A program made the position numbers and the translations under genes. A stretch of DNA of 64,000 nucleotides, taken from positions 173,540-237,539 of the forward strand of contig CAWAUM010000013.1 in the NCBI GenBank assembly GCA_963785235.1, written 5' to 3'. Shown in pieces: positions 1-64,000 of this stretch (position 1 is its first letter; the number at the start of each line of letters is the position of its first letter). Source of the DNA: an uncultured delta proteobacterium. GTDB lineage: Bacteria > Desulfobacterota > Desulfomonilia > UBA1062. Below the pieces are notes generated by a model. That model had not been told where the DNA came from, did no database searches, and saw nothing but the letters and a program-made list of their open reading frames with translations.

Positions 1-1
1 C

Positions 2-268
2 CCGGACACGGCCCGTGGGCTCGGGATTGCTGATGGCGAGTGGGTGTCTCTGTCATCGCCTAGGGGCTCTGTGGAGATCAGGGCCAGGTATTCGGCCGAC
101 ATGCACCCCAAGGTCGTGCACTCGCCCCATGGGTACTGGTACGGAGTTGAAGACGGCTGGAAAAAGGTAAACATCAACATGATCACCGCTGACGAGCCCC
201 TGTGTCCGGTGACCGGGTCGGTGCCCATCAAGGCCCTCCTGTGCAGGGTTGAAAAACTGACAAAGTGA
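2..268 (+). CDS. Molybdopterin oxidoreductase, C-terminal dinucleotide-binding domain (5' partial)
   Basis: Open from the window edge: PDTARGLGIADGEWVSLSSPRGSVEIRA...HPKVVHSPHGYW...NINMIT...CRVEK, typical DMSO-reductase family C-terminus. Confidence 0.85.
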   Translation, partial: PDTARGLGIADGEWVSLSSPRGSVEIRARYSADMHPKVVHSPHGYWYGVEDGWKKVNINMITADEPLCPVTGSVPIKALLCRVEKLTK

Positions 269-307
269 AGCCTTAACTGTAACGATCCATGAAAAGGGAG
301 GTTCATC

Positions 308-1325
308 ATGAATATACCAGAACAGTTGGCGCCATATGCAGCAAGATTGGGGTTCCCCGGATCCGAGGCCATGGCAAGGATCCTGGCCATACTCTTCGAT
401 GACCCTGACAGTGTCTCTGTTGCCGGGGCCATGCCGGGTTCCGTTGCAGATATATCGGCCAAGACGGGCATGAGTGAACAACGGGTCAGCCAGGTCACCC
501 ACAGGCTCCTGCACAAGGGGGCCATCAGCCGGGTGATCAGCAAAGGGCAATACTTCCGCCTCTTCCCGGCCATGATCGAGCTCCGCGATGCCGTTGTGAT
601 CACCCCGGACTGCCCCCAGGAGCTCTTTGAGCTGTGGGAGGTCATCATCCGCGACGAGATGCCAAAGATCGTGCCCATGATGAAATCGCTCAGTCTCCCC
701 CCCATGCTCAGGGTGATCCCCATAGAAGAAACCGTGGAGAATTCCACGAGGGTTCTGGATGCCGACTCGGCCCGGCAGATAGTCCGCGGCGCATCGCTCA
801 TTACTGCCATCCCCTGCCCGTGCCGCACCCAGGCAGAGCGCGTGGGCAGGACAAAAGACTGCATAGCACCCAAGGGTGTGAGCCTGTGCATGCAGATTAA
901 CGGCTTTGCCGAGGCGGCCCTGGACCGCGGCGTGGGAGAGCGCCTGAGCAATGATGAGGCCTTGAGGCGGTTAACCCTGGCTGAAAAGGCAGGGCTTGTC
1001 CACACGGTCCGTAACAACGTCAAGGACGACATGTTCATGTGCAACTGCTGTCCCTGCTGCTGCACGGCCATGTTCCTCCACAACGCCGTAGGTTACGATG
1101 CCTCTTTTGCCCCTTCGAGGTTCCGTGCTAAGGTTGATGCAGGCATCTGCACCGGTTGCGGTGCATGCGAAGAAAAGTGTTCATTCGATGCCGTCAGCAT
1201 TAAATGAAACGGCGCTTATCGACGAAAAAAAGTGTATGGGGTGCGGCAACTGCGTGCTTGCCTGCCCGGTTGAAGCCATCGCCTTGGATGAGGTACGGCC
1301 GCCCGAGTTCATACGAAGGACATAA
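308..1325 (+). CDS. 4Fe-4S dicluster protein with N-terminal HTH-like region (frameshift near 1202)
   Basis: CPCR, GLVH and CNCCPCCC motifs, then CTGCGACEEKC; second motif CMGCGNCVLACP continues in the +1 frame (ORF 1098..1325). Confidence 0.8.
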
Positions 1326-1353
1326 CCATTAAACAATTAACAGGAGCTTGAAC

Positions 1354-3291
1354 ATGAGTAAACCGACTGTATATAATCATCTGTTTTCTCCCATCACCAT
1401 CGGCACCATGAAGCTTGAGAACAGGGCGGTCATGCCTGCCATGGGTACAGGATACGCTAACATGGACAATACACCGAGCGATCGGTTGATACAGTACCTG
1501 GCCAGACGGGCAAAAGGGGGCACGGGCCTCATCATTACCGAGGTGACCGCTGTAACACAGCGTGGCAAGGGATTCCCCAACGAGCTGGGCATCTGGAATG
1601 ACGATTTCATCGGCCCTCTTTCCAGGATCCCACAGGCCATACACCGGCAAGGCGGCAAGTCAGCGATCCAGCTCCACCATGCCGGCAGGGAGACATTCAA
1701 GGAGGCTGCCGGTGGCATGCCTGAGGCCCCATCTGCCATCCCCAGCGTTATCCTCGGACAGCCCTGCGAGGAGATGAGCATAGATCGCATCCACGAGGTG
1801 ATTGAGTCCTTTGCCTCAGCAACGCTACGGGCTCGCGCAGCAGGGTTCGACGCCGTTGAGATACACAGCGCCCACGGCTACCTTCTGAATCAGTTTCTCT
1901 CCCCTTTTTCCAACCAGAGGCAGGATGCCTACGGCGGATCGGAAGAGAACCGCTCCCGTTTTGTGCTGGAGGTCGTCTCTGCTGCCAGAAAGGCGGTTGG
2001 GAAGGATTTTCCCATCATTGTCCGGGTCTCGGCCGACGAGCTCATCAGGGGCGGATTCGACCTGGAGTTCATGAAACGGTTCGCGCCGCAGCTTGTGAAT
2101 GCCGGGGCTGACGCCCTGCACGTATCGGTAGGTGTTTATTCCACGCCCGGCAGCCTGAGCATAGCCTCCATGGACACGCCTGCGGGTTTCAACCTGTTCA
2201 GGGCCAGGGCCATAAAGGCTCTGGTGAATGTGCCGGTGATCGGGGTGGGCCGCATAAGCCATCCCGAGCTTGCCGAACAGGCTCTGGAAAGGGGTGATGC
2301 CGATCTCATCAGCTTCGGCAGACAGCACCTCACTGACCCTGATTTCATCAGCAAGTCAAAATCCGGCAACCTTGACGATATCAGACCGTGCGTGGCGTGC
2401 AACCAGGGGTGTATCGAACGACTCAGCTTCGAGATGAAATCCGCCACCTGCTCCTTTAACCCGGAATGCGGCCAGGAATTCCGTGGAAATTCATTAGCAG
2501 AGGTCCCCAAAAAGGTGTGGGTGATCGGCGCAGGTCCGGCCGGCCTTTCCGCAGCCCTTGCCGCCTGTGAACGGGGGCACGATGTTGAAGTCTTCGAGCA
2601 GGAAGACTCTGTGGGGGGCCAGCTGCGCTCAGCAAGCAAACCACCGCACAAAGAGGCCTTCTGGACTTGGGTGGAGTGGGCGCTGAGAAGATTAAAGAAC
2701 CGTGGCGTGCCCATCAGACTGAGCAAATCTGTGTCCAGAGAGATGCTCCTTGAGGGCAAGCCCACAGCGGTGATCCTTACCACCGGCGCATATCCAATAA
2801 CAGCCCCCATACAAGGCATCGACGCACCGCATGTCATGGATGCCCGGGATGTCCTTATGGGAAGGGCCACGGCAGCAGGGCCTGTTGTGATCCTGGGCGC
2901 AGGATATGTGGGCATGGAGACAGCCGACTTTCTGGTGGAAAAAGGCCTTGAAACGGTCATTCTCGAGATGCTCTCAACACCGCCTGTAGGCAAGCTGACG
3001 GCCCACGGCTATTGGCTGCATAAGCGTATCAGGGATAAGGGCGGCAAGATGTTCTTCGGGGCAAAGGTCACAAAAATCGGCCAGGGTGCCGTTCACTTCA
3101 TAAAGGCCGACGAAGAAAATACCGTCCCTGCCTCCACAGTCATAACCGCCATGGGCGCCCGCTCAGACATCAGACTCGAGGCAGCGCTCAAGGAGGCAGG
3201 TATCAGCTATACGGTGGCAGGCGACGCCAAAGGTCCCAGGCGCATCCTGGAAGCCATCCATGAAGGGCATCGTGCAGGCAACATGATCTGA
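1354..3291 (+). CDS. NADH:flavin oxidoreductase, old yellow enzyme family (FadH/BaiCD-like)
   Basis: LFSPITIG...NRAVMPAM, HSAHGYLLNQFLSP, CVACNQGC Fe-S motif, VIGAGPAGLSAA FAD motif. Confidence 0.9.
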   Translation: MSKPTVYNHLFSPITIGTMKLENRAVMPAMGTGYANMDNTPSDRLIQYLARRAKGGTGLIITEVTAVTQRGKGFPNELGIWNDDFIGPLSRIPQAIHRQGGKSAIQLHHAGRETFKEAAGGMPEAPSAIPSVILGQPCEEMSIDRIHEVIESFASATLRARAAGFDAVEIHSAHGYLLNQFLSPFSNQRQDAYGGSEENRSRFVLEVVSAARKAVGKDFPIIVRVSADELIRGGFDLEFMKRFAPQLVNAGADALHVSVGVYSTPGSLSIASMDTPAGFNLFRARAIKALVNVPVIGVGRISHPELAEQALERGDADLISFGRQHLTDPDFISKSKSGNLDDIRPCVACNQGCIERLSFEMKSATCSFNPECGQEFRGNSLAEVPKKVWVIGAGPAGLSAALAACERGHDVEVFEQEDSVGGQLRSASKPPHKEAFWTWVEWALRRLKNRGVPIRLSKSVSREMLLEGKPTAVILTTGAYPITAPIQGIDAPHVMDARDVLMGRATAAGPVVILGAGYVGMETADFLVEKGLETVILEMLSTPPVGKLTAHGYWLHKRIRDKGGKMFFGAKVTKIGQGAVHFIKADEENTVPASTVITAMGARSDIRLEAALKEAGISYTVAGDAKGPRRILEAIHEGHRAGNMI

Positions 3292-3483
3292 TGCAAGGTC
3301 AACATGCATCAGCATGTTAAAAAACTGTAAAACCGACTGGTTGTTGGCTTGACCTGGTTGCAATTTATCAGAAAGAGGCCTAAGGTCTGCGGTAGGTTGA
3401 AACCGTGTCAGGGGTAGTCATTTCAGATGGTTCTCTGACGCGACTTTGACTTGAGATATCACGACATCTTATGAGGTTTTGGT

Positions 3484-4389
3484 ATGATTTCACATCTTCC
3501 ACCGACTGCACGAGGGGTCATTTCCATCTCGCTCGTTATCATGAATACCCTCTTCTGGGCCACGCCCATACACATCTTTGCACTCACCAAGCTGCTCATC
3601 CGCTCTGATTCATGGCAGCGTCAATGTGCAAAGGCGATCATGTTCTTCGGCAGCTGCTGGATCGTGGGCATGAATACGATCATGCGCACAACCCAGCCCA
3701 CCAGATATGACATAGAGGGCCTTGAGGGACTCAGCAAGAACCAGTGGTACTTCATCAACTGCAACCACCAGTCATGGGCCGATATACTGATCCTGTTCAT
3801 AACCTTCCACGGATCTGTCCCGTTCCTGAAATTTTTCATCAAGAAGGAACTCTTCAAGGTCCCTGTCATGGGTACTGCCTGGTGGGCTCTGGACTACCCC
3901 TTCATGGAGCGATTCTCCAAGGAATATCTCAAGAAGAACCCGCACATGAAGGGAAAGGACTTTGAAACTACAAGGAAGGCATGCGAGCGCTACCGTCACA
4001 CCCCGGTCTCTATTCTGAACTTCATCGAAGGGACCAGGTTCACCAAGGAAAAACATGACCGGCAGGAGTCTCCCTACCGGCATCTTCTCCGGCCCAAGGC
4101 TGGCGGGTTCGCCTTTGCCCTGGGTGCCATGGACGGGAAGATCTCGAATATCCTGGATGTCACCATCATCTATTCCCAGAGGCCAGGCTCCTTCTGGGAC
4201 TATCTGTGCGGACGCGTAGACTGGATCAGTGTAAAGGTCAAAAAGATGCCGGTACCTCAAGAATTTCTCAGTGGTGACTATCAGAACGATGAAGTATTCA
4301 GGGACCGCATCCAGACCTGGGTCAGCGACCTCTGGCAGGAAAAGGACAACCTCATGGAACAGCATAAGGACGAACACCCGAGGCGTTAA
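3484..4389 (+). CDS. PlsC/YihG-family acyltransferase
   Basis: NHQSWAD (HxxxxD), FIEGTRFT, LLRPKAGG. Confidence 0.88.
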   Translation: MISHLPPTARGVISISLVIMNTLFWATPIHIFALTKLLIRSDSWQRQCAKAIMFFGSCWIVGMNTIMRTTQPTRYDIEGLEGLSKNQWYFINCNHQSWADILILFITFHGSVPFLKFFIKKELFKVPVMGTAWWALDYPFMERFSKEYLKKNPHMKGKDFETTRKACERYRHTPVSILNFIEGTRFTKEKHDRQESPYRHLLRPKAGGFAFALGAMDGKISNILDVTIIYSQRPGSFWDYLCGRVDWISVKVKKMPVPQEFLSGDYQNDEVFRDRIQTWVSDLWQEKDNLMEQHKDEHPRR

Positions 4390-4466
4390 GACCATAGTAA
4401 AACCTCTTTCCCTCATTCAAGACTGATCTGCGGCATCTTCGGATTTCAGCGGTTATCCTTTTTTAT

Positions 4467-4676
4467 TCCGGATATTGCGCTTAAGATGAGTAAAAACCTT
4501 TTTCCGTTCAAAACCTTTATCTTGCAGCCTGGTGAGGGATGCAGAATTTATTGGTCCTTCAAGGCTGCAAGATAAAGGTTTTGAACGGACCTATAAAAAA
4601 TAATACCATGGTCATAATGAGTTATATGCTTAAGTACATGGAGCATGTGCGGGTACATTCAACTGCAATATCCGGA
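4467..4676. mobile_element. MITE-like element, copy A (contains a 28-bp hairpin)
   Basis: 12-bp perfect TIR TCCGGATATTGC/GCAATATCCGGA; 5-bp flanking direct repeat TTTAT (4462-4466, 4677-4681); homologous to 22096-22202. Confidence 0.75.
4503..4589. repeat. 28-bp perfect inverted repeat with 31-nt loop
   Basis: TCCGTTCAAAACCTTTATCTTGCAGCCT (4503-4530) and its reverse complement (4562-4589); second copy at 16394-16478. Confidence 0.92.
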
Positions 4677-4765
4677 TTTATAAAAAGCTGTTTGAAAAAG
4701 AATCAGGTACATTATACTATCCAAAGGAACAAATGCACTTTTTTGAGTTCACTTAAGGGGGCTCC

Positions 4766-5971
4766 ATGCAGGCTAAGAAATCGAACAAACGGTTCTTCGC
4801 TTCCCAGGCATTCCACTACCAGACCTTACGCACATTGGGCCACTCTGCGGCCTTTGGGGCAAACCCCGGCGAGTGCCTGGCCACCATCAACTCCATCCGT
4901 AATGCAGATCCTGAAAGCTGGTATGAGTCCTGGCATGAATCCGGCCGGAAATGTGAAAACATGGCCGCAGCATCAGGGGACACCATAGGCCGGGGCAAGG
5001 CGCTTCTGCGTGCATCAAACTACTTCCGCACAAGCGAGTTCTTCCTGTCTCCCTTGGACACCAGGCGGCAGGCCGTTTATCGTGAGAGCGCGAATGCCTT
5101 TATCAGGGCACTGCAGGTGTTGAGCATACCTCACAAAATCTGGAAGATACCCTATGAGCGGACCTCCATGAGGGCCTTTTATTTTCCAGGTGATGCGGGC
5201 AAACCCGTCATCATTGCCTGCGGAGGATATGACTCCACCCTTGAAGAGCTCTTTTTCTGGATTGCGTCTGCAGCGAGGGACAGAGGCTACCCTTGCGTTA
5301 TTTTCGAGGGTCCCGGCCAGTCCAACATGATTCGTGAATACGACATGAAGTTCACCCACATGTGGGAAAAACCGGTTACAACATTGCTGGATTATATGCA
5401 GTGGGACGCCACCGAGCTTACCGGTCAGAAGAAGATCCTCCTGGGCATCAGTATGGGTGCAATGCTGGCGTTGAGGGCAGCAGCCATTGAGAAGCGCATC
5501 CATGCAGCGGCAGGATTAGGAGGGTTCTTCAGCATGAAGGATGCGGCCCTTGCCCAGATCCCTCCCATGGGGAGGTTCCTCTACCGGCTCAAATTCAAAG
5601 ACATGTTCAACAGGTTTGCGTCGCTGAAGGCATCACACGACATGGGCAAACGATGGGCGCTGAACAACGGATACTGGACAATCGGCGCGGACACGCCGTT
5701 CGATCTCCTTGAAAAAACCGACCCATTCAGCCTCACTGAGGTGGCGGACAAGATCACCTGTGACGTGCTCATCATGTCCTCGGATAAAGATCACCTCATC
5801 CCCACCAGTGAGGCCGGACGGTTCAAGCAGCACATAAAGAACGCCCGGAGCATCCAGGTGCATTGTTCCCTGGACGATGACGGCGCCGGCGAGCACTGCC
5901 TGGCAGGGGCCACTGAGCTTTTCCACCAGGTTTTCTTTGCATGGGTTGAAGGCCTTTTCCGGAAGGAGTAA
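4766..5971 (+). CDS. Alpha/beta hydrolase (2,6-dihydropseudooxynicotine hydrolase/FrsA-like)
   Basis: GGYDSTLEE, FEGPGQ, GISMG nucleophile elbow, GAGEHC catalytic His. Confidence 0.85.
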   Translation: MQAKKSNKRFFASQAFHYQTLRTLGHSAAFGANPGECLATINSIRNADPESWYESWHESGRKCENMAAASGDTIGRGKALLRASNYFRTSEFFLSPLDTRRQAVYRESANAFIRALQVLSIPHKIWKIPYERTSMRAFYFPGDAGKPVIIACGGYDSTLEELFFWIASAARDRGYPCVIFEGPGQSNMIREYDMKFTHMWEKPVTTLLDYMQWDATELTGQKKILLGISMGAMLALRAAAIEKRIHAAAGLGGFFSMKDAALAQIPPMGRFLYRLKFKDMFNRFASLKASHDMGKRWALNNGYWTIGADTPFDLLEKTDPFSLTEVADKITCDVLIMSSDKDHLIPTSEAGRFKQHIKNARSIQVHCSLDDDGAGEHCLAGATELFHQVFFAWVEGLFRKE

Positions 5972-6073
5972 TAGTATTCACGTTTCGCTTGACACGGGAA
6001 AGAGGATGCCTGTATCAACCCAAGGAATCATACAGCATGACGCTGAGACTACAAGGCAAGGAGACCCTCCCCC

Positions 6074-6811
6074 ATGATAAAAGAAGATCGCGAAAGCACA
6101 CTGGTACTCATTAAGCCCGATGCCCTGAAAAATTCACTGACAGGGTATATCCTTTCCATGCTCTCGGAATTTCATACCGGGTTGCGTTTCGCTGGGACAA
6201 AGATCGTATCCGTCAGCACGCTGCTTGCCGAGGAACATTACGAAGAACACCGGGGAAAATTCTTCTACCCCTCTTTGCTTGAGTATATAACCGGGCGGCT
6301 CCATTATCCTGACGAACCGCTAAAGCGCAGGGTCATTGCCTTTGTCTACCAGGGTCCGGGCGCAATCAAAAAGATACGGGACATCGCAGGGCCCACAAAC
6401 GCCCATGATGCACGCGTGCAGAAGCCCGGATGCATTCGCGCACTGGGCACTGTGGTGCCGGTGAAGGATGAGTCAGGCAAATTTATCGGCGACAGGGTGG
6501 ACAATCTTATCCATGCCTCAGCCAATACCTCCGATGCAGAGCGCGAAATTAAATTATGGTTCAGGCCCACAGACATACCGCCATACATGCGCGACTATGC
6601 TACTGAGGTGTGCGACAAGCTTTATTATTACAAAGACAATGCCATTTCAGCAGACCATGTTGCGGGCAGTATCGGGTTCCTGGCGCCGGGCGACCTTGCA
6701 TGGAAATCCGATCTTGATGCTATACAATGCCACCTGAAGGGCGAAAAAACCGAGTGTTCAGTAAAAACGGTGGTGGCAAAATACCTGATAAACATGGAGA
6801 GCATAGACTGA
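6074..6811 (+). CDS. ndk: Nucleoside-diphosphate kinase with C-terminal extension
   Basis: TLVLIKPDA, HYEEH, GPTN, PGCIR, NLIHAS active site, EREIKLWF. Confidence 0.85.
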   Translation: MIKEDRESTLVLIKPDALKNSLTGYILSMLSEFHTGLRFAGTKIVSVSTLLAEEHYEEHRGKFFYPSLLEYITGRLHYPDEPLKRRVIAFVYQGPGAIKKIRDIAGPTNAHDARVQKPGCIRALGTVVPVKDESGKFIGDRVDNLIHASANTSDAEREIKLWFRPTDIPPYMRDYATEVCDKLYYYKDNAISADHVAGSIGFLAPGDLAWKSDLDAIQCHLKGEKTECSVKTVVAKYLINMESID

Positions 6812-6871
6812 CTAAGGCATCTGTGCTCCTGAGCCTGGCTGCATCCTGATTATCCATTGTCTGGAGGTGTA

Positions 6872-7453
6872 ATGAAGCGATTACGCGAACTGCTGCTCAT
6901 GGATGATCACGTATGCCCGTGGTGGCTCGCCTACACCTTTGACAACCCCATCAGACGCATCCTCCACCCACCGGACAAGGTCCTTGGAGGCCTTGTCCAC
7001 CAAGGCTTTACAGCACTCGACATCGGGTGCGGCATGGGCCACTTCACCATGGGCATGGCAAAAATGGTGGGAGATCAGGGCCTGGTCATTGCCGTAGATA
7101 TCCAGGAGCAGATGCTGGAAAGGGTTAAGAGGCGCGCCATACATCAGGGGCTGTCAGGGCGGATCATCCTGCACAAGGGCTATGTGGAAGGTCTTGAGAT
7201 GAAGGGCCAGGTGGACTTTGCCCTGGCGTTCTGGATGGTCCATGAGGTGCCTGACCAGCTGGCATTCTTCAAGGCCGTAAAAGACCTGCTCAAACCTGAC
7301 GGGCGTTTCCTGGTGGCTGAGCCGAAAATCCATACGAGTGAAGCTGACTTGGACAGGTCATTGAAGATAGCATCCCAGGCAGGACTGGCTGTCTGTGCCA
7401 ACCCGGGCATTCCCATAAGCAGGACCGCATTACTCACCCATCAGGGGCAGTGA
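6872..7453 (+). CDS. Class I SAM-dependent methyltransferase
   Basis: LDIGCGMG motif I, AVDIQ, MVHEVPD; GGAGG RBS before ATG 6872. Confidence 0.88.
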   Translation: MKRLRELLLMDDHVCPWWLAYTFDNPIRRILHPPDKVLGGLVHQGFTALDIGCGMGHFTMGMAKMVGDQGLVIAVDIQEQMLERVKRRAIHQGLSGRIILHKGYVEGLEMKGQVDFALAFWMVHEVPDQLAFFKAVKDLLKPDGRFLVAEPKIHTSEADLDRSLKIASQAGLAVCANPGIPISRTALLTHQGQ

Positions 7454-7454
7454 T

Positions 7455-7583
7455 ATGGCAGGAGAAAAGGTAACACACCGCCAGAAGGACATCTCAAGGC
7501 TCATCAAGGAACGAAGCAATATCTCCAAGGACAAGATCAAGCGGGACAAGGGGAAAGAGAAACCCGGAAAAAGATTCAGATAG
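7455..7583 (+). CDS. Possible small basic protein (42 aa)
   Basis: MAGEKVTHRQKDISRLIKERSNISKDKIKRDKGKEKPGKRFR; starts 1 nt after the methyltransferase stop, AGGGG upstream. Confidence 0.45.
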   Translation: MAGEKVTHRQKDISRLIKERSNISKDKIKRDKGKEKPGKRFR

Positions 7584-7699
7584 ACTCCTGCATACCTCTT
7601 GAGAAAACCATGTAGGAGGTGTTCTCGGAGGTGTCGTCTACCGTATATTAAGATACTCGAAGGGATAATTTTAAAAGACGGCATCTGGGGGTAAACCCG

Positions 7700-8527
7700 T
7701 CATACCCCTATTGCACAGGCAACCTCATGACCGGTAAAGGGGCACTGAAATTCCAACACACAGGCAACGAGCCTCATGGGTTTTCCATCTTTATTGCCTT
7801 TCCCGTAGCGGGAGTCACCCATGACAGGGTGTCCTATTGAAGCAAGGTGCCGGCGGATCTGGTGAAGCCTGCCGGTTTCGATCTCCACCAGGAGTGTTGA
7901 TACGTTGGCGTTAGGATCGCGGGAGAGCACCGAGTATCTTGTCAAGGCAGACCTTTGGTCAAGGGGGGTGTCAATGTTCCCCTGGTCCGGTTCCAAGAGA
8001 CCAAGGACCTCTGTTTGATAGCGCTTTGTTATTGCACGGCCCTGGAAGAGTTCTGAGAGTTTCCCTGCGGCCTGAGAGGTATGTGCAACCAGGACCAGCC
8101 CCTGGGCCTCCCGGTCGAGACGATGAACAGGATAGACATCCCTCCTTGGTGAAAACGACAACTCTACCTGCCGCAGAAGCGAGCAGTGGTCACCATATTC
8201 CGTGCCCTGGGTGAGGAGGCCGGCCGGCTTGTCCCATATGCTGTAGTGCCTGAGGTCCATTAAACAGCGAGCCTGGGGCAGGTCAATGGAAAGGATGGCC
8301 TGGTCGTAATAGAGCTCGACAACATCTCCTTGTTTCAGAACGGATGTGGCCCTCCTCAAACGTTCACGCCCCCTTCCCCTCCTGCAGATCCATGCTGCAC
8401 CTTTGATCATGGCGTCCTTGATGCGCGCCTTCGGCAAGCCGGAGTGAAGGGCAAGAAATTCGCAGGCCCCAAAAGGATCTCCCGCGATAACTGTCTTATT
8501 TATTAGGATCTTACCTTGTGTATCCAT
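7700..8527 (-). CDS. RluA-family RNA pseudouridine synthase
   Basis: DKPAGL, VHRLDR catalytic Asp, ETGRLHQIR, HPVMGDSRYG. Confidence 0.92.
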   Translation of the reverse strand: MDTQGKILINKTVIAGDPFGACEFLALHSGLPKARIKDAMIKGAAWICRRGRGRERLRRATSVLKQGDVVELYYDQAILSIDLPQARCLMDLRHYSIWDKPAGLLTQGTEYGDHCSLLRQVELSFSPRRDVYPVHRLDREAQGLVLVAHTSQAAGKLSELFQGRAITKRYQTEVLGLLEPDQGNIDTPLDQRSALTRYSVLSRDPNANVSTLLVEIETGRLHQIRRHLASIGHPVMGDSRYGKGNKDGKPMRLVACVLEFQCPFTGHEVACAIGV

Positions 8528-8589
8528 GGATATACTTTAAACTCAGCTTCTCTTAGGGAACCTCATGCCGATGCGGTTTTCTCGTCTTT

Positions 8590-10386
8590 TCAGACTGTAT
8601 CCATAAGGGCCTTGATCTCGTCGTGATCGATTTTTTCCTTCTCCAGAAGCAGCTGCGCGCCTTTGACCAGGGTATCCCTCCTGGCTTTGAGGATGCCCAT
8701 GGCGACCTTGTACTGGGAGGAGATGATCCCCTGGATCTCGCTGTCTATGGCCTGGGCCGTGGATTCGCTGTAATCCCCGCGGTTCTCCATGCCGAAATCC
8801 ATGAGCTGTGAGCGTCTGTCATGTGCCAGATAGACCTGGCCGAGCGATTCGCTCATGCCGTATTGCTTGACCATGCTCTTGGCGATATCCGTGGCACGGG
8901 ACAGGTCATTGTGGGCCCCTGTGGATATATCGCTGAAGATGATCTCCTCTGCGGCCCTGCCGCCAAGCAGTGATGCGATCTTGTTCTGGAGCTCAGTCTT
9001 GCTCATGAGGAACCTGTCCTCGGTGGGAACCTGCATGGTGTAACCCAGCGCGGCAATACCCCGGGGGATGATGGATATCTTCTGCACCGGATCGGTGCCG
9101 GGCAGGCTCATGGCGACAATGGCATGGCCCATCTCATGGTGCGCCACCACGTCCCTCTCATGAGGATTGATGACCCGGTTCTTTTTCTCGAGCCCGCCGA
9201 TGATACGTTCCACTGCCTCCTGAAACTCACTCATGCCCACGAGCTTCTTGTTCCGCCTGACAGCGAGCAGTGCCGCCTCATTTGCGAGGTTTGCCAGGTC
9301 GGCGCCCACCATGCCGGGTGTCATGGCTGCAAGCTTCTCGATATCCACATCGGGTTCGGTTTTGACTGTGCGCAGGTGAACTTTGAGGATGTCCTCTCTC
9401 CCTTTTTTATCGGGGCGATCCACCAGGATATGGCGGTCGAACCTTCCCGGCCTTAGCAAAGCCGGGTCAAGGATCTCGGGCCGGTTGGTGGCTGCCATGA
9501 GGATGACACCCACCTTAGAGTCAAAGCCGTCCATCTCCACCAGGAGCTGGTTGAGGGTCTGCTCGCGCTCGTCATGACCTCCGGTCATGCCGCCGAAGCC
9601 CCGAGCCTTGCCCAGGGCATCGAGCTCATCGATGAAGATGATGCAGGGGGCCTTCTCCTTGGCCTGTACGAAGAGGTCTCTCACCCGGGCGGCGCCAAGC
9701 CCCACGAACATCTCTACAAAATCCGACCCGCTCATGCTGAAGAACGGCACACCGCTTTCCCCGGCCACGGCTTTTGCCAGCAGGGTCTTGCCGGTGCCCG
9801 GGGGCCCTACCAGCAGGATGCCCTTGGGGACCTTTCCTCCAAGCTCTCCGAACTTCGCAGGGTTCTTCAGGAAGTCGATGACCTCCACAAGCTCCTGCTC
9901 CGCCTCGTCCACACCGGCCACATCGGTGAATCTCACATTGAGCTCGTTTTCCATATAGATTTTGGCCTTGTTCTTGCCCAGCGACATGAAGCCCGGCTGC
10001 TGGCCCCCCATGCGTTTCATGAGGAAGTACCAGATTCCGATGAACAGAAATATGGGCAGTACCCAGGAGATGATATCGCGGACAAAGGTGGATTCGATTT
10101 CACCTTTGAAGGTGACGTTATACTGCTCGAGTGTCTTGGAGAGCTCCTGGTCCACTCGTACGGTTTTGAAATCTACGACCTTCCCGGCGGAATCCTTCAT
10201 CTTGCCCTGGATCTTGTCCAGAGATACCGCGATCTCGGTGACCTTGCCTGTTTTGAGCAACGTCATGAACTGGCTGTAGGGGATGGTCTTGGCGGCATAC
10301 ATGGATGCTATGTAGCTCTGGACTATGAGAACCACCCACACCCCTATCAGGATGTAAAAGACAGAAAATTTATGCTTCTTCTCCAA
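8590..10386 (-). CDS. ftsH: ATP-dependent zinc metalloprotease FtsH
   Basis: Two TM segments, [29 protein letters not shown] zinc motif. Confidence 0.95.
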
Positions 10387-10607
10387 GTATTGTTTTCTCC
10401 TTCATGTATGGCTTTTGGTGTAGTCGCTATTACTATAGTAACTGCACTGCCATTGTACTTCAAGATGTTATGATCTGCAAACATTTGGGATAATGTGTCA
10501 CTCCCTTTGGCAAGGGGGGGATAGAAGGTTTTTTAAACTAAAATCCATGGGTGAACCGCTCTCTACCTCGAATACATCTAATACCTATGATTCAGGAGGA
10601 ATAAAAG

Positions 10608-11683
10608 ATGATCAAAAAAATCATGAAAGGATTGATAGCCATGCTGATTCTTATGCCGTTGTCTAGCGGTGTTTCGGCTGATACCAAATATGAAGTGGCC
10701 ACCTTTGCCGGGGGATGTTTCTGGTGCATGGAGCATCCCTTTGACAAGCTCCCCGGGGTGAAAGAGGTTATATCGGGTTATACCGGGGGACATACAGTGA
10801 ACCCCACCTATGAGGAGAACTCATCCGGAACAACCGGACACGCCGAGGCCATCCAGGTGACCTATGACCCTGCGAAGATATCGTATGCGGAACCTGCTGG
10901 AGGTGTTCTGGCGGCAGATTGACCCCACCGATGCCGTCGGACAGTTTGTGGACAGGGGCAACCAGTACCGCAGCGGCATCTTCTACCACAATGATGAGCA
11001 GAAGCGGCTTGCCCAGGAGTCCAGGGACCGGCTCGCAAAATCGGGCAGATTTACAAAACCCATTATCACCGAGATCGTGAAGGCAGGCACATTCTATAAG
11101 GCGGAAGAATACCATCAGAATTACTACAAGAAAAACCCGGTGCGGTATAAGTACTACCGGTTCAACTCAGGCCGTGACAAGTTTCTTGACAAGGCCTGGG
11201 GGAAAGACAGAGAATATGCGCCAGGGAAGACCGGAACCGGTTCATTTACCAAGCCGAGCGCAGAGGTATTGAAAAAGAAGCTCACGCCCATGCAGTTCAA
11301 GGTAACCCAGAAAGAGGGAACGGAACCGGCCTTTGACAATGTGTACTGGAACAACAAACACGATGGCATCTACGTGGACATCGTCTCCGGCGAGCCCCTG
11401 TTCAGCTCCAGGGATAAGTATGACTCGGGCACCGGCTGGCCCAGCTTCACCAGGCCGTTGGAGCCGGGAAATATCGTGGAAAAGCAGGACAAGAGCCTGT
11501 TCTCGGTAAGGACAGAGGTGAGGAGCAAAAATGCCGATTCCCACTTGGGCCACGTATTCGATGACGGTCCTGCCCCTACGGGACTGCGCTATTGCATGAA
11601 CTCGGCGGCCTTGCGGTTCATCCCCAAGGAGGACCTGCAAAAAGAAGGATACGGCTCGGTACCTTAAACTGTTTGATAAATAA
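10608..11683 (+). CDS. msrAB: Exported bifunctional methionine sulfoxide reductase MsrA/MsrB (frameshifts near 10890 and 11656)
   Basis: Signal peptide, [40 protein letters not shown]; split over ORFs 10608..10922 and 10864..11667, C-terminus RYLKLFDK in the next frame. Confidence 0.9.
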
Positions 11684-11698
11684 TTGGAGTAAAGGGCA

Positions 11699-12367
11699 AT
11701 GAAAAAAAAGCATGTTATTCTATTAGCCGTATCGTTGTTCATAATCCTTCTCGGCGCTGTCTTCATCTATGAGAGGGTCTATAATAGTGAACCTACTATT
11801 GATGAACTCAAGCTGCTCGCCAATCAGGGGGATATGGATGCACAGAATAGACTCGGGGCTGCTTACTTTAACGGCAAGGGCGTAGAGAAGAACATGGCAG
11901 AAGCCCAGAGATGGTTCAAACTCTCAGCCCAGAAAGGATATGCAAAGTCGCAATATAATCTTGGGGTAATGTATTATGCCGGACAAGGTGTGCCGCAAAG
12001 CCTCGCAGAGGCCCTAGATTGGTTCGGCAAGGCAGCCCTTCAGGGGTTTGCTGATGCTCAATATAATCTTGGGGTGATGAATTATCAGGGTGCGGGCATA
12101 ATGCAAAATTATCCGGAAGCCTTCAAGCTGTACAGCCAGGCAGCCCAAAAGGGACATGCCCTGGCACAGTATAATCTTGGATTGATGTATCTTGCCGGCA
12201 ATGGCATACCCAAGGACCTGGTAAAGGCATATATGTGGCTTTCATTGGCAGCAGCACAGAAAGTTCCCGAAGCAGTAAAAAACCGGGATTATCTGGAAGC
12301 AAAAATGTCACCCAGCCAACTAGCAGAGGCCCGGAAACTGGCAAACGACTGGAAGCCTGTAAAATAG
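11699..12367 (+). CDS. Sel1-like repeat protein with N-terminal membrane anchor
   Basis: Repeated AQYNLGxMYxxGxG motifs, KAYMWLSLAA. Confidence 0.92.
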   Translation: MKKKHVILLAVSLFIILLGAVFIYERVYNSEPTIDELKLLANQGDMDAQNRLGAAYFNGKGVEKNMAEAQRWFKLSAQKGYAKSQYNLGVMYYAGQGVPQSLAEALDWFGKAALQGFADAQYNLGVMNYQGAGIMQNYPEAFKLYSQAAQKGHALAQYNLGLMYLAGNGIPKDLVKAYMWLSLAAAQKVPEAVKNRDYLEAKMSPSQLAEARKLANDWKPVK

Positions 12368-12450
12368 GTTCCCACTGCAAGAAAGCGAACACCACCTTAT
12401 CTTTCTCATCTTTCCACTCATCTTGTTGAAATACACAGAATTTGTGATAT

Positions 12451-12900
12451 TCACTTTCCCCGGAGAACCGCCTGAATCAGGCCATCGAGATGCTGCAGGA
12501 AGCGGGAACGGTCTCGCTTTCCAAAAGGAGGGGGCCCGCAGGTATTGTTCCCCATCTCGCGCAGGTAAACTGACAGTTCTCTATTTGCAAGGGCATCGCC
12601 TATGGTTTCATTGGTTAAAACACGTCCCTTGGGGTCTATCACACGCGCTCCATTCTTCAGGCACCGCGATGCAAGGGGGATGTCAGCCGATACTGCGATA
12701 TCGTTTTCATTGATATTCTCTGCAATCCAGTCGTCGGCAGCATCAAAATGGTCCTTGACAACCACCATCTCGGCAAAAACGTCTTTCGGAATCTTTATGC
12801 TGGAGTTGGAGACAAGAAACACCTTGAACCCGTAACGTTTGGCAACCCGGAACACCTCATCCTTTACCGGGCATGCGTCGGCATCAACAAATATCTCCAT
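12451..12900 (-). CDS. YaiI/YqxD family protein (DUF188)
   Basis: IFVDADACPVK, DAADDWI, DIPLASRC. Confidence 0.92.
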   Translation of the reverse strand: MEIFVDADACPVKDEVFRVAKRYGFKVFLVSNSSIKIPKDVFAEMVVVKDHFDAADDWIAENINENDIAVSADIPLASRCLKNGARVIDPKGRVLTNETIGDALANRELSVYLREMGNNTCGPPPFGKRDRSRFLQHLDGLIQAVLRGK

Positions 12901-13124
12901 CAGGAAGCGCCCTTGCCGCTGAGGTACAGATCTTCAACCTTCTTCCTGGCCCAGGGTGTTTTCCTTAAGAATATCAAACTGGACTTGATGCTTGGATTAT
13001 TATGAAAACACCTGACACTGATAGTCCTTCCCAGCTCATCCCATCCGAAATGTTCAACCAGTTCGGTGAGAATCTTTTCAAGGGTCAGGCCGTGCAGAGG
13101 ATTGTTTGGTTGTTGGTCAGCCAT
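12900..13124 (-). CDS. VF530 family DNA-binding protein (DUF2132)
   Basis: [13 protein letters not shown]...[21 protein letters not shown]. Confidence 0.92.
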
Positions 13125-13165
13125 GTTTTATGCCTGATTGTCACTTTCTCAATCTTTCAAGACCA

Positions 13166-13200
13166 TAGGTTGGGTTTCGTTTTCACTCAACCCAACCTAC
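13166..13200 (-). repeat. GTAG-type REP palindrome
   Basis: Minus strand GTAGGTTGGGTTGAGTGAAAACGAAACCCAACCTA, 11-bp arms, just downstream of typA. Confidence 0.65.
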
Positions 13201-13217
13201 AGTTACTTCTTGCCGCT

Positions 13218-15059
13218 CTAACCGGACGCCTTCTTCTTCGCCACGCTCATGCCATGGCGTTTTAACGCGGAGAGCTGGGTCTTGCGGAGCCTGACGGATT
13301 TGGGTGTCACCTCCACCATCTCGTCTTCCTTGATGAACTGCAGGGCCTTCTCCAGGGTCATGGGCGTTATGGGCGAGAGCATGATATTGTCGTCGCGTCC
13401 TGCGGCCCTCATGTTGGTGAGCTTCTTCAGCTTGCAGGGGTTCACGTCGATGTCGTTCTCACGGCTGTGCTCGCCCACGATCATGCCTTCGTAGATAGGG
13501 TCGCCCGGCACCACGATGAGCCTGCCCCTGGGCTCCAGGCCGCTTAAGGCATACGGTACGGCAACGCCCTTGCGGTCGGCCACGATGGACCCGGTGTAAC
13601 GGCTCGCGAACTCGCCTCGGTGTTCTTCATAGCCCAGCAGGTACGAACTCATGATGCCCGTGCCCTTGGTGTCGGTGAGGAACTCGTCACGGTACCCTAT
13701 GAGGCCCCGCGATGGTATATTGAACTCTATCCTCACCCGGCCGGCGCCGTGGCTTGTGTAGTTGATCATCCTGCCCTTGCGGATGGAGAGCTTCTGGGTG
13801 ACAATGCCCAGATACTCCTCGCCGCAGTCGATATAGAGGTGCTCGATGGGCTCCAGCACCTTGCCATCCTTGTATTCGTTGATGACCTCGGGCCTGCTGA
13901 CGCACATTTCGAAGCCCTCGCGCCGCATGGTCTCGATGAGGATGGCAAGCTGGAACTCGCCCCGGCCCTTGATGATGAAGCCGTCCCTGTCAGAGGGAAC
14001 TTCAAGCTGGATGGACACGTTGCGGAGCGTCTCCTTGACGAGGCGCTCGTATATCCTGTTGGACTGCACATAGGCGCCCTCAGTGCCGGCCAGCGGTGAA
14101 GTGTTGGCAACAATACGCATGGACACGGTGGGCTCATCCACGATTATCCGTTTCAGTGCCTTGGGGGCCTCCTGGGTGCAGATGGTGTCACCGATCTTCA
14201 CATTCTCGATGCCTGCCAGCACCACGATGTCTCCGGGTTGCGCAGTGGCGACATCACGGATGCTTATCCCCTCATAGCTCTGGAGCTTGGTGACCTTGAG
14301 CGGGATCTGAACGCCTTCGGCATTGATGCACAGGAGCGCATCACTGGCGGTCGTATGCCCATGGTGGATCTTGCCGATGGCAAGCCTGCCTACATAATCG
14401 GAATAGTCCAGGTCGGAGACCAGCATCTGGAAGGGTTCCGCCAGGTCGTATGACGGGGCCGGGATCTTGGAGAGGATGGTTTCGAAGAGGCACTTGAGGT
14501 CCACGGGGACATCATCCAAGGATTTCATGGCGATCCCGTCGCGGCCGATGGCATACAGGCAGGGGAAATTGATCTGCTCGTCATCGGCACCAAGGTCGAT
14601 GAAGAGGTCGTATATCTCGTTCAAAACCTCTTCGGTCCGTGCGTCCTTGCGGTCGATCTTGTTGATCACAACGATCACCTTGAGGCCGGCCTCCAGGGTC
14701 TTTTTCAACACGAAACGGGTCTGCGGCAGGGGCCCTTCGGAGGCATCCACCAGGAGGATGGCGCCGTCCGCCATGGAGAGCGCCCGTTCCACCTCGCCCC
14801 CGAAGTCGGCATGGCCGGGGGTGTCGATGATGTTTATCTTCACACCGCCCCAGATCACGGAACAGTTCTTGGCGGCGATGGTGATGCCGCGTTCGCGTTC
14901 CAGATCCATACTGTCCATAATCCTGGTCTCTACCTCCTGGCCATCACGGAATACACCGCTCTGACGGAACATGGCATCCACAAGGGTGGTCTTCCCATGG
15001 TCGACATGGGCAATGATGGCGACATTCCTGATCTTTTTATTCCTTGCGGGCTGATTCAT
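13218..15059 (-). CDS. typA: Translational GTPase TypA/BipA
   Basis: IRNVAIIAHVDHGKTT, ERERGITI, DTPGHADFGGEVER, GRGEFQL, KKLTNMRA. Confidence 0.97.
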   Translation of the reverse strand: MNQPARNKKIRNVAIIAHVDHGKTTLVDAMFRQSGVFRDGQEVETRIMDSMDLERERGITIAAKNCSVIWGGVKINIIDTPGHADFGGEVERALSMADGAILLVDASEGPLPQTRFVLKKTLEAGLKVIVVINKIDRKDARTEEVLNEIYDLFIDLGADDEQINFPCLYAIGRDGIAMKSLDDVPVDLKCLFETILSKIPAPSYDLAEPFQMLVSDLDYSDYVGRLAIGKIHHGHTTASDALLCINAEGVQIPLKVTKLQSYEGISIRDVATAQPGDIVVLAGIENVKIGDTICTQEAPKALKRIIVDEPTVSMRIVANTSPLAGTEGAYVQSNRIYERLVKETLRNVSIQLEVPSDRDGFIIKGRGEFQLAILIETMRREGFEMCVSRPEVINEYKDGKVLEPIEHLYIDCGEEYLGIVTQKLSIRKGRMINYTSHGAGRVRIEFNIPSRGLIGYRDEFLTDTKGTGIMSSYLLGYEEHRGEFASRYTGSIVADRKGVAVPYALSGLEPRGRLIVVPGDPIYEGMIVGEHSRENDIDVNPCKLKKLTNMRAAGRDDNIMLSPITPMTLEKALQFIKEDEMVEVTPKSVRLRKTQLSALKRHGMSVAKKKASG

Positions 15060-15217
15060 GGTGATCCTTTCACTGCGTAAGGCGTGTTCTCAACAGCGCT
15101 CAGTGCCATATACCACGTGAAGCCCCTTGGCAACAGAATTCTTTTGTGAAAAAGGATATGGCAGTTGCTGTTTCTGATGCTTGGTGCTATACAATGCGTC
15201 CTGAATCGAGGCCTCCC

Positions 15218-16303
15218 ATGAAGATAGGGCTAGTAGGACTGAAGAAATCGGGCAAGACCACCATATTCAATGCGCTCACACGCATGGATATCGCCATAGA
15301 CCAGTACTCATCCGCCAAGGATGAGCCGAATGTGGCTGTGGTGCATGTGGCGGACCCCCGTATCACGCGATTAAGCGATTTATACAAACCAAAAAAGACC
15401 ACCCATGCAACCCTGGAGTGCATCGATTTCGGCGGGTTCCGCAGTGAAGGCGGCAGCGATAAAAAAGAGGTCTTCTCGGCCTCCGAGCTGGGCCTCATCA
15501 AAACCTCCGATGCCCTGGCCCTTGTGGTGAGGAACTTCCATGATGAGTATATCGACAACCTTCTGGGTGGGCCTGACCCTCTCTCGGAGATCACCGGCAT
15601 CATCTCGGAGCTCATCCTGTCCGACCTCATCCTGGCGGAGACCAGGCTCGAGCGCATTGACCACCAGATAAGCAGAGGCCAGAAGAATGCACCCCTGGAG
15701 CTGGAACAGGACGCACTCCGGAAGGTAAGGGACTTCCTCGACAAGGGAGACCTTAATGTGCCCCCCACCCTTTCCGCGGATGAAGAAAAGGTCCTGCGCG
15801 GCTTCAGGTTCCTCACACTGAAGCCCATGCTCGTCATACTCAACTCGGATGAAGACTCCTTCGGCCGAAATGCCGAGCTGCTTGGACGGATCTGGAAGGA
15901 CTACCGCGGCATCGAGTTTGCCGGCAGATTCGAGATGGACCTCTCCCGGCTCGATGCCAATGAGGCGGCCGAATTCATGGCGGATATGGGCATCAGCGCC
16001 TCTGCCAGAGACCGGCTCACCCTGGCTGCCTACGAGCTGCTGGGTTATATCTCGTTCTTCACCGTGGGCGCAGACGAGGTGCGCGCCTGGACCATCCGCA
16101 AAGGTGACACCGCGGTGGATGCAGCCGCTGCAATCCATTCCGACCTGGCCAGGGGGTTCATACGGGCCGAATGCTTCACCTATGACGATATCATGGCCCA
16201 TAGTTCCGAGAAGGCACTGAAGGATAAGGGGCTCATACGGCTCGAAGGCAAAACCTATCCGGTCAAAGACGGCGACATCCTGTCCATCAGGTTCAGTGTG
16301 TAA
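15218..16303 (+). CDS. ychF: YchF-like Obg-family NTPase (divergent)
   Basis: MKIGLVG..SGKTTIFNALT, LTLKP, FFTVGADEVRAWTI, IHSDLARGFIRAE, RLEGKTYPVKDGD. Confidence 0.85.
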   Translation: MKIGLVGLKKSGKTTIFNALTRMDIAIDQYSSAKDEPNVAVVHVADPRITRLSDLYKPKKTTHATLECIDFGGFRSEGGSDKKEVFSASELGLIKTSDALALVVRNFHDEYIDNLLGGPDPLSEITGIISELILSDLILAETRLERIDHQISRGQKNAPLELEQDALRKVRDFLDKGDLNVPPTLSADEEKVLRGFRFLTLKPMLVILNSDEDSFGRNAELLGRIWKDYRGIEFAGRFEMDLSRLDANEAAEFMADMGISASARDRLTLAAYELLGYISFFTVGADEVRAWTIRKGDTAVDAAAAIHSDLARGFIRAECFTYDDIMAHSSEKALKDKGLIRLEGKTYPVKDGDILSIRFSV

Positions 16304-16357
16304 CGATAAGGAATAGTCTTAGGTAATGCCCCTGTGTTTATCAGGTGATCTGTTTGA

Positions 16358-16493
16358 CCCGGATTTTGCATTCTAAGACTTGCAAAAACTTGATCCGTTC
16401 AAATCCTTTATCTTGCAGCCTTTGTGCAGTGCTGATTAATACGGTCCTAGAGGCTGCAAGATAAAGGATTTGAACGGACCTGTTAAAAAACAA
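16358..16493. mobile_element. MITE-like element, copy C (left end plus 28-bp hairpin at 16394-16478; right end degenerate or absent)
   Basis: CCCGGATTTTGC left end; perfect 28-bp arms with a compensatory A-T to T-A change relative to copy A. Confidence 0.7.
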
Positions 16494-16711
16494 TTCCCTG
16501 GCATATCGGGTATATCCCCGGCAGCTTGCAGCGGGGATATCATATGCCTGATATTTTTCGCTTTGAAAAAAATCGGAAGTTCATTATATGAAGGTGTCTT
16601 TGGTACCAGAAGAGAAGATTTGCGGATGCTCCATCAGCCTTTAAATAAAAGAGGCTGTTGAGAAATACCGCAAGGCCGGTTGATCCTGCAGCACTTCAAA
16701 GGAGATTACCC

Positions 16712-18397
16712 ATGAGCAATGGGACGGAAAAGATCATATATTCCATGATGAGGGTAAGCAAATCTTACCAGAACAAACCGGTAATAAAGGATATTTCCCT
16801 GTCTTATTTTTACGGGGCCAAGATCGGTGTGCTCGGTCTGAACGGGTCAGGAAAAAGTACGCTGCTGCGCATCATGGCCGGTGTTGATGATAAGTTCGAC
16901 GGCAAGGCTATCATCTCGCCGGGATACACCTTAGGACTGCTTGAACAGGAGCCCAAGCTCGACGCGGACAAGACGGTGAAGGCAGTTGTGGAAGAAGGCC
17001 TGCAGGATACCGTTGACCTGGTCAAGGAGTATAATGCCATCAGCGAAAAATTCTCAGAGCCCATGAGTGACGACGAGATGGACAAGCTCATGGCACGACA
17101 GGGTGAGTTGCAGGAAAAGATCGACCACGTCAATGCCTGGGATATCGAGTCACGCCTGGACATGGCCATGGATGCGCTGCGCTGCCCCCCTGCCGATACA
17201 CCCATCCGTGTTCTTTCAGGCGGTGAAAAGAGGCGGGTGGCCCTGTGCAGGCTCCTGCTGCAGAAACCCGACATCCTTCTTCTGGATGAACCGACCAATC
17301 ATCTTGACGCAGAGACTGTGGCCTGGCTTGAGCATCACCTCCAGCAGTATGAAGGCACGGTCATCGCGGTCACCCATGACCGGTATTTTCTGGATAACGT
17401 AGCCGGCTGGATCCTGGAGCTTGACCGGGGATACGGCATCCCCTGGAAGGGCAACTACTCGTCCTGGCTCGAGCAGAAGCAGAACAGGCTCGCCACTGAG
17501 GAGAAGCATGAGTCAGAGCGGCAGAAGACCCTGCAGCGGGAATTGGAGTGGATTCACATGTCACCCAAGGGCCGCCATGCCAAGGCAAAGGCGCGCATCA
17601 ATTCATATGAGAACCTCCTGAATCAGAACTTCGAGAAAGAGGACCGCGAGCTCGAGATCTATATCCCGCCGGGACCACGCCTGGGAAAGCTCGTCATACA
17701 GGCGGAGAATGTTTCCAAGGCTTACGGAGAAAATCTGCTCTTTGAGAATATGAATTTCTCGCTGCCCGCAGGTGGTATCGTGGGCATTATCGGTCCCAAC
17801 GGCGCAGGCAAGACAACACTCTTCAGGATGATAACCGGTAAGGAACAGCCCGACAGCGGCACCATCAGGATCGGAGAGTCCGTAAAGCTCTCCTATGTCG
17901 ACCAGGAACGTGACACCCTGGATCCCGGCAAGAACATCTGGGAAGTGATATCCGGCGGCCACGATACGATAGAGCTCGGCAAGCAGGAGGTGAACTCCAG
18001 GGCCTATGTGGCGCGGTTCAACTTCTCGGGAACCGACCAGCAGAAAAAGGTGAACATGATCTCGGGCGGAGAACGCAACCGCGTGCACCTCGCATGCATG
18101 CTCAAGGAAGGCGCCAATGTGCTGCTTTTGGACGAACCGACCAACGATCTGGACGTGAACACCATGCGCGCCCTTGAGGAAGCCCTGGAGCACTTTGGCG
18201 GATGTGCGGTCATCATCACCCACGACCGCTGGTTTTTAGACCGCATTGCCACGCATATCCTTGCCTTCGAGGGGGACAGCTCCGTGGTATGGTCCGAAGG
18301 CAATTACTCCGATTACGAGGCGGACAGGAAGAAGAGGCTTGGCAAGGCAGCCGACCAGCCGCACAGGATCAAGTACCGGCACCTGACTAGGGGGTAG
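16712..18397 (+). CDS. ettA: Energy-dependent translational throttle EttA (ABC-F)
   Basis: IIYSMMRVSK, GAKIGVLGLNGSGKST, LSGGEKRR, second ABC domain, PHRIKYR C-terminus. Confidence 0.95.
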   Translation: MSNGTEKIIYSMMRVSKSYQNKPVIKDISLSYFYGAKIGVLGLNGSGKSTLLRIMAGVDDKFDGKAIISPGYTLGLLEQEPKLDADKTVKAVVEEGLQDTVDLVKEYNAISEKFSEPMSDDEMDKLMARQGELQEKIDHVNAWDIESRLDMAMDALRCPPADTPIRVLSGGEKRRVALCRLLLQKPDILLLDEPTNHLDAETVAWLEHHLQQYEGTVIAVTHDRYFLDNVAGWILELDRGYGIPWKGNYSSWLEQKQNRLATEEKHESERQKTLQRELEWIHMSPKGRHAKAKARINSYENLLNQNFEKEDRELEIYIPPGPRLGKLVIQAENVSKAYGENLLFENMNFSLPAGGIVGIIGPNGAGKTTLFRMITGKEQPDSGTIRIGESVKLSYVDQERDTLDPGKNIWEVISGGHDTIELGKQEVNSRAYVARFNFSGTDQQKKVNMISGGERNRVHLACMLKEGANVLLLDEPTNDLDVNTMRALEEALEHFGGCAVIITHDRWFLDRIATHILAFEGDSSVVWSEGNYSDYEADRKKRLGKAADQPHRIKYRHLTRG

Positions 18398-18439
18398 ACC
18401 GGTCGTTTGTGGAATGAAGAAGAACAGGAGGAGAAATCC

Positions 18440-19015
18440 ATGAAAGTGGTCGCCTTTAACGGGAGCGCACGAAGAGACGGGAATACGGCCATCCTTGTGA
18501 AGCATGTGTTTGCAGAACTGGAAAAGAAAGGCATAGAAACGGAACTGGTCCAACTGGCCCGCAAAGACATACGCGGCTGCATTGTCTGCTACAAGTGCTT
18601 TACCAATCTGGACAAACAGTGCTCGGTAAAGAATGACTCGGTAAACGAATGCATCAGCAAGATGCTTGATGCCGATGGGATCATCCTGGCATCCCCCACC
18701 TACTTCACCGATGTCACAACCGAGATGAAGGCGCTCATCGACAGGGCAGGCATGGTGGCAAAGGCAAACAGCGACATGTTCAAACGCAAGGTGGGGGCCG
18801 CTGTTGTAGCAGCCAGAAGGGGTGGCGCCATCCATACCTTCGACACGCTGAACCACTTCTTTTTTATCAGCCAGATGGTCGTGCCCGGGTCAAACTACTG
18901 GAACGTGGGTATCGGTAGGGAACCGGGCGACGTGGATAAAGACGCAGAAGGGATCACCACCATGAAGACCCTCGGTGAGAACATGGCATGGCTTATGAAG
19001 AAGATTCACTCATAA
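18440..19015 (+). CDS. Flavodoxin family / iron-sulfur flavoprotein
   Basis: NGSARRDGNT, CIVCYKC..C, LASPTYF; AGGAGG RBS. Confidence 0.9.
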   Translation: MKVVAFNGSARRDGNTAILVKHVFAELEKKGIETELVQLARKDIRGCIVCYKCFTNLDKQCSVKNDSVNECISKMLDADGIILASPTYFTDVTTEMKALIDRAGMVAKANSDMFKRKVGAAVVAARRGGAIHTFDTLNHFFFISQMVVPGSNYWNVGIGREPGDVDKDAEGITTMKTLGENMAWLMKKIHS

Positions 19016-19041
19016 GGGGTACGACTTTAGAAAGGAGACCC

Positions 19042-19359
19042 ATGTCGCCACAGAACGAACAGCAACTGAGAGATAAGCTTACCGGCGAACTCGATGTGTC
19101 CTCGTGGAAGGGGTTGATCCCCGAGATGCTCTCCAAATCGCTCTTTAGCGTTTCCAAAGACCTCGACCTGGTGGAAGTGGGTGTACGGGTAGCCATGGAC
19201 TGTAGCAATGAGGTGAAACAATGGCTAGATTCCGGTCTCCTGAAGCGGCCTACCAAGGATCAGATCCGTCATTGGGAGACCTTCGGCTCCCTCTTCCAGT
19301 TCATCATCGTTGAGCCCTATGTCTTCTTCCAGGAATACGACGTCAAGATCAATTCATAA
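19042..19359 (+). CDS. DUF2288-like protein
   Basis: LDLVEVG...D..EVKQWL...FIIVEPYVFFQE. Confidence 0.75.
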   Translation: MSPQNEQQLRDKLTGELDVSSWKGLIPEMLSKSLFSVSKDLDLVEVGVRVAMDCSNEVKQWLDSGLLKRPTKDQIRHWETFGSLFQFIIVEPYVFFQEYDVKINS

Positions 19360-19374
19360 CTATAACAGTATGTT

Positions 19375-19401
19375 GGGTTCATTCAAATGCAGAATCCGGG
19401 T
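19375..19401. mobile_element. Solo right end of the MITE family
   Basis: GGGTTCATTCAAATGCAGAATCCGGGT matches the 3' end of copy B (GGGCACATTCAAAAGCAAAATCCGGGT). Confidence 0.55.
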
Positions 19402-19457
19402 AAAACACTGGCAGTGGTTAGCCATATGATCTATCGCACCGGGAAAAGGACGAACCC

Positions 19458-20300
19458 TTGACACCGCATATCCTGGGGGTGCTCTGCGCCCTCCTCTCGG
19501 CCGTGATCTGGGGCACGGGCGACTTCACCGGCGGCATTGCCACGAGGTCAAAAAATGAGTATCAGGTCCTCTTCCTGGCATCGATCCCCGGCATAACGAT
19601 CCTGGCAATCTTTGCCCTGTTATTCAAAGAAGTAATTCCGTCTGCAAAAGATGCATTATGGTCCTTCAGTGCGGGCCTGTCGGGAGCTTTTGGCATTACA
19701 GCCCTCTATAAGGGGCTCTCCCTGGGGAATGCCGCTGCCATAGCACCCATTGCGGCGGTTATCGGTGCCGGGCTCCCGGTGGTATTCAGCTTCCTTGAAC
19801 TCGGCCTGCCCGGCTCGGTTCAGATCCTGGGTTTCATCATGGCCATTATGGGCATCTGGCTCGTATCCAGACCTCCTGGGGGCCAGAGACATGCAAACAG
19901 ACAGGAGCTGATCCTGGCGATGATTGCCGGGGTTGGGTTCGGCGGCTTTTTCATCCTCATCGTCCAGGTGGACAAGGGGCTTGTGTTCTTGCCCCTGGTC
20001 ATCTCAAAGATTGCAGCGATCATTCTTGCCGTTTCCACCCTCCTGTTCAGGCGTGAGACGCTTCCTTCCCTGAAAGGAAACCCCATCGCACTCGTTACCG
20101 GTCTGTTCGATGCGGGGGGAAACATCTTTTTCATGCTGGCAAAGCAGTATACCAGGCTCGATGTGGCTGCCGTGCTTGCCTCCATGTACCCTTCCATCAC
20201 CGTGATCCTCGCCTGGATGATCCTGAAGGAAAAGGTTTGTGCATCCCAGTGGCAGGGGGTGGTACTGTGCATCATTGCCATCGCCCTCATCGGGGTGTGA
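19458..20300 (+). CDS. EamA/DMT family transporter
   Basis: About ten hydrophobic segments, WGTGDFTGG, LASMYP..TVILA..ILKEK. Confidence 0.9.
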   Translation: MTPHILGVLCALLSAVIWGTGDFTGGIATRSKNEYQVLFLASIPGITILAIFALLFKEVIPSAKDALWSFSAGLSGAFGITALYKGLSLGNAAAIAPIAAVIGAGLPVVFSFLELGLPGSVQILGFIMAIMGIWLVSRPPGGQRHANRQELILAMIAGVGFGGFFILIVQVDKGLVFLPLVISKIAAIILAVSTLLFRRETLPSLKGNPIALVTGLFDAGGNIFFMLAKQYTRLDVAAVLASMYPSITVILAWMILKEKVCASQWQGVVLCIIAIALIGV

Positions 20301-20315
20301 TGCCTGCTGAATTGG

Positions 20316-20366
20316 CCCGTTCAAAACATGGATCTCGGCTTCACCGAGATTCATGTTTTGAACGGG
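20316..20366. terminator. 23-bp hairpin between convergent genes, related to the CCGTTCAAAAC hairpin family
   Basis: CCCGTTCAAAACATGGATCTCGG-CTTCA-CCGAGATTCATGTTTTGAACGGG, one G-T pair. Confidence 0.7.
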
Positions 20367-20426
20367 TAAGGTCTTTTTCTCGCAACAAATTGTTTGGAGA
20401 ATTGTGTAAGCGCCTCTTACCATTTT

Positions 20427-22007
20427 CTACCGACTCCTGAAGAGGGTCCAGTCGAGTTCCGGCCAGGGGCAGTCAATGTCTTCGATTTGGTGCAGCTGTT
20501 CTTCCGAGAGCCGGGTGTGGTCGGACAGATCCTTTGCAGCCCAGATGAGCTTCAGAAATCGCTGGTGATGGTGATGGAAGCGCTGGTTGGCATATTCCTT
20601 GGCCTGCGTTGTAAACAGGAGGAAGGGCCAGTCGCTGCCCTGCATGAGCAGGAGCTCCCGGGCCAGCTGCCGCAGGATGCGTACTCCTCGCTCGTCTTGT
20701 GGCTTCACCCCGGCTATGACCTGTTCCGCCTCGCGTGAGCTCGAGTTGATCGAGGGCCAGATCCACCCGTGCTCCGGATTCTGCCAGACCGTGAAATCGG
20801 AGTTCAGTCCCCATGTGCTGGGTTGCATGCTGATAAAAGAAAATCCTTCCCGGTGGGTATCGAGATATTGCCCCAGGCTTCTGCAGGAAACCGAGTCTTC
20901 CTTTGCCAGCAGCCGGCAGACCTGCTCAAGCCAGTTAACGCCTTCATGCCACCAGTGACCGAACAACTCGCAATCATATGGGGCAACAATTATGGGCTCT
21001 GCATCGGAAATGTCCGTCTGTTCAAGAAGACTACTGACGAGGCTGGTAAAATGCCGCGCATGGCTTTTTATACGATCACCGGCCATCTTCGGATCATAAA
21101 CCTGCTTATCGGGCTGACCTGTAACCCGCCAGTAATGCAGCCCCGACTCGGAATCCTTTCGGTGGAATTCGAGGTAATACGGATCGCCGGGGTAACCCAG
21201 CTCAGGCGACCAGACCTGTTTTCCCGTTTCCCCATTCCGTCCGAATACCGAAACGCCTGATGCCAGCTTGTAGCCGTTATACGTGGTAGGGGCGGCTTCC
21301 TGATGCCGGTTTTCCAAAAAGGAAGCACCTGTAATGCCGACATTCTCCACGAAGAAATACTCGATTCCTTCGGAGCCTAGCCATTCATCAATGGACTTAC
21401 GCATGCGCTGATCCTTGTGGGACCACACTGCAGGTCTGTAAGCGCATTCAGGCAGCCAGAACCCGCGCGGGGAACGGCCGAAATATTGTTTGTATGTTTC
21501 TACACCTATGTGTATCTGTGCCCATATCATGCTGTCGCATTCCATGAGCGGCAGGAATCCATGGGTGGCTGCCGATGTCAGGACCTCAATAGCTCCCTCG
21601 TCCTGGAGCCATTTCAAGGTGCCCAGGATATCCCGGTAAAAATCATCTGTGTAGGTCTTGTAGTTACCCTCAAAGTGATCCAGCCAATACCTTGCAACCA
21701 GACACATGTCAGGGTCTGCCCGGAAGCGCTCCATGTCGTTACGGGCACGGTTGATCTTGTCTTCCATATAGGCACAGAAACGGTCTTTCATGTACTCATC
21801 ACGGAGCTGCTCCATGAGTATAGGCACAAGGCCGATCATAAGCCTTGGATGTATCCCGTCAAAATGAAGAGAGCGCAGGATCCTTAAAAGCGGGATATAG
21901 GTCTCGTTCATGGCCTCAAAGAGCCACTCCTCACCTGCCGGCCATACCCCAGATTTCCTACAGTAAGGGATGTGGCTGTGCAGCATCATGGCAAAGACAC
22001 CCGGCAT
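20427..22007 (-). CDS. GH57 1,4-alpha-glucan branching enzyme (DUF1957)
   Basis: LHSHIPY, EEWLFEA..ETYIPL, SAATHGFLPL, GFWLPECAY, APYDCELFGHWW, ARELLLMQGSDWPF; AGGAGG RBS. Confidence 0.92.
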   Translation of the reverse strand: MPGVFAMMLHSHIPYCRKSGVWPAGEEWLFEAMNETYIPLLRILRSLHFDGIHPRLMIGLVPILMEQLRDEYMKDRFCAYMEDKINRARNDMERFRADPDMCLVARYWLDHFEGNYKTYTDDFYRDILGTLKWLQDEGAIEVLTSAATHGFLPLMECDSMIWAQIHIGVETYKQYFGRSPRGFWLPECAYRPAVWSHKDQRMRKSIDEWLGSEGIEYFFVENVGITGASFLENRHQEAAPTTYNGYKLASGVSVFGRNGETGKQVWSPELGYPGDPYYLEFHRKDSESGLHYWRVTGQPDKQVYDPKMAGDRIKSHARHFTSLVSSLLEQTDISDAEPIIVAPYDCELFGHWWHEGVNWLEQVCRLLAKEDSVSCRSLGQYLDTHREGFSFISMQPSTWGLNSDFTVWQNPEHGWIWPSINSSSREAEQVIAGVKPQDERGVRILRQLARELLLMQGSDWPFLLFTTQAKEYANQRFHHHHQRFLKLIWAAKDLSDHTRLSEEQLHQIEDIDCPWPELDWTLFRSR

Positions 22008-22095
22008 ATTGCTCCTCCTTAAATTCATATGATGCCTTATAGCCTTCTTGATCAATTCCAGCCAGGATGAATTCTGTTTCAATCATTGCACTAAA

Positions 22096-22202
22096 CCCGG
22101 ATTCTGCGCTTGAAAGTGAGTAAAAAATACCATGATCACAATGAGTTTTATGCTTAAAGATGCAAGAGGCAATTATGGGCACATTCAAAAGCAAAATCCG
22201 GG
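22096..22202. mobile_element. MITE-like element, copy B (107 bp, no internal hairpin)
   Basis: TIR CCCGGATTCTGC/GCAAAATCCGGG; flanks CTAAA/TTAAA; interior ATACCATGATCACAATGAGTTTTATGCTTAA matches copy A. Confidence 0.72.
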
Positions 22203-22458
22203 TTAAATTAAATTTTTAGGTTCCCTGCAAAGCCAAAAAAAATCCCCCTTCCCAAGGGCATGAAGGAAGGAGGAAAATTTAGAGGTTTGATGTTGAGAGA
22301 AAACTCATAATACTAATTGAAAAACCAAAGGCAATAAGGAGGCACCATTTTTTAACTACTTTTACAAACGAACCCTTGATGAATAATAAAGGTTATTGCA
22401 TTTGTTGGTGCAATCGAGATATTTTCAAATATCACCCAGAGAGAAGGCGGGTTATAAT

Positions 22459-23196
22459 TTGTTTTTACTCAAGAAAATAATAAGTGGTTTTCTCATGCCA
22501 CTTTCAATCCTTCTCAGTCTCTTCCTCATGGGACTGATAATGCTTCGGACCAATCGAACCCGGCCTGCAGCAAAGAAGGTCCTCGCTTTTACTTTCTTCC
22601 TCCTCGTGCTTCTCGGTTATGGCGTTCTGTCCTATTGGCCCCTTTATAAGCTGGAGGGTCTCTATCCTCCGATTGATATCAAGTCGGTAAAACCGAACAG
22701 CATCAAATGGGTTGTGGTGCTGGCAGGAAGTCCTGATGAAACAATAGTACGTCTTACCGAAGGTATCCGCATCTACAGATCTCTTCCCGGGACTAAACTC
22801 ATCATGTCCGGGGGTAAAGTGGTCGATGCTGCACCGGAGCCATCGTCATCCAAAATGGCCCGGATTGCAACCGGACTGGGCGTCAACGCTCACGATATTG
22901 TTCAGGAGAATATTTCAAGAGACACCAAAGACGAGGCGAGGATCGTCAGGTCCATGATCCATGAGACACCCTTTGTCCTGGTAACCTCTGCCTATCACAT
23001 GCCTCGGTCCATGGCACTTTTCAAAGCACAAGGCATGCACCCCATACCCGCACCCACAGGGCACCACATACTTCCTCATGAACGCTATCTCAGCCCTTAC
23101 TGGTTTTTCCCGAGCACAAACAATATCATGGAGGCAGAGATTGTCCTTCACGAAGTCCTGGGTATCATCAGTGCCGGGATAATGGCGCAACTGTAG
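22459..23196 (+). CDS. YdcF/ElyC family protein (DUF218)
   Basis: N-terminal TM helices, RLTEGIR, SGG, SRDTKDEA, LVTSAYHMPRS, HEVLG. Confidence 0.88.
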   Translation: MFLLKKIISGFLMPLSILLSLFLMGLIMLRTNRTRPAAKKVLAFTFFLLVLLGYGVLSYWPLYKLEGLYPPIDIKSVKPNSIKWVVVLAGSPDETIVRLTEGIRIYRSLPGTKLIMSGGKVVDAAPEPSSSKMARIATGLGVNAHDIVQENISRDTKDEARIVRSMIHETPFVLVTSAYHMPRSMALFKAQGMHPIPAPTGHHILPHERYLSPYWFFPSTNNIMEAEIVLHEVLGIISAGIMAQL

Positions 23197-23207
23197 GTGA
23201 ACAAATC

Positions 23208-23564
23208 ATGAAGCCGAATCCATGTCTGACCTGTGGTGCATGCTGTGCATTTTTCCGGGCCTCTTTCTACTGGGCCGAGGCGGATGATGCAAACCCAGGG
23301 GGTGTCCCGGTGGATATGACCAGAAAACTCAATGAGTTCCGCAGGTCCATGATCGGCATGGATGGCACGAAACCAAGGTGTATCGCCTTGCAAGGAGAAA
23401 TCGGAAAAGCCGTTTTCTGTTCCATTCATGAAAGGCGCTCATCAGTCTGCCGCGACTTTGAACCGTCATGGGAGAACGGCCTCCATAACGAGAGGTGCGA
23501 CAAGGCCAGACGGGCATGGGGACTTGAACCACTTAATGCACAAGACTGGGATGAGGATACATAG
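23208..23564 (+). CDS. YkgJ family cysteine cluster protein
   Basis: NPCLTCGACCAFFR, RCIALQG, CSIHERRSSVCRDF. Confidence 0.9.
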   Translation: MKPNPCLTCGACCAFFRASFYWAEADDANPGGVPVDMTRKLNEFRRSMIGMDGTKPRCIALQGEIGKAVFCSIHERRSSVCRDFEPSWENGLHNERCDKARRAWGLEPLNAQDWDEDT

Positions 23565-23630
23565 TATCGGATAATGTGTTTTGCTGCAGAAAAAACCGTA
23601 AATACCCTTGTTGGGTTCCTGGAACTGCCT

Positions 23631-24308
23631 CTATTTCAGCGGTGTTTCACCAAAATCTTCAACTGCATAGATATATTTGCTGATATGATTATGAATTTCC
23701 TGCTCAAGCACCATGAATTCTACGCCGACAATCATTTCTTTCCTGCTCTTCTTGATGTTCCGCACAGTACCCAGGACCTCATGGTCACCATGAATCCCAG
23801 GGAATTTGCACATCAATTTGACATCATCATCTATTTGAACAGGGGGCAGCGGCTCCCTTTGTGAAGCCAGTATGTGAAAGCGGCAGCCATTTATGCTGAT
23901 ATCAATTATCGCCCCTTTGATTATCTTGTCTTTGACTTTGATGGTTGCAGGGAAAATACTCTGTGCCCTTTTTTGTGAACGGAGATCGTGGTGTTCTATG
24001 ATCTTCGGATATTCAAGGAAAAGCAGCTTAACAGGCCTGGTAATCATCTCAATCAGCTTTGTCTGGAAACCAAAGACTATCCCCTGATAGATGTATCTGA
24101 CAACAATATCGAACCCGGGAATGAGCTTGTGCTTAACATTGGAAAACTGAGCTGGGATCTTTATGATAAGATACTCATCGATCTCCATCCCCACAAGGAT
24201 GCTCTGGAGCGGGAAAGCAACACCATCCAACTTCAACTGGATAGGAATACCTATTTCCAGACTGATGCGTTTGCCAAATTCAGAAAAGTCGATATCTATT
24301 TCTTTCAT
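23631..24308 (-). CDS. Flagellar-brake-type PilZN/PilZ protein
   Basis: RSQKR (RxxxR) and DISING (DxSxxG) c-di-GMP motifs. Confidence 0.88.
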   Translation of the reverse strand: MKEIDIDFSEFGKRISLEIGIPIQLKLDGVAFPLQSILVGMEIDEYLIIKIPAQFSNVKHKLIPGFDIVVRYIYQGIVFGFQTKLIEMITRPVKLLFLEYPKIIEHHDLRSQKRAQSIFPATIKVKDKIIKGAIIDISINGCRFHILASQREPLPPVQIDDDVKLMCKFPGIHGDHEVLGTVRNIKKSRKEMIVGVEFMVLEQEIHNHISKYIYAVEDFGETPLK

Positions 24309-24387
24309 AGCTATCAACAAATATCGGACAAATGAAATTTTTTCATTATGGATAAATTCAGATTAGAGACAGTTCACTAATTTTTAG

Positions 24388-25338
24388 TCACTGCCCGGCC
24401 TCCGGTCCCAGCAATTTTACGAATGCTTCAAAGATCTCGGTATCGAATCCATGGGATACGTCCTGGTGCATGGCCTGCAAGGCCTCAAAGGGAGCAAAAG
24501 GTTTGCGGTAAGGGCGTTCTGCGGTCAGGGCCTCAAAGGCATCGGCAATACTGCAGATCCTGGCATACAAAGGTATATCATGGCTCCTTTTCTTATGTGG
24601 ATAACCGCTTCCGTCTAAGTGCTCGTGGTGCGAAAGAATTATGTTAATAGCCTCCAGGCTCAATGAACCTGTAGCCATGAACCTTCTATGTCCCCAGATG
24701 GGATGCATGTGGATCAGCTGCCATTCAAAGTCGTCGAGATGACCCGGTTTATTAAGTATCTTCATAGGTATACCGGCCATACCGATATCATGCAGAAAAA
24801 ACCCTGTGCTGATCCTTCTGATCTGTGACCGGTTGAGTTTATCACCCATAAGTTTGAGCAGCAGGGCCGTTGCATAGATGCCCACGCGAAGTGAGTGATG
24901 ATATGTGGAGTTTCCAGAGGTATTCATACGGTGGAGATGCCCGAGCACTTCCTCATCAGAGAGGATAAGTTTCACCTGCTCGCCCGCGTCTTTCCTGACA
25001 TCCATGATACTGCGAGGGATAAAACCATCATATGCATCTTTGATGGACTGCATGGCAATGGAATACATAAGATCAGCCTTCTGTCTCCCATCAAGCCTTG
25101 GGTCTGTAAGCTCATGCTTTATATCCTGTTCAAAGATGCCCCTTGCCAGCTCCCACTCATCTTCCCTCACAAAGAGCCTCGTCTCAGAGCGGCTCATCAT
25201 GCTTAAGTGTATCCTGGTAAGGACTATGCCTTTGGCGGCAAAAAGGCGGTACGTGTCCTGCAATTTCATTAAGATATCAAAATCATACACATGTCCTACA
25301 TGCACCTTGGATATGGGTATTTCCCTGAAGCCCTCCAT
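24388..25338 (-). CDS. HD-GYP domain phosphodiesterase
   Basis: HSLRV, LHDIG, HHEHLDGSGYP, IADAFEALTAERPY. Confidence 0.92.
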   Translation of the reverse strand: MEGFREIPISKVHVGHVYDFDILMKLQDTYRLFAAKGIVLTRIHLSMMSRSETRLFVREDEWELARGIFEQDIKHELTDPRLDGRQKADLMYSIAMQSIKDAYDGFIPRSIMDVRKDAGEQVKLILSDEEVLGHLHRMNTSGNSTYHHSLRVGIYATALLLKLMGDKLNRSQIRRISTGFFLHDIGMAGIPMKILNKPGHLDDFEWQLIHMHPIWGHRRFMATGSLSLEAINIILSHHEHLDGSGYPHKKRSHDIPLYARICSIADAFEALTAERPYRKPFAPFEALQAMHQDVSHGFDTEIFEAFVKLLGPEAGQ

Positions 25339-25473
25339 GGGTTATTGATCGTCAAATCCATTGAAATCTTGAAAGGATGGGCTTAGTTGAAAAGAGAAGA
25401 TATCTTCACTTTTATTGAAGCACAAGCTACAGTGACTCCATAAAAACTCACGCACATTGATAGTGTGATTGGT

Positions 25474-26019
25474 TCAATCCCTTAAGTTTAGTTCCTTAAT
25501 CAACGGCAGCACCTTGTCTTTATCCGAGATCAGCGGTGATTGTGTGGGCCAGGGTATGGCCAGGTCAGGGTCGTCCCAGCGGATTCCACTCTCAGACTGG
25601 GGGGCATACAACGCATCAACCTTATAGAAGACCCTCGTGTCCGGCTCCAGGGTGCAGAAGCCGTGGGCAAACCCCCTGGGGACGAAGAGCATACTGGGTT
25701 TATCTGCAGATAGCTCAAAGGCGGCCCACTTCAGATGAGTAGGTGACCCTTCACACAAGTCCACTATCACGTCATATACTTTCCCGGTGAGCACCCAGAC
25801 GAGTTTTGCCTGGGCATGGGGAGATCTCTGGAAATGAAGCCCCCTGATCACCCCTGCACTTACTGAATGGGAACAATTATCCTGCACAAACTCAAGGTTC
25901 AGCCCTTTGGCGGCAAAGGCGCTGGAGCTGTAGATCTCCAGGAAAGACCCCCTTGGGTCCTGATAAAGGGTCTGTTCTATAATGTATGCCCCATGGAGGG
26001 CGGTCTCTCTCAGCTGCAT
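25474..26019 (-). CDS. rfbC: dTDP-4-dehydrorhamnose 3,5-epimerase
   Basis: DPRGSF, FVQDNCS, IRGLHFQ, GFAHGF, WDDPDLAIPWP. Confidence 0.95.
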   Translation of the reverse strand: MQLRETALHGAYIIEQTLYQDPRGSFLEIYSSSAFAAKGLNLEFVQDNCSHSVSAGVIRGLHFQRSPHAQAKLVWVLTGKVYDVIVDLCEGSPTHLKWAAFELSADKPSMLFVPRGFAHGFCTLEPDTRVFYKVDALYAPQSESGIRWDDPDLAIPWPTQSPLISDKDKVLPLIKELNLRD

Positions 26020-26088
26020 GCACTATTACTCCTTAATACCCTTCTACCTGAAAGACCCCTTTAGAATCAAACGGTATAGTGAAAATTA

Positions 26089-27075
26089 TCATGAATCTCG
26101 TCGTGCAGAATCAAGCTCTCCCCTGATCTTATCTGTCCTGTCATGGTACCGAGGAGAAATATGCATAGGCACCACCTTCTTGGCGCGCAACATCCTTGCT
26201 ATCATACCGGCCTGGGCCGCCGTGAGGTGCCCCTTCTCATATGCCTGATGTTGTCTCTCAGCGAGATAATAAGCCTCGATGAAGAGGATATCCACATCTT
26301 GTCCAAGTTCTCCGATACGCTTCAGATTATCGTCGGAGGCACGGATGTCGGTGATATAGGCCATCTTATAACCCTTTGTGATGATCACCAGTTCGTTGAA
26401 AAGATCATCAACCCTTGCCCTCATGTTGCCTGTTGTGGAAGTTACTTCAATTATATCATCCATGCGGCTTGCCAGGATTGACTCCTTTAAAATACCTATC
26501 CAGGGGCCGACCCTATATCCCAACGCATTGAACCTGGATGACTTGATGTTGAGGTGATACGGTTCCTTCAGGACAAAACCCAGGCAAGGCACATTATGAT
26601 CTAGCACCATGGCATCAATGCTGTAGATGGACTTTGTCAAAATAGCAGCATCCAGTCGTGAGGAGGTAGTAGTCTGGCAGGGCGCGAAGGAGTCGCGAGC
26701 CCGGGCGCAACAGGTGATAACAACATTTTCCCTAACCTCATGGATCACAATCTCCAAAGGATAATCTTCGGTGAGGTTCCAGGTATAGGAGACGAGTTTT
26801 CTGGTCACCTTTTCAACAATGCCTTCGGGACCATATATGTTAAGGGGCCTTTGCCTATGGAGAATAACACGCAGTATCTGGTCAAAACCCATGAAGTGAT
26901 CCATGTGGAGATGACTGATGAAGATTGAATCAAGTGAGAGAATCTCACGGTTGGACAGGCCGGCCATACGGCCGCAGTCAAACAGGAGAGCTGATTTCAG
27001 ATTGAGGATACGGACAAAGACCACCGGATCGAACAAGGGGCCGTTCACAAGCCGTGCGAGGAAAGTCGGCCTCAT
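26089..27075 (-). CDS. Ribonuclease Z-like metallo-beta-lactamase fold hydrolase
   Basis: LVNGPLFDP, SHLHMDHFMG, HLTAAQAG, HISPRY. Confidence 0.85.
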   Translation of the reverse strand: MRPTFLARLVNGPLFDPVVFVRILNLKSALLFDCGRMAGLSNREILSLDSIFISHLHMDHFMGFDQILRVILHRQRPLNIYGPEGIVEKVTRKLVSYTWNLTEDYPLEIVIHEVRENVVITCCARARDSFAPCQTTTSSRLDAAILTKSIYSIDAMVLDHNVPCLGFVLKEPYHLNIKSSRFNALGYRVGPWIGILKESILASRMDDIIEVTSTTGNMRARVDDLFNELVIITKGYKMAYITDIRASDDNLKRIGELGQDVDILFIEAYYLAERQHQAYEKGHLTAAQAGMIARMLRAKKVVPMHISPRYHDRTDKIRGELDSARRDS

Positions 27076-27097
27076 AGAGCACCTTTAATTTACATCC

Positions 27098-27898
27098 TCA
27101 CATCCCCAGCGACTTCAAAAGGCTGTCCACATCGTCCTGGCAAGAGGCAGCCCCCTTGTCCTGACCAGGTATCACGGGGCCATGGGTCTTTGTCCCGTCA
27201 CGAGAGCCTGTCTTGCCCTTGGGGATGCCTGCATTGCGGGTATATCTCCTGATAAGGTCCACAAGCCGCGCCTCCATGTTCTCAACGACCTTGCACACCT
27301 TCTTAACTATCTGGTCCACTAGGTCGGCATGGATCTGGAGTTCGCTGATCCTCATGAGCTCGTTCACCAGATCCTTATTGTGGTCTTTCAGGACTTTGAG
27401 TTTTTTCAGCGCCTCTTTCTTCTCGTCAGCCATGACGGATCTGGCAATGGCATCATAAACGGTATTGTCTGCCAGAGCCTTCTCCTGCCTGGCAAACAGC
27501 AGGTCAAGTGTCTTCTCCGAGGTGTCTTTTACCAGGGTCGAAACATGGGAGAGCTTGCTGGAAAGGCCCTGGACGTCTTCCTCCGTGATGTTCATCAGGA
27601 TTGGTTCCAGGAACTGCTGGATGTCCTTGATGGATTCATGCAGGTCACGGGTGATCTCGCCGATGCCCCGGAAGAGATCATCAGTAGGGATGGTCTTGAG
27701 CTTCTTCATGAGATCGGCTGCACGGGCCAGGTCGGCATTCGTCAGGGACACGATGGCATCTTTCAAGGTGTCCAGAAAGACTACGAGCTGTTCAAATGGC
27801 TCATCCCCCTTTTCCTTAAAATAGGCCTTTAATGCATCAGCCTGCTTGAGAATGACTTCCACATGATGGGTTTTGTCTGAAGATTTTTTTGTGCCCAT
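27098..27898 (-). CDS. CheZ-like phosphatase
   Basis: IGEITRDLHES, DLVDQIVKKV (DxxxQ), C-terminal QDDVDSLLKSLGM. Confidence 0.72.
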   Translation of the reverse strand: MGTKKSSDKTHHVEVILKQADALKAYFKEKGDEPFEQLVVFLDTLKDAIVSLTNADLARAADLMKKLKTIPTDDLFRGIGEITRDLHESIKDIQQFLEPILMNITEEDVQGLSSKLSHVSTLVKDTSEKTLDLLFARQEKALADNTVYDAIARSVMADEKKEALKKLKVLKDHNKDLVNELMRISELQIHADLVDQIVKKVCKVVENMEARLVDLIRRYTRNAGIPKGKTGSRDGTKTHGPVIPGQDKGAASCQDDVDSLLKSLGM

Positions 27899-27914
27899 GG
27901 GATCTCCTGCCCTT

Positions 27915-30005
27915 TCAATCTTTATCCGGTATAGTATTCAGATCCAGCATCCAGGGGGTTTCCTCGCTGTCAGAAGGTGCGCGGTAATCGCCCCTTGGTG
28001 ATAATGAACCGCCCGAACCCACCTTGGGGGCGTTGGGGATGCACGAGCGTTTGTACTGAGAGATCTTGAAAAAGCGGTGGATAAAGACTTCGAGCCAGTG
28101 TTTGATTTCGGCAAGGGTGTACTGGTGCTGCTTGTCTAAGGGTATGTCGGGCCACCTCCCCTTTGTTGCATCGTGCCATGCACAATATGCAAGAAAGGCC
28201 ACCTTGGATGGCAGATAGCCATAGCGGGTGATGTAGTATGTGTTGAAGTCCTGCAGCTCATAAGGACCGATTGTAGCCTCGGTGCTCTGGGCCGGCTCAC
28301 CGTTCGCTGTTCCTGGAATAAGCTCGGGGCTGATCTCGGTTTCCAGGATGCCTTCAAGACAGAGTGATGCCTTGTTCCCTAATATCTTTTCAGAGGCTAC
28401 CCATCGGATTATATATTGAATGAGTGTCTTGGGTACACTCGCGTTTACGCTGTAGTGGGACATATGGTCACCTACACCATAGGTGCACCAGCCGAGTGCC
28501 AACTCGCTCAAGTCACCGGTGCCCACCACCAGGCCGTTATTCATGTTTGCAAGGCGGAAAAGGATGGAGGTCCGCTGACCTGCCTGAATGTTTTCAAAGG
28601 TAATATCGTAGAGCTCTTTCCCTTTTCCATAAGCGTGGCCAATATCCTTCATCATGGCCTTGCAGCTTGGGCGTATGTCGATTTCGGATGCCTGTACACC
28701 CAGTGCCTTCATGAGGGCATTGGCATTGGCATAGGTCTTCTCCGAGGTGGCAAAGCCGGGCATGGTGAAGGCTTTGATGTTTTTGCGTGACAATCCCAGC
28801 ATGTCCACAGTCCGGGCGCATACAATGAGGGCATGGGTTGAGTCGAGTCCGCCTGATACCCCGATGATGAGATTTTTGATCCCTGTGGACTTCATCCTTT
28901 TCGCCAGCCCCTGAACCTGGATGTTGTAAACCTCATAACAGCGCTTCTCCCTGAGCGAGGGGTCTGTCGGGACATACGGAAACCGGGGTATCTCGCGCAT
29001 GGGCATGATCCTGCGGCGAGGCGCTGCAAGGGGGAACCTTATCTTTCTGAAAGTCTTCGTTCCCTGCCGGGCACCGGCATCAGTGAAGCTCGTCATGATC
29101 ATACGGTCCTTGACCAGGCGGTCAAGATCGATATCCGCTGCAATAACCTGGGGGTCCCAGGAGAATCGTACGGATTCGCTCAAAAGGGCGCCGTTCTCAT
29201 AGATGATGGCATGGCCGTCCCATGCAAGGTCCGTGGTTGATTCACCGGGGCCTGCGGCAGTGTAGAGGTATGCTGCTATACACCTTGCAGACTGGTTTGC
29301 GACAAGGTCACGGCGGTATTCATCCTTGCCCGTGGTTATGTTGGATGCCGAGAGATTGGCAATAACCGTCGAGCCTGCCATGGCTGCATGGCTGGAAGGC
29401 GGGATGGGCGTCCAGAGGTCCTCGCAGATTTCCACAAACATGCGCAATCCAGCAATGCCATCGGCCTCGAAGAGCAGATCGGCACCAATGGGAACATCCT
29501 TCTTTCCGCAAAGATCGATGGTGTCCACGCACAGGTCCCTGGCAGGTCTGAAATGGCGCAGCTCATAGAACTCCCTGTAATTCGGCAGATAACTCTTAAC
29601 CGCAACACCTAAGATATCACCTTCACACATGATAACCGCACAGTTGAACAGGGCATCCATCACTTTAAGCGGTGCACCTACAACAATGACCATGCCGAGT
29701 CCTGTGGTTGCCTTCCTGAGATCTTCAAGGGCGGAAATGACACTGTCCTGCAAGGCATCCTGAAAGAACAGATCCTCGCTGGTGTAGCCGGCCAGACTCA
29801 GCTCAGGGAACACCGCAATTACACAATGCTGTTCATGGGCCTTTCGGGCACAATCGAGGATCTTCTGTACATTAAAGCCCGGGTCCGCCACTTTGATCTC
29901 GGGGATGCATGCAGCAGCGCGGATGAAGCCGTGCCGGTACAGGTTCAGAAACTCCTGTGCCTTGTTCGCACCCATTTTCTTCAGGGTTCTCTTAACTTTA
30001 CCCAT
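27915..30005 (-). CDS. nadE: Glutamine-dependent NAD+ synthetase (start uncertain)
   Basis: FPELSLAGY, EICEDLW, GVSGGLDST, ENIQAG, GTGDLSELALGW, SPRGDYRAPSD. Confidence 0.95.
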   Translation of the reverse strand: MGKVKRTLKKMGANKAQEFLNLYRHGFIRAAACIPEIKVADPGFNVQKILDCARKAHEQHCVIAVFPELSLAGYTSEDLFFQDALQDSVISALEDLRKATTGLGMVIVVGAPLKVMDALFNCAVIMCEGDILGVAVKSYLPNYREFYELRHFRPARDLCVDTIDLCGKKDVPIGADLLFEADGIAGLRMFVEICEDLWTPIPPSSHAAMAGSTVIANLSASNITTGKDEYRRDLVANQSARCIAAYLYTAAGPGESTTDLAWDGHAIIYENGALLSESVRFSWDPQVIAADIDLDRLVKDRMIMTSFTDAGARQGTKTFRKIRFPLAAPRRRIMPMREIPRFPYVPTDPSLREKRCYEVYNIQVQGLAKRMKSTGIKNLIIGVSGGLDSTHALIVCARTVDMLGLSRKNIKAFTMPGFATSEKTYANANALMKALGVQASEIDIRPSCKAMMKDIGHAYGKGKELYDITFENIQAGQRTSILFRLANMNNGLVVGTGDLSELALGWCTYGVGDHMSHYSVNASVPKTLIQYIIRWVASEKILGNKASLCLEGILETEISPELIPGTANGEPAQSTEATIGPYELQDFNTYYITRYGYLPSKVAFLAYCAWHDATKGRWPDIPLDKQHQYTLAEIKHWLEVFIHRFFKISQYKRSCIPNAPKVGSGGSLSPRGDYRAPSDSEETPWMLDLNTIPDKD

Positions 30006-30093
30006 AGCCTGCATTATACATCGGAGATTCCAAACAGACAAATGAACATTTCATGCTTGAATTAACACCATATCTTTTGTACTACCTGTTACA

Positions 30094-30471
30094 GGTTGAA
30101 GGAGTGCAGGTAATCGCTGGCGCCTTCCAAGGCGCGAGAGGAAAGTCCGGGCTCCGCAGGGCAAGGGTGGTCGCTAACAACGACCGGGGGTGACCCCAGG
30201 GAAAGTGCAACAGAAAACAAACCGCTGCCCTTAAAAGGCAGTAAGGGTGAAACGGCGAGGTAAGAGCTCACCAGTTCCCCGGGTGACCGGGGAAGCTTGG
30301 CAAACCCCACCCGGAGCAAGGCCAATAGAGGGGCTTTCAAGGGCTGCCCGTCCTGCCCCTGGGTAGGTCGCTTGAGGTAGCAGGCAACTGTTATCCTAGA
30401 TGAATGATTACCACCCGGATCACGGCAACGTGGCCCGGGCTACAAAACCCGGCTTACGCACTGCTTCAGCC
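30094..30471 (+). ncRNA. rnpB: RNase P RNA, class A
   Basis: GAGGAAAGTCCGGGCTCC, AGTGCAACAGAAA, GGTAAGAGCTCACC, CTAGATGAATGA, ACAAAACCCGGCTTA; 5' and 3' ends pair (P1). Confidence 0.97.
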
Positions 30472-30480
30472 TTTTTGATC

Positions 30481-31566
30481 ATGGGTGCATTGGATCATGT
30501 AATGGATAAGAAAGCACGCTTTGAACTAGGCCACATGGAAAAGATACGGAGGTCAATCTACGTCTTTCTCAGGGACCAGCTTGAAAGAAGGCTCATCTCC
30601 ATTGCCCTGGAGACACCGTATCGCCTCTGCCGTGTTAAAGACATGCCCTATCCCTATGTGGAAGCCGGTGACCTGAAACCCAAGAAGAAAGAGTTCATGA
30701 AGGATTCCTTCGTATCCGAGCCTTTTATCATCATCTTCTGCGAGGACAGTATTGATGAGGTGCATCAGAAGTACATCCGTTTTTCGGAATCCAACAGGGT
30801 AAGGAAGGACAACCTCTCGCTCATCTCGGGAATAAAACTGCAGCGCTCCTTCTACTCAACCGCCCGTTTCTTCGAGCGGGACTCGTTCTTCGACCTTTTA
30901 GAACAGCTTCTGGATATGGACTACTGCTTCCTCATCCAGCGCGACAACCGCTATAAAAAACAGGACCGCTACTGTCTTACCCACTTCCACGTAAAGATCG
31001 ACTGGCCCATTGCAGATGCAGCGGAAAGTCTTGCAAAGGAGCTCCGCTACATCTCAAAAAACCTCTACGAAAAGGGCGACCGGTACGCAGAGATCCTGCA
31101 GCAGAAGCTCTTTGAATATTACGGCTGCCACCACCAGGCAACAGGCGGAAGGCGCTCGGCAGCGCTGATTGCGGCCCAATACTTAAAGAACGTGCCCTAC
31201 CTCTCCACGGTTTATGTATCAAGCGCCGAGACCAAGACACTCACCAGCTACTCGGAAAGGGGCACCTGCCGATACGCAATTGTTCAGTTCGATAAACAAT
31301 TCGCCAAGACGGTTATCGAGTGCCACGGGCTGACCGAATCGAGCTTCCGCCAGGGTTATGTCATAGGAGAGGCGGAGAATACCTTTGATGTCATGCTCTT
31401 TGTTAACTATGAACATACGGAATGGGGTAACCCGCCCTTGGACGGAAAGCTGAGGATACTTAAGCCCGACTATGCCTGGCTTGCAGTGGAAACCGAAATG
31501 GTGCTGCCCAAAACGGATGCCATAAATTACAGGCCTCTCCAGGTGAAATGGGTGTACAAAGGCTGA
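30481..31566 (+). CDS. Hypothetical protein (about 355-361 aa)
   Basis: Long ORF between rnpB and folD; start moved downstream of rnpB; no family recognised. Confidence 0.75.
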
Positions 31567-31585
31567 CATGATTTCAGGAGGACAT

Positions 31586-32437
31586 TTGAAGGCAACCATC
31601 ATAGACGGCAACGAGCTTTCCAAGAAGAAACGCTTGTGCATTGCCCAGGAAACCCAAGAATTCACCAGGAAGCACGGAAGGGCCCCGGGGCTTGCCGTGG
31701 TGCTGGTGGGGGAAGACCCTGCATCGGCCATTTACGTGAGGAACAAGAAAAAGGCCTGCGAAACGGCGGGAATCCGTTCTTTTGATTACCAGCTCGATGC
31801 AGCGGCAGAAAGAGAAGATCTGCTGGCCCTGGTCCATAAGCTCAATACCGATCCCGAGGTGGACGGCATACTGGTGCAGCTCCCCCTTCCCTCACATCTG
31901 GATGCCCAGGAGGTTCTGCTCACCATTGACCCGGGCAAGGATGTGGACGGGTTCCACCCCTACAACATGGGCAGGCTGCTCACCGGCGAGCCCACTCTCG
32001 TTCCCTGCACCCCTGGCGGTATCATGTACATGCTGAGCGAACACGGTGTTACACTTAAGGGCAAGGATGCAGTGGTAGTGGGCCGCAGCAACATCGTGGG
32101 AAAGCCCATGGCTCTGCTGCTCATGATGGAACACGCCACCGTCACCATCTGCCACTCGCGCACCGTGAATCTGGATAAGAAGGTCAAGGCTGCGGATGTT
32201 GTTGTTGCAGCCATCGGCAAGGCTGAAATGATCAGGGGCGAATGGATCAAAGACGGGGCCGTGGTGATCGATGTGGGCATGAACAGGACTGATTCAGGAT
32301 TAAAGGGCGACGTGCAGTTTGAGGAGGCATCCATGCATGCATCCCTCATAACACCCGTACCCGGAGGTGTGGGGCCGATGACCATCACCATGCTGCTGGA
32401 CAACACGTTGCGTGCTGCAAAAAGTCATGTATCCTGA
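31586..32437 (+). CDS. folD: Methylenetetrahydrofolate dehydrogenase/cyclohydrolase
   Basis: [48 protein letters not shown]; AGGAGG before TTG. Confidence 0.97.
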
Positions 32438-32460
32438 GCTAATTGCATACGTCCGAAATT

Positions 32461-32488
32461 GTCATTCCCGCGGAAGCTTCGAATCCAG
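32461..32488 (+). repeat. Degenerate GTCATTCCCGC...GAATCCAG palindromic repeat
   Basis: GTCATTCCCGCGGAAGCTTCGAATCCAG resembles a widespread REP-like element; right arm decayed. Confidence 0.45.
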
Positions 32489-32527
32489 TCAAGCCAGTAC
32501 ACATATAAACCTCCCAAGGAGGGGAAC

Positions 32528-33427
32528 ATGATGAAAAAATCATTCCTTGTCTTCATTTCTCTCATTTTTGCCATAACTTTATACGCTGAAGAATTAAAAC
32601 CCATACAGCTCCTTGCACCACAGCTTGATAAAGGAAAAACCTTGATGCAGGCCTTGGTGGAGAGAAAATCTTCACGATCCTTCAGCGCGAACAAATTGCC
32701 TGACAGGATACTTTCAAATATGCTCTGGGCCGCCTGCGGAATAAACAGGTCCGGGTCAGGGCATCGAACTTCACCATCGGCCATGAACTGGCAGGAAATA
32801 GATATCTATGTGGCATCATCTGAAGGGCTTTTTCTCTATGCTCCAAAAGAGCACTCCCTAAAACCTGTCCTGAACCGGGATATCAGATCCTTAACCGGAA
32901 AACAGCCATTTGTCAGCGAAGCACCCCTTGACCTCATATACGTAGCGGATCATTCAAAGATGGGTGGTGCAAACGCCGAGGAAAGAATTTTTTACTCAGC
33001 AGCTGATGCGGGTTTCATCAGTGAAAATGTCTATCTTTATTGTGCATCCGAAGGCCTAGCAACGGTCGTAAGGGGGCTCATCGACAGGGAACTCCTTGCC
33101 GATGCCATGAAACTCCGCACCAATCAAAAGATCATCCTGGCACAAACCGTTGGATACCCGGCAGGAACAAAAGCCGACACAGGCCCGGGGGTGTTTAACC
33201 TCAACAAGGCTACCTACGATCAGCTTAAGATGTGCCCATTTTTAGGTGAGACTCTTGCCAGAAAAATAATTGACTATCGATTCGCCCACGGCCCCTTCGA
33301 CACCATCAACGACCTCTTCAGGGTGAGGGGAGTAACCTGGGAGCTGATCGATAAACTAAAGCCATACCTTGTCCTGGAAGGCAACACGACCTTTGACTTA
33401 ACAAGCCTTAGAAATACCGGGAGCTGA
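32528..33427 (+). CDS. Exported SagB/nitroreductase-family protein fused to a ComEA-like helix-hairpin-helix domain
   Basis: Signal peptide; RKSSRSF, LWAACGINR, RTSPSAMN, ENVYLYCASEGL; C-terminal NLNKAT..QL..CPFLGETLARKIIDYR..GPF..INDL.RVRGV. Confidence 0.85.
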   Translation: MMKKSFLVFISLIFAITLYAEELKPIQLLAPQLDKGKTLMQALVERKSSRSFSANKLPDRILSNMLWAACGINRSGSGHRTSPSAMNWQEIDIYVASSEGLFLYAPKEHSLKPVLNRDIRSLTGKQPFVSEAPLDLIYVADHSKMGGANAEERIFYSAADAGFISENVYLYCASEGLATVVRGLIDRELLADAMKLRTNQKIILAQTVGYPAGTKADTGPGVFNLNKATYDQLKMCPFLGETLARKIIDYRFAHGPFDTINDLFRVRGVTWELIDKLKPYLVLEGNTTFDLTSLRNTGS

Positions 33428-33456
33428 ATTCAGTACATTCAATTGTACATTACGGA

Positions 33457-33499
33457 AATACAAAAGCCCTACCTGGAGTGCAGGTAGGGCTTTTGTATT
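33457..33499. terminator. Bidirectional intrinsic terminator
   Basis: AATACAAAAGCCCTACCTG-GAGTG-CAGGTAGGGCTTTTGTATT between convergent genes. Confidence 0.85.
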
Positions 33500-33518
33500 C
33501 AAATGAGAGAACAGCCTA

Positions 33519-36171
33519 TCAGTCGAACAGAGGGAATGGCCTCGGTTCAAACGGATCGAATACCGGTGTCATGCTGAAGAAGTTGGGATCAAACACCGGA
33601 CTCGGAGGGAAGCCGAGTATATTGCCGGACTCACCCAGCGGGAACATGCTCTCGATCCGGATCGGTCCAGAATGACCCAATTCAACGCAGTGCGCATAGG
33701 TAGAGCGTGAAGAGAACGGCATTGCATGAAGCACGCCGAGCAGATCGTGCCTGTAGGTAATCACATCGCGCTTACCGCTGCCCCATGGCTGATTACCAAG
33801 CCTTGCAAGCACGTTATCGAGTGCCTTGACAATAATATCATCAGCGGTCTGGGGCGCTGCCGGGTCCGAAGCGTTCTTAAACCAGTTGTAGTTATTGACG
33901 ATAGAGCTGCCAGGCAGGCCATGGAGGAAGACATTGAACAAGCGGTACATACCCACTGTATTTATGAGAGAGGATCCCAGCTCATCTGCAAAGGTGAGCG
34001 TGATCGCCTCACGGATCCAGGCATCCTGGAGCATCCATGCATCGGCGCGGTCAGTCCCCTGTGCCCATTCGGACGGCCCTCCTTCGACAAAATGGCCGTC
34101 CCATGCCGATAGGAGGTTAAGCGCTGCCTGCTGTTCACCTGTCGGCCCGGAACTGGTAACGGCATTGATGAACTCATCCGCCACAAAATCCCACGGAACA
34201 CCGCCGCCGCCGAATGAATCGGTTGTGGCGATATTCAGGGCCAGATCCCGCACTTCTTCGTAGGTGAGATTGTCATTTTTAGACAGATAGTCATCGACTA
34301 CATGTGCCCGGTGGAACGGACCGAAGAAATAAGACGAGGGGTTGTTGTAGGAGTCGGCGTAGGTGGCATTGCTCTTGTTGTTCCACCCGCAGTAATACCC
34401 CCTGGCTATGTTGCGGTCCGTTGAACGGGGGATAAGCACTGCGGCATCCCATTCCAGCGGGGTCTCCTGCAGCACCCTGGGGCAACCGCCATTCACCGGC
34501 CGGCCTCACCGGGTCGCGGCCTGACATCCAGTAGGCAATATTTCCATCCTTGTCTGCGTAGCAGAAGTGCTGGCTCACCGCTACACCTTCAATGCCCTTT
34601 CCGAAGTCATCCATGCTCTTGGCACGTGCAAGCGCAAGGATCGCACCGACTGACTGGAACTCATACCCCCAGTGGGCATATTTCCAGGAAATGAGAGGGG
34701 TCTGGTTGATAATCGGCCCGCGGGCGCTACGAACTACCGGCAACTGAACATCAGCCTCGCCTCTGACATGGATAATCTCCATGCGCGCAGGGAGGAGGTT
34801 GCCAGGGGACTCAAGGTAATAATCCACGGTGTGGGCGTGCCCTACCTGCATGGACCACGCATGATGGGGCGTCCGCCCGATGATGATGCCGGGAATACCG
34901 GGAACCGACATGCCCGAGATATTTACCCCCCCGCCCCTGATGGAGCCCTCGATGGTGATGGAAGGTACAGAGAATCCCATCTGCGGACCGGAGTAGATGA
35001 TCGGCTTATGATGAGCTGTTTTGTTTCCGGAGACGACCCATGCATAGCTCCCCATCTTCACGAACGCGTTGATCTTCTTCAGGTTCTCCATGGCATTATT
35101 CATCCGCCCGGTTATCTCTTCCGCAGCCGTTTCGAAATCGGCAGTGATAACGGGTGCCGGGGCTGCCGCCTCCGGAGCAGCTATCTCCGGGGCCGCCTTC
35201 ATCATCGCCATTGGTGCAGCCGAAGGGATATAGGTGAGTGCCTCCGGATCGTTTACCCATCTGAGGTCATTAAACTTTGCCATTCCGAGCTGCTGGTACA
35301 ACACAAGGTTATCTATCTGGCCGGTCTTAAAGGCCTCGCAGTCGAACTGTCTCAGCAACAAAGCCATCCATGCCAGGACATCGGCCTCATCCCAGTATGC
35401 CGGAGTGAAGCCCAGCACTAAGAATTCGAAAGGCAAAAGGGTCGGGTTTGCCTTGATCTCATCGATCCGTTTGTTTATGCCTTCCACATATGACTCGACA
35501 ATGATCTGTTCCTCCCGGCTGAGGGCATCGAATCCATCGAACAGCTCCTGATCACTATAGCCGAAGGTCCGCATGAGGATATCCGTAGACAGCTGCGGCG
35601 ATCCAAAAACCTCGGCAAGCCTGCCCCTGGCGGAACGTCGGTATGTCTCCATCTGCCACAGTCTGTCAGTGGCTACTGCATACCCCATTGACTCCATTAC
35701 ATCACCAAGCGAGCCCCCGCTGATGAACCATACGCCTTTTCCATCCCGAACAGTCTTGACCGGCCTGTACTCAACCTTGAATCCACGGACATCCAAATCC
35801 TTTTTGTTCCCGCTTCCATTGATGCTCGTAACAAGCAGATTGAGCTTGGACCATGATGAGTTCTGCCCGATAATATGGCAATTCAGTCCATCTTCGGGGG
35901 TCACATAAGCATGGACACCTCCGGGGACAGGTGTGAAACGGTCAGTGATTTCATACCCGTTGAGCCAGGCTTCAAAGGTGTTAGTCAGGGCACCCCCCTG
36001 GAATGATACAACGATCTCCACAGGATGGTAATCGAGGTTCTGCATGGTCTTGGGTGCTTCAATGCGCGCAAGATCGGCCCATATCCAATGCCAGTAGGAC
36101 AGAACGGGAAGTGCAGAGAGCACCCCGCATACAACAAGCGCAGCACAGACAAAACGCGATTTTTTCCCCAT
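33519..36171 (-). CDS. Penicillin acylase family Ntn-hydrolase (frameshift near 34464)
   Basis: GYAVATDRLWQME, GRLAEVFG, GSYAWVVSG beta-chain start, YADKDGNIAY, GWNNK in the downstream frame. Confidence 0.85.
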
Positions 36172-36757
36172 AAATACCTCCTTAGACTTCTATTGAGTTT
36201 TGCGGTAAGCCAATCAGCAAAACCCTTCAGCGAAGGTTTCGGTGCTTCAACTCAGGAAGACAGACAGCAGAAAAGGCTCCCCTGCCACGATCCGGTACCC
36301 CCTCTATATTCTAACAAACCGGAATCGTGACAGGGATAATCGGGTGTCAATGATATCATTCGGTTTATAGAACCGCATGATAACCCCCATGCAACAATTT
36401 TTTAGCAAATTCAAAAGCGCACCCCTCTTTTCAAAGAAATGGGGATAGTCCTCCAAGCAAAATCATCTAAGATGTGCGGACGGTGGTCTTCGTGATGTAT
36501 TATCAGCAGTCAACAGATTGGCTTACCAGATTTTGTTATGCAAAAATCATGCTGATAATACCTGCAAAGAAATGATTATGTTACGATTTTCGTAGAGGAA
36601 TATCATAAGAAAAATGGAAATTATCATTCTTGAATGTGGAAGAAGTTTTCCATTAATCATTTGATATGGTACACCCACCTGTTGCATGTCTTGTCCGTGC
36701 GTGCTAAAGATGAGGCATTCACCGGTTTTCTTTGATGATATGAATGAAGAGGTTTCC

Positions 36758-37838
36758 ATGAAGACCCCGCTCCATCATGAGCACGAAACACTGAACGCCA
36801 AGATGGTGGATTTCCATGGCTGGGACAATGCCTGTCTGGTATACCGGCATCAAGGAAGAGCACATGGCCACCAGGAGGCATGCGGGTCTGTTCGATGTGA
36901 GCCACATGGGCGAGATCGAGGTGAAAGGGGACATGGCCGTACGTTATCTTGACCACCTCCTCACCAGGGACATCGCTTCCATGGATCAGGGACAGGCCCT
37001 GTACACCTTCCTCCTGAACGATGGGGGCGGAATCGTAGACGACCTGTTCATCTACTGCATGGAGCCCGGAAAGCGCTACCTGCTCTGCGTCAATTCCGCG
37101 AACAAGGATAAGGATTATGGCTGGATGCTCAAGCAGAACACATGCGGGGCCGTTATTGAAGATCTGAGCGAGAGCTACGCCATGATTGCACTGCAGGGCC
37201 CGGCCTCTGGCCAGATCCTCAAGACCTGCCTTTCATTCAACCTTGAGGGACTGCCTTTCCATACCTTTGCCACTCTCGAAACAAAGGCCTATAACACGCT
37301 GACTATCTCACATACCGGATATACCGGAGCAGGCGGGGTGGAGATCTTCCTTTCTCCTGAAAAAGTCACTGACCTCTGGCATTCGTTCATCATCGCGGGC
37401 GCTGTCCCATGCGGGCTGGGCGCACGTGACACACTGAGGCTAGAAATGGGCTATCCCCTTCACGGCAACGACCTCACCGAGTCCACTACCCCGCTGGAGG
37501 CGGGACTGGGCTTTGCCGTGGATCTGAAGAAGTCGGATTTCATAGGCAGGCAGGCACTTGTGGATCAGCAGCAAAAGGGCTTCACAAGACGTCTTACCGG
37601 CCTTATTATGCTGGATAGAGGCATTGCGCGCGAGGGCTGCAGGTGCATGAAGGACGGCAATGAGATGGGCATTGTCACATCAGGGAGCATCTCGCCGGTA
37701 TCAGGGTCGGGAATAGCCCTTGGCTATATAGACAAGTCCGTCAAAGAGGGCGATGATGTGTTCATCGAGGTGAGGGGCAAAAACCTTAAGGCGCGGGTGA
37801 AGAAGCCTCCCTTTGTGAGCGGGGTTCTCAAGGCATGA
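36758..37838 (+). CDS. gcvT: Glycine cleavage aminomethyltransferase T (frameshift near 36825)
   Basis: MKTPLH..H...AKMVDFHGW, then MPVWY, GLFDVSHMG, TGYTG, GLGARDTLRLE. Confidence 0.93.
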
Positions 37839-37863
37839 AATTATATTTTTGTGAGGACACAAG

Positions 37864-38253
37864 ATGATCATTCCGGATGGTTTGCATTATACAAAAGAAC
37901 ATGAATGGGCAAAGACCGAAGACGGCTCGGTGCGCATGGGTATCACGGACTATGCCCAGCATGAGCTTGGGGACATTGTGTTTGTCGACCTCAAGCCGGC
38001 AGGCAGCAAGGTTAAGAAGGGCGATTCCATCGGCACTGTGGAATCGGTAAAGGCGGTTTCCGAGGTCTACTCTCCGGTGTCAGGAACAGTAACCGAGGCG
38101 AACACCGAACTGGAGACGAGCCCCGAACTCGTCAACCAGGACTGCTACGGAAAGGGATGGATGGTCGTCATTGCCACCCCTGATGCAGGCGAACTTGGCA
38201 GCCTCATGGATACGAAAGCCTACCGGGACTATCTCGCAAAAGAAGCCAAGTAA
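37864..38253 (+). CDS. gcvH: Glycine cleavage H protein
   Basis: YTKEHEW, GITDYAQ, VESVKAVS lipoyl-Lys. Confidence 0.96.
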   Translation: MIIPDGLHYTKEHEWAKTEDGSVRMGITDYAQHELGDIVFVDLKPAGSKVKKGDSIGTVESVKAVSEVYSPVSGTVTEANTELETSPELVNQDCYGKGWMVVIATPDAGELGSLMDTKAYRDYLAKEAK

Positions 38254-39556
38254 ATGCCCTTTCTCCCCACAAGCGGCCATGACCTCAAAGAGCTCCTCGA
38301 TGCCATAGGTATCGAGGATGTGGAACAGCTCTTTGCAGGCATCCCGGAAGAGGCCCGCTGCAAGGCACCCCTCAAGGTGGAAGGCCCCCTGGACGAGCTC
38401 ACTCTGCGCAGGCGCTTCCGGATACCCGCGCAAGGCCCTGTCTTTGTAGGCGGCGGAATCTATCGCCACTTCATCCCTGCTGTTGTGGATGCAATAGCCT
38501 CCCGGCAGGAATTTCTCACCGCCTATACCCCGTACCAACCGGAGATCAGCCAGGGAACTCTGCAGGCCACCTTCGAATTCCAGAGCATGATGGCAACGCT
38601 GGCCGGCATGGATGCATCCAATGCCTCCATGTACGACGGGGCCACGGCCCTGGCAGAGGCGGCCATCATGGCTACACGGGCAAAGGGGGTTGAGAGGATT
38701 GTTATCTCGCGGGCCACGAACCCTGCCTACCGGGGCGTGGTGCAGACTTATTTCAAGAATAACCCTGAAGTGACCCTCGTGGAGGCACCCTTTGATCCTG
38801 TGACGGGAAAGATAAACACAAAGGCTCTGGAAGACCTTTTAGACGGCAATACCGCCTTCTTCATCCAGCAGCCCAACTATTTCGGCATCATTGAGGACAT
38901 GGAGAGCATCTCACACCTCGCAGCCAAGGCAGCTTTCTGGGGCATAGTAGTGGGCGAGGCTCTCTCTTTCGGTGCGCTTAAAGCAGCCCGGCTCATTCGG
39001 GTGCGATGTGGTTGTGGGCGAGGCCCAGTCATTGGGCAACCCGGCAAATGCAGGAGGGCCGCTGCTGGGATTCTTCTGCACCAAGAAAGAGCACATCAGG
39101 CGCATACCGGGCAGGATCGTGGGACTTACGAAAGATCAGGCAGGAAAACGCGCCTTCTGCCTGACGCTCTCCACACGCGAACAGCATATCCGTCGGGAAA
39201 AGGCCACTTCGAACATATGCACCAACGAGGGTCTGTGCACATTACGCACCGCGGTTTATCTGAGCGCACTCGGGCCCAGGGGCCTGCGCGATGTGGCCAT
39301 GCAGTGCGCCGCAGGGGCGAGCACCCTGATGGCGTCACTAAAGGAAAAGGGGATAAACCCTGTGTTCACTTCAGGTGTTTTCAATGAATTCGTGGTCCGG
39401 ATGGACAGGGGCACCTGCATGAAACTTGAGGACAAAGGCATTGCCTATGGCATCCCTTTGAACTCTCACTATCCGGAGATTGAAGACGGGGTGCTCATGA
39501 CCATGACCGAGATGAACACGAATGAGGATATCAGATGCCTGACAGATCTGCTGTGA
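38254..39556 (+). CDS. gcvPA: Glycine dehydrogenase subunit 1 (frameshift near 38982)
   Basis: TAYTPYQPEISQG, NASMYDG, then TREQHIRREKATSNICTN in the +1 frame. Confidence 0.93.
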
Positions 39557-41012
39557 CAAGCTTCCCCGTAGATCCTCGAGCCTCTGCTTGCAGAACTGTC
39601 CGGACAGGGCAGGAACGGGCTTTCAACCCCGCGGCCCTTTGACGAATCATTATGCAAAGACCTGCCCGGCAACCCCGACCTGCCCGGATTGCCGGAGGTC
39701 TCGGAGGTGGAGACCGTGCGCCACTTTACCAGGCTCTCACGGCTCAACTTCGGAATCGATCAGGGCATGTACCCCCTGGGCTCCTGCACCATGAAATACA
39801 ATCCGAAAATAAGCGAGGAGATTGTCCGCACCATCGCGGCCATCCATCCGGCAGACAAGGCTGCAAACGAGAACGTGCTTGAGTGGTTATTCGGGCTCAA
39901 AGGCATCCTTGAAGAAATCTGCGGCATGGATGATTGTTGTCTGTGGCCAGCCGCAGGCGCCCACGGCGAGCTTACCGGCATGCTTGTCATCAAGGAGGCC
40001 ATAAAGAAGAAAGGGCTCTGATCGCACCAAGGTGCTCATCCCGGATACGGCACATGGCACCAACCCGGCTTCCTGCGCCATCGCCGGTTTCGAAACGGTG
40101 AACATAGCATCAGGCCCTGACGGCTTTCTGAGGGCCTCCGACCTCAAGGGTCTCCTCACGGATGACATTGCAGCCCTCATGATCACCAACCCCAACACCT
40201 TAGGGATATTTGAACAGGAGATCATGGAGATTGCCCGACTCCTTCATGAGAACGGCTCATACCTCTACATGGACGGGGCAAACCTGAACGCCATCATGGG
40301 GATAGTCAGGCCGGGTGATGTGGGGGTGGACTGCATGCACATAAACCTTCACAAGACCTTTGGAGCCCCCCATGGCGGAGGAGGCCCCGGGAGCGGTCCG
40401 GTCCTGGTGAAGAAAGAGCTGGCGGGCTTCCTTCCCATACCCGTAATCGTGCGCGATTCTTCAGGAAAACTGAGCCTTCACGGCAATTCCCCTGAGACCA
40501 TCGGGATGGTCCACTCAAGCATGGGAAATACGGCGGTCCTTCTCAGGGCCTATGTCTATTGCCTGAGCCTTGGGCCACAAGGCCTCAAGGATGCATCCAT
40601 AAGGGCATGCCTGAATGCCAACTACTTGAAAAGCAGGCTCAAGGCGACATACGATCTGCCCTATACGACACCTACCATGCACGAGTTCGTCCTTTCCGAC
40701 AAGAAACAGAAATCATATGGCGCCACCACCATCGATATGGCCAAGGCGCTCATGGAATACGGCTTTCACCCGCCCACCGTTTACTTTCCACTGGTAGTGC
40801 CGGGGGCAATCATGATAGAGCCAACCGAAAGCGAGCCTCTCAGCGAACTGAAAAGGTTCGCCCAGGCCATGGAGTCAGTTGCCGCCAGGGCAGCAAACTC
40901 ACCGGGGGCCCTGCACGAAGGCCCTCATGGCATGCCCGTAATGCGCGTTGATGAAGTCCAGGCTGCGCGCAATCTCATTCTCACATGGAAAGATTTGAAT
41001 CCATCAGGATAA
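39553..41012 (+). CDS. gcvPB: Glycine dehydrogenase subunit 2 (frameshifts near 39568 and 40018)
   Basis: LPEVSE, YPLGSCTMKYNP, PAAGAHGE, AHGTNPAS, HINLHKTF..PHGGGGPG, HPPTVYFP. Confidence 0.92.
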
Positions 41013-41025
41013 AGCAGGTATCTAA

Positions 41026-41637
41026 ATGGGTAAGAAAAAGGGAATAATTTCTGATGCTATTCTGGTGAAAGATATCAAACATGGCAACGCAGCCGCCATG
41101 GAGGAGATAGTGAGGAGATATTCGAACAAGGTGTATAATCTCGCATACCATCTCACCCGTGATGCATCTGCCGCCGAAGAGATCATGCAGGAGGTCTTCC
41201 TCACCGTAATAGCAAAGATCAATACGCTCACCAATGACGCATACTTTTCCACCTGGCTCTACCGAGTAGCCACAAATGCCTCTTACGGCTTCCTCCGCAA
41301 AGAGAAAAAATTCACCGAACAGACCACCATTGAAGAGATCGACCAGGAGCCGTCTCAGGATTACGAGTACGACTGGTCGACGCTGCCGGACGATATTCTC
41401 CTGTCCGAGGAAAGCAGGACCATCCTCCAGGGCTCCATCGACTCGCTGCCCGAGGCCATGAGGACCGTGGTCATCATGAAGGATGTGGAAGGATTCTCCA
41501 ATGAAGAGATCGCACAGTCCTTAGGCGTAAGCGTCCCTGCAGTCAAATCCAGGCTGCATCGGGGACGGCTTATCCTGAGGGATGTCCTGTACGGCTATTT
41601 CAGGAAATATACACAACCTGAAGGAGAAGGCGCATGA
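41026..41637 (+). CDS. ECF sigma-70 factor
   Basis: AEEIMQEVF, FSTWLYRVA, GFSNEEIA..LG..VPAVKSRLHRGR. Confidence 0.93.
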   Translation: MGKKKGIISDAILVKDIKHGNAAAMEEIVRRYSNKVYNLAYHLTRDASAAEEIMQEVFLTVIAKINTLTNDAYFSTWLYRVATNASYGFLRKEKKFTEQTTIEEIDQEPSQDYEYDWSTLPDDILLSEESRTILQGSIDSLPEAMRTVVIMKDVEGFSNEEIAQSLGVSVPAVKSRLHRGRLILRDVLYGYFRKYTQPEGEGA

Positions 41638-41873
41638 AATGTATAGTCTGTTCCTCCTTATTCCAGGATTATTTGGAGAACAACCTCTCCCAGGACGTCA
41701 TCGATGAGATGAACGCTAATTTTAAGATCTGTGAAAAGTGCAAGATCTGCTTCAAGACCTACTCACTCACCATCGAGCTCTCTCATAAGATCAAACAGCC
41801 ATGCTGCGTAAGCCCTGAGGTTGTGGACAAGCTGAGACAGATGCTCATTGAAAGGTTCTTCACCGTCAGGTAA
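41634..41873 (+). CDS. Putative zinc-finger anti-sigma factor (79 aa)
   Basis: Overlaps the sigma stop (ATGA); MKC...DYLE..L.....xxxxCEKC layout typical of zf-HC2 domains. Confidence 0.7.
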   Translation: MKCIVCSSLFQDYLENNLSQDVIDEMNANFKICEKCKICFKTYSLTIELSHKIKQPCCVSPEVVDKLRQMLIERFFTVR

Positions 41874-42040
41874 GGCTGCATCGTTTACTTTGAGTTGGTA
41901 ATTATCGCGAGGCATCCATTGTTTATCCAAGTTTTTCGCTTAATAAACGGGATAATCCGTTAAATCAGTCATCTCAAAGCCTTTGGAGAATGATAATAGC
42001 TTATAGTATTTTGTTACTTCATCAGCGTCATCGACGAGTA

Positions 42041-42272
42041 TAGATTATGTTTTGAACTATTCAACATCACTAAAGGATTGCTCCTGGCACAGGATCATCA
42101 CTTTCTCAGGACGTGAGGGAGTGATGATTTTATTGCAAGATCATCAGTTTTCAGCCAGCTTAAAAATAGAGTAGAATATTCGCAGATCATCGGTTCTGAG
42201 ACATTCTGAAACCAACTCATCTATTGCATTATCATCACTGTAGACAATATGAATAGTTTTGAACATAATCTA
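42041..42272. repeat. Inverted-repeat-bounded array of four about 46-nt units; candidate structured ncRNA or MITE
   Basis: 23-bp IR at 42041-42063/42250-42272; ATCATC cores at 42094, 42140, 42186 and 42231. Confidence 0.6.
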
Positions 42273-42311
42273 CGATTTTCTGGCATCTTAAATTCATAGT
42301 AAGGAAATCGG

Positions 42312-43046
42312 TTACATCACTGCTAGGAGACGCTTTGCCTCACCTACGTAGTATTTGTCACTGGAGCTTGCTGCCTTCTGGAGCAGGGCCTTGGCTTCGT
42401 CCTTGCTGCCTGTTTTCATAAGTGCTTCTCCCAGAAATACCAGCCCCTCCGGGTCATTGGGGAACGACTTCTGAAATTCCCTCAAATACTTGAGTGAGAG
42501 CTTCTTGTCCTGCAGCGGCCAGGGCAGCACGAACCAGAAGCGCCCCAAGGCCTTGATGGGCCCGCCGTCATAATACATCTTGTTCACCTGATAGGCTTTT
42601 TCAAATGAGCTCTGGGTCTTGTCCTTCAGCCCTTCCGCCAGCGCGGTGAGGATGCTTACACCATCAGAGTAGTTGCCCACCGAGAATCCATACCAGCAGT
42701 TCCCCTCAACTCCGTTTCCATTCAATGCGATGGCCTTTTCACCGTATTTCATGCCGAGCTTGCCGTATTCCTTGCAGACAGCCTTCCAGTCAGGGGTATT
42801 CCTTTTCTTGGATTCATTGGCAAACTCCCGGTATGACCGGGCCGCCTTCCATGCAGCCTCGTAACTTGCCGGATTCGCATCCAGGGCCTTCACAAACATA
42901 TCACCAGCGAGCTTGTAGCTCTCAAAACTCACCTTGCCCTTTTCATAGAGGGCATTGCCCTGGGCCATGAAATCTTCGGCCGCAAGGGCCAGAGGTAGAA
43001 CGAATACTACACATAGGCATACCGCAATCGCTAAAACTCTCTTCAT
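42312..43046 (-). CDS. Exported TPR-like protein
   Basis: Signal peptide MKRVLAIAV...ALA; TPR-like helices (YEAAWKAAR, KAIALN, ALGRFWFVLPWP). Confidence 0.75.
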   Translation of the reverse strand: MKRVLAIAVCLCVVFVLPLALAAEDFMAQGNALYEKGKVSFESYKLAGDMFVKALDANPASYEAAWKAARSYREFANESKKRNTPDWKAVCKEYGKLGMKYGEKAIALNGNGVEGNCWYGFSVGNYSDGVSILTALAEGLKDKTQSSFEKAYQVNKMYYDGGPIKALGRFWFVLPWPLQDKKLSLKYLREFQKSFPNDPEGLVFLGEALMKTGSKDEAKALLQKAASSSDKYYVGEAKRLLAVM

Positions 43047-43123
43047 GTCATCTTCTCCTTCATGTTTTTCATTGCCATGCGCTGAGCGCATCATTCACCG
43101 ATAGTTGCTCTGCCCCTAAGACG

Positions 43124-43549
43124 TCATGCCTGCTCCTGTACCTCCATGACAACCGAGCCCACCGGGCACTCTATGGAGCAGAATCCGCACGATATGCATG
43201 CCTTCTCATCTTTTAGAAAAGGGTACGTATGAGGGTCAGACGGGCCCTGCTGCTGCGACAGAGCCAGGCAGTTGGTGGGACATGCCTCCACGCAGATCGT
43301 ACAGGACATGCATCTGTCATAAATGAACACAGGTCGCCGCCACGCAGAGCGCTTCTCCATGAGGCAGGTCTTCCCGAACCTGTCCAGAACGGCACCCTGT
43401 GGACATACCTTCCCGCATGCCCTGCATTCGATGCACAGGGAATCATCAATTTTGTGAACCTTCTTTTTTTCCCCGGATATGGCGTCAGCAGGACAGATCT
43501 TGCTGCATGCACCGCACCCGTTACATTTTTCAATTATCTGAAATGCCAT
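43124..43549 (-). CDS. Polyferredoxin (four 4Fe-4S motifs)
   Basis: Four CxxCxxCxxxCP motifs. Confidence 0.92.
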   Translation of the reverse strand: MAFQIIEKCNGCGACSKICPADAISGEKKKVHKIDDSLCIECRACGKVCPQGAVLDRFGKTCLMEKRSAWRRPVFIYDRCMSCTICVEACPTNCLALSQQQGPSDPHTYPFLKDEKACISCGFCSIECPVGSVVMEVQEQA

Positions 43550-43570
43550 GTTTCACCTCCATAATCTCCA

Positions 43571-45532
43571 TCACCAGGTGCTGATTCCGAAACGATCCAG
43601 GCGTTCCTTGGTGGGTATTCCCGTTTTCGGGTCCCACCCGAACTGCTCCCAGTAGTTGCCCATCATTGTTTCGATGTCCACGGTTCTTCCCTTGTTGGCG
43701 CCTTCCTTCAGGGGCTTCATGCCCACAGCCCTGGCGCTCAGCTTGTTGGCCCTGGGATCGATCCCGTGCTTGATGTTGAAGGCCTGCTTGATGGTCTGAA
43801 TCCGCTCGCCGATATCCATATAGTCGTTGGGTGTCTTGTCCCAGCCGGTTACTGCATTGAGCCAGTCAAAAGTGGGAGTCCTCGTAATCCCGAAGAAGGT
43901 GCCGAACATGCACAGGCCTGATCCGTTCACTACATTCATGTATTTACTGCACGCAGCGTTCTCCTGTGAGCGTTTTTCATCCGGGGTATAGCGTCCGTTC
44001 TTCGTATAGATCTGGAAAGGAAGCTTCTTAGGTATACCCTTGACCCTTTTCCAGAGCTGGAACATTTCATAATACAGCTGGGCGCCAAGCGTGTGTCTCC
44101 CCGGGGTGGGCTCCACCGAGTAGTGGACGGCGAATCCGGGATCCATCCTGCCGTCATGCATGGCCGGCTCCTGTCCCCCTGCGTGGATGGCATATGCCTC
44201 AGAGCCTTTACGGATCTTCTGGGATGCCACCTTGACGCCGTCGGCCAGCAGGTCTCCGATCCCTTCACGGCTCACCATCTTGTGGATAAGTTCGGTCACG
44301 GCCTTGGCATTCCCCCAGGTCAGCTCAATTCCTCCGGTGTCTTCCTTGGTGATGAGCCCCTTTTCATAACACTCCATGGCGAAAGCCACGGTTGCCCCGG
44401 CTGAGATGGTATCCATGCCCGCCCTGTTGAGGAATTCGTTGAGGTAGAAGAGGCTGTCGGTGTCCTCGTTCATGCACAATCCCCCAAGCGCCAGGACCGA
44501 TTCGTACTCGGGCTTGTGGCTTTCCTTGTACTTGCCGGGATACGAACAGATGCCTCCACACCCGAGCGGGCAGGAATGGCAGTGGTACTTCACGGTCTCA
44601 TACCGCTTAATCATGTCCGGATCCGCCGATTTAGAATTATTCAGGTTCCAGTCCTTGTTGCTGCCCTTCCAGTTTTTCAACGGCGAATCCCCCCATGCAG
44701 GAGACATCTGGTTCATGGCAGCCGTGCCCCATTGTCTGAGCATGAATTTATAAATCATACCGTCCATGGCCATGGCCGTGGGGAGTATGCGAAGGAGGGT
44801 TCCCAGAAAGGCCAGGACAGGACTGGGGCCCAGAGGGATCTCAAACTGCACCCAGCGGTTACAGATTCTGCTGAGCCGGTGCACCTCCTCCCGGTTGTGC
44901 ACGTGGATACGCTTATTGCCGTCGAGCACGATTGCCTTGAGCTTTTTTGATCCCATCACCGCCCCGAGCCCTGACCGCGCGGCAAACCTTCCCTTATCGT
45001 TGCTGATCCCGGAAATCAGTGATCGCTTTTCTCCGGCCGGTCCGATCACCGCTACGCTCGCATGGCTGCCGTAATCCTTCTTCAGGCACTCTTCGGTTTC
45101 CGCAGTATCCTTGCCCCAGAGAGGCGTGGCATCCCTCAGTTCGGCCTTGCCGTTCTTCACGTAGAGCAGTACGGGTCTCTTGCTTAATCCGGAAAAGAAT
45201 ATCCCATCGTACCCGCAGCGTTTAAGGGCAGGGGAAAGTGTGCCGCCGCAGTTCGCATCGCCCCAGCCGCCGGTGAGGGGCGATTTGCCCACCACTGTCC
45301 ACCGGCCGGAGAAAAGACTGCCGGTACCGGTAAGCAGCCCGGAAACAAAGCCCAGGATGTTGTCGGGACCGAGAGGGTCTGCCCCGGGTGGGATCCTGTT
45401 GTAGAGTATATGGGCGGCAAGCCCCATGCCGGCGAGATACTTCTCGTACACCTCGTCGGGTATCAGCTCCTCGCGGATCATGCCGCTTGCGAGATCAACC
45501 ATCAGTATTTTTCCCATATATCCTCTGCCCAT
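43571..45532 (-). CDS. Aldehyde:ferredoxin oxidoreductase (tungsten AOR family)
   Basis: GYMGKIL.VDL, KSPLTGGWG, ARSGLGAVMGSKKLKA, CHSCPLGC, PEYES, GMDTIS. Confidence 0.93.
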   Translation of the reverse strand: MGRGYMGKILMVDLASGMIREELIPDEVYEKYLAGMGLAAHILYNRIPPGADPLGPDNILGFVSGLLTGTGSLFSGRWTVVGKSPLTGGWGDANCGGTLSPALKRCGYDGIFFSGLSKRPVLLYVKNGKAELRDATPLWGKDTAETEECLKKDYGSHASVAVIGPAGEKRSLISGISNDKGRFAARSGLGAVMGSKKLKAIVLDGNKRIHVHNREEVHRLSRICNRWVQFEIPLGPSPVLAFLGTLLRILPTAMAMDGMIYKFMLRQWGTAAMNQMSPAWGDSPLKNWKGSNKDWNLNNSKSADPDMIKRYETVKYHCHSCPLGCGGICSYPGKYKESHKPEYESVLALGGLCMNEDTDSLFYLNEFLNRAGMDTISAGATVAFAMECYEKGLITKEDTGGIELTWGNAKAVTELIHKMVSREGIGDLLADGVKVASQKIRKGSEAYAIHAGGQEPAMHDGRMDPGFAVHYSVEPTPGRHTLGAQLYYEMFQLWKRVKGIPKKLPFQIYTKNGRYTPDEKRSQENAACSKYMNVVNGSGLCMFGTFFGITRTPTFDWLNAVTGWDKTPNDYMDIGERIQTIKQAFNIKHGIDPRANKLSARAVGMKPLKEGANKGRTVDIETMMGNYWEQFGWDPKTGIPTKERLDRFGISTW

Positions 45533-45658
45533 ATTGCCTCCTCTCCCTCTGTACTGGGAATCCTTTCTGTTCGTCTTGAACCTGGGCCGGGGGTTCTTCT
45601 CCATCGGGCGTCCAGCCCGATTCTTTTCTGGAAGTCCCCAGGCCGGTTGGCTTCGTGA

Positions 45659-47392
45659 TTATGCCGCCCTGCGTGCCATTTCCTCTGTACGGAGGTCCTT
45701 CCTGAGGATCTTGCCCACAGCGCTCTTAGGCAGCGTTTCCCTGAACTCAACCTCCTCGGGCCACTTGTATTTGGCTAGCTTGTCCTTGCAGAAGTTGATT
45801 ATTTCTTCAGGTGTTGCCTGCTGACCCTGCTTGAGAACCACGAACACCTTGACCGCCTCGCCGCGGGTCGGGTTGGGTACGCCTATGGAACATGCCTCCA
45901 GTACCTTGGGGTGTTCATAGAGTACCTCGTCGATATCCCGGGGATAGACATTGTACCCTCCTGAGATGATCATGTCCTTTATCCTGTCAACTATGTAGAA
46001 GTACCCGTCCTCATCCATCGTGGCAACGTCGCCAGTATGGAGCCACCCGTCTCTGACCGTCTCCTTAGTTTCTTCAGGCTTGCCTTTGTATCCCCGCATG
46101 ACCTGGGGCCCCCGCACGATTAGTTCTCCCGGTTCCCCCAGAGGCACATCGGTCTGCCTATCATTGATATCCACGAGCCGGCACTCGGTATTCGGTATCG
46201 GGACGCCTATACTCCCGGGCTTTGGTTTACCTTTTGCAAAGGGATTGACGTGCGTGACCGGCGAAGACTCTGTCATGCCGAACCCCTCGCAGATGATGCT
46301 GCCGGTCTTTTCCTCGAACTTTTTAATCACGTCGATAGGCAGAGGCGCACTTCCCGAAAAACAGCCGGTGACATGGGAAAGATCGAGTTCTTTGATCTTA
46401 GGATGGCTCAGCAGCCCGATATACATGGTGGGAACCATGGGCAGGAACGTGGGCTTGTACTTGGCTACTGCCTCGAAAAGCTGCTCGGGCTGGGGCTTCG
46501 GCACGAGGACATTTCCCCAGCCCATAGAGATGGCATAGTTCATCGAGGTGGTCAAACCGAAGACATGGAAGAACGGGAGCGCCCCCAGCATCACCTCATG
46601 GCCGCGCTTGCAGCTTGGGAACCATGCGGCAAGCTGCTGTACGTTCTTGCTCAGGTTTCCGTGGGTAAGCTCCACACCCTTCGAGACCCCTGTTGTTCCA
46701 CCGGTATACTGGTACTGGGCGACATCGTCCAGAGAGAGGTTCACCTGCAGCTTATGGGGCTGATACCGTGAAAGGAGGGGTTTCCATGGGTACACATCCC
46801 CTGCCTCCTTCACCTCGGCAGCGAGCCCCTTCTTCTTGGCCACCAGGGGGAAGAGGACGCTCTTGGGGAAGGGGAGATAATCGCCTATGGAGGCAACGAC
46901 GATCTGCTTTATGGAAGTGCTCGACCTGAGGTCAATCATCCTGTTGGCAAGGAGATCAATGGTGACGAGCACCTTGGACCCTGAATCTTTGAACTGGTGC
47001 AGAAGCTCCTTGTCCGAGTAGAGGGGATTGTTCATGACCGCGATGGCGCCGATCTTCAGGATGGCATAATACGCAGCCACGCACTGGATCGTGTTCGGCA
47101 GGAGAATGGCAACACTGTCTCCTTTGTGTATGCCGAAATCCACAAGGCAGTTGGCGAAACGGTCCACCATGTCTTTCAGCTCCCTGTAGGTCAGGGTGAA
47201 CCCCATGAAATTGAGCGCCACATGTTTCGGGAACTCACGGGCCGATCTCTCCAGGAAGTCAGGAATGCACAGGTTTTCGAATTCGATGTTTACTGGAACG
47301 CCAGCTGTGTACGATGAAAGCCAGGTTTTATTCACGTTTTTCATTGTAATATCCTTCCCTGATGATTTTTTTATTTTTTTTGGGGTCGTCAT
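45659..47392 (-). CDS. Long-chain fatty acid-CoA ligase family protein
   Basis: YTGGTTGVSKG, EGFGMTE, GWLHTGD, DRIKDMI, LPKSAVGK. Confidence 0.93.
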   Translation of the reverse strand: MTTPKKIKKSSGKDITMKNVNKTWLSSYTAGVPVNIEFENLCIPDFLERSAREFPKHVALNFMGFTLTYRELKDMVDRFANCLVDFGIHKGDSVAILLPNTIQCVAAYYAILKIGAIAVMNNPLYSDKELLHQFKDSGSKVLVTIDLLANRMIDLRSSTSIKQIVVASIGDYLPFPKSVLFPLVAKKKGLAAEVKEAGDVYPWKPLLSRYQPHKLQVNLSLDDVAQYQYTGGTTGVSKGVELTHGNLSKNVQQLAAWFPSCKRGHEVMLGALPFFHVFGLTTSMNYAISMGWGNVLVPKPQPEQLFEAVAKYKPTFLPMVPTMYIGLLSHPKIKELDLSHVTGCFSGSAPLPIDVIKKFEEKTGSIICEGFGMTESSPVTHVNPFAKGKPKPGSIGVPIPNTECRLVDINDRQTDVPLGEPGELIVRGPQVMRGYKGKPEETKETVRDGWLHTGDVATMDEDGYFYIVDRIKDMIISGGYNVYPRDIDEVLYEHPKVLEACSIGVPNPTRGEAVKVFVVLKQGQQATPEEIINFCKDKLAKYKWPEEVEFRETLPKSAVGKILRKDLRTEEMARRAA

Positions 47393-48189
47393 AGGGACAT
47401 CCCCTTGCGCTTCGCGAACACTGCAGCACCTAAAGCCCCGATAATCTGAGGGTCTACCGGGAGCGATGTCACCTGCATGTTAATGATCTTTGCGAGCGAC
47501 TTGATGAGCCCCTGGTTCTTGGCGCACCCACCCGTCACCGTCACCAGCGGCTTCATGCCTATTCGTTTGAGGAGCGAAAAACACCGTTTCGACACGGCCG
47601 CCTGGATACCAGCAGCAATTTCCTCAGGCGGGTTTTTCCTGGCCAGCAGGCTGATCACCTCGCTCTCGGCAAAGACACTGCACTGCGCAGTGACCGGTAT
47701 GATCTTTCCAGCCCTGAGGGAAAGCTCGGAAAACGCCTCAAGGTCCATACGGAAAATTCGGCTCATGGCCTCGAAGAACCGGCCTGTGCCAGCGGCGCAC
47801 TTGTCATTCATTGCAAACTCCATCACTGATCCATCGCCATTGAGCGATATGGCCTTCACATCCTGACCGCCGATGTCCACGATGGTCTTGACACCGGGGC
47901 TGCATGAATAAGTGCCCATTGCATGGCAGCTGATCTCCGAGATGTTTTCATTGGCAAAGGGAACCTCGTTTCTCCCGTATCCCGTGCCAACGAGGTAGGA
48001 AAGGTCCTTGTATCTTCCAAGGTCCGGAACTAAAGCGCAGGCCTTATCCAGCGCAAGTATCGAGGTCAGCTCCGGATCGATCTCACTCGGGACAATGGAG
48101 GAGGCAATGATGGAACCTTTCTCATCGATGATGACTGCCTTCCCTGTTGTCGAACCCACATCGCATCCGCCGAAATATCTTTTTGCCAT
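47389..48189 (-). CDS. ASKHA activase (HgdC/BadF-BadG-BcrA-BcrD type)
   Basis: GCDVGSTTGK, GTGYGR, DIGGQD, NDKCAAGTGRF, CSVFAESE. Confidence 0.92.
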   Translation of the reverse strand: MAKRYFGGCDVGSTTGKAVIIDEKGSIIASSIVPSEIDPELTSILALDKACALVPDLGRYKDLSYLVGTGYGRNEVPFANENISEISCHAMGTYSCSPGVKTIVDIGGQDVKAISLNGDGSVMEFAMNDKCAAGTGRFFEAMSRIFRMDLEAFSELSLRAGKIIPVTAQCSVFAESEVISLLARKNPPEEIAAGIQAAVSKRCFSLLKRIGMKPLVTVTGGCAKNQGLIKSLAKIINMQVTSLPVDPQIIGALGAAVFAKRKGMSL

Positions 48190-48205
48190 ACCTTTCTCCT
48201 TGTTG

Positions 48206-49738
48206 TTATTGGCCGATCCGCTTCGCCTTCATGACGTTTTCCATGAAATGATCCACCTGCCTGACCATGCCCTCGTGGGAAACAATGCGTGGATCGAGCA
48301 GGTCGTAATCGAGTATGAGCAGGGGGATGTTCATCTCACGGCATTTTTCCCTGAGAATCCCGTTCATGGCCCCTGCGCTCTTGCAGCCCACATGATTTGC
48401 GATCCACACCATGTCGAGATCGAACTGGTTGTATATGCGGAAGATATCGTCCAGGTAGTTTTCAGCCGGCCCCCTGGTATGACGGACCATGGGGCCCTGC
48501 AGCATGACCTGAGCCACCCCCTTCAGCATGGATTCCGGCGTGGAGGTGTCGATGAGTGTGTGGCGGTTGTAGGTCATGCTGTCCATGATGAGCGTAAGCC
48601 CATAGGTGCGCTCCATCAGGTTCAGAATGTCTACAAAATGGACGAAAGGCGGGTTCCAGAGCACTGCCCGGTATTTCTCATTTTCAACAGCCGGGATCTT
48701 TGCGTTGAGGTTCTTCCGTGCCAGTTCCACCAGCCGTTCAAAAACCCGGATGGATATCTTGTGCCCGGGAAACACATAAAAGAACCACATGTGGCTCAGC
48801 CACACGGCTTCGCCCGCCAGGGGCGTTGGCTTTACCCGTATCATGTCCCACAGCTCGAGCTCGAGTTCCATCATGCGGTTGCGCCCCTCGCAGATCTCCT
48901 TGAGGTGGCCCCAGTCCATGCGGCCGGGTGTGTGCTTTTCGAGGAAGGCTATCAGGCCCTTGAAGTCCTCGACGAAGAGCTTTTCCGCACGTTCGTTGTA
49001 GAAATGAGCAGGGGCATCGATCCGGTATATGGGGACGCCATACGTCTGTTCGGTAAACGTGTACGAGGCCAGTCCCGCATCGCACGGCATGTTCGAGCCC
49101 ACGATGGCAAGTCCCTTAGGCATGTGCCCCTTGATGATCATGCCCATGGCCATCTTCACGAAACTGCAGGCATCGGGGTTGATGCCCGCGTTCTCCGCCT
49201 CGTCGATATATTTCAGGGCTGTTTCGGGGTAGAGGAACGGCAGCAGGATGCCGAAGTCTTCGAGCTGCCATGTGCAGAGACCCATGGCACGGACAATCTC
49301 GGGGGTGATCAGATCAGCGCTTACGATGAGTCGGTCCGAGCGGTAGAATATATCTTCCATGAGCTCAACCACGGTCAGCGTAATGCCATGAATGATCAGG
49401 CCCGTGGATTCGAGGTAAGCCCCTTTTCTCCCCCGGGTGAGCCGCCGGAGCAGGCCGGTCGCCCTCAGGAGTATGAATATCCAGGGATAATGGATAAGCT
49501 GCCGGATGAGAAAGAGGGGCCCCTTCTTGAAGATGACCTTGAGGATAAGTTTGAAAATAGCCGCCCATATGAGGGTCCAGTATTTACTATAGATCAAAGC
49601 GTCATTGAGACTCTTCACTTCCATGATATAGCCGGCCAGGGAGTTCCGGAAAAAGGACTTCACCTGGGACGGAAGCCCCATGATTACGGACTTTGCATTG
49701 GCAATTGTATCCTTCACGTTCATTATGCCCTCCATCAT
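48206..49738 (-). CDS. 2-hydroxyacyl-CoA dehydratase family subunit with hydrophobic N-terminal extension
   Basis: PEIVRAMG, DACSFVK, NMPCD, HVGCK, IPLLILDYDLLD. Confidence 0.85.
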   Translation of the reverse strand: MMEGIMNVKDTIANAKSVIMGLPSQVKSFFRNSLAGYIMEVKSLNDALIYSKYWTLIWAAIFKLILKVIFKKGPLFLIRQLIHYPWIFILLRATGLLRRLTRGRKGAYLESTGLIIHGITLTVVELMEDIFYRSDRLIVSADLITPEIVRAMGLCTWQLEDFGILLPFLYPETALKYIDEAENAGINPDACSFVKMAMGMIIKGHMPKGLAIVGSNMPCDAGLASYTFTEQTYGVPIYRIDAPAHFYNERAEKLFVEDFKGLIAFLEKHTPGRMDWGHLKEICEGRNRMMELELELWDMIRVKPTPLAGEAVWLSHMWFFYVFPGHKISIRVFERLVELARKNLNAKIPAVENEKYRAVLWNPPFVHFVDILNLMERTYGLTLIMDSMTYNRHTLIDTSTPESMLKGVAQVMLQGPMVRHTRGPAENYLDDIFRIYNQFDLDMVWIANHVGCKSAGAMNGILREKCREMNIPLLILDYDLLDPRIVSHEGMVRQVDHFMENVMKAKRIGQ

Positions 49739-49739
49739 G

Positions 49740-50876
49740 TCATTTCCCCATGCTCTCCAGAAAGGCCTGGACACGGGTGCGGAGCTGTCCTTCCCCCACC
49801 AGCCGGTATTCGCGCTCGAGCTTGAGCACCGGGATCCCCTCCTTCCTCAGCGCGCTCACCAGCGGCACCGAATCCACGCCCCACAGGTCACAGAACTTGA
49901 GGATCTCCAGGACCACGCCGTCCACCTTGTACTCCCGAACCGTGTCCAGGATGGTCTGGAGCCTTCTGGGGAAGCTCTCCATCATGCGGGGGCACAGGGT
50001 CTTTTTGAAGGAATGCTCCGCAAGGATTCTCATGGGGTCGCCCCCGTCCCCTTCAATGGGTATCAGTCCGGGGATGGAGCCGGTGCAGAACCGGTCGGCC
50101 ACCACCAGCCCCCCCTGGGATTCGATGAGGCTGATGAACCCGGGGTCGTGCAGGTGCCCGCCCACCACCATCAGGCGGGCCCTGTGGTTTTCCAGTCCGG
50201 GGCGCTTTTCCAACTTTTCCCTGAACTGGTTGATCTTCGGCATGATCAGGTCCTTGGGCGAAGCTAGGGAGGCCATGAGCAGGGCATGGAACTCGGTGCC
50301 CGTGATGGGTGGATCCGGCCTCTTTCTCAGATCGCCGATTTCCCTGAGGACTCGCGCAAAGGAGTTCCATTCATCGATGGCCTTCTTGAGGGATGCATCG
50401 CCCATGTCCACACCGAAATGCCCTGCGAGCTTGTCCCTGAGCATGGCAAGCTCCTCGGCCAGCCAGACCGTGTTGACCTCGTTTATCTTCCGCGGCACGT
50501 CGATGGTGTGCTTGAACGCAGGCTTCTTGAGATAGTCCAGGTTGTCGGCCAGGCGCTGCATGTGGGCGCATGAAGGCACGAAGACCCATCCCTTAACCAG
50601 GTCGTACCGGTCGTCCATGGCGAATTCCAGGAGGCTCCGCGCATAAGAGCAGATGAAGCTCCCCAGGTAGTTGTCCGCTATCTCCGTGCCTGCAACCCCT
50701 GTTGCGTGCAGGCGCAGCGGGAATAGCTTGTCCGCCATTAGCAGGGGCTCGGGCACGAACGAGCAGGAATAGGCGATGGGTATGCGCCCGTGCCCCACGG
50801 CCTGCTCCACCAAGCTGTTCTGCGGACTCTCAAGAAGGTCGAAGAATTCCTGCACTATTCCGGTATTTTTCGTCAT
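49740..50876 (-). CDS. 2-hydroxyacyl-CoA dehydratase family subunit (HgdB/BcrC-like)
   Basis: CSFVPEPL, ICSYARS, DRFCTG, KFCDLW, LEREY, GQLRTRVQAFLE. Confidence 0.88.
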   Translation of the reverse strand: MTKNTGIVQEFFDLLESPQNSLVEQAVGHGRIPIAYSCSFVPEPLLMADKLFPLRLHATGVAGTEIADNYLGSFICSYARSLLEFAMDDRYDLVKGWVFVPSCAHMQRLADNLDYLKKPAFKHTIDVPRKINEVNTVWLAEELAMLRDKLAGHFGVDMGDASLKKAIDEWNSFARVLREIGDLRKRPDPPITGTEFHALLMASLASPKDLIMPKINQFREKLEKRPGLENHRARLMVVGGHLHDPGFISLIESQGGLVVADRFCTGSIPGLIPIEGDGGDPMRILAEHSFKKTLCPRMMESFPRRLQTILDTVREYKVDGVVLEILKFCDLWGVDSVPLVSALRKEGIPVLKLEREYRLVGEGQLRTRVQAFLESMGK

Positions 50877-50948
50877 GTCACACTCCCCGGCACCTTGAAA
50901 ACATCTCGATCCATCCATCTCATCACCGTCAATCCCTCCCTGAGTATG

Positions 50949-51782
50949 TCAATAAATGCTCTCACCCGGCTCCACATCGCCGAAGAGACGGGCAAAGAGC
51001 GTGTTGTATAGTGAAAATATCACGATGTTGCCAAGCAGCCACGACGAGCTTATGGCTGTCTGCGGGCAGACATTCTGACAGTGGTAGCACCGGATGCACC
51101 GTCCATCCAGAACCGGGTAGGGATTCAGGGTAATGCTCTGCATGGGGCATTCCTGGGCGCAAACAGTGCACTTGTTGCACAGGGCCTGATCAATCTTCGG
51201 CTTGGGCAGAAGGATACGAAGCAGAAAGGGCTGCGCTATGAATGCCACCAGTTCATAAAATCCCCACCTGAGACTCAGTGCGTCCTTCCTTCCTTCTGAT
51301 ATAGGCCCTGCCCGTCCGGTTTGCAGGTGATTGGCAAGGGATTCGGCAAACATGCGGGCGCGCGCCAGGTCTGCCTGGTTGGGGCGTCCCGGCATGCGGC
51401 CCATGAGGCTCGGGGCTGGGTGATGAACGGTTCCTCGTCCCATGAACCCTGCCATAACCGAAGCACCTCTTCTCTGCATGATACGTGTGAGGTCATAGAG
51501 TACTCGCCCGGGCTGCCCTCCAGAGGTGGCAAAGACAAAAGACGGTTTTGCATGCATGTACGGCATGGAAGAGAGATAGTCCTTGACGGGAGCGGGTGCC
51601 TGGCTTTCAAAACAAGGCGTCCCTACGCCCAGCACATCACACCCTGTAATATCCGACGGAAGTGCATCCTTCATGGACAGGGTGCGGACTGTATGACCCT
51701 TTATGCTGAATGCATCAGCCATGGCCTCGGCAACCGTGCGAGTATTCCCGGTCTGGGAGAAATACACCAGCACCACGTTCAT
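50949..51782 (-). CDS. EFR1-type flavodoxin-ferredoxin fusion
   Basis: YFSQTGNT, CNKCTVCAQECP, CIRCYHCQNVCP. Confidence 0.88.
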   Translation of the reverse strand: MNVVLVYFSQTGNTRTVAEAMADAFSIKGHTVRTLSMKDALPSDITGCDVLGVGTPCFESQAPAPVKDYLSSMPYMHAKPSFVFATSGGQPGRVLYDLTRIMQRRGASVMAGFMGRGTVHHPAPSLMGRMPGRPNQADLARARMFAESLANHLQTGRAGPISEGRKDALSLRWGFYELVAFIAQPFLLRILLPKPKIDQALCNKCTVCAQECPMQSITLNPYPVLDGRCIRCYHCQNVCPQTAISSSWLLGNIVIFSLYNTLFARLFGDVEPGESIY

Positions 51783-51827
51783 CTTACGCTCCCTCCTGTA
51801 TGCAGGATGGCTTACCGATTGATGCCT

Positions 51828-52598
51828 TCATGGCAGCACCCCGATCCTTTCCAGGATGCGTGCCACCACGGCAAGGGCAGGTGAGTTCTCGGGCATGCCC
51901 GTGAGCGGTTCGCCTCTGAAGTCGAACGACCTGATGAGGTCGTCGTCAAAAAGCTCACCGTAGAGTTCAAGGCCAGTCCTGCCCCTGATGTCGTCCACCT
52001 CGACCTGATTCCTAACCCGGTTGAGAACGAGCCCCATGCTCTTGAAGTCCACTGCCTTCTTCTCGTTCGCAACCTGCGCTATGGTGTTTGCCACGCCAAG
52101 GCCCTTTACCGAGGTGTCGGAGACCAGGACCAGGTGGTCCACGGTCTTCATGACCCGTCTGTTGATCTGCTCGATGCCAGCTTCGCCGTCTATGAGCACG
52201 ACATCGAACCTTCCGGCAAGGTCTGCAATGATATCTTTCAGGAGGTTGTTCACCTTGCAGAAGCATCCCTCGTCCTCGGGCCTGCCGATGGCCAGCAGGG
52301 CATACCCGTCACGCTCTTCCAGGGCGTCGAAGACCTCGTAGTCCAAGCGCTTCACTGTCTCCTTGCTGCCTTGAGGTTGACCCTTTTGGATCCCAGTAAT
52401 AAGATCTTTCCTGATGTCATCCACGGTCTTTTTCACCTCGATGCCGAGCGCCGTAGCCAGACCCACCGCTGGGTCGGCGTCGATGGCGAGGATCTTCCGG
52501 CTGTTCTTATCTGCCAGGAGCTTCACCATGAGGGCGGACACCGAGGTCTTGCCCACTCCTCCCTTGCCGCACAGTGCCAGTATTTTCGTATCAGCCAT
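51828..52598 (-). CDS. CooC/AcsF-type MinD-family ATPase
   Basis: GKGGVGKT, LAIDADP, GRPEDEGCFC (CxC), DGEAGIEQINRR. Confidence 0.88.
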   Translation of the reverse strand: MADTKILALCGKGGVGKTSVSALMVKLLADKNSRKILAIDADPAVGLATALGIEVKKTVDDIRKDLITGIQKGQPQGSKETVKRLDYEVFDALEERDGYALLAIGRPEDEGCFCKVNNLLKDIIADLAGRFDVVLIDGEAGIEQINRRVMKTVDHLVLVSDTSVKGLGVANTIAQVANEKKAVDFKSMGLVLNRVRNQVEVDDIRGRTGLELYGELFDDDLIRSFDFRGEPLTGMPENSPALAVVARILERIGVLP

Positions 52599-53328
52599 GC
52601 AGTGCCTCTCCTGACTTTTCCATGAGCTTATCCCTCATTCCCTTGAGGCCGTCGGCCTCATCGCAGACTTCCTGGTAGTCGCAGCTCCCGCACTCGAAAT
52701 CCATCTCGGCGGCCATCTTGTTCATGGCAGCGATGATCTTTTCAGAATGTGCAGTGATCTCCTTGAGCCTGGACACATCTTCCGTGCTGGAGGTGACGAA
52801 GATCACCTCTACTGACTTCACATAGGGCCTCTGAGCAAGGAGACTTATGAGCGAAGACCCGAGGTGGCGGGCGGAGAACCCCTTGGAAAGGGCATCGCTG
52901 CTTATCCTGCACCATTCCCTCATGTACTGGGAGACCGCCCTCATCATGAAACCCTTCAGGTCGAGCTCGTACCGGAGAAAATCCAGATCCTTGTGCCTTT
53001 CATAGACATTGTCCTCGTCAAAGCCCTCGACACCCACCAGGACCACCTTGCCGAATGGCAGGCTTTTCGAAGCACTCTCGAAAAAGTCAGGGCCCACAAG
53101 GGTGATCCTCCTGTCTTCGATCCATGAGAGGTTCTCTGTCCACAGAAGGCACGACACGGATTCCATCTCGGGATTACCCAGCTCGAGACCGAGGTCTTCC
53201 TTCAGCACGATGTTCCTGCTTCCCCCTGCAGCCCACGGCACAGAAGGGCCGGAAGACCAGATACGTCTCTGGGCCTGATCGGCCAGAAAAGAACGCACAG
53301 ATGGGATGATGCCTTCAAAGAGTTCCAT
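52591..53328 (-). CDS. Truncated acetyl-CoA synthase (CdhC/AcsB middle-domain)-like protein
   Basis: LELGNP, IEDRRITLVGPD, LPFGKVV, WCRISSDALSKGFS..HLG resemble CdhC; lacks the A-cluster domain; ends with CGSCDYQEVC. Confidence 0.65.
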   Translation of the reverse strand: MELFEGIIPSVRSFLADQAQRRIWSSGPSVPWAAGGSRNIVLKEDLGLELGNPEMESVSCLLWTENLSWIEDRRITLVGPDFFESASKSLPFGKVVLVGVEGFDEDNVYERHKDLDFLRYELDLKGFMMRAVSQYMREWCRISSDALSKGFSARHLGSSLISLLAQRPYVKSVEVIFVTSSTEDVSRLKEITAHSEKIIAAMNKMAAEMDFECGSCDYQEVCDEADGLKGMRDKLMEKSGEALHG

Positions 53329-53329
53329 A

Positions 53330-54121
53330 TCATCCCTTATTCGAGGCCATGTCGCGGGCAATGAGCGCGGCACCGATGGCGCCGGTTATCTGAGGGTCTG
53401 TTTCCATCTTCCTGAGCTGCACGCCCAGCGCCTCTTCAAGGGCGCAGAACATGCCCTCGTTCTTTGCCACCCCTCCGGTCATGGTGATCTCCTTATCCAG
53501 CTCGATGCCCTTGGCAAGCGCCGCCACCCGGTGGGCCAGTGACTTGTGGAGGCCGCCGACTATTTCAGCAAGGTCCTTGCCCGCATTGATGAGCGAGATG
53601 ATCTCCGTCTCTGCAAATACAACGCACTGGTTGGATATGGATAGTGGGTTCTTTGACCGCGAGGATAGTTCTCCCATGTCTTCGAGCCTGATCCCCATGG
53701 CCCCTGCCATCACCTCAAGGAACCTGCCCGTGCCGGAGGCGCAGCGGTCATTGTAGGCAAAGCGGATGACGTTGCCTGCATTGTCAAGCCGGATGGCCTT
53801 GGCGTCCTGACCCCCGATGTCGATCACCATATGCACCTCAGGCATGAGCCACTGTGCCCCTTTGCCGTGGCATATGATCTCTGACTCCACGGCATTGGCA
53901 AAGGGGATGGAGTTCCTGCCATAGCCGGTGCCTACGCAGTATGCCATGTCCGCTAGGGAAAGCCCTGCCTTCTCAAGGGTCTTTTCCATCACCTCCCGGG
54001 CCGAATCCCCGGGATCTGGCTTTGCGAAGATCACGTGCGAGGCCAGTACATCGCCATTCTTCATGATGATTGCCTTGGCGCTCAATGATCCGACGTCACA
54101 TCCTGCTACATACATGCTCAT
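53330..54121 (-). CDS. ASKHA activase (HgdC/BcrA-BcrD type)
   Basis: GCDVGSLSAK, GTGYGR, DIGGQD, NDRCASGTGRF, CVVFAETE. Confidence 0.92.
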   Translation of the reverse strand: MSMYVAGCDVGSLSAKAIIMKNGDVLASHVIFAKPDPGDSAREVMEKTLEKAGLSLADMAYCVGTGYGRNSIPFANAVESEIICHGKGAQWLMPEVHMVIDIGGQDAKAIRLDNAGNVIRFAYNDRCASGTGRFLEVMAGAMGIRLEDMGELSSRSKNPLSISNQCVVFAETEIISLINAGKDLAEIVGGLHKSLAHRVAALAKGIELDKEITMTGGVAKNEGMFCALEEALGVQLRKMETDPQITGAIGAALIARDMASNKG

Positions 54122-54174
54122 AATCTCTCCGTTACGGGGCGTTTGTCTTTTTTAAAATCTGGCCCGTTCATCAC

Positions 54175-54960
54175 TCATTTATTTTTTCCCATCATATCTC
54201 GCGCAAACACCGCAGCCCCCAGTGCGCCCATGACCTGAGGGTCCACCCTCAGCCTGCGCATGGGCACGCCCAGCTGTTTTTCCATGGCCTCGAGCACCCC
54301 GGCGTTCTTTGCAACACCCCCTGTCATGCACACATCCTTCTCAACACCCACTGACTTGGCCAGGATTGCAACCCTGGCTGCCATGGCCTGGTTGATGCCG
54401 GAAGCCAGGTCTGCCTTTGAGGTGTTGGAGTTGAGGTGCATGATAACCTCGGCCTGGGCCCAGGCCGTGCAGGTGGCAGCCAAGGAGATGGGGCTTCTGG
54501 CCTGTGCGGATAGCTTGCCAAGGTCATCAAGCTCCAGTCCCAGGAGCTTTGCCATGACCTCCAGGAACCTGCCGGTACCCGAGGCGCACTTGTCATTGGT
54601 GATGAACCTGACAATGTTTCCCTTCTCATCGAGGCGGATGGCCTTGCAGTCCTGCCCGCCGATGTCGATGATGGTCCTCACCGTTTGCAGGAGCCAGTGG
54701 GCGCCCTTGGCATGACAGGCGATCTCGGACAGTGTCTTGCCCACAAAGGGTATCCGCTCCCTGCCGTAGCCGGTCCCTACGCAGAATCCGATGTCCTTCA
54801 TGGTGAGCCCGGCAGCGCCCAATGCCATATCCATAACCTCAGGGGCGGATTTTTCAGGATTGAAGGATGATGGTATCAGCGCCTGGCTGATGACACGGGT
54901 GTTGTTGAGGATCACCGCCTTGGTGGTGAGCGATCCAACGTCACATCCTGCCGTGATCAT
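54175..54960 (-). CDS. ASKHA activase (HgdC/BcrA-BcrD type)
   Basis: GCDVGSLTTK, GTGYGR, DIGGQD, NDKCASGTGRF, variant CTAWAQAE. Confidence 0.92.
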   Translation of the reverse strand: MITAGCDVGSLTTKAVILNNTRVISQALIPSSFNPEKSAPEVMDMALGAAGLTMKDIGFCVGTGYGRERIPFVGKTLSEIACHAKGAHWLLQTVRTIIDIGGQDCKAIRLDEKGNIVRFITNDKCASGTGRFLEVMAKLLGLELDDLGKLSAQARSPISLAATCTAWAQAEVIMHLNSNTSKADLASGINQAMAARVAILAKSVGVEKDVCMTGGVAKNAGVLEAMEKQLGVPMRRLRVDPQVMGALGAAVFARDMMGKNK

Positions 54961-56363
54961 GACGAAATCCCCCTTACGTGCATGAACTCGCTGATCTTGT
55001 CCACGCAGTGCTCCCATGATGCTACGCGATCGTCAAAGGCATCGGCAAAGAGCAGCATGGTGGGTATGCCTTCCCGTTCGCAGTCGCGCTGGATGAGCTT
55101 GTTTGCGCCCCAGCTGTTGCGGCACCCCATGCTGCCTACATAGACCAGGAAATCGGGCTTCATGATCTTGGACATGAAGAGGAGATCGTCGCGCCACATC
55201 CCGGGCGCATCATACGGTCCCCTGAGTTGCTTGACCATGGGCATGCGGGAGTTGATGTCTGCCAGCGAGTCGATCATGGTGTCCAGGTTCGTGGTGTCGA
55301 TGTGGTAGGCCTCTTCCTCCCGGCCTACTGCATAGTTGATGCCCTCATTCCAGAATCGTAAAATAACCGTGGGCAGAAGGCTGATCTCTTGAGAATCCAT
55401 CCATTCCCAGAACCTGGCATCAGTCGTATAGTGATCGATGTAGCACATCATGAGCCGGGCACGTTCTTTTTTCGTGGCCGTGCCGGCAAAACCCTTGGCT
55501 GCGTTCTCACGCGCGACCTTGAGGATGGATTCAAGCATGGCGGTATGCACTTTTCTCCCCGGCATGGTGAGCTTTCCGGCATACATGAAAAACATGAAGA
55601 TCGGCGGCACAGGACAGGGTATGAGCCGCATGAGATCATATAATTCATTATTGAGCTCGTCCTGGAGCTTCTGCTCTTCGAGCAAATCTCTAAGCTTGTC
55701 CTCGTTGAGCTTCGAGCCCGACTGCTCCTCCATGAAAGAGATCAGGGCCTTGAAGTCTTTTCGGTGGTAGTCGCCGACCCTCCCTTCCGTGAGCTTGGAA
55801 GGGAAGTTGAGCTGGAACATGGGGAGGTCAAGGTAGGAGGAGAGGAACTGGACCGCATTGGCATTTGTGTCGCAAACGCCGGGAGCGCCGCATACGAGAA
55901 AGTCCGGTTTTTCGGTAAGGCCTGCCAGGTATGCACCGAACGATCCTCGCTGGGCCGAGCAGGAGGTTTCGGTGAACCCCACCTCGCAGCAGTAGTCCAT
56001 GTACTCCGCCGTTCCTTTTCGTAGCGCCAGGGTACCGAATACCGTCAATGGCTCAGCCCATGCAGGCACCACGTTGTCAAAGGCAAAGAACAGATGCTTT
56101 GCGGTGACAAAAGTACCGAGACACAACTTTTTACCCTGCTGCTTTGCCGTCATGATATCGCCGAGGTACTCTGCAAGCATCTTCATGAAAAGCACACCCG
56201 GCTCCCCGTGCCGCAGGATGGTATTGGCAACGAGCTTGAAGCTCGGGATGACCCTGGTAAGGCCCTCAAATTCCTTGGGCGTTCCGTCAAGGGCCTTGGA
56301 AGCGGCATCGAAAATGCTCCAGAGCATCCAGTCGTAGTTATATTCTCTTGTTTCCTTCTTCAT
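54957..56363 (-). CDS. 2-hydroxyacyl-CoA dehydratase family subunit (HgdA/BcrB-like)
   Basis: TSCSAQRG, GVCD, MGCRNSWG, GIPTMLL.AD..D. Confidence 0.82.
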   Translation of the reverse strand: MKKETREYNYDWMLWSIFDAASKALDGTPKEFEGLTRVIPSFKLVANTILRHGEPGVLFMKMLAEYLGDIMTAKQQGKKLCLGTFVTAKHLFFAFDNVVPAWAEPLTVFGTLALRKGTAEYMDYCCEVGFTETSCSAQRGSFGAYLAGLTEKPDFLVCGAPGVCDTNANAVQFLSSYLDLPMFQLNFPSKLTEGRVGDYHRKDFKALISFMEEQSGSKLNEDKLRDLLEEQKLQDELNNELYDLMRLIPCPVPPIFMFFMYAGKLTMPGRKVHTAMLESILKVARENAAKGFAGTATKKERARLMMCYIDHYTTDARFWEWMDSQEISLLPTVILRFWNEGINYAVGREEEAYHIDTTNLDTMIDSLADINSRMPMVKQLRGPYDAPGMWRDDLLFMSKIMKPDFLVYVGSMGCRNSWGANKLIQRDCEREGIPTMLLFADAFDDRVASWEHCVDKISEFMHVRGISS

Positions 56364-56376
56364 AGACTTTGCCTCC

Positions 56377-56619
56377 TCATACTGCCGACATGCTCAGGTG
56401 CGCCCCGGCCTTGATCCTCTGAATGTAGAGCCTGGAACGATCCTTGAGGACCTCCAGGTCTGTCTTTCTAACAATGTATTCCAATGTCATGACTGCAGAG
56501 GTGGGGAACAAGGTGAGTGCATCGATGGCCCGCTGTCTTTCGGCCAGCATCCTTTTGTCATCCAGTGCTATATCGCGTAAAACCTCTATGGCTATTGTTT
56601 CTCTGTCTATCTGGCACAT
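56377..56619 (-). CDS. Small hypothetical protein (80 aa)
   Basis: AGGAGA RBS; fills the gap between two dehydratase genes; predicted helical. Confidence 0.65.
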   Translation of the reverse strand: MCQIDRETIAIEVLRDIALDDKRMLAERQRAIDALTLFPTSAVMTLEYIVRKTDLEVLKDRSRLYIQRIKAGAHLSMSAV

Positions 56620-56630
56620 GAGAATCTCCT

Positions 56631-57764
56631 TTATGAAATTCGCTCCATGAATGCATCGAGCCGCATTTTTATCCTTCCCGTTTCCACCAAGGGACCATAT
56701 TCCCTCTCGAGACGCATGCAGGGGATTCCTGCAACCTCGAGATCCCGCTCAAGGACACCGTTTTCCGATCCATGCAGGTCGCAGAAGCGGACATTCTGGA
56801 GAATTACGCCATCCACGGCCGCCTTCTTGGCGATGTCCATGATGTAGGAACGCCGTTCCTTGTAGTAACCGAGCATGCGCGGGCAGATGCTGTTAAGCAG
56901 GTAGTGCGATGCAAGGGCATGGACATGCTCGGCCTTATCGTCCACCAGGCTTGCATAGGTGCGCGACCCGAAGCACACGGTGTCTGCAACCACAACGGCG
57001 CCGCCTTCTTCGATGAGCCCGATGAAGTCAAGATCGTCGTTGGCGCTCCCGATGAGCATGAGCCGTTTCTTGTTCTCAGATACGGATGGGGCCTTCTCCA
57101 GGTCTTTTATGATCGAGCCGAGCATGTCGTTGAATGATTCCCTGGGTATCGCATGGCCTGCAATGAGGATGGCCATGGCATCCTCTCCCGTGATGGGCAC
57201 CTCTGTGCGGAACCTGAGCGCGTCGATCTTCCGGAGGAGTTCCCTTCCCTCGTTGTAGACCTTGATGGAATTTTTCAGGGCCTTTGCCGTGATCTTAACG
57301 CCGAAATGATTCTCAAGGGTTGCGATCATATCCTTGAGCTCGTTCTCGTAGAATTCGATGCTGTAGTCCACCGCCTTGTGGGGCACGGAAAAATACTCGT
57401 AGTAGCCGGGTAGCGTCCCGGGGTAGTCTTCGCTCGACTTTCTCCAGCACTCCTCGAGCCTGCGCATGGAGTCGCAGCCGTTACTGATAATGGCTCCGTC
57501 CAGGAACTTGTATGACCCCTGTCCTGCAAGCTGGAGCATGCACTTGGGCAGGCTGCAGTTCACCGGTCCGAAGTAGGAGTCGCCGATGGAGACCGATGTT
57601 GTCCCTATGCCCCGCAGCCTGAAGGGCAGGAGCCCTGCTGCATGAAGGATCTCTTCGGGGATGAAGGTGCAGGAATAACCGACGATCTTACCCCCGTCAT
57701 CCTTGTGCTTCTGTACGAGTTCGCTGCACAAGGTCTTTGCTGCCTCTTTCATCTTCTCGATCAT
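56631..57764 (-). CDS. 2-hydroxyacyl-CoA dehydratase family subunit (HgdB/BcrC-like)
   Basis: CTFIPEEIL.AAG, NCSLPKC, NGCDSMRR, CFGSR, RFCDLHG, LEREY. Confidence 0.88.
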   Translation of the reverse strand: MIEKMKEAAKTLCSELVQKHKDDGGKIVGYSCTFIPEEILHAAGLLPFRLRGIGTTSVSIGDSYFGPVNCSLPKCMLQLAGQGSYKFLDGAIISNGCDSMRRLEECWRKSSEDYPGTLPGYYEYFSVPHKAVDYSIEFYENELKDMIATLENHFGVKITAKALKNSIKVYNEGRELLRKIDALRFRTEVPITGEDAMAILIAGHAIPRESFNDMLGSIIKDLEKAPSVSENKKRLMLIGSANDDLDFIGLIEEGGAVVVADTVCFGSRTYASLVDDKAEHVHALASHYLLNSICPRMLGYYKERRSYIMDIAKKAAVDGVILQNVRFCDLHGSENGVLERDLEVAGIPCMRLEREYGPLVETGRIKMRLDAFMERIS

Positions 57765-59047
57765 CTCACACCCCCTGATGAGGACTGGGCATCGCCTTGG
57801 AACTTCGGGACATCGGGGTAATTGCCGTGGCCGGTGGTTTCGTTATCACCGGTCAATTCGGAGATGCCTCTCTTGAGTACGGGCATTAGGGCAGACGCAA
57901 GCGGTTTCAATGCCCCTACCACGTCTGGCACCAGCCACTCGGCAGTCTTCACGATATCCTGCGTCTTTAAGGAATCGACCACCCCGCTGATGAGATTTGC
58001 CACGAGGTCGGGTCTGGCATCATGGATCTTGTTGATGACCCTGCTGGCGGTATTGATCAGCTCCGCGGCTTCAAAGGTGTCCAGATCCGACATACTCTCG
58101 GTCACCGCTGCATTCAGGCCGGTTTCATCCAGATTTTCGATGAGGGAAAGCCTGCGGTTCTCGGCCCTGATGCCCGAGCTCTTCACCGCCCCTATGGATG
58201 CGATATGGGACAGCAGTATCTGGGGATTGGCAGAGGCTGCATCGGCATACGCATTCGCTATTGCCTCCTTGTCTTCCGCAAGCATGATGCTGACCTTTCT
58301 GGCGAGCTCGGGATCGATCTCCTTGAAATACTCACCCATGAGATCGGTGAGATACATCTGGAGCAGAGACTTGCTTCCCTTTCCGACCAGGAGACTCCCC
58401 GTATGCAGCCGCCTGTAGAGTTCCTTTACCGTATTGACCAGTTTCGCCGTATCGGTGCCGTTCACCCCTTTGAGAAGGGAGAGGATGATGTCGGCAAACA
58501 GGTCCGGCCCGATGGCGCTCACAATGGGGAGCATGACTTCCCGCGAAGCCCTTATGGCGGTATTGATGAGAGGGATTAGGGTGGCAACGATTGTGCCGAC
58601 CTTTGCAGGATACCTCCAGAGGTGGGCGTTGAAGGCACCGAGGGTCTTCAGCACACCCTCGTCGCATCCTTCAACCATCTCCCGGATCTCTCCGAAATCC
58701 GTGTTCACAATGAAATCCCTTATGGAATCACCTCTGGTTTCATCGTGAAGGCCGGGGAACAAGGTTCGGTTTTCGTTGACCGATGCGGCAAACAGCGTGA
58801 TGATCCTGCCCACGTCGGCAGCGATGGAGCCCGGGTCCTCGGGTGTATCATGGTGCATGCCCCGGGAGAGCAGGCCCCTCACCGGGGATGTGATCTTTTT
58901 CTTGAAGCTGCTTCCACCAGACCATTGCTCCAGAAAATTTCGGATCACTGAGGAGATCAGACGGCCCTTTCCCTCAGTCCGAATGATCTTTCCGGCGATC
59001 CGGCCGACGGTATCAATAATCTGTTCCTGGTACTTGCTCGTGATCAT
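57761..59047 (-). CDS. Hypothetical all-alpha protein (428 aa)
   Basis: Long ORF whose stop overlaps the next dehydratase start (ATGA); no motif recognised. Confidence 0.75.
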   Translation of the reverse strand: MITSKYQEQIIDTVGRIAGKIIRTEGKGRLISSVIRNFLEQWSGGSSFKKKITSPVRGLLSRGMHHDTPEDPGSIAADVGRIITLFAASVNENRTLFPGLHDETRGDSIRDFIVNTDFGEIREMVEGCDEGVLKTLGAFNAHLWRYPAKVGTIVATLIPLINTAIRASREVMLPIVSAIGPDLFADIILSLLKGVNGTDTAKLVNTVKELYRRLHTGSLLVGKGSKSLLQMYLTDLMGEYFKEIDPELARKVSIMLAEDKEAIANAYADAASANPQILLSHIASIGAVKSSGIRAENRRLSLIENLDETGLNAAVTESMSDLDTFEAAELINTASRVINKIHDARPDLVANLISGVVDSLKTQDIVKTAEWLVPDVVGALKPLASALMPVLKRGISELTGDNETTGHGNYPDVPKFQGDAQSSSGGVR

Positions 59048-59224
59048 GAGTGTAAACCCCCTCGTCGGCTGCTACTGCCGCTCACCATCATTTGTAATTG
59101 AAAGCCTTTACCGTTCAGGTAACGGACTCTAGTTCCTGTTTTTTGTGATATGGTGCTTCCTTCACGTTCAAAAGGGGAGAAGGTTCGTCCAGCCTGGACG
59201 ATCTTCTCCCTTCCATTATCCTGG

Positions 59225-60544
59225 CTACTTCTTCTTTGCTTCACCCAGCAGATTCTTGGACAGATACCTTCCCAGTGCCAGGATGGACTGCACGGGCGGC
59301 TTGCCCCATGCTTCCGGGATCACCGAGCAGTCGCAGACATACAGGTTGTCGTACTGGGTCTTCAGGTTCGAATCCACGAACTCGCCGAGTTTTACGGTCC
59401 CACCCGGGTGGGCTGCGAAGTAATACGTCTTATAGATGCTGTGGCAGCCGGCATGCTCGAGTATTTTCCTGGCCCGCTCTCCGCCGTGCTTGAGCTTTTT
59501 CCGTTCCTTGTCTCCGAGCATCTTGAGCACCTGGCCGCCGTTGGTGAGTCTCCCGCCCAGGGCATCCCTAGATTTGACCATGATCCTGAAGGTCTTTTTC
59601 CCCTTGAAGAGCTGATCGAACCGGAAAACCTGTGATGAGAAAATGTTTTCCTGCCACCAGGACATGGCCATGTCGGTCATCAGGTACTCGTCGTCCGGGA
59701 AGGGGCACCCGCACTGCATGGGCAATTCACCAGTATTCTTGGTGATGTGTTTGTGCTCTCCGCACACGGTGATGAGCGGATCGAAGAAGAAATCGTATCC
59801 CACGTCCTTGATGCCCGTGTTCCTGAGGATGACCGGGGTCCCGATGCCGCCGGCAGCCAGTACAATGGTGGAGCCGTAAGCGCGGAAAATGTTGCCCTTC
59901 ATCTTGAACTCGACGCCCACCGCCTTCTTGTTCTCCAGGATGACCCTGCTCACCTTGGCATGGTTGAGCAGCGTGGCGCCGTCGAGCAAGGCCTCCCTGA
60001 CCCAGTGCAGCGCGCTCCACTTGATATCCCTCGGGTCATTGGGGTTCCACCCGTAGTCCGGTGTCCACCTGTCCTGGATGTAATACTTGTCCAGGGGCTT
60101 CCAGTCATACCCGAGGTCCTGGGCGCTCTCCCGTATGGTCTTGGCCATGGTCGTCAGCTGGTGCTCTTTCAATGGTCCGATGAACGGGAGTTCCTTGCGC
60201 ACCTCATTGTCGGCCTCTTTGAGATCCACCCCTTTTGCTTTGAACATCTCGAATGGTACCGGGTAAGAGGTCCCATAGTAGTAGATCGAGCTGCCCCCGG
60301 TGCATATTCCCCGGACCGCACCGAGTATCTGGGGGGTAAGAAGCAGGCTTCTAAACGGTATCAGCATCTCTGAGACGGTCTGTATTATGCCGCCGTTCGG
60401 GGCATTGTTCGGCCCCCACTCGAGCATGAGGACCTTCTTGCCCTTTTTTGCCATGTCCCTGGCCACGGTTGCCCCGCCGGGCCCCGTGCCCACCACGATT
60501 ACATCATAGTTATTGCTTGTTGCGACGCTACCTAGATCAGCCAT
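59225..60544 (-). CDS. GMC family oxidoreductase
   Basis: YDVIVVGTGPGG, GGSSI, VLAAGGIGTP, HPGGT, NLYVCDCSVIP. Confidence 0.88.
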   Translation of the reverse strand: MADLGSVATSNNYDVIVVGTGPGGATVARDMAKKGKKVLMLEWGPNNAPNGGIIQTVSEMLIPFRSLLLTPQILGAVRGICTGGSSIYYYGTSYPVPFEMFKAKGVDLKEADNEVRKELPFIGPLKEHQLTTMAKTIRESAQDLGYDWKPLDKYYIQDRWTPDYGWNPNDPRDIKWSALHWVREALLDGATLLNHAKVSRVILENKKAVGVEFKMKGNIFRAYGSTIVLAAGGIGTPVILRNTGIKDVGYDFFFDPLITVCGEHKHITKNTGELPMQCGCPFPDDEYLMTDMAMSWWQENIFSSQVFRFDQLFKGKKTFRIMVKSRDALGGRLTNGGQVLKMLGDKERKKLKHGGERARKILEHAGCHSIYKTYYFAAHPGGTVKLGEFVDSNLKTQYDNLYVCDCSVIPEAWGKPPVQSILALGRYLSKNLLGEAKKK

Positions 60545-60593
60545 AGTAAACCCCCCATCTTATTCTGTTTTTTTAAGTTCCTTTGCATGCTTG

Positions 60594-60965
60594 TCATCCA
60601 GTCTTCTCTACGCTGCCGGCATCACTACTGTTCAATTCCTGGTGTCCCAGCCGTGCCATCTCGATGGTCTCGACGCCGGTAAAGCTTGTAATGGAGCTGA
60701 ACCTGATCTCCGGTGCCGTCTTCGCCATCTCCATAACCAAGAGCACTTCCTGATAATCCCGGGAGCGGAGGTGCTGCTGCATCTTGTCTTCGTCCCTCCA
60801 GAGCTCCTCAAACATGATCACGTGCTTTTTCTCCGTGTCCTGATAGACAAAACAGTTCATACAGCCTGCCTTCGTTCTGATTCGGCCTGCAAGCGAATGC
60901 AGGATCTTCATCAACTCGGTATGCCTGCCTGGTGTCAGATCCATTCTCACCGTTGCATGAATCAT
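60594..60965 (-). CDS. Antibiotic biosynthesis monooxygenase (ABM) domain protein
   Basis: GCMNCFVYQD, FEELW.DE..MQQHLRS. Confidence 0.8.
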   Translation of the reverse strand: MIHATVRMDLTPGRHTELMKILHSLAGRIRTKAGCMNCFVYQDTEKKHVIMFEELWRDEDKMQQHLRSRDYQEVLLVMEMAKTAPEIRFSSITSFTGVETIEMARLGHQELNSSDAGSVEKTG

Positions 60966-61129
60966 CTACTCACCTGTCCCCATTCATATCCCTGCTTTGT
61001 GTGCCATGTGGTTGCACGGGTTTTCCAGTAACACTCAAACCGACGACACTCGGACTTGATCCGCGACAGTCCGTAGATACCCTGCCTCATGAGCTCTTCA
61101 AGGATCTCTCTACGACTCAGTCTGAACAT
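60962..61129 (-). CDS. Small hypothetical protein (55 aa), absent from the ORF track
   Basis: MFRLSRREILEELMRQGIYGLSRIKSECRRFECYWKTRATTWHTKQGYEWGQVSR; stop overlaps the ABM start (ATGA). Confidence 0.6.
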   Translation of the reverse strand: MFRLSRREILEELMRQGIYGLSRIKSECRRFECYWKTRATTWHTKQGYEWGQVSR

Positions 61130-61194
61130 GTCACCCGCCCTTTATTTTCCACGTTATCTTTTTCATGTGTGTACTCGTTCGCGGGTTAATACAT

Positions 61195-61210
61195 TGCCGG
61201 AACCATGCCA
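61195..61210 (-). promoter_or_regulatory. Sigma-54 -24/-12 promoter
   Basis: TGGCATGGTTCCGGCA has GG-N10-GC spacing; lies upstream of the small ORF and ABM gene. Confidence 0.6.
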
Positions 61211-61308
61211 GGTGATGACAGGCCTGTGGATTCAGCAATGACCATTAATTAATTTGATTAGTTATGAAGGGATGAAGAGGGAGTTGGTATTATGAGAAGG
61301 GCACTGAT

Positions 61309-61347
61309 AATGTCGAATAATCGACTAATTGTCGATTATTCGACATT
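61309..61347. promoter_or_regulatory. Tandem palindromic enhancer (UAS) for a sigma-54 activator
   Basis: AATGTCGAATAATCGAC-TAATT-GTCGATTATTCGACATT, perfect 17-bp arms, each itself GTCGA-N4-TCGAC. Confidence 0.7.
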
Positions 61348-63651
61348 ATTCTTTCTTTTGTTTGATTCCCAACACCTCCATCTTTGAGATGAGGGTCGTG
61401 CGCTTGAGCCCGAGTTTTTCCGCAGCCCCGCCCTTGCCGCCTATGCGCCATCCGGTGCCCTTGAGCACAGAAAGGATATGCCTGCGCTCCATGTCTTTCA
61501 GGCCGTGGTGAGCTTGCTCTTCCGGCAATGACGCGGCAGGCGGCGATATATCAAGGGTCTTCTTGCTGACGATCATTGCGCGCTCGATGACATTCTTCAA
61601 CTCCCGGACGTTCCCGGGCCATGGGTACCTCATGAGGGACTCCATGCTTTTCTGAGGGATGCCTTCGATGCGCTTACCCAGCTCTTTTTCATATTGCCTT
61701 ACGAATGCCCAGACCAGGGCGGGGATATCCTCGGTTCGTTCGCGCAGCGGTGGGATAACGATGGGGAAGACATTCAGGCGGTAGTACAGGTCTTTCCTGA
61801 ACGTTCCTTCTTTTACCGCCTCTGCAAGATCGCGGTTGGTTGCGGCTATCAGGCGGACATTGACGTGAATGGTTTTTGTGGACCCCAGCCTCTCGAATGT
61901 GCCGGCTTCGATAACCCTGAGCAGTTTGCTCTGCAGCTCGATAGGAAGCTCGCCGATCTCATCAAGGAAGAGGCTCGATCCGTCGGCTGTTTCGAAGCGG
62001 CCGGCTATTCTCGTCATGGCGCCGGTGAAAGCGCCCTTTTCACGGCCGAAGAGCTCGCTCTCGATCAGGGTGGGCGGCAGTGACGCACAGTTCACCGTGA
62101 CAAGCGGCCGGTCACTCCTCCTGCTCATGTTATGAATCGCACGGGCAAACAGCTCTTTGCCTGTACCCGTCTCGCCGAGGATGAGTACTGTAGATTCCGT
62201 GGGCGCCACCTGCTCGGCACTGACTAGCACCTGCCTGATGGCCTCGCTTTCTCCGACGATGTCACCATGCTCAAAGAGCAGTTTGACTTCCTCCCGGAGG
62301 TAGACATTCTCCTTTTCCAACTTCTCCTTGAGCCGTTCGATCTCCTCAAGCCGATCTAGGAGCTGCTTCTCCAGGAGTTTGCGGTCGGTGATGTCTATGG
62401 ACACACCCATGAGACGTTCAGGTTCTCCGGCTGCAACGGAATGTGGACGCCCGAGGCCGACAAGCCAGCGGATCCCTCCATCGGAGAGTTTGACACGGTA
62501 TTCGATCCGGGAAACATGTCGTGATTGCATGGCGTCCTGCAGGGCTTGTCTGACATTATCGCGATCCTCCGGGTGAATGACTTCGAGCAGACCTTCCAGG
62601 GTCAATTCACCCTCACGGACAACATCGTGCAGTTCGAGGGCTTTCGGTGTGGTCAGGATCCTGCCGGTGGGATATATCCAGAGACCAGAGACCGGCATCT
62701 GCAGATTCTGCTGCGAGACTGAGGCGCAACTCGCTCTCTTCTAAGTCCTTTAGAGCCTGCTCAAGATCTGCTCTATCTATGCCGACTCCAACCATGTAGT
62801 AGTCGTCATTGATAACAGTCCTTACCCCGGTCAGGAAAAAGGGAATACCCACTCCATCTTTTGTAATACCTGTCGAATAAGTACTCGACCTTCCCGATGT
62901 AAAGGCTTCCTGCATCTTAACCTTGATGACCTTTGCATCTTCTTTGCTGTAAAAGTCCAACGCATTGAAGCCGGCAAGTTCCTGAGGAGAATATCCAAGT
63001 ACTTGCTCAAAATATTTATTCCATTTCACGAGCCGTAAATTTTTATCAAAAACATAAAATATTGACGGTATGGCCTCGATAACGTCTTCAGCAAATTGTG
63101 TTTCCTTGCGCAGTTTCTCTTCGGCAATCCTCCGGACCTCGATCTCTTTCTTGAGACTCTGGTTCGCCTTTTTCAGCTTTTCCGTACGCTTGTGTACCAG
63201 CTTCTCAAGGTGTTCCTTGAGTTGTAACACTTCGAGTTGCGATTCCCGTATGTCAGTTATGTCACGGGCGATGCCCCGGAACCCCACCGGAGCATCGTTG
63301 CTATCTCTCATCAGGGTTATAGAGAGCTGGATGGTCCTTTTCGACCCATCCTTTCTGACAACTTCCACTTCCTCGGACTTCAAAGGCTTGCCGCTCCGGT
63401 AGACTTGATTGAATTTCGTAAAAATCTCTCTGGCATAGTTGCTGCCTTTTAAATCCCTGTAGGATTTGCCGTGCAGCTCCTCTGCAGAGTATCCGAGAAT
63501 CCTTGTGAGGGCGCTGTTGAAAAAGGTCATGCGGCCATTAAAGATCTATCTTGTAGTAGCCGTCTTCAATCTGATCGAGGATGGTATTTGATTTCTGCTC
63601 GCATGCGAGCAGCGCATCTTCAGCCCTCGTGTTTGATGAGGTTTTCTTCAT
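61346..63651 (-). CDS. Multi-PAS sigma-54-dependent activator (frameshifts near 63540 and 62670)
   Basis: Three PAS segments, [44 protein letters not shown], Fis-type HTH; spread over three consecutive ORFs. Confidence 0.9.
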
Positions 63652-64000
63652 GCATGGTCTCCTATAAATCCAATCAAATGGCATGCCTCCAAATGGTAAA
63701 AATAATATTTCCGCAAGCCAGGCGCCTTCATTCTGGAATAGAGGCTCATGCGCTTTGTGCCCATGGTCTCGGAAGCACCTCAGGGTCTGCTGAACCTGGT
63801 TCTTATTCAAATCATTATAATATCGATTATGATTGATGTCTACGAATCACATATCAGGAATAGTAACCAGCTGATCGATCATTAAAATGAGTTTTCTACA
63901 GTACGCTCAAGATACCTGTACTAAGCCTGGTTTGGAGATAGTATGAACCATGATCATTGCAATTGGTTGGCTCTTCGAGTCCTTTTGAATCAGAAACGGT

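Follow-up and report, generated by a model that had tools for sequence, protein, structure and literature searches.

A probable copy of a lineage-specific mosaic repeat between an ECF sigma factor locus and a convergent TPR gene in an uncultured Desulfomonilia bacterium

The DNA analysed here is a stretch of 64,000 nucleotides (the window) from the genome of an uncultured delta proteobacterium of the class Desulfomonilia. An ECF sigma factor gene and a 79-aa ORF stand to the left of the segment of interest, and a TPR protein gene converges on it from the right (Table 1), so that the segment lies in a gap between convergent gene ends. The 79-aa ORF follows the sigma gene in all 13 loci found in the genus and is therefore considered a real gene, plausibly one for an anti-sigma factor. 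As originally described, the gap is AT-rich and poor in ORFs, with a GC content of 0.35-0.38 against 0.50-0.58 in the flanks and no ORF longer than 40 aa. It holds a 23-nt inverted repeat (42041-42063 and 42250-42272) whose arms pair at 20 of the 23 positions (87% complementary) and differ at three central positions, which agrees with the pairing and the coordinates first reported; the span between the inverted-repeat ends is 232 nt. When the surrounding sequence (41900-42400) was subjected to 300 mononucleotide shuffles, the best 23-nt inverted repeat reached only 14-18 matches, and 18 only once.

Between the arms, ATCATC begins at 42094, 42140, 42186 and 42231 (C13:215633, 215679, 215725 and 215770 in genome coordinates), and these positions bear out the spacings of 46, 46 and 45 nt given in the original prediction, whose quoted minus-strand repeat strings are also correct. 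The hexamer by itself is ordinary, occurring 0.68 times per kb genome-wide. The run of four is unique, as the 3,910,480-bp genome contains no other chain of at least three ATCATC or GATGAT at 40-52 nt. The units of the array are alike in part only, with identities of 100/74/63% over the 27 nt of the stretch labelled D1 and of 75-87% over the 15-16 nt of D2/D3, and Tandem Repeats Finder reported no array in the window segment. A CRISPR array and a type III toxin-antitoxin RNA array were both rejected as candidates: no tandem array was called, the units agree at only 63-87% over 15-27 nt, and the spacers recur elsewhere. The flanking genes, for a sigma factor, the 79-aa ORF and a TPR protein, include no adjacent type III toxin gene.

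A genome search with 41930-42310 gave 18 BLAST matches, each covering only part of the query, and the same picture of partial matches emerged from local blastn and from nhmmer (30 matches at E up to 1). Modules were then defined by iterated nhmmer models, under names coined in the present analysis, which yielded 18 matches for T, 21 for B, 20 for C, 9 for D and 23 for X in the same genome. Merged, they form a family of 59 regions of 31-253 nt each, 5,479 nt in total, of which only one is longer than the window copy (236 nt). The BLASTN comparison proposed with the original prediction thus uncovers many genomic copies. All but one of the 59 regions lie outside ORFs of at least 100 aa; ORFs called in this crude way take up 84% of the genome. 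The gaps that hold the regions (30 tandem, 14 convergent and 10 divergent) are distributed near background, and the orientation of the copies relative to neighbouring genes is inconsistent. The regions are clustered, occupying 28 of 84 bins of 50 kb with up to 8 regions in a bin. Most copies carry one T module only, and copies other than that of the window have one to three ATCATC-type motifs, whatever genes surround them. In exact form the 8-mers TAGATTAT and ATAATCTA occur 34 and 39 times, which is no excess over shuffled 8-mers (12-118 times), and exact TAGATTAT...ATAATCTA pairs less than 400 nt apart occur only three times in the genome.

The window copy has the order T-B-unit 2-C-D (Table 1). 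The internal modules open with a common short motif, TTGCA-NN-ATCATC, while successive modules differ in type; it is this motif at the module starts that produces the 46-nt periodicity. Likewise, the 23-nt inverted repeat results from a T module inverted at both ends, since the right arm, at the end of D, is the T module reversed. In accordance with this, the T model matches the places of D on the opposite strand at C12:16105 and C3:498283, and T modules of the genome, C13:215579-215635 in the window copy among them, occur in both orientations. The arms of the B hairpin are ATCATCAC...GTGATGAT, and the module includes the first ATCATC together with the start of unit 2. The best match of the C model is the window copy itself (C13:215717-215767). 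Since the U module on the left is common to other copies, the repeat unit runs beyond the inverted repeat: from 41999 to 42075 or 42148 the window resembles C1:515686, C9:14344 and C3:314395 at 74-76%, and copies in the related genomes G003, G004, G005 and G011 at 76-86%. On the right, 42222-42292 resembles C12:16155-16086 (81%) and C5:543405-543475 (77%). The X module, of about 110 nt, is missing from the window copy; at other sites it adjoins these same modules, B, C, D and T. A further, unrelated palindromic repeat has left a decayed half in the junction DNA to the left, at about 41955-41993 (Z model, C13:215494-215532, E 1.5e-4).

Table 1. Genes, modules and further features discussed in the text (positions of the window unless a contig is given).
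Feature	Coordinates	Strand	Remarks
ECF sigma factor	41026-41637	+	left neighbour of the element
79-aa ORF	41634-41873	+	conserved; no Pfam match
Junction DNA	41874-41998		between the synteny end (41880) and the family modules
U, left flank module	41999-42040	+	outside the inverted repeat; common to other family copies
T (terminal) module	42040-42096	+	57 nt; first 23 nt are the left inverted-repeat arm
B module	42088-42143	+	18-bp hairpin at ~42091-42131, then TTTTATT and the ATTGCA junction
Unit 2	42126-42171	+	second ATCATC; missing from two-unit variants
C module	42178-42228	+	third ATCATC; small GGTT...AACC hairpin
D module	42223-42275	+	fourth ATCATC; ends in the right inverted-repeat arm
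Right tail past the inverted repeat	42273-42292	+	common to some copies
TPR protein	42312-43094	-	convergent right neighbour of the element
205-aa tyrosine recombinase	C5:581505-582122		PF00589 at 1e-39; Xer-like catalytic part, without N-terminal domain
Region with elements between colinear blocks	C9:9000-19000		3/3, in comparison with five relatives
Region with elements between colinear blocks	C5:539000-557000		4/4, in comparison with five relatives
Region with elements between colinear blocks	C1:508000-523000		1/1, in comparison with five relatives
Region with elements between colinear blocks	C11:181000-196000		1/1, in comparison with five relatives

The number of modules, in units of about 46 nt, differs between copies and between populations at apparently the same locus. 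In the copies G002:C9:88133-88227 and G004:C17:80976-81080, B is joined straight to D, and the 91 nt of units 2 and 3 are skipped. A contig of 1,331 nt from sequencing run X2 is identical to 41879-42137 (no difference in 259 nt), after which a D-type module follows directly on ATTGCA and unit 2 is missing; 41883-42108 is matched, again with no difference, by a contig of run X3. In other populations, then, the left part is the same and the array is shorter and ends differently. Run X1 contains in addition the junction of the closest relative, in which the putative anti-sigma gene is followed by other DNA, as well as a third junction after 41902. Within the genome itself, the duplicated blocks C9:14738-17009 and C7:301932-304141 have the same right part of an element and different left modules. 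Because module number varies between populations, the element may be useful as a locus for strain typing.

The original prediction had proposed a guide array or a protein sponge, built on box D/box C-like motifs in the manner of the D'/C' K-loops of archaeal C/D RNAs and read from the minus strand. The likeness itself is there, as the layout CUGA-short loop-UGAUGA occurs on the minus strand in two of the four units of the window copy. However, at gathering level the Rfam scan that had been suggested returns nothing at the element (its only match in the window is an RNase P RNA elsewhere), and a permissive scan of 41850-42350 gives eight noise matches to C/D-box and miRNA models, all with E of at least 0.42. 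The C/D models score 10.4-16.7 bits against gathering thresholds of 40-75 (E 0.42-8.4), the best of them reaching 16.7 bits against a gathering score of 75 at E 0.42. As for the partner protein, the original prediction had recognised no L7Ae gene in the window, and the wider search for PF01248 extends this to the whole genome (93% complete), with no match where the same search was positive in 7 of 14 control genomes. Furthermore, CTGA-N3-9-TGATGA is found in only 6 of the 59 family regions (7 matches, two of them in the window copy) against 185 occurrences genome-wide, so the motif is not a conserved part of the family. The "spacers" that would have served as guides are not unique, as they recur as modules elsewhere in the genome, and the strongest hairpin of the element pairs better on the plus strand. 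An archaeal-type guide array or K-turn sponge is thus close to refuted and can be given hardly any weight. The case also carries a caution, namely that strings resembling C/D boxes arise by chance in AT-rich repeats.

A different kind of RNA, read from the plus strand, was considered as well: a family of cis-acting elements or small RNAs that would provide a protein sponge, processing sites or hairpins for termination or attenuation. On either strand the fold of the whole element is more stable than that of its shuffles (plus strand, z -3.7 at -68.8 kcal/mol; minus strand, z -3.4 at -66.2 kcal/mol), which would be expected of any palindromic repeat bounded by inverted repeats. In the window copy, the B hairpin favours the plus strand (-23.0 kcal/mol, z -6.8, against -15.4 kcal/mol on the minus strand), where alone its G-U pairs arise, and behind it comes TTTTATT, some 220 nt past the stop codon of the 79-aa ORF. 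Effects on transcripts have also been reported for the BOX, ERIC and Correia elements (PMC3049150). Against a selected RNA, the hairpin is strong (z of -5 or lower) only in the window copy and at C13:26983 and lies at about shuffle level in most of some 17 copies; RNAalifold finds no consensus structure in the alignments of B, T and D, and only weak ones for C and X. Such loss across copies is the pattern of palindromes that decay without selection. The inconsistent orientation to neighbouring genes, the lack of a call for the B hairpin in a terminator scan and the lack of an Rfam match point the same way, and a family of functional RNAs is considered unlikely. Locally, the B hairpin and the U-run after it may, from their sequence, incidentally terminate a sigma/anti-sigma operon on the plus strand. 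With regard to transcripts, two RNA runs contained about 4% of the sampled words, and run X24 covers only 42511-42547, inside the TPR gene.

A phased operator array had also been suggested, in which a DNA-binding protein would recognise TTGCA-NN-ATCATC, present in five direct copies and one inverted copy. That module starts across the family carry the motif, that a run of four at this spacing is unique in the genome and that the AT-rich gap contains 7 promoter-like sites where shuffles predict 1.5 would all agree with such a role. Yet the genes on either side of the array converge and leave no promoter there in need of control, other copies with their one to three motifs occur in any gene context, and no regulator is consistently adjacent. 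The spacing of 46 bp, moreover, is not a whole number of helical turns, which also counts against an operator array. Regulation of this type is very unlikely at the window locus.

Colinearity with all five compared relatives (95%, 90% and 77-78% identity) stops at 41877-41880, just past the stop codon of the 79-aa ORF, and the window copy begins about 120 nt beyond this breakpoint. In G011, G002 and G008 the next genes correspond to those at C1:832890 downward in the present genome, and in G003 and G004 they match C1:654070. C1:832890, now the site of the ancestral neighbour, has a related element (TAGATTAT...ATAATCTA) about 150 nt long. To the right of the element the window resembles the relatives at 70-84% only. 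The TPR gene, of which C10:65523 holds a second copy, is a paralogue and shares synteny with none of the 15 loci in relatives; therefore there is no orthologous intergenic region to compare. When the four other regions in Table 1 are included, each of the 10 elements examined occupies a gap that separates colinear blocks, a count that refers to regions picked for holding elements and stands without a matched control of element-free intergenic gaps. Where uninterrupted ancestral sites are seen, the present genome carries multi-gene insertions of 6.7, 4.9 and 1.9 kb, and the elements sit within these insertions or at their inner junctions, with no target duplication. None of 17 copies in relatives has both flanks colinear in the present genome. 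The family is multi-copy, intergenic and AT-rich, clustered in variable regions and placed between blocks that are colinear with relatives. It can serve as a marker of variable DNA and of break points in the assemblies of this uncultured group.

Among the four guesses of the original prediction, a MITE flanked by TA comes closest. The size, coding content, base composition and copy number (232 nt, no ORF longer than 40 aa, GC 0.35-0.38, 59 regions) are those of a MITE, and TA stands at both ends of the three complete copies. These dinucleotides are, however, part of the palindromic ends, with no longer duplication, and similarity between copies passes the inverted repeat by 42 nt on the left and 20 nt on the right. 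Many copies together with empty-site alleles had been named beforehand as the signature of a plain MITE: the copies are there, while empty sites of the bare element were not found, the empty sites that do exist being those of multi-gene insertions of 1.9-6.7 kb. No DDE_3/IS630-type transposase (PF13358) was matched in the genome, neither of its two Y1 transposase genes has a family or Z module close by, and it yielded no larger element with these ends. Among the exact end pairs and the T-model matches, no inward-facing pair has a gene within it. Membership among MITEs is therefore not demonstrated, given that an empty site, a target duplication and a parent transposase were all looked for and not found. 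Features of an inverton were examined in the same way. The inverted repeat is present, none of the 8 neighbouring ORFs is a recombinase, the contigs of four runs (which drop rare forms) contain no strand-changing joints, and every copy that extends across the left arm keeps one orientation beyond it.

A possible link to recombination was found elsewhere in the genome, in a gene for a small tyrosine recombinase of 205 aa. Its catalytic part matches XerD at 3e-39 and XerC at 2e-38, and models of tyrosine-type DNA invertases at 4e-22. Both in the present genome and in G011, whose protein shows 93% identity, the gene lies between two inverted T modules with their tips inward. Homology between the two loci begins at the inner end of the left T and ends about 100 nt before the right T; what they have in common is the left T module, the recombinase gene and a small ORF, while the flanks outside are unrelated. 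At C13:68207-68305 the C-terminal part of the recombinase gene survives as a remnant, 46 nt from an X module, and one of the insertions ends in an ORF with a sub-threshold likeness to an integrase N-terminal domain (19.8 bits, below the cut-off of 22.3).

These observations, along with the position of 10 of 10 examined elements between colinear blocks, would agree with the modules being recombination sites, or arms of such sites, for a small Xer-like tyrosine recombinase, by which the bounded gene blocks would be integrated, exchanged or inverted, in the manner of dif modules, shufflons or attC-bounded cassettes. The mosaic would then be a record of past crossovers, and the block-edge position and the T-flanked recombinase would fit site-specific recombination better than plain selfish DNA. 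Several results weigh against this. The ends of similarity between copies are not enriched at ATC[AT][AT]C (16.6% within 3 nt, against 15.1% of random covered positions), and module junctions were consequently rejected as crossover points. The contigs show no joints, inversions or deletions, though contigs drop rare forms, and the orientation of elements relative to the blocks is not uniform. A third homologue of the recombinase, in G003, has no module nearby at E <0.01, and G002 and G004, which contain many elements, gave no close homologue when searched with the protein of the present genome. Furthermore, the adjacency may be a by-product, because recombinases and repeats both gather in islands. 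A role as recombination sites is accordingly unlikely. The more specific proposal is less probable still, namely that the T tips and TTGCA-NN-ATC[AT][AT]C are half-sites of a chromosomal cassette exchange carried out by an Xer-like recombinase consisting of the catalytic domain only. Blocks of 1-10 kb would on this proposal be inserted, swapped and accreted, in a dif-module- or shufflon-like manner in free-living Desulfomonilia, and the four-unit array of the window would represent spent site arms that have piled up where an acquired segment has its border. If the recombinase link were functional, the family would mark the borders of exchangeable chromosomal gene blocks. To our knowledge, a mechanism that acts at such borders has so far been described mainly for Acinetobacter plasmids and integrons.

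In Acinetobacter plasmids, gene modules are bounded by Xer sites and known as dif modules (for example PMC6449649 and PMC13141974); the likeness to these, and to integron attC sites, is that short repeats border shuffled gene blocks and that an Xer-like gene lies between T modules. The present family differs from these in that no complete two-arm Xer-type site is seen by eye at its ends, no crossover point was found and orientation shows no regular alternation. Integron attC sites were in fact rejected as an identity for the family. A true integron integrase is encoded elsewhere (C12:115401-116339), and neither it nor the neighbouring small-gene array has a family module next to it, the nearest T module being 30 kb off; the lack of modules beside this integrase also argues against a site-specific role of the family.

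The architecture of the family is closest to that of the BOX elements, whose boxB modules are about 45 nt long, and BIME/REP sequences of enterobacteria are likewise mosaics of combined motifs. In BOX elements, boxA and boxC are separated by boxB modules that vary in number, and S. suis has additional end modules (PMC3049150). The BOX elements of S. pneumoniae and S. suis share with the present family an intergenic position, AT-richness, multiple copies, and end modules whose inverted termini enclose short tandem internal modules in varying number. The two are also alike in length variation between strains, alternative end modules in a single genome, predicted stem-loops and the lack of a proved mobilising enzyme (PMC3049150). 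Variation of the BOX type is seen here in the T-B-D or B-D forms of G002:C9, G004:C17 and run X2 and in the alternative left module X. The resemblance is one of architecture only. The present family belongs to a different phylum (Desulfobacterota, class Desulfomonilia). In addition, its internal modules (B, unit 2, C, D) do not repeat a single boxB but differ in type and have only about 15-25 nt in common, its copy number is lower (59 regions), and its tie to variable DNA and block edges is strong. The MITE criteria and the Correia elements and NIMEs of Neisseria are described as well (PMC3049150). Shared with these MITEs are small size, apparent terminal inverted repeats, AT-richness, folding, possible TA ends and mosaic motifs (PMC3049150); the differences lie in the want of a target duplication separable from the palindromic ends, of empty sites and of a cognate transposase, and in similarity that passes the inverted repeat on both sides.

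By analogy, the family would belong with the BOX elements of streptococci and the mosaics of enterobacteria and Neisseria. On this reading there is nothing unusual about the element, which would be an interspersed mosaic repeat specific to its lineage. The likely interpretation of the segment as a whole, held with moderate confidence, is that it represents one long copy of this repeat, selfish or recombinogenic, with at most incidental local effects. Such a repeat would consist of non-coding DNA made up of interchangeable modules of about 46-58 nt, in which T ends are inverted around B, an extra unit, C and D, and it would spread or persist as selfish or recombinogenic DNA. Possible routes are MITE-like transposition in trans, unequal crossing-over between modules and travel at the ends of inserted segments. 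The window copy itself probably has no selected function of its own at its locus.

The family is lineage-specific, being restricted to part of one genus. With 41990-42300 as the query, matches came from 6 of the genus's 14 other genomes, from none of the 10 genomes of other genera in the family and from none of 16 genomes of a second family. Even within the genus its occurrence is uneven, as G008, a complete and fairly close genome whose sigma protein is 92% identical, yielded no copy in any of the searches and was matched by gene blocks only. No match to the family was found in the plasmid and phage collections. In the literature, no paper combining "Desulfomonilia" and "MITE" was found, and among the matches listed for repetitive intergenic elements there is no mention of Desulfomonile. 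A pattern scan of 185,579 species genomes (one per species) with a 21-nt AT-rich motif gave 89 stretches, of which 80 were listed; almost all of these, in Pelagibacteraceae and others, are chance matches to the AT-rich motif. One true family member is among them, in a Desulfomonilia MAG with both T and B modules.

Comparison with the relatives shows that synteny breaks directly after the 79-aa ORF (a plausible anti-sigma gene), from position 41880 of the window onward, with a partner site for this breakpoint on contig C1 of the same genome. Likeness to the relatives is 90-95% to the left of the breakpoint versus 70-84% to its right, where the DNA encodes a paralogous TPR protein, a ferredoxin and an aldehyde:ferredoxin oxidoreductase. 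A large segment, either acquired or rearranged, may have the DNA right of 41880 as one of its sides and, as the other, the family element (a copy of the mosaic repeat) that adjoins a sigma-54 activator gene on C1.

A block of ~2.3 kb, encoding one ORF of 331-333 aa and one of 277 aa, is duplicated on contigs C9 and C7 of this genome (G000); both copies have family elements on either side, and the left modules differ between them. Immediately after another family element lies a sigma-54 activator gene (C5:543505-544266) that is missing its 5′ end, with full-length paralogues at C3:315361-318219 and near C1:833141. Furthermore, inverted T modules, the end modules bearing the inverted-repeat arm, border a small recombinase cassette found in both G000 and the same-genus relative G011, in flanks that are unrelated between the two genomes. 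The cassette contains a 205-aa Xer-like tyrosine recombinase consisting only of the catalytic domain, as well as a 67-aa ORF that is duplicated in G000.

Locations of features in the window, its genome and a relative
Feature	Location	Strand	Score
Partner site of the 41880 breakpoint	G000:C1:832890-833075		
Duplicated block, ~2.3 kb	G000:C9:14738-17009 and C7:301932-304141		
Small recombinase cassette	G000:C5:581251-583092; G011:C7 (L163:1249-2487)		
Palindromic repeat copy	window 4503-4589 = C13:178042-178128		
Palindromic repeat copy	window 16393-16478 = C13:189932-190017		
Palindromic repeat, decayed half	window 41955-41993 = C13:215494-215532		
TAGGTTGGGTT-type repeat matches	window ~13165-13201 (C13:186704-186740); C13:166319-166352		
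RNase P RNA, bacterial class A	window 30098-30471	+	312 bits

The genome also holds a second repeat family, unrelated to the mosaic repeat, whose unit is a near-perfect palindrome of ~87 bp with two arms of 41 nt each. Its 165 half-hits in G000 form 78 inverted pairs distributed over all large contigs. In shape these palindromes are REPIN-like or terminator-like, and neither of the two Y1 transposase genes in G000 lies next to one. The TAGGTTGGGTT-type repeat, represented by short matches (34-37 nt, 92-94%), probably constitutes a third family of small repeats; in the relative G002, it fills the spacer behind the anti-sigma gene.

A true integron integrase is encoded outside the window, at C12:115401-116339, with a score of 464 bits where the cut-off is 265. 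The gene is followed by ~10 kb of small ORFs, which likely constitute a chromosomal cassette array.
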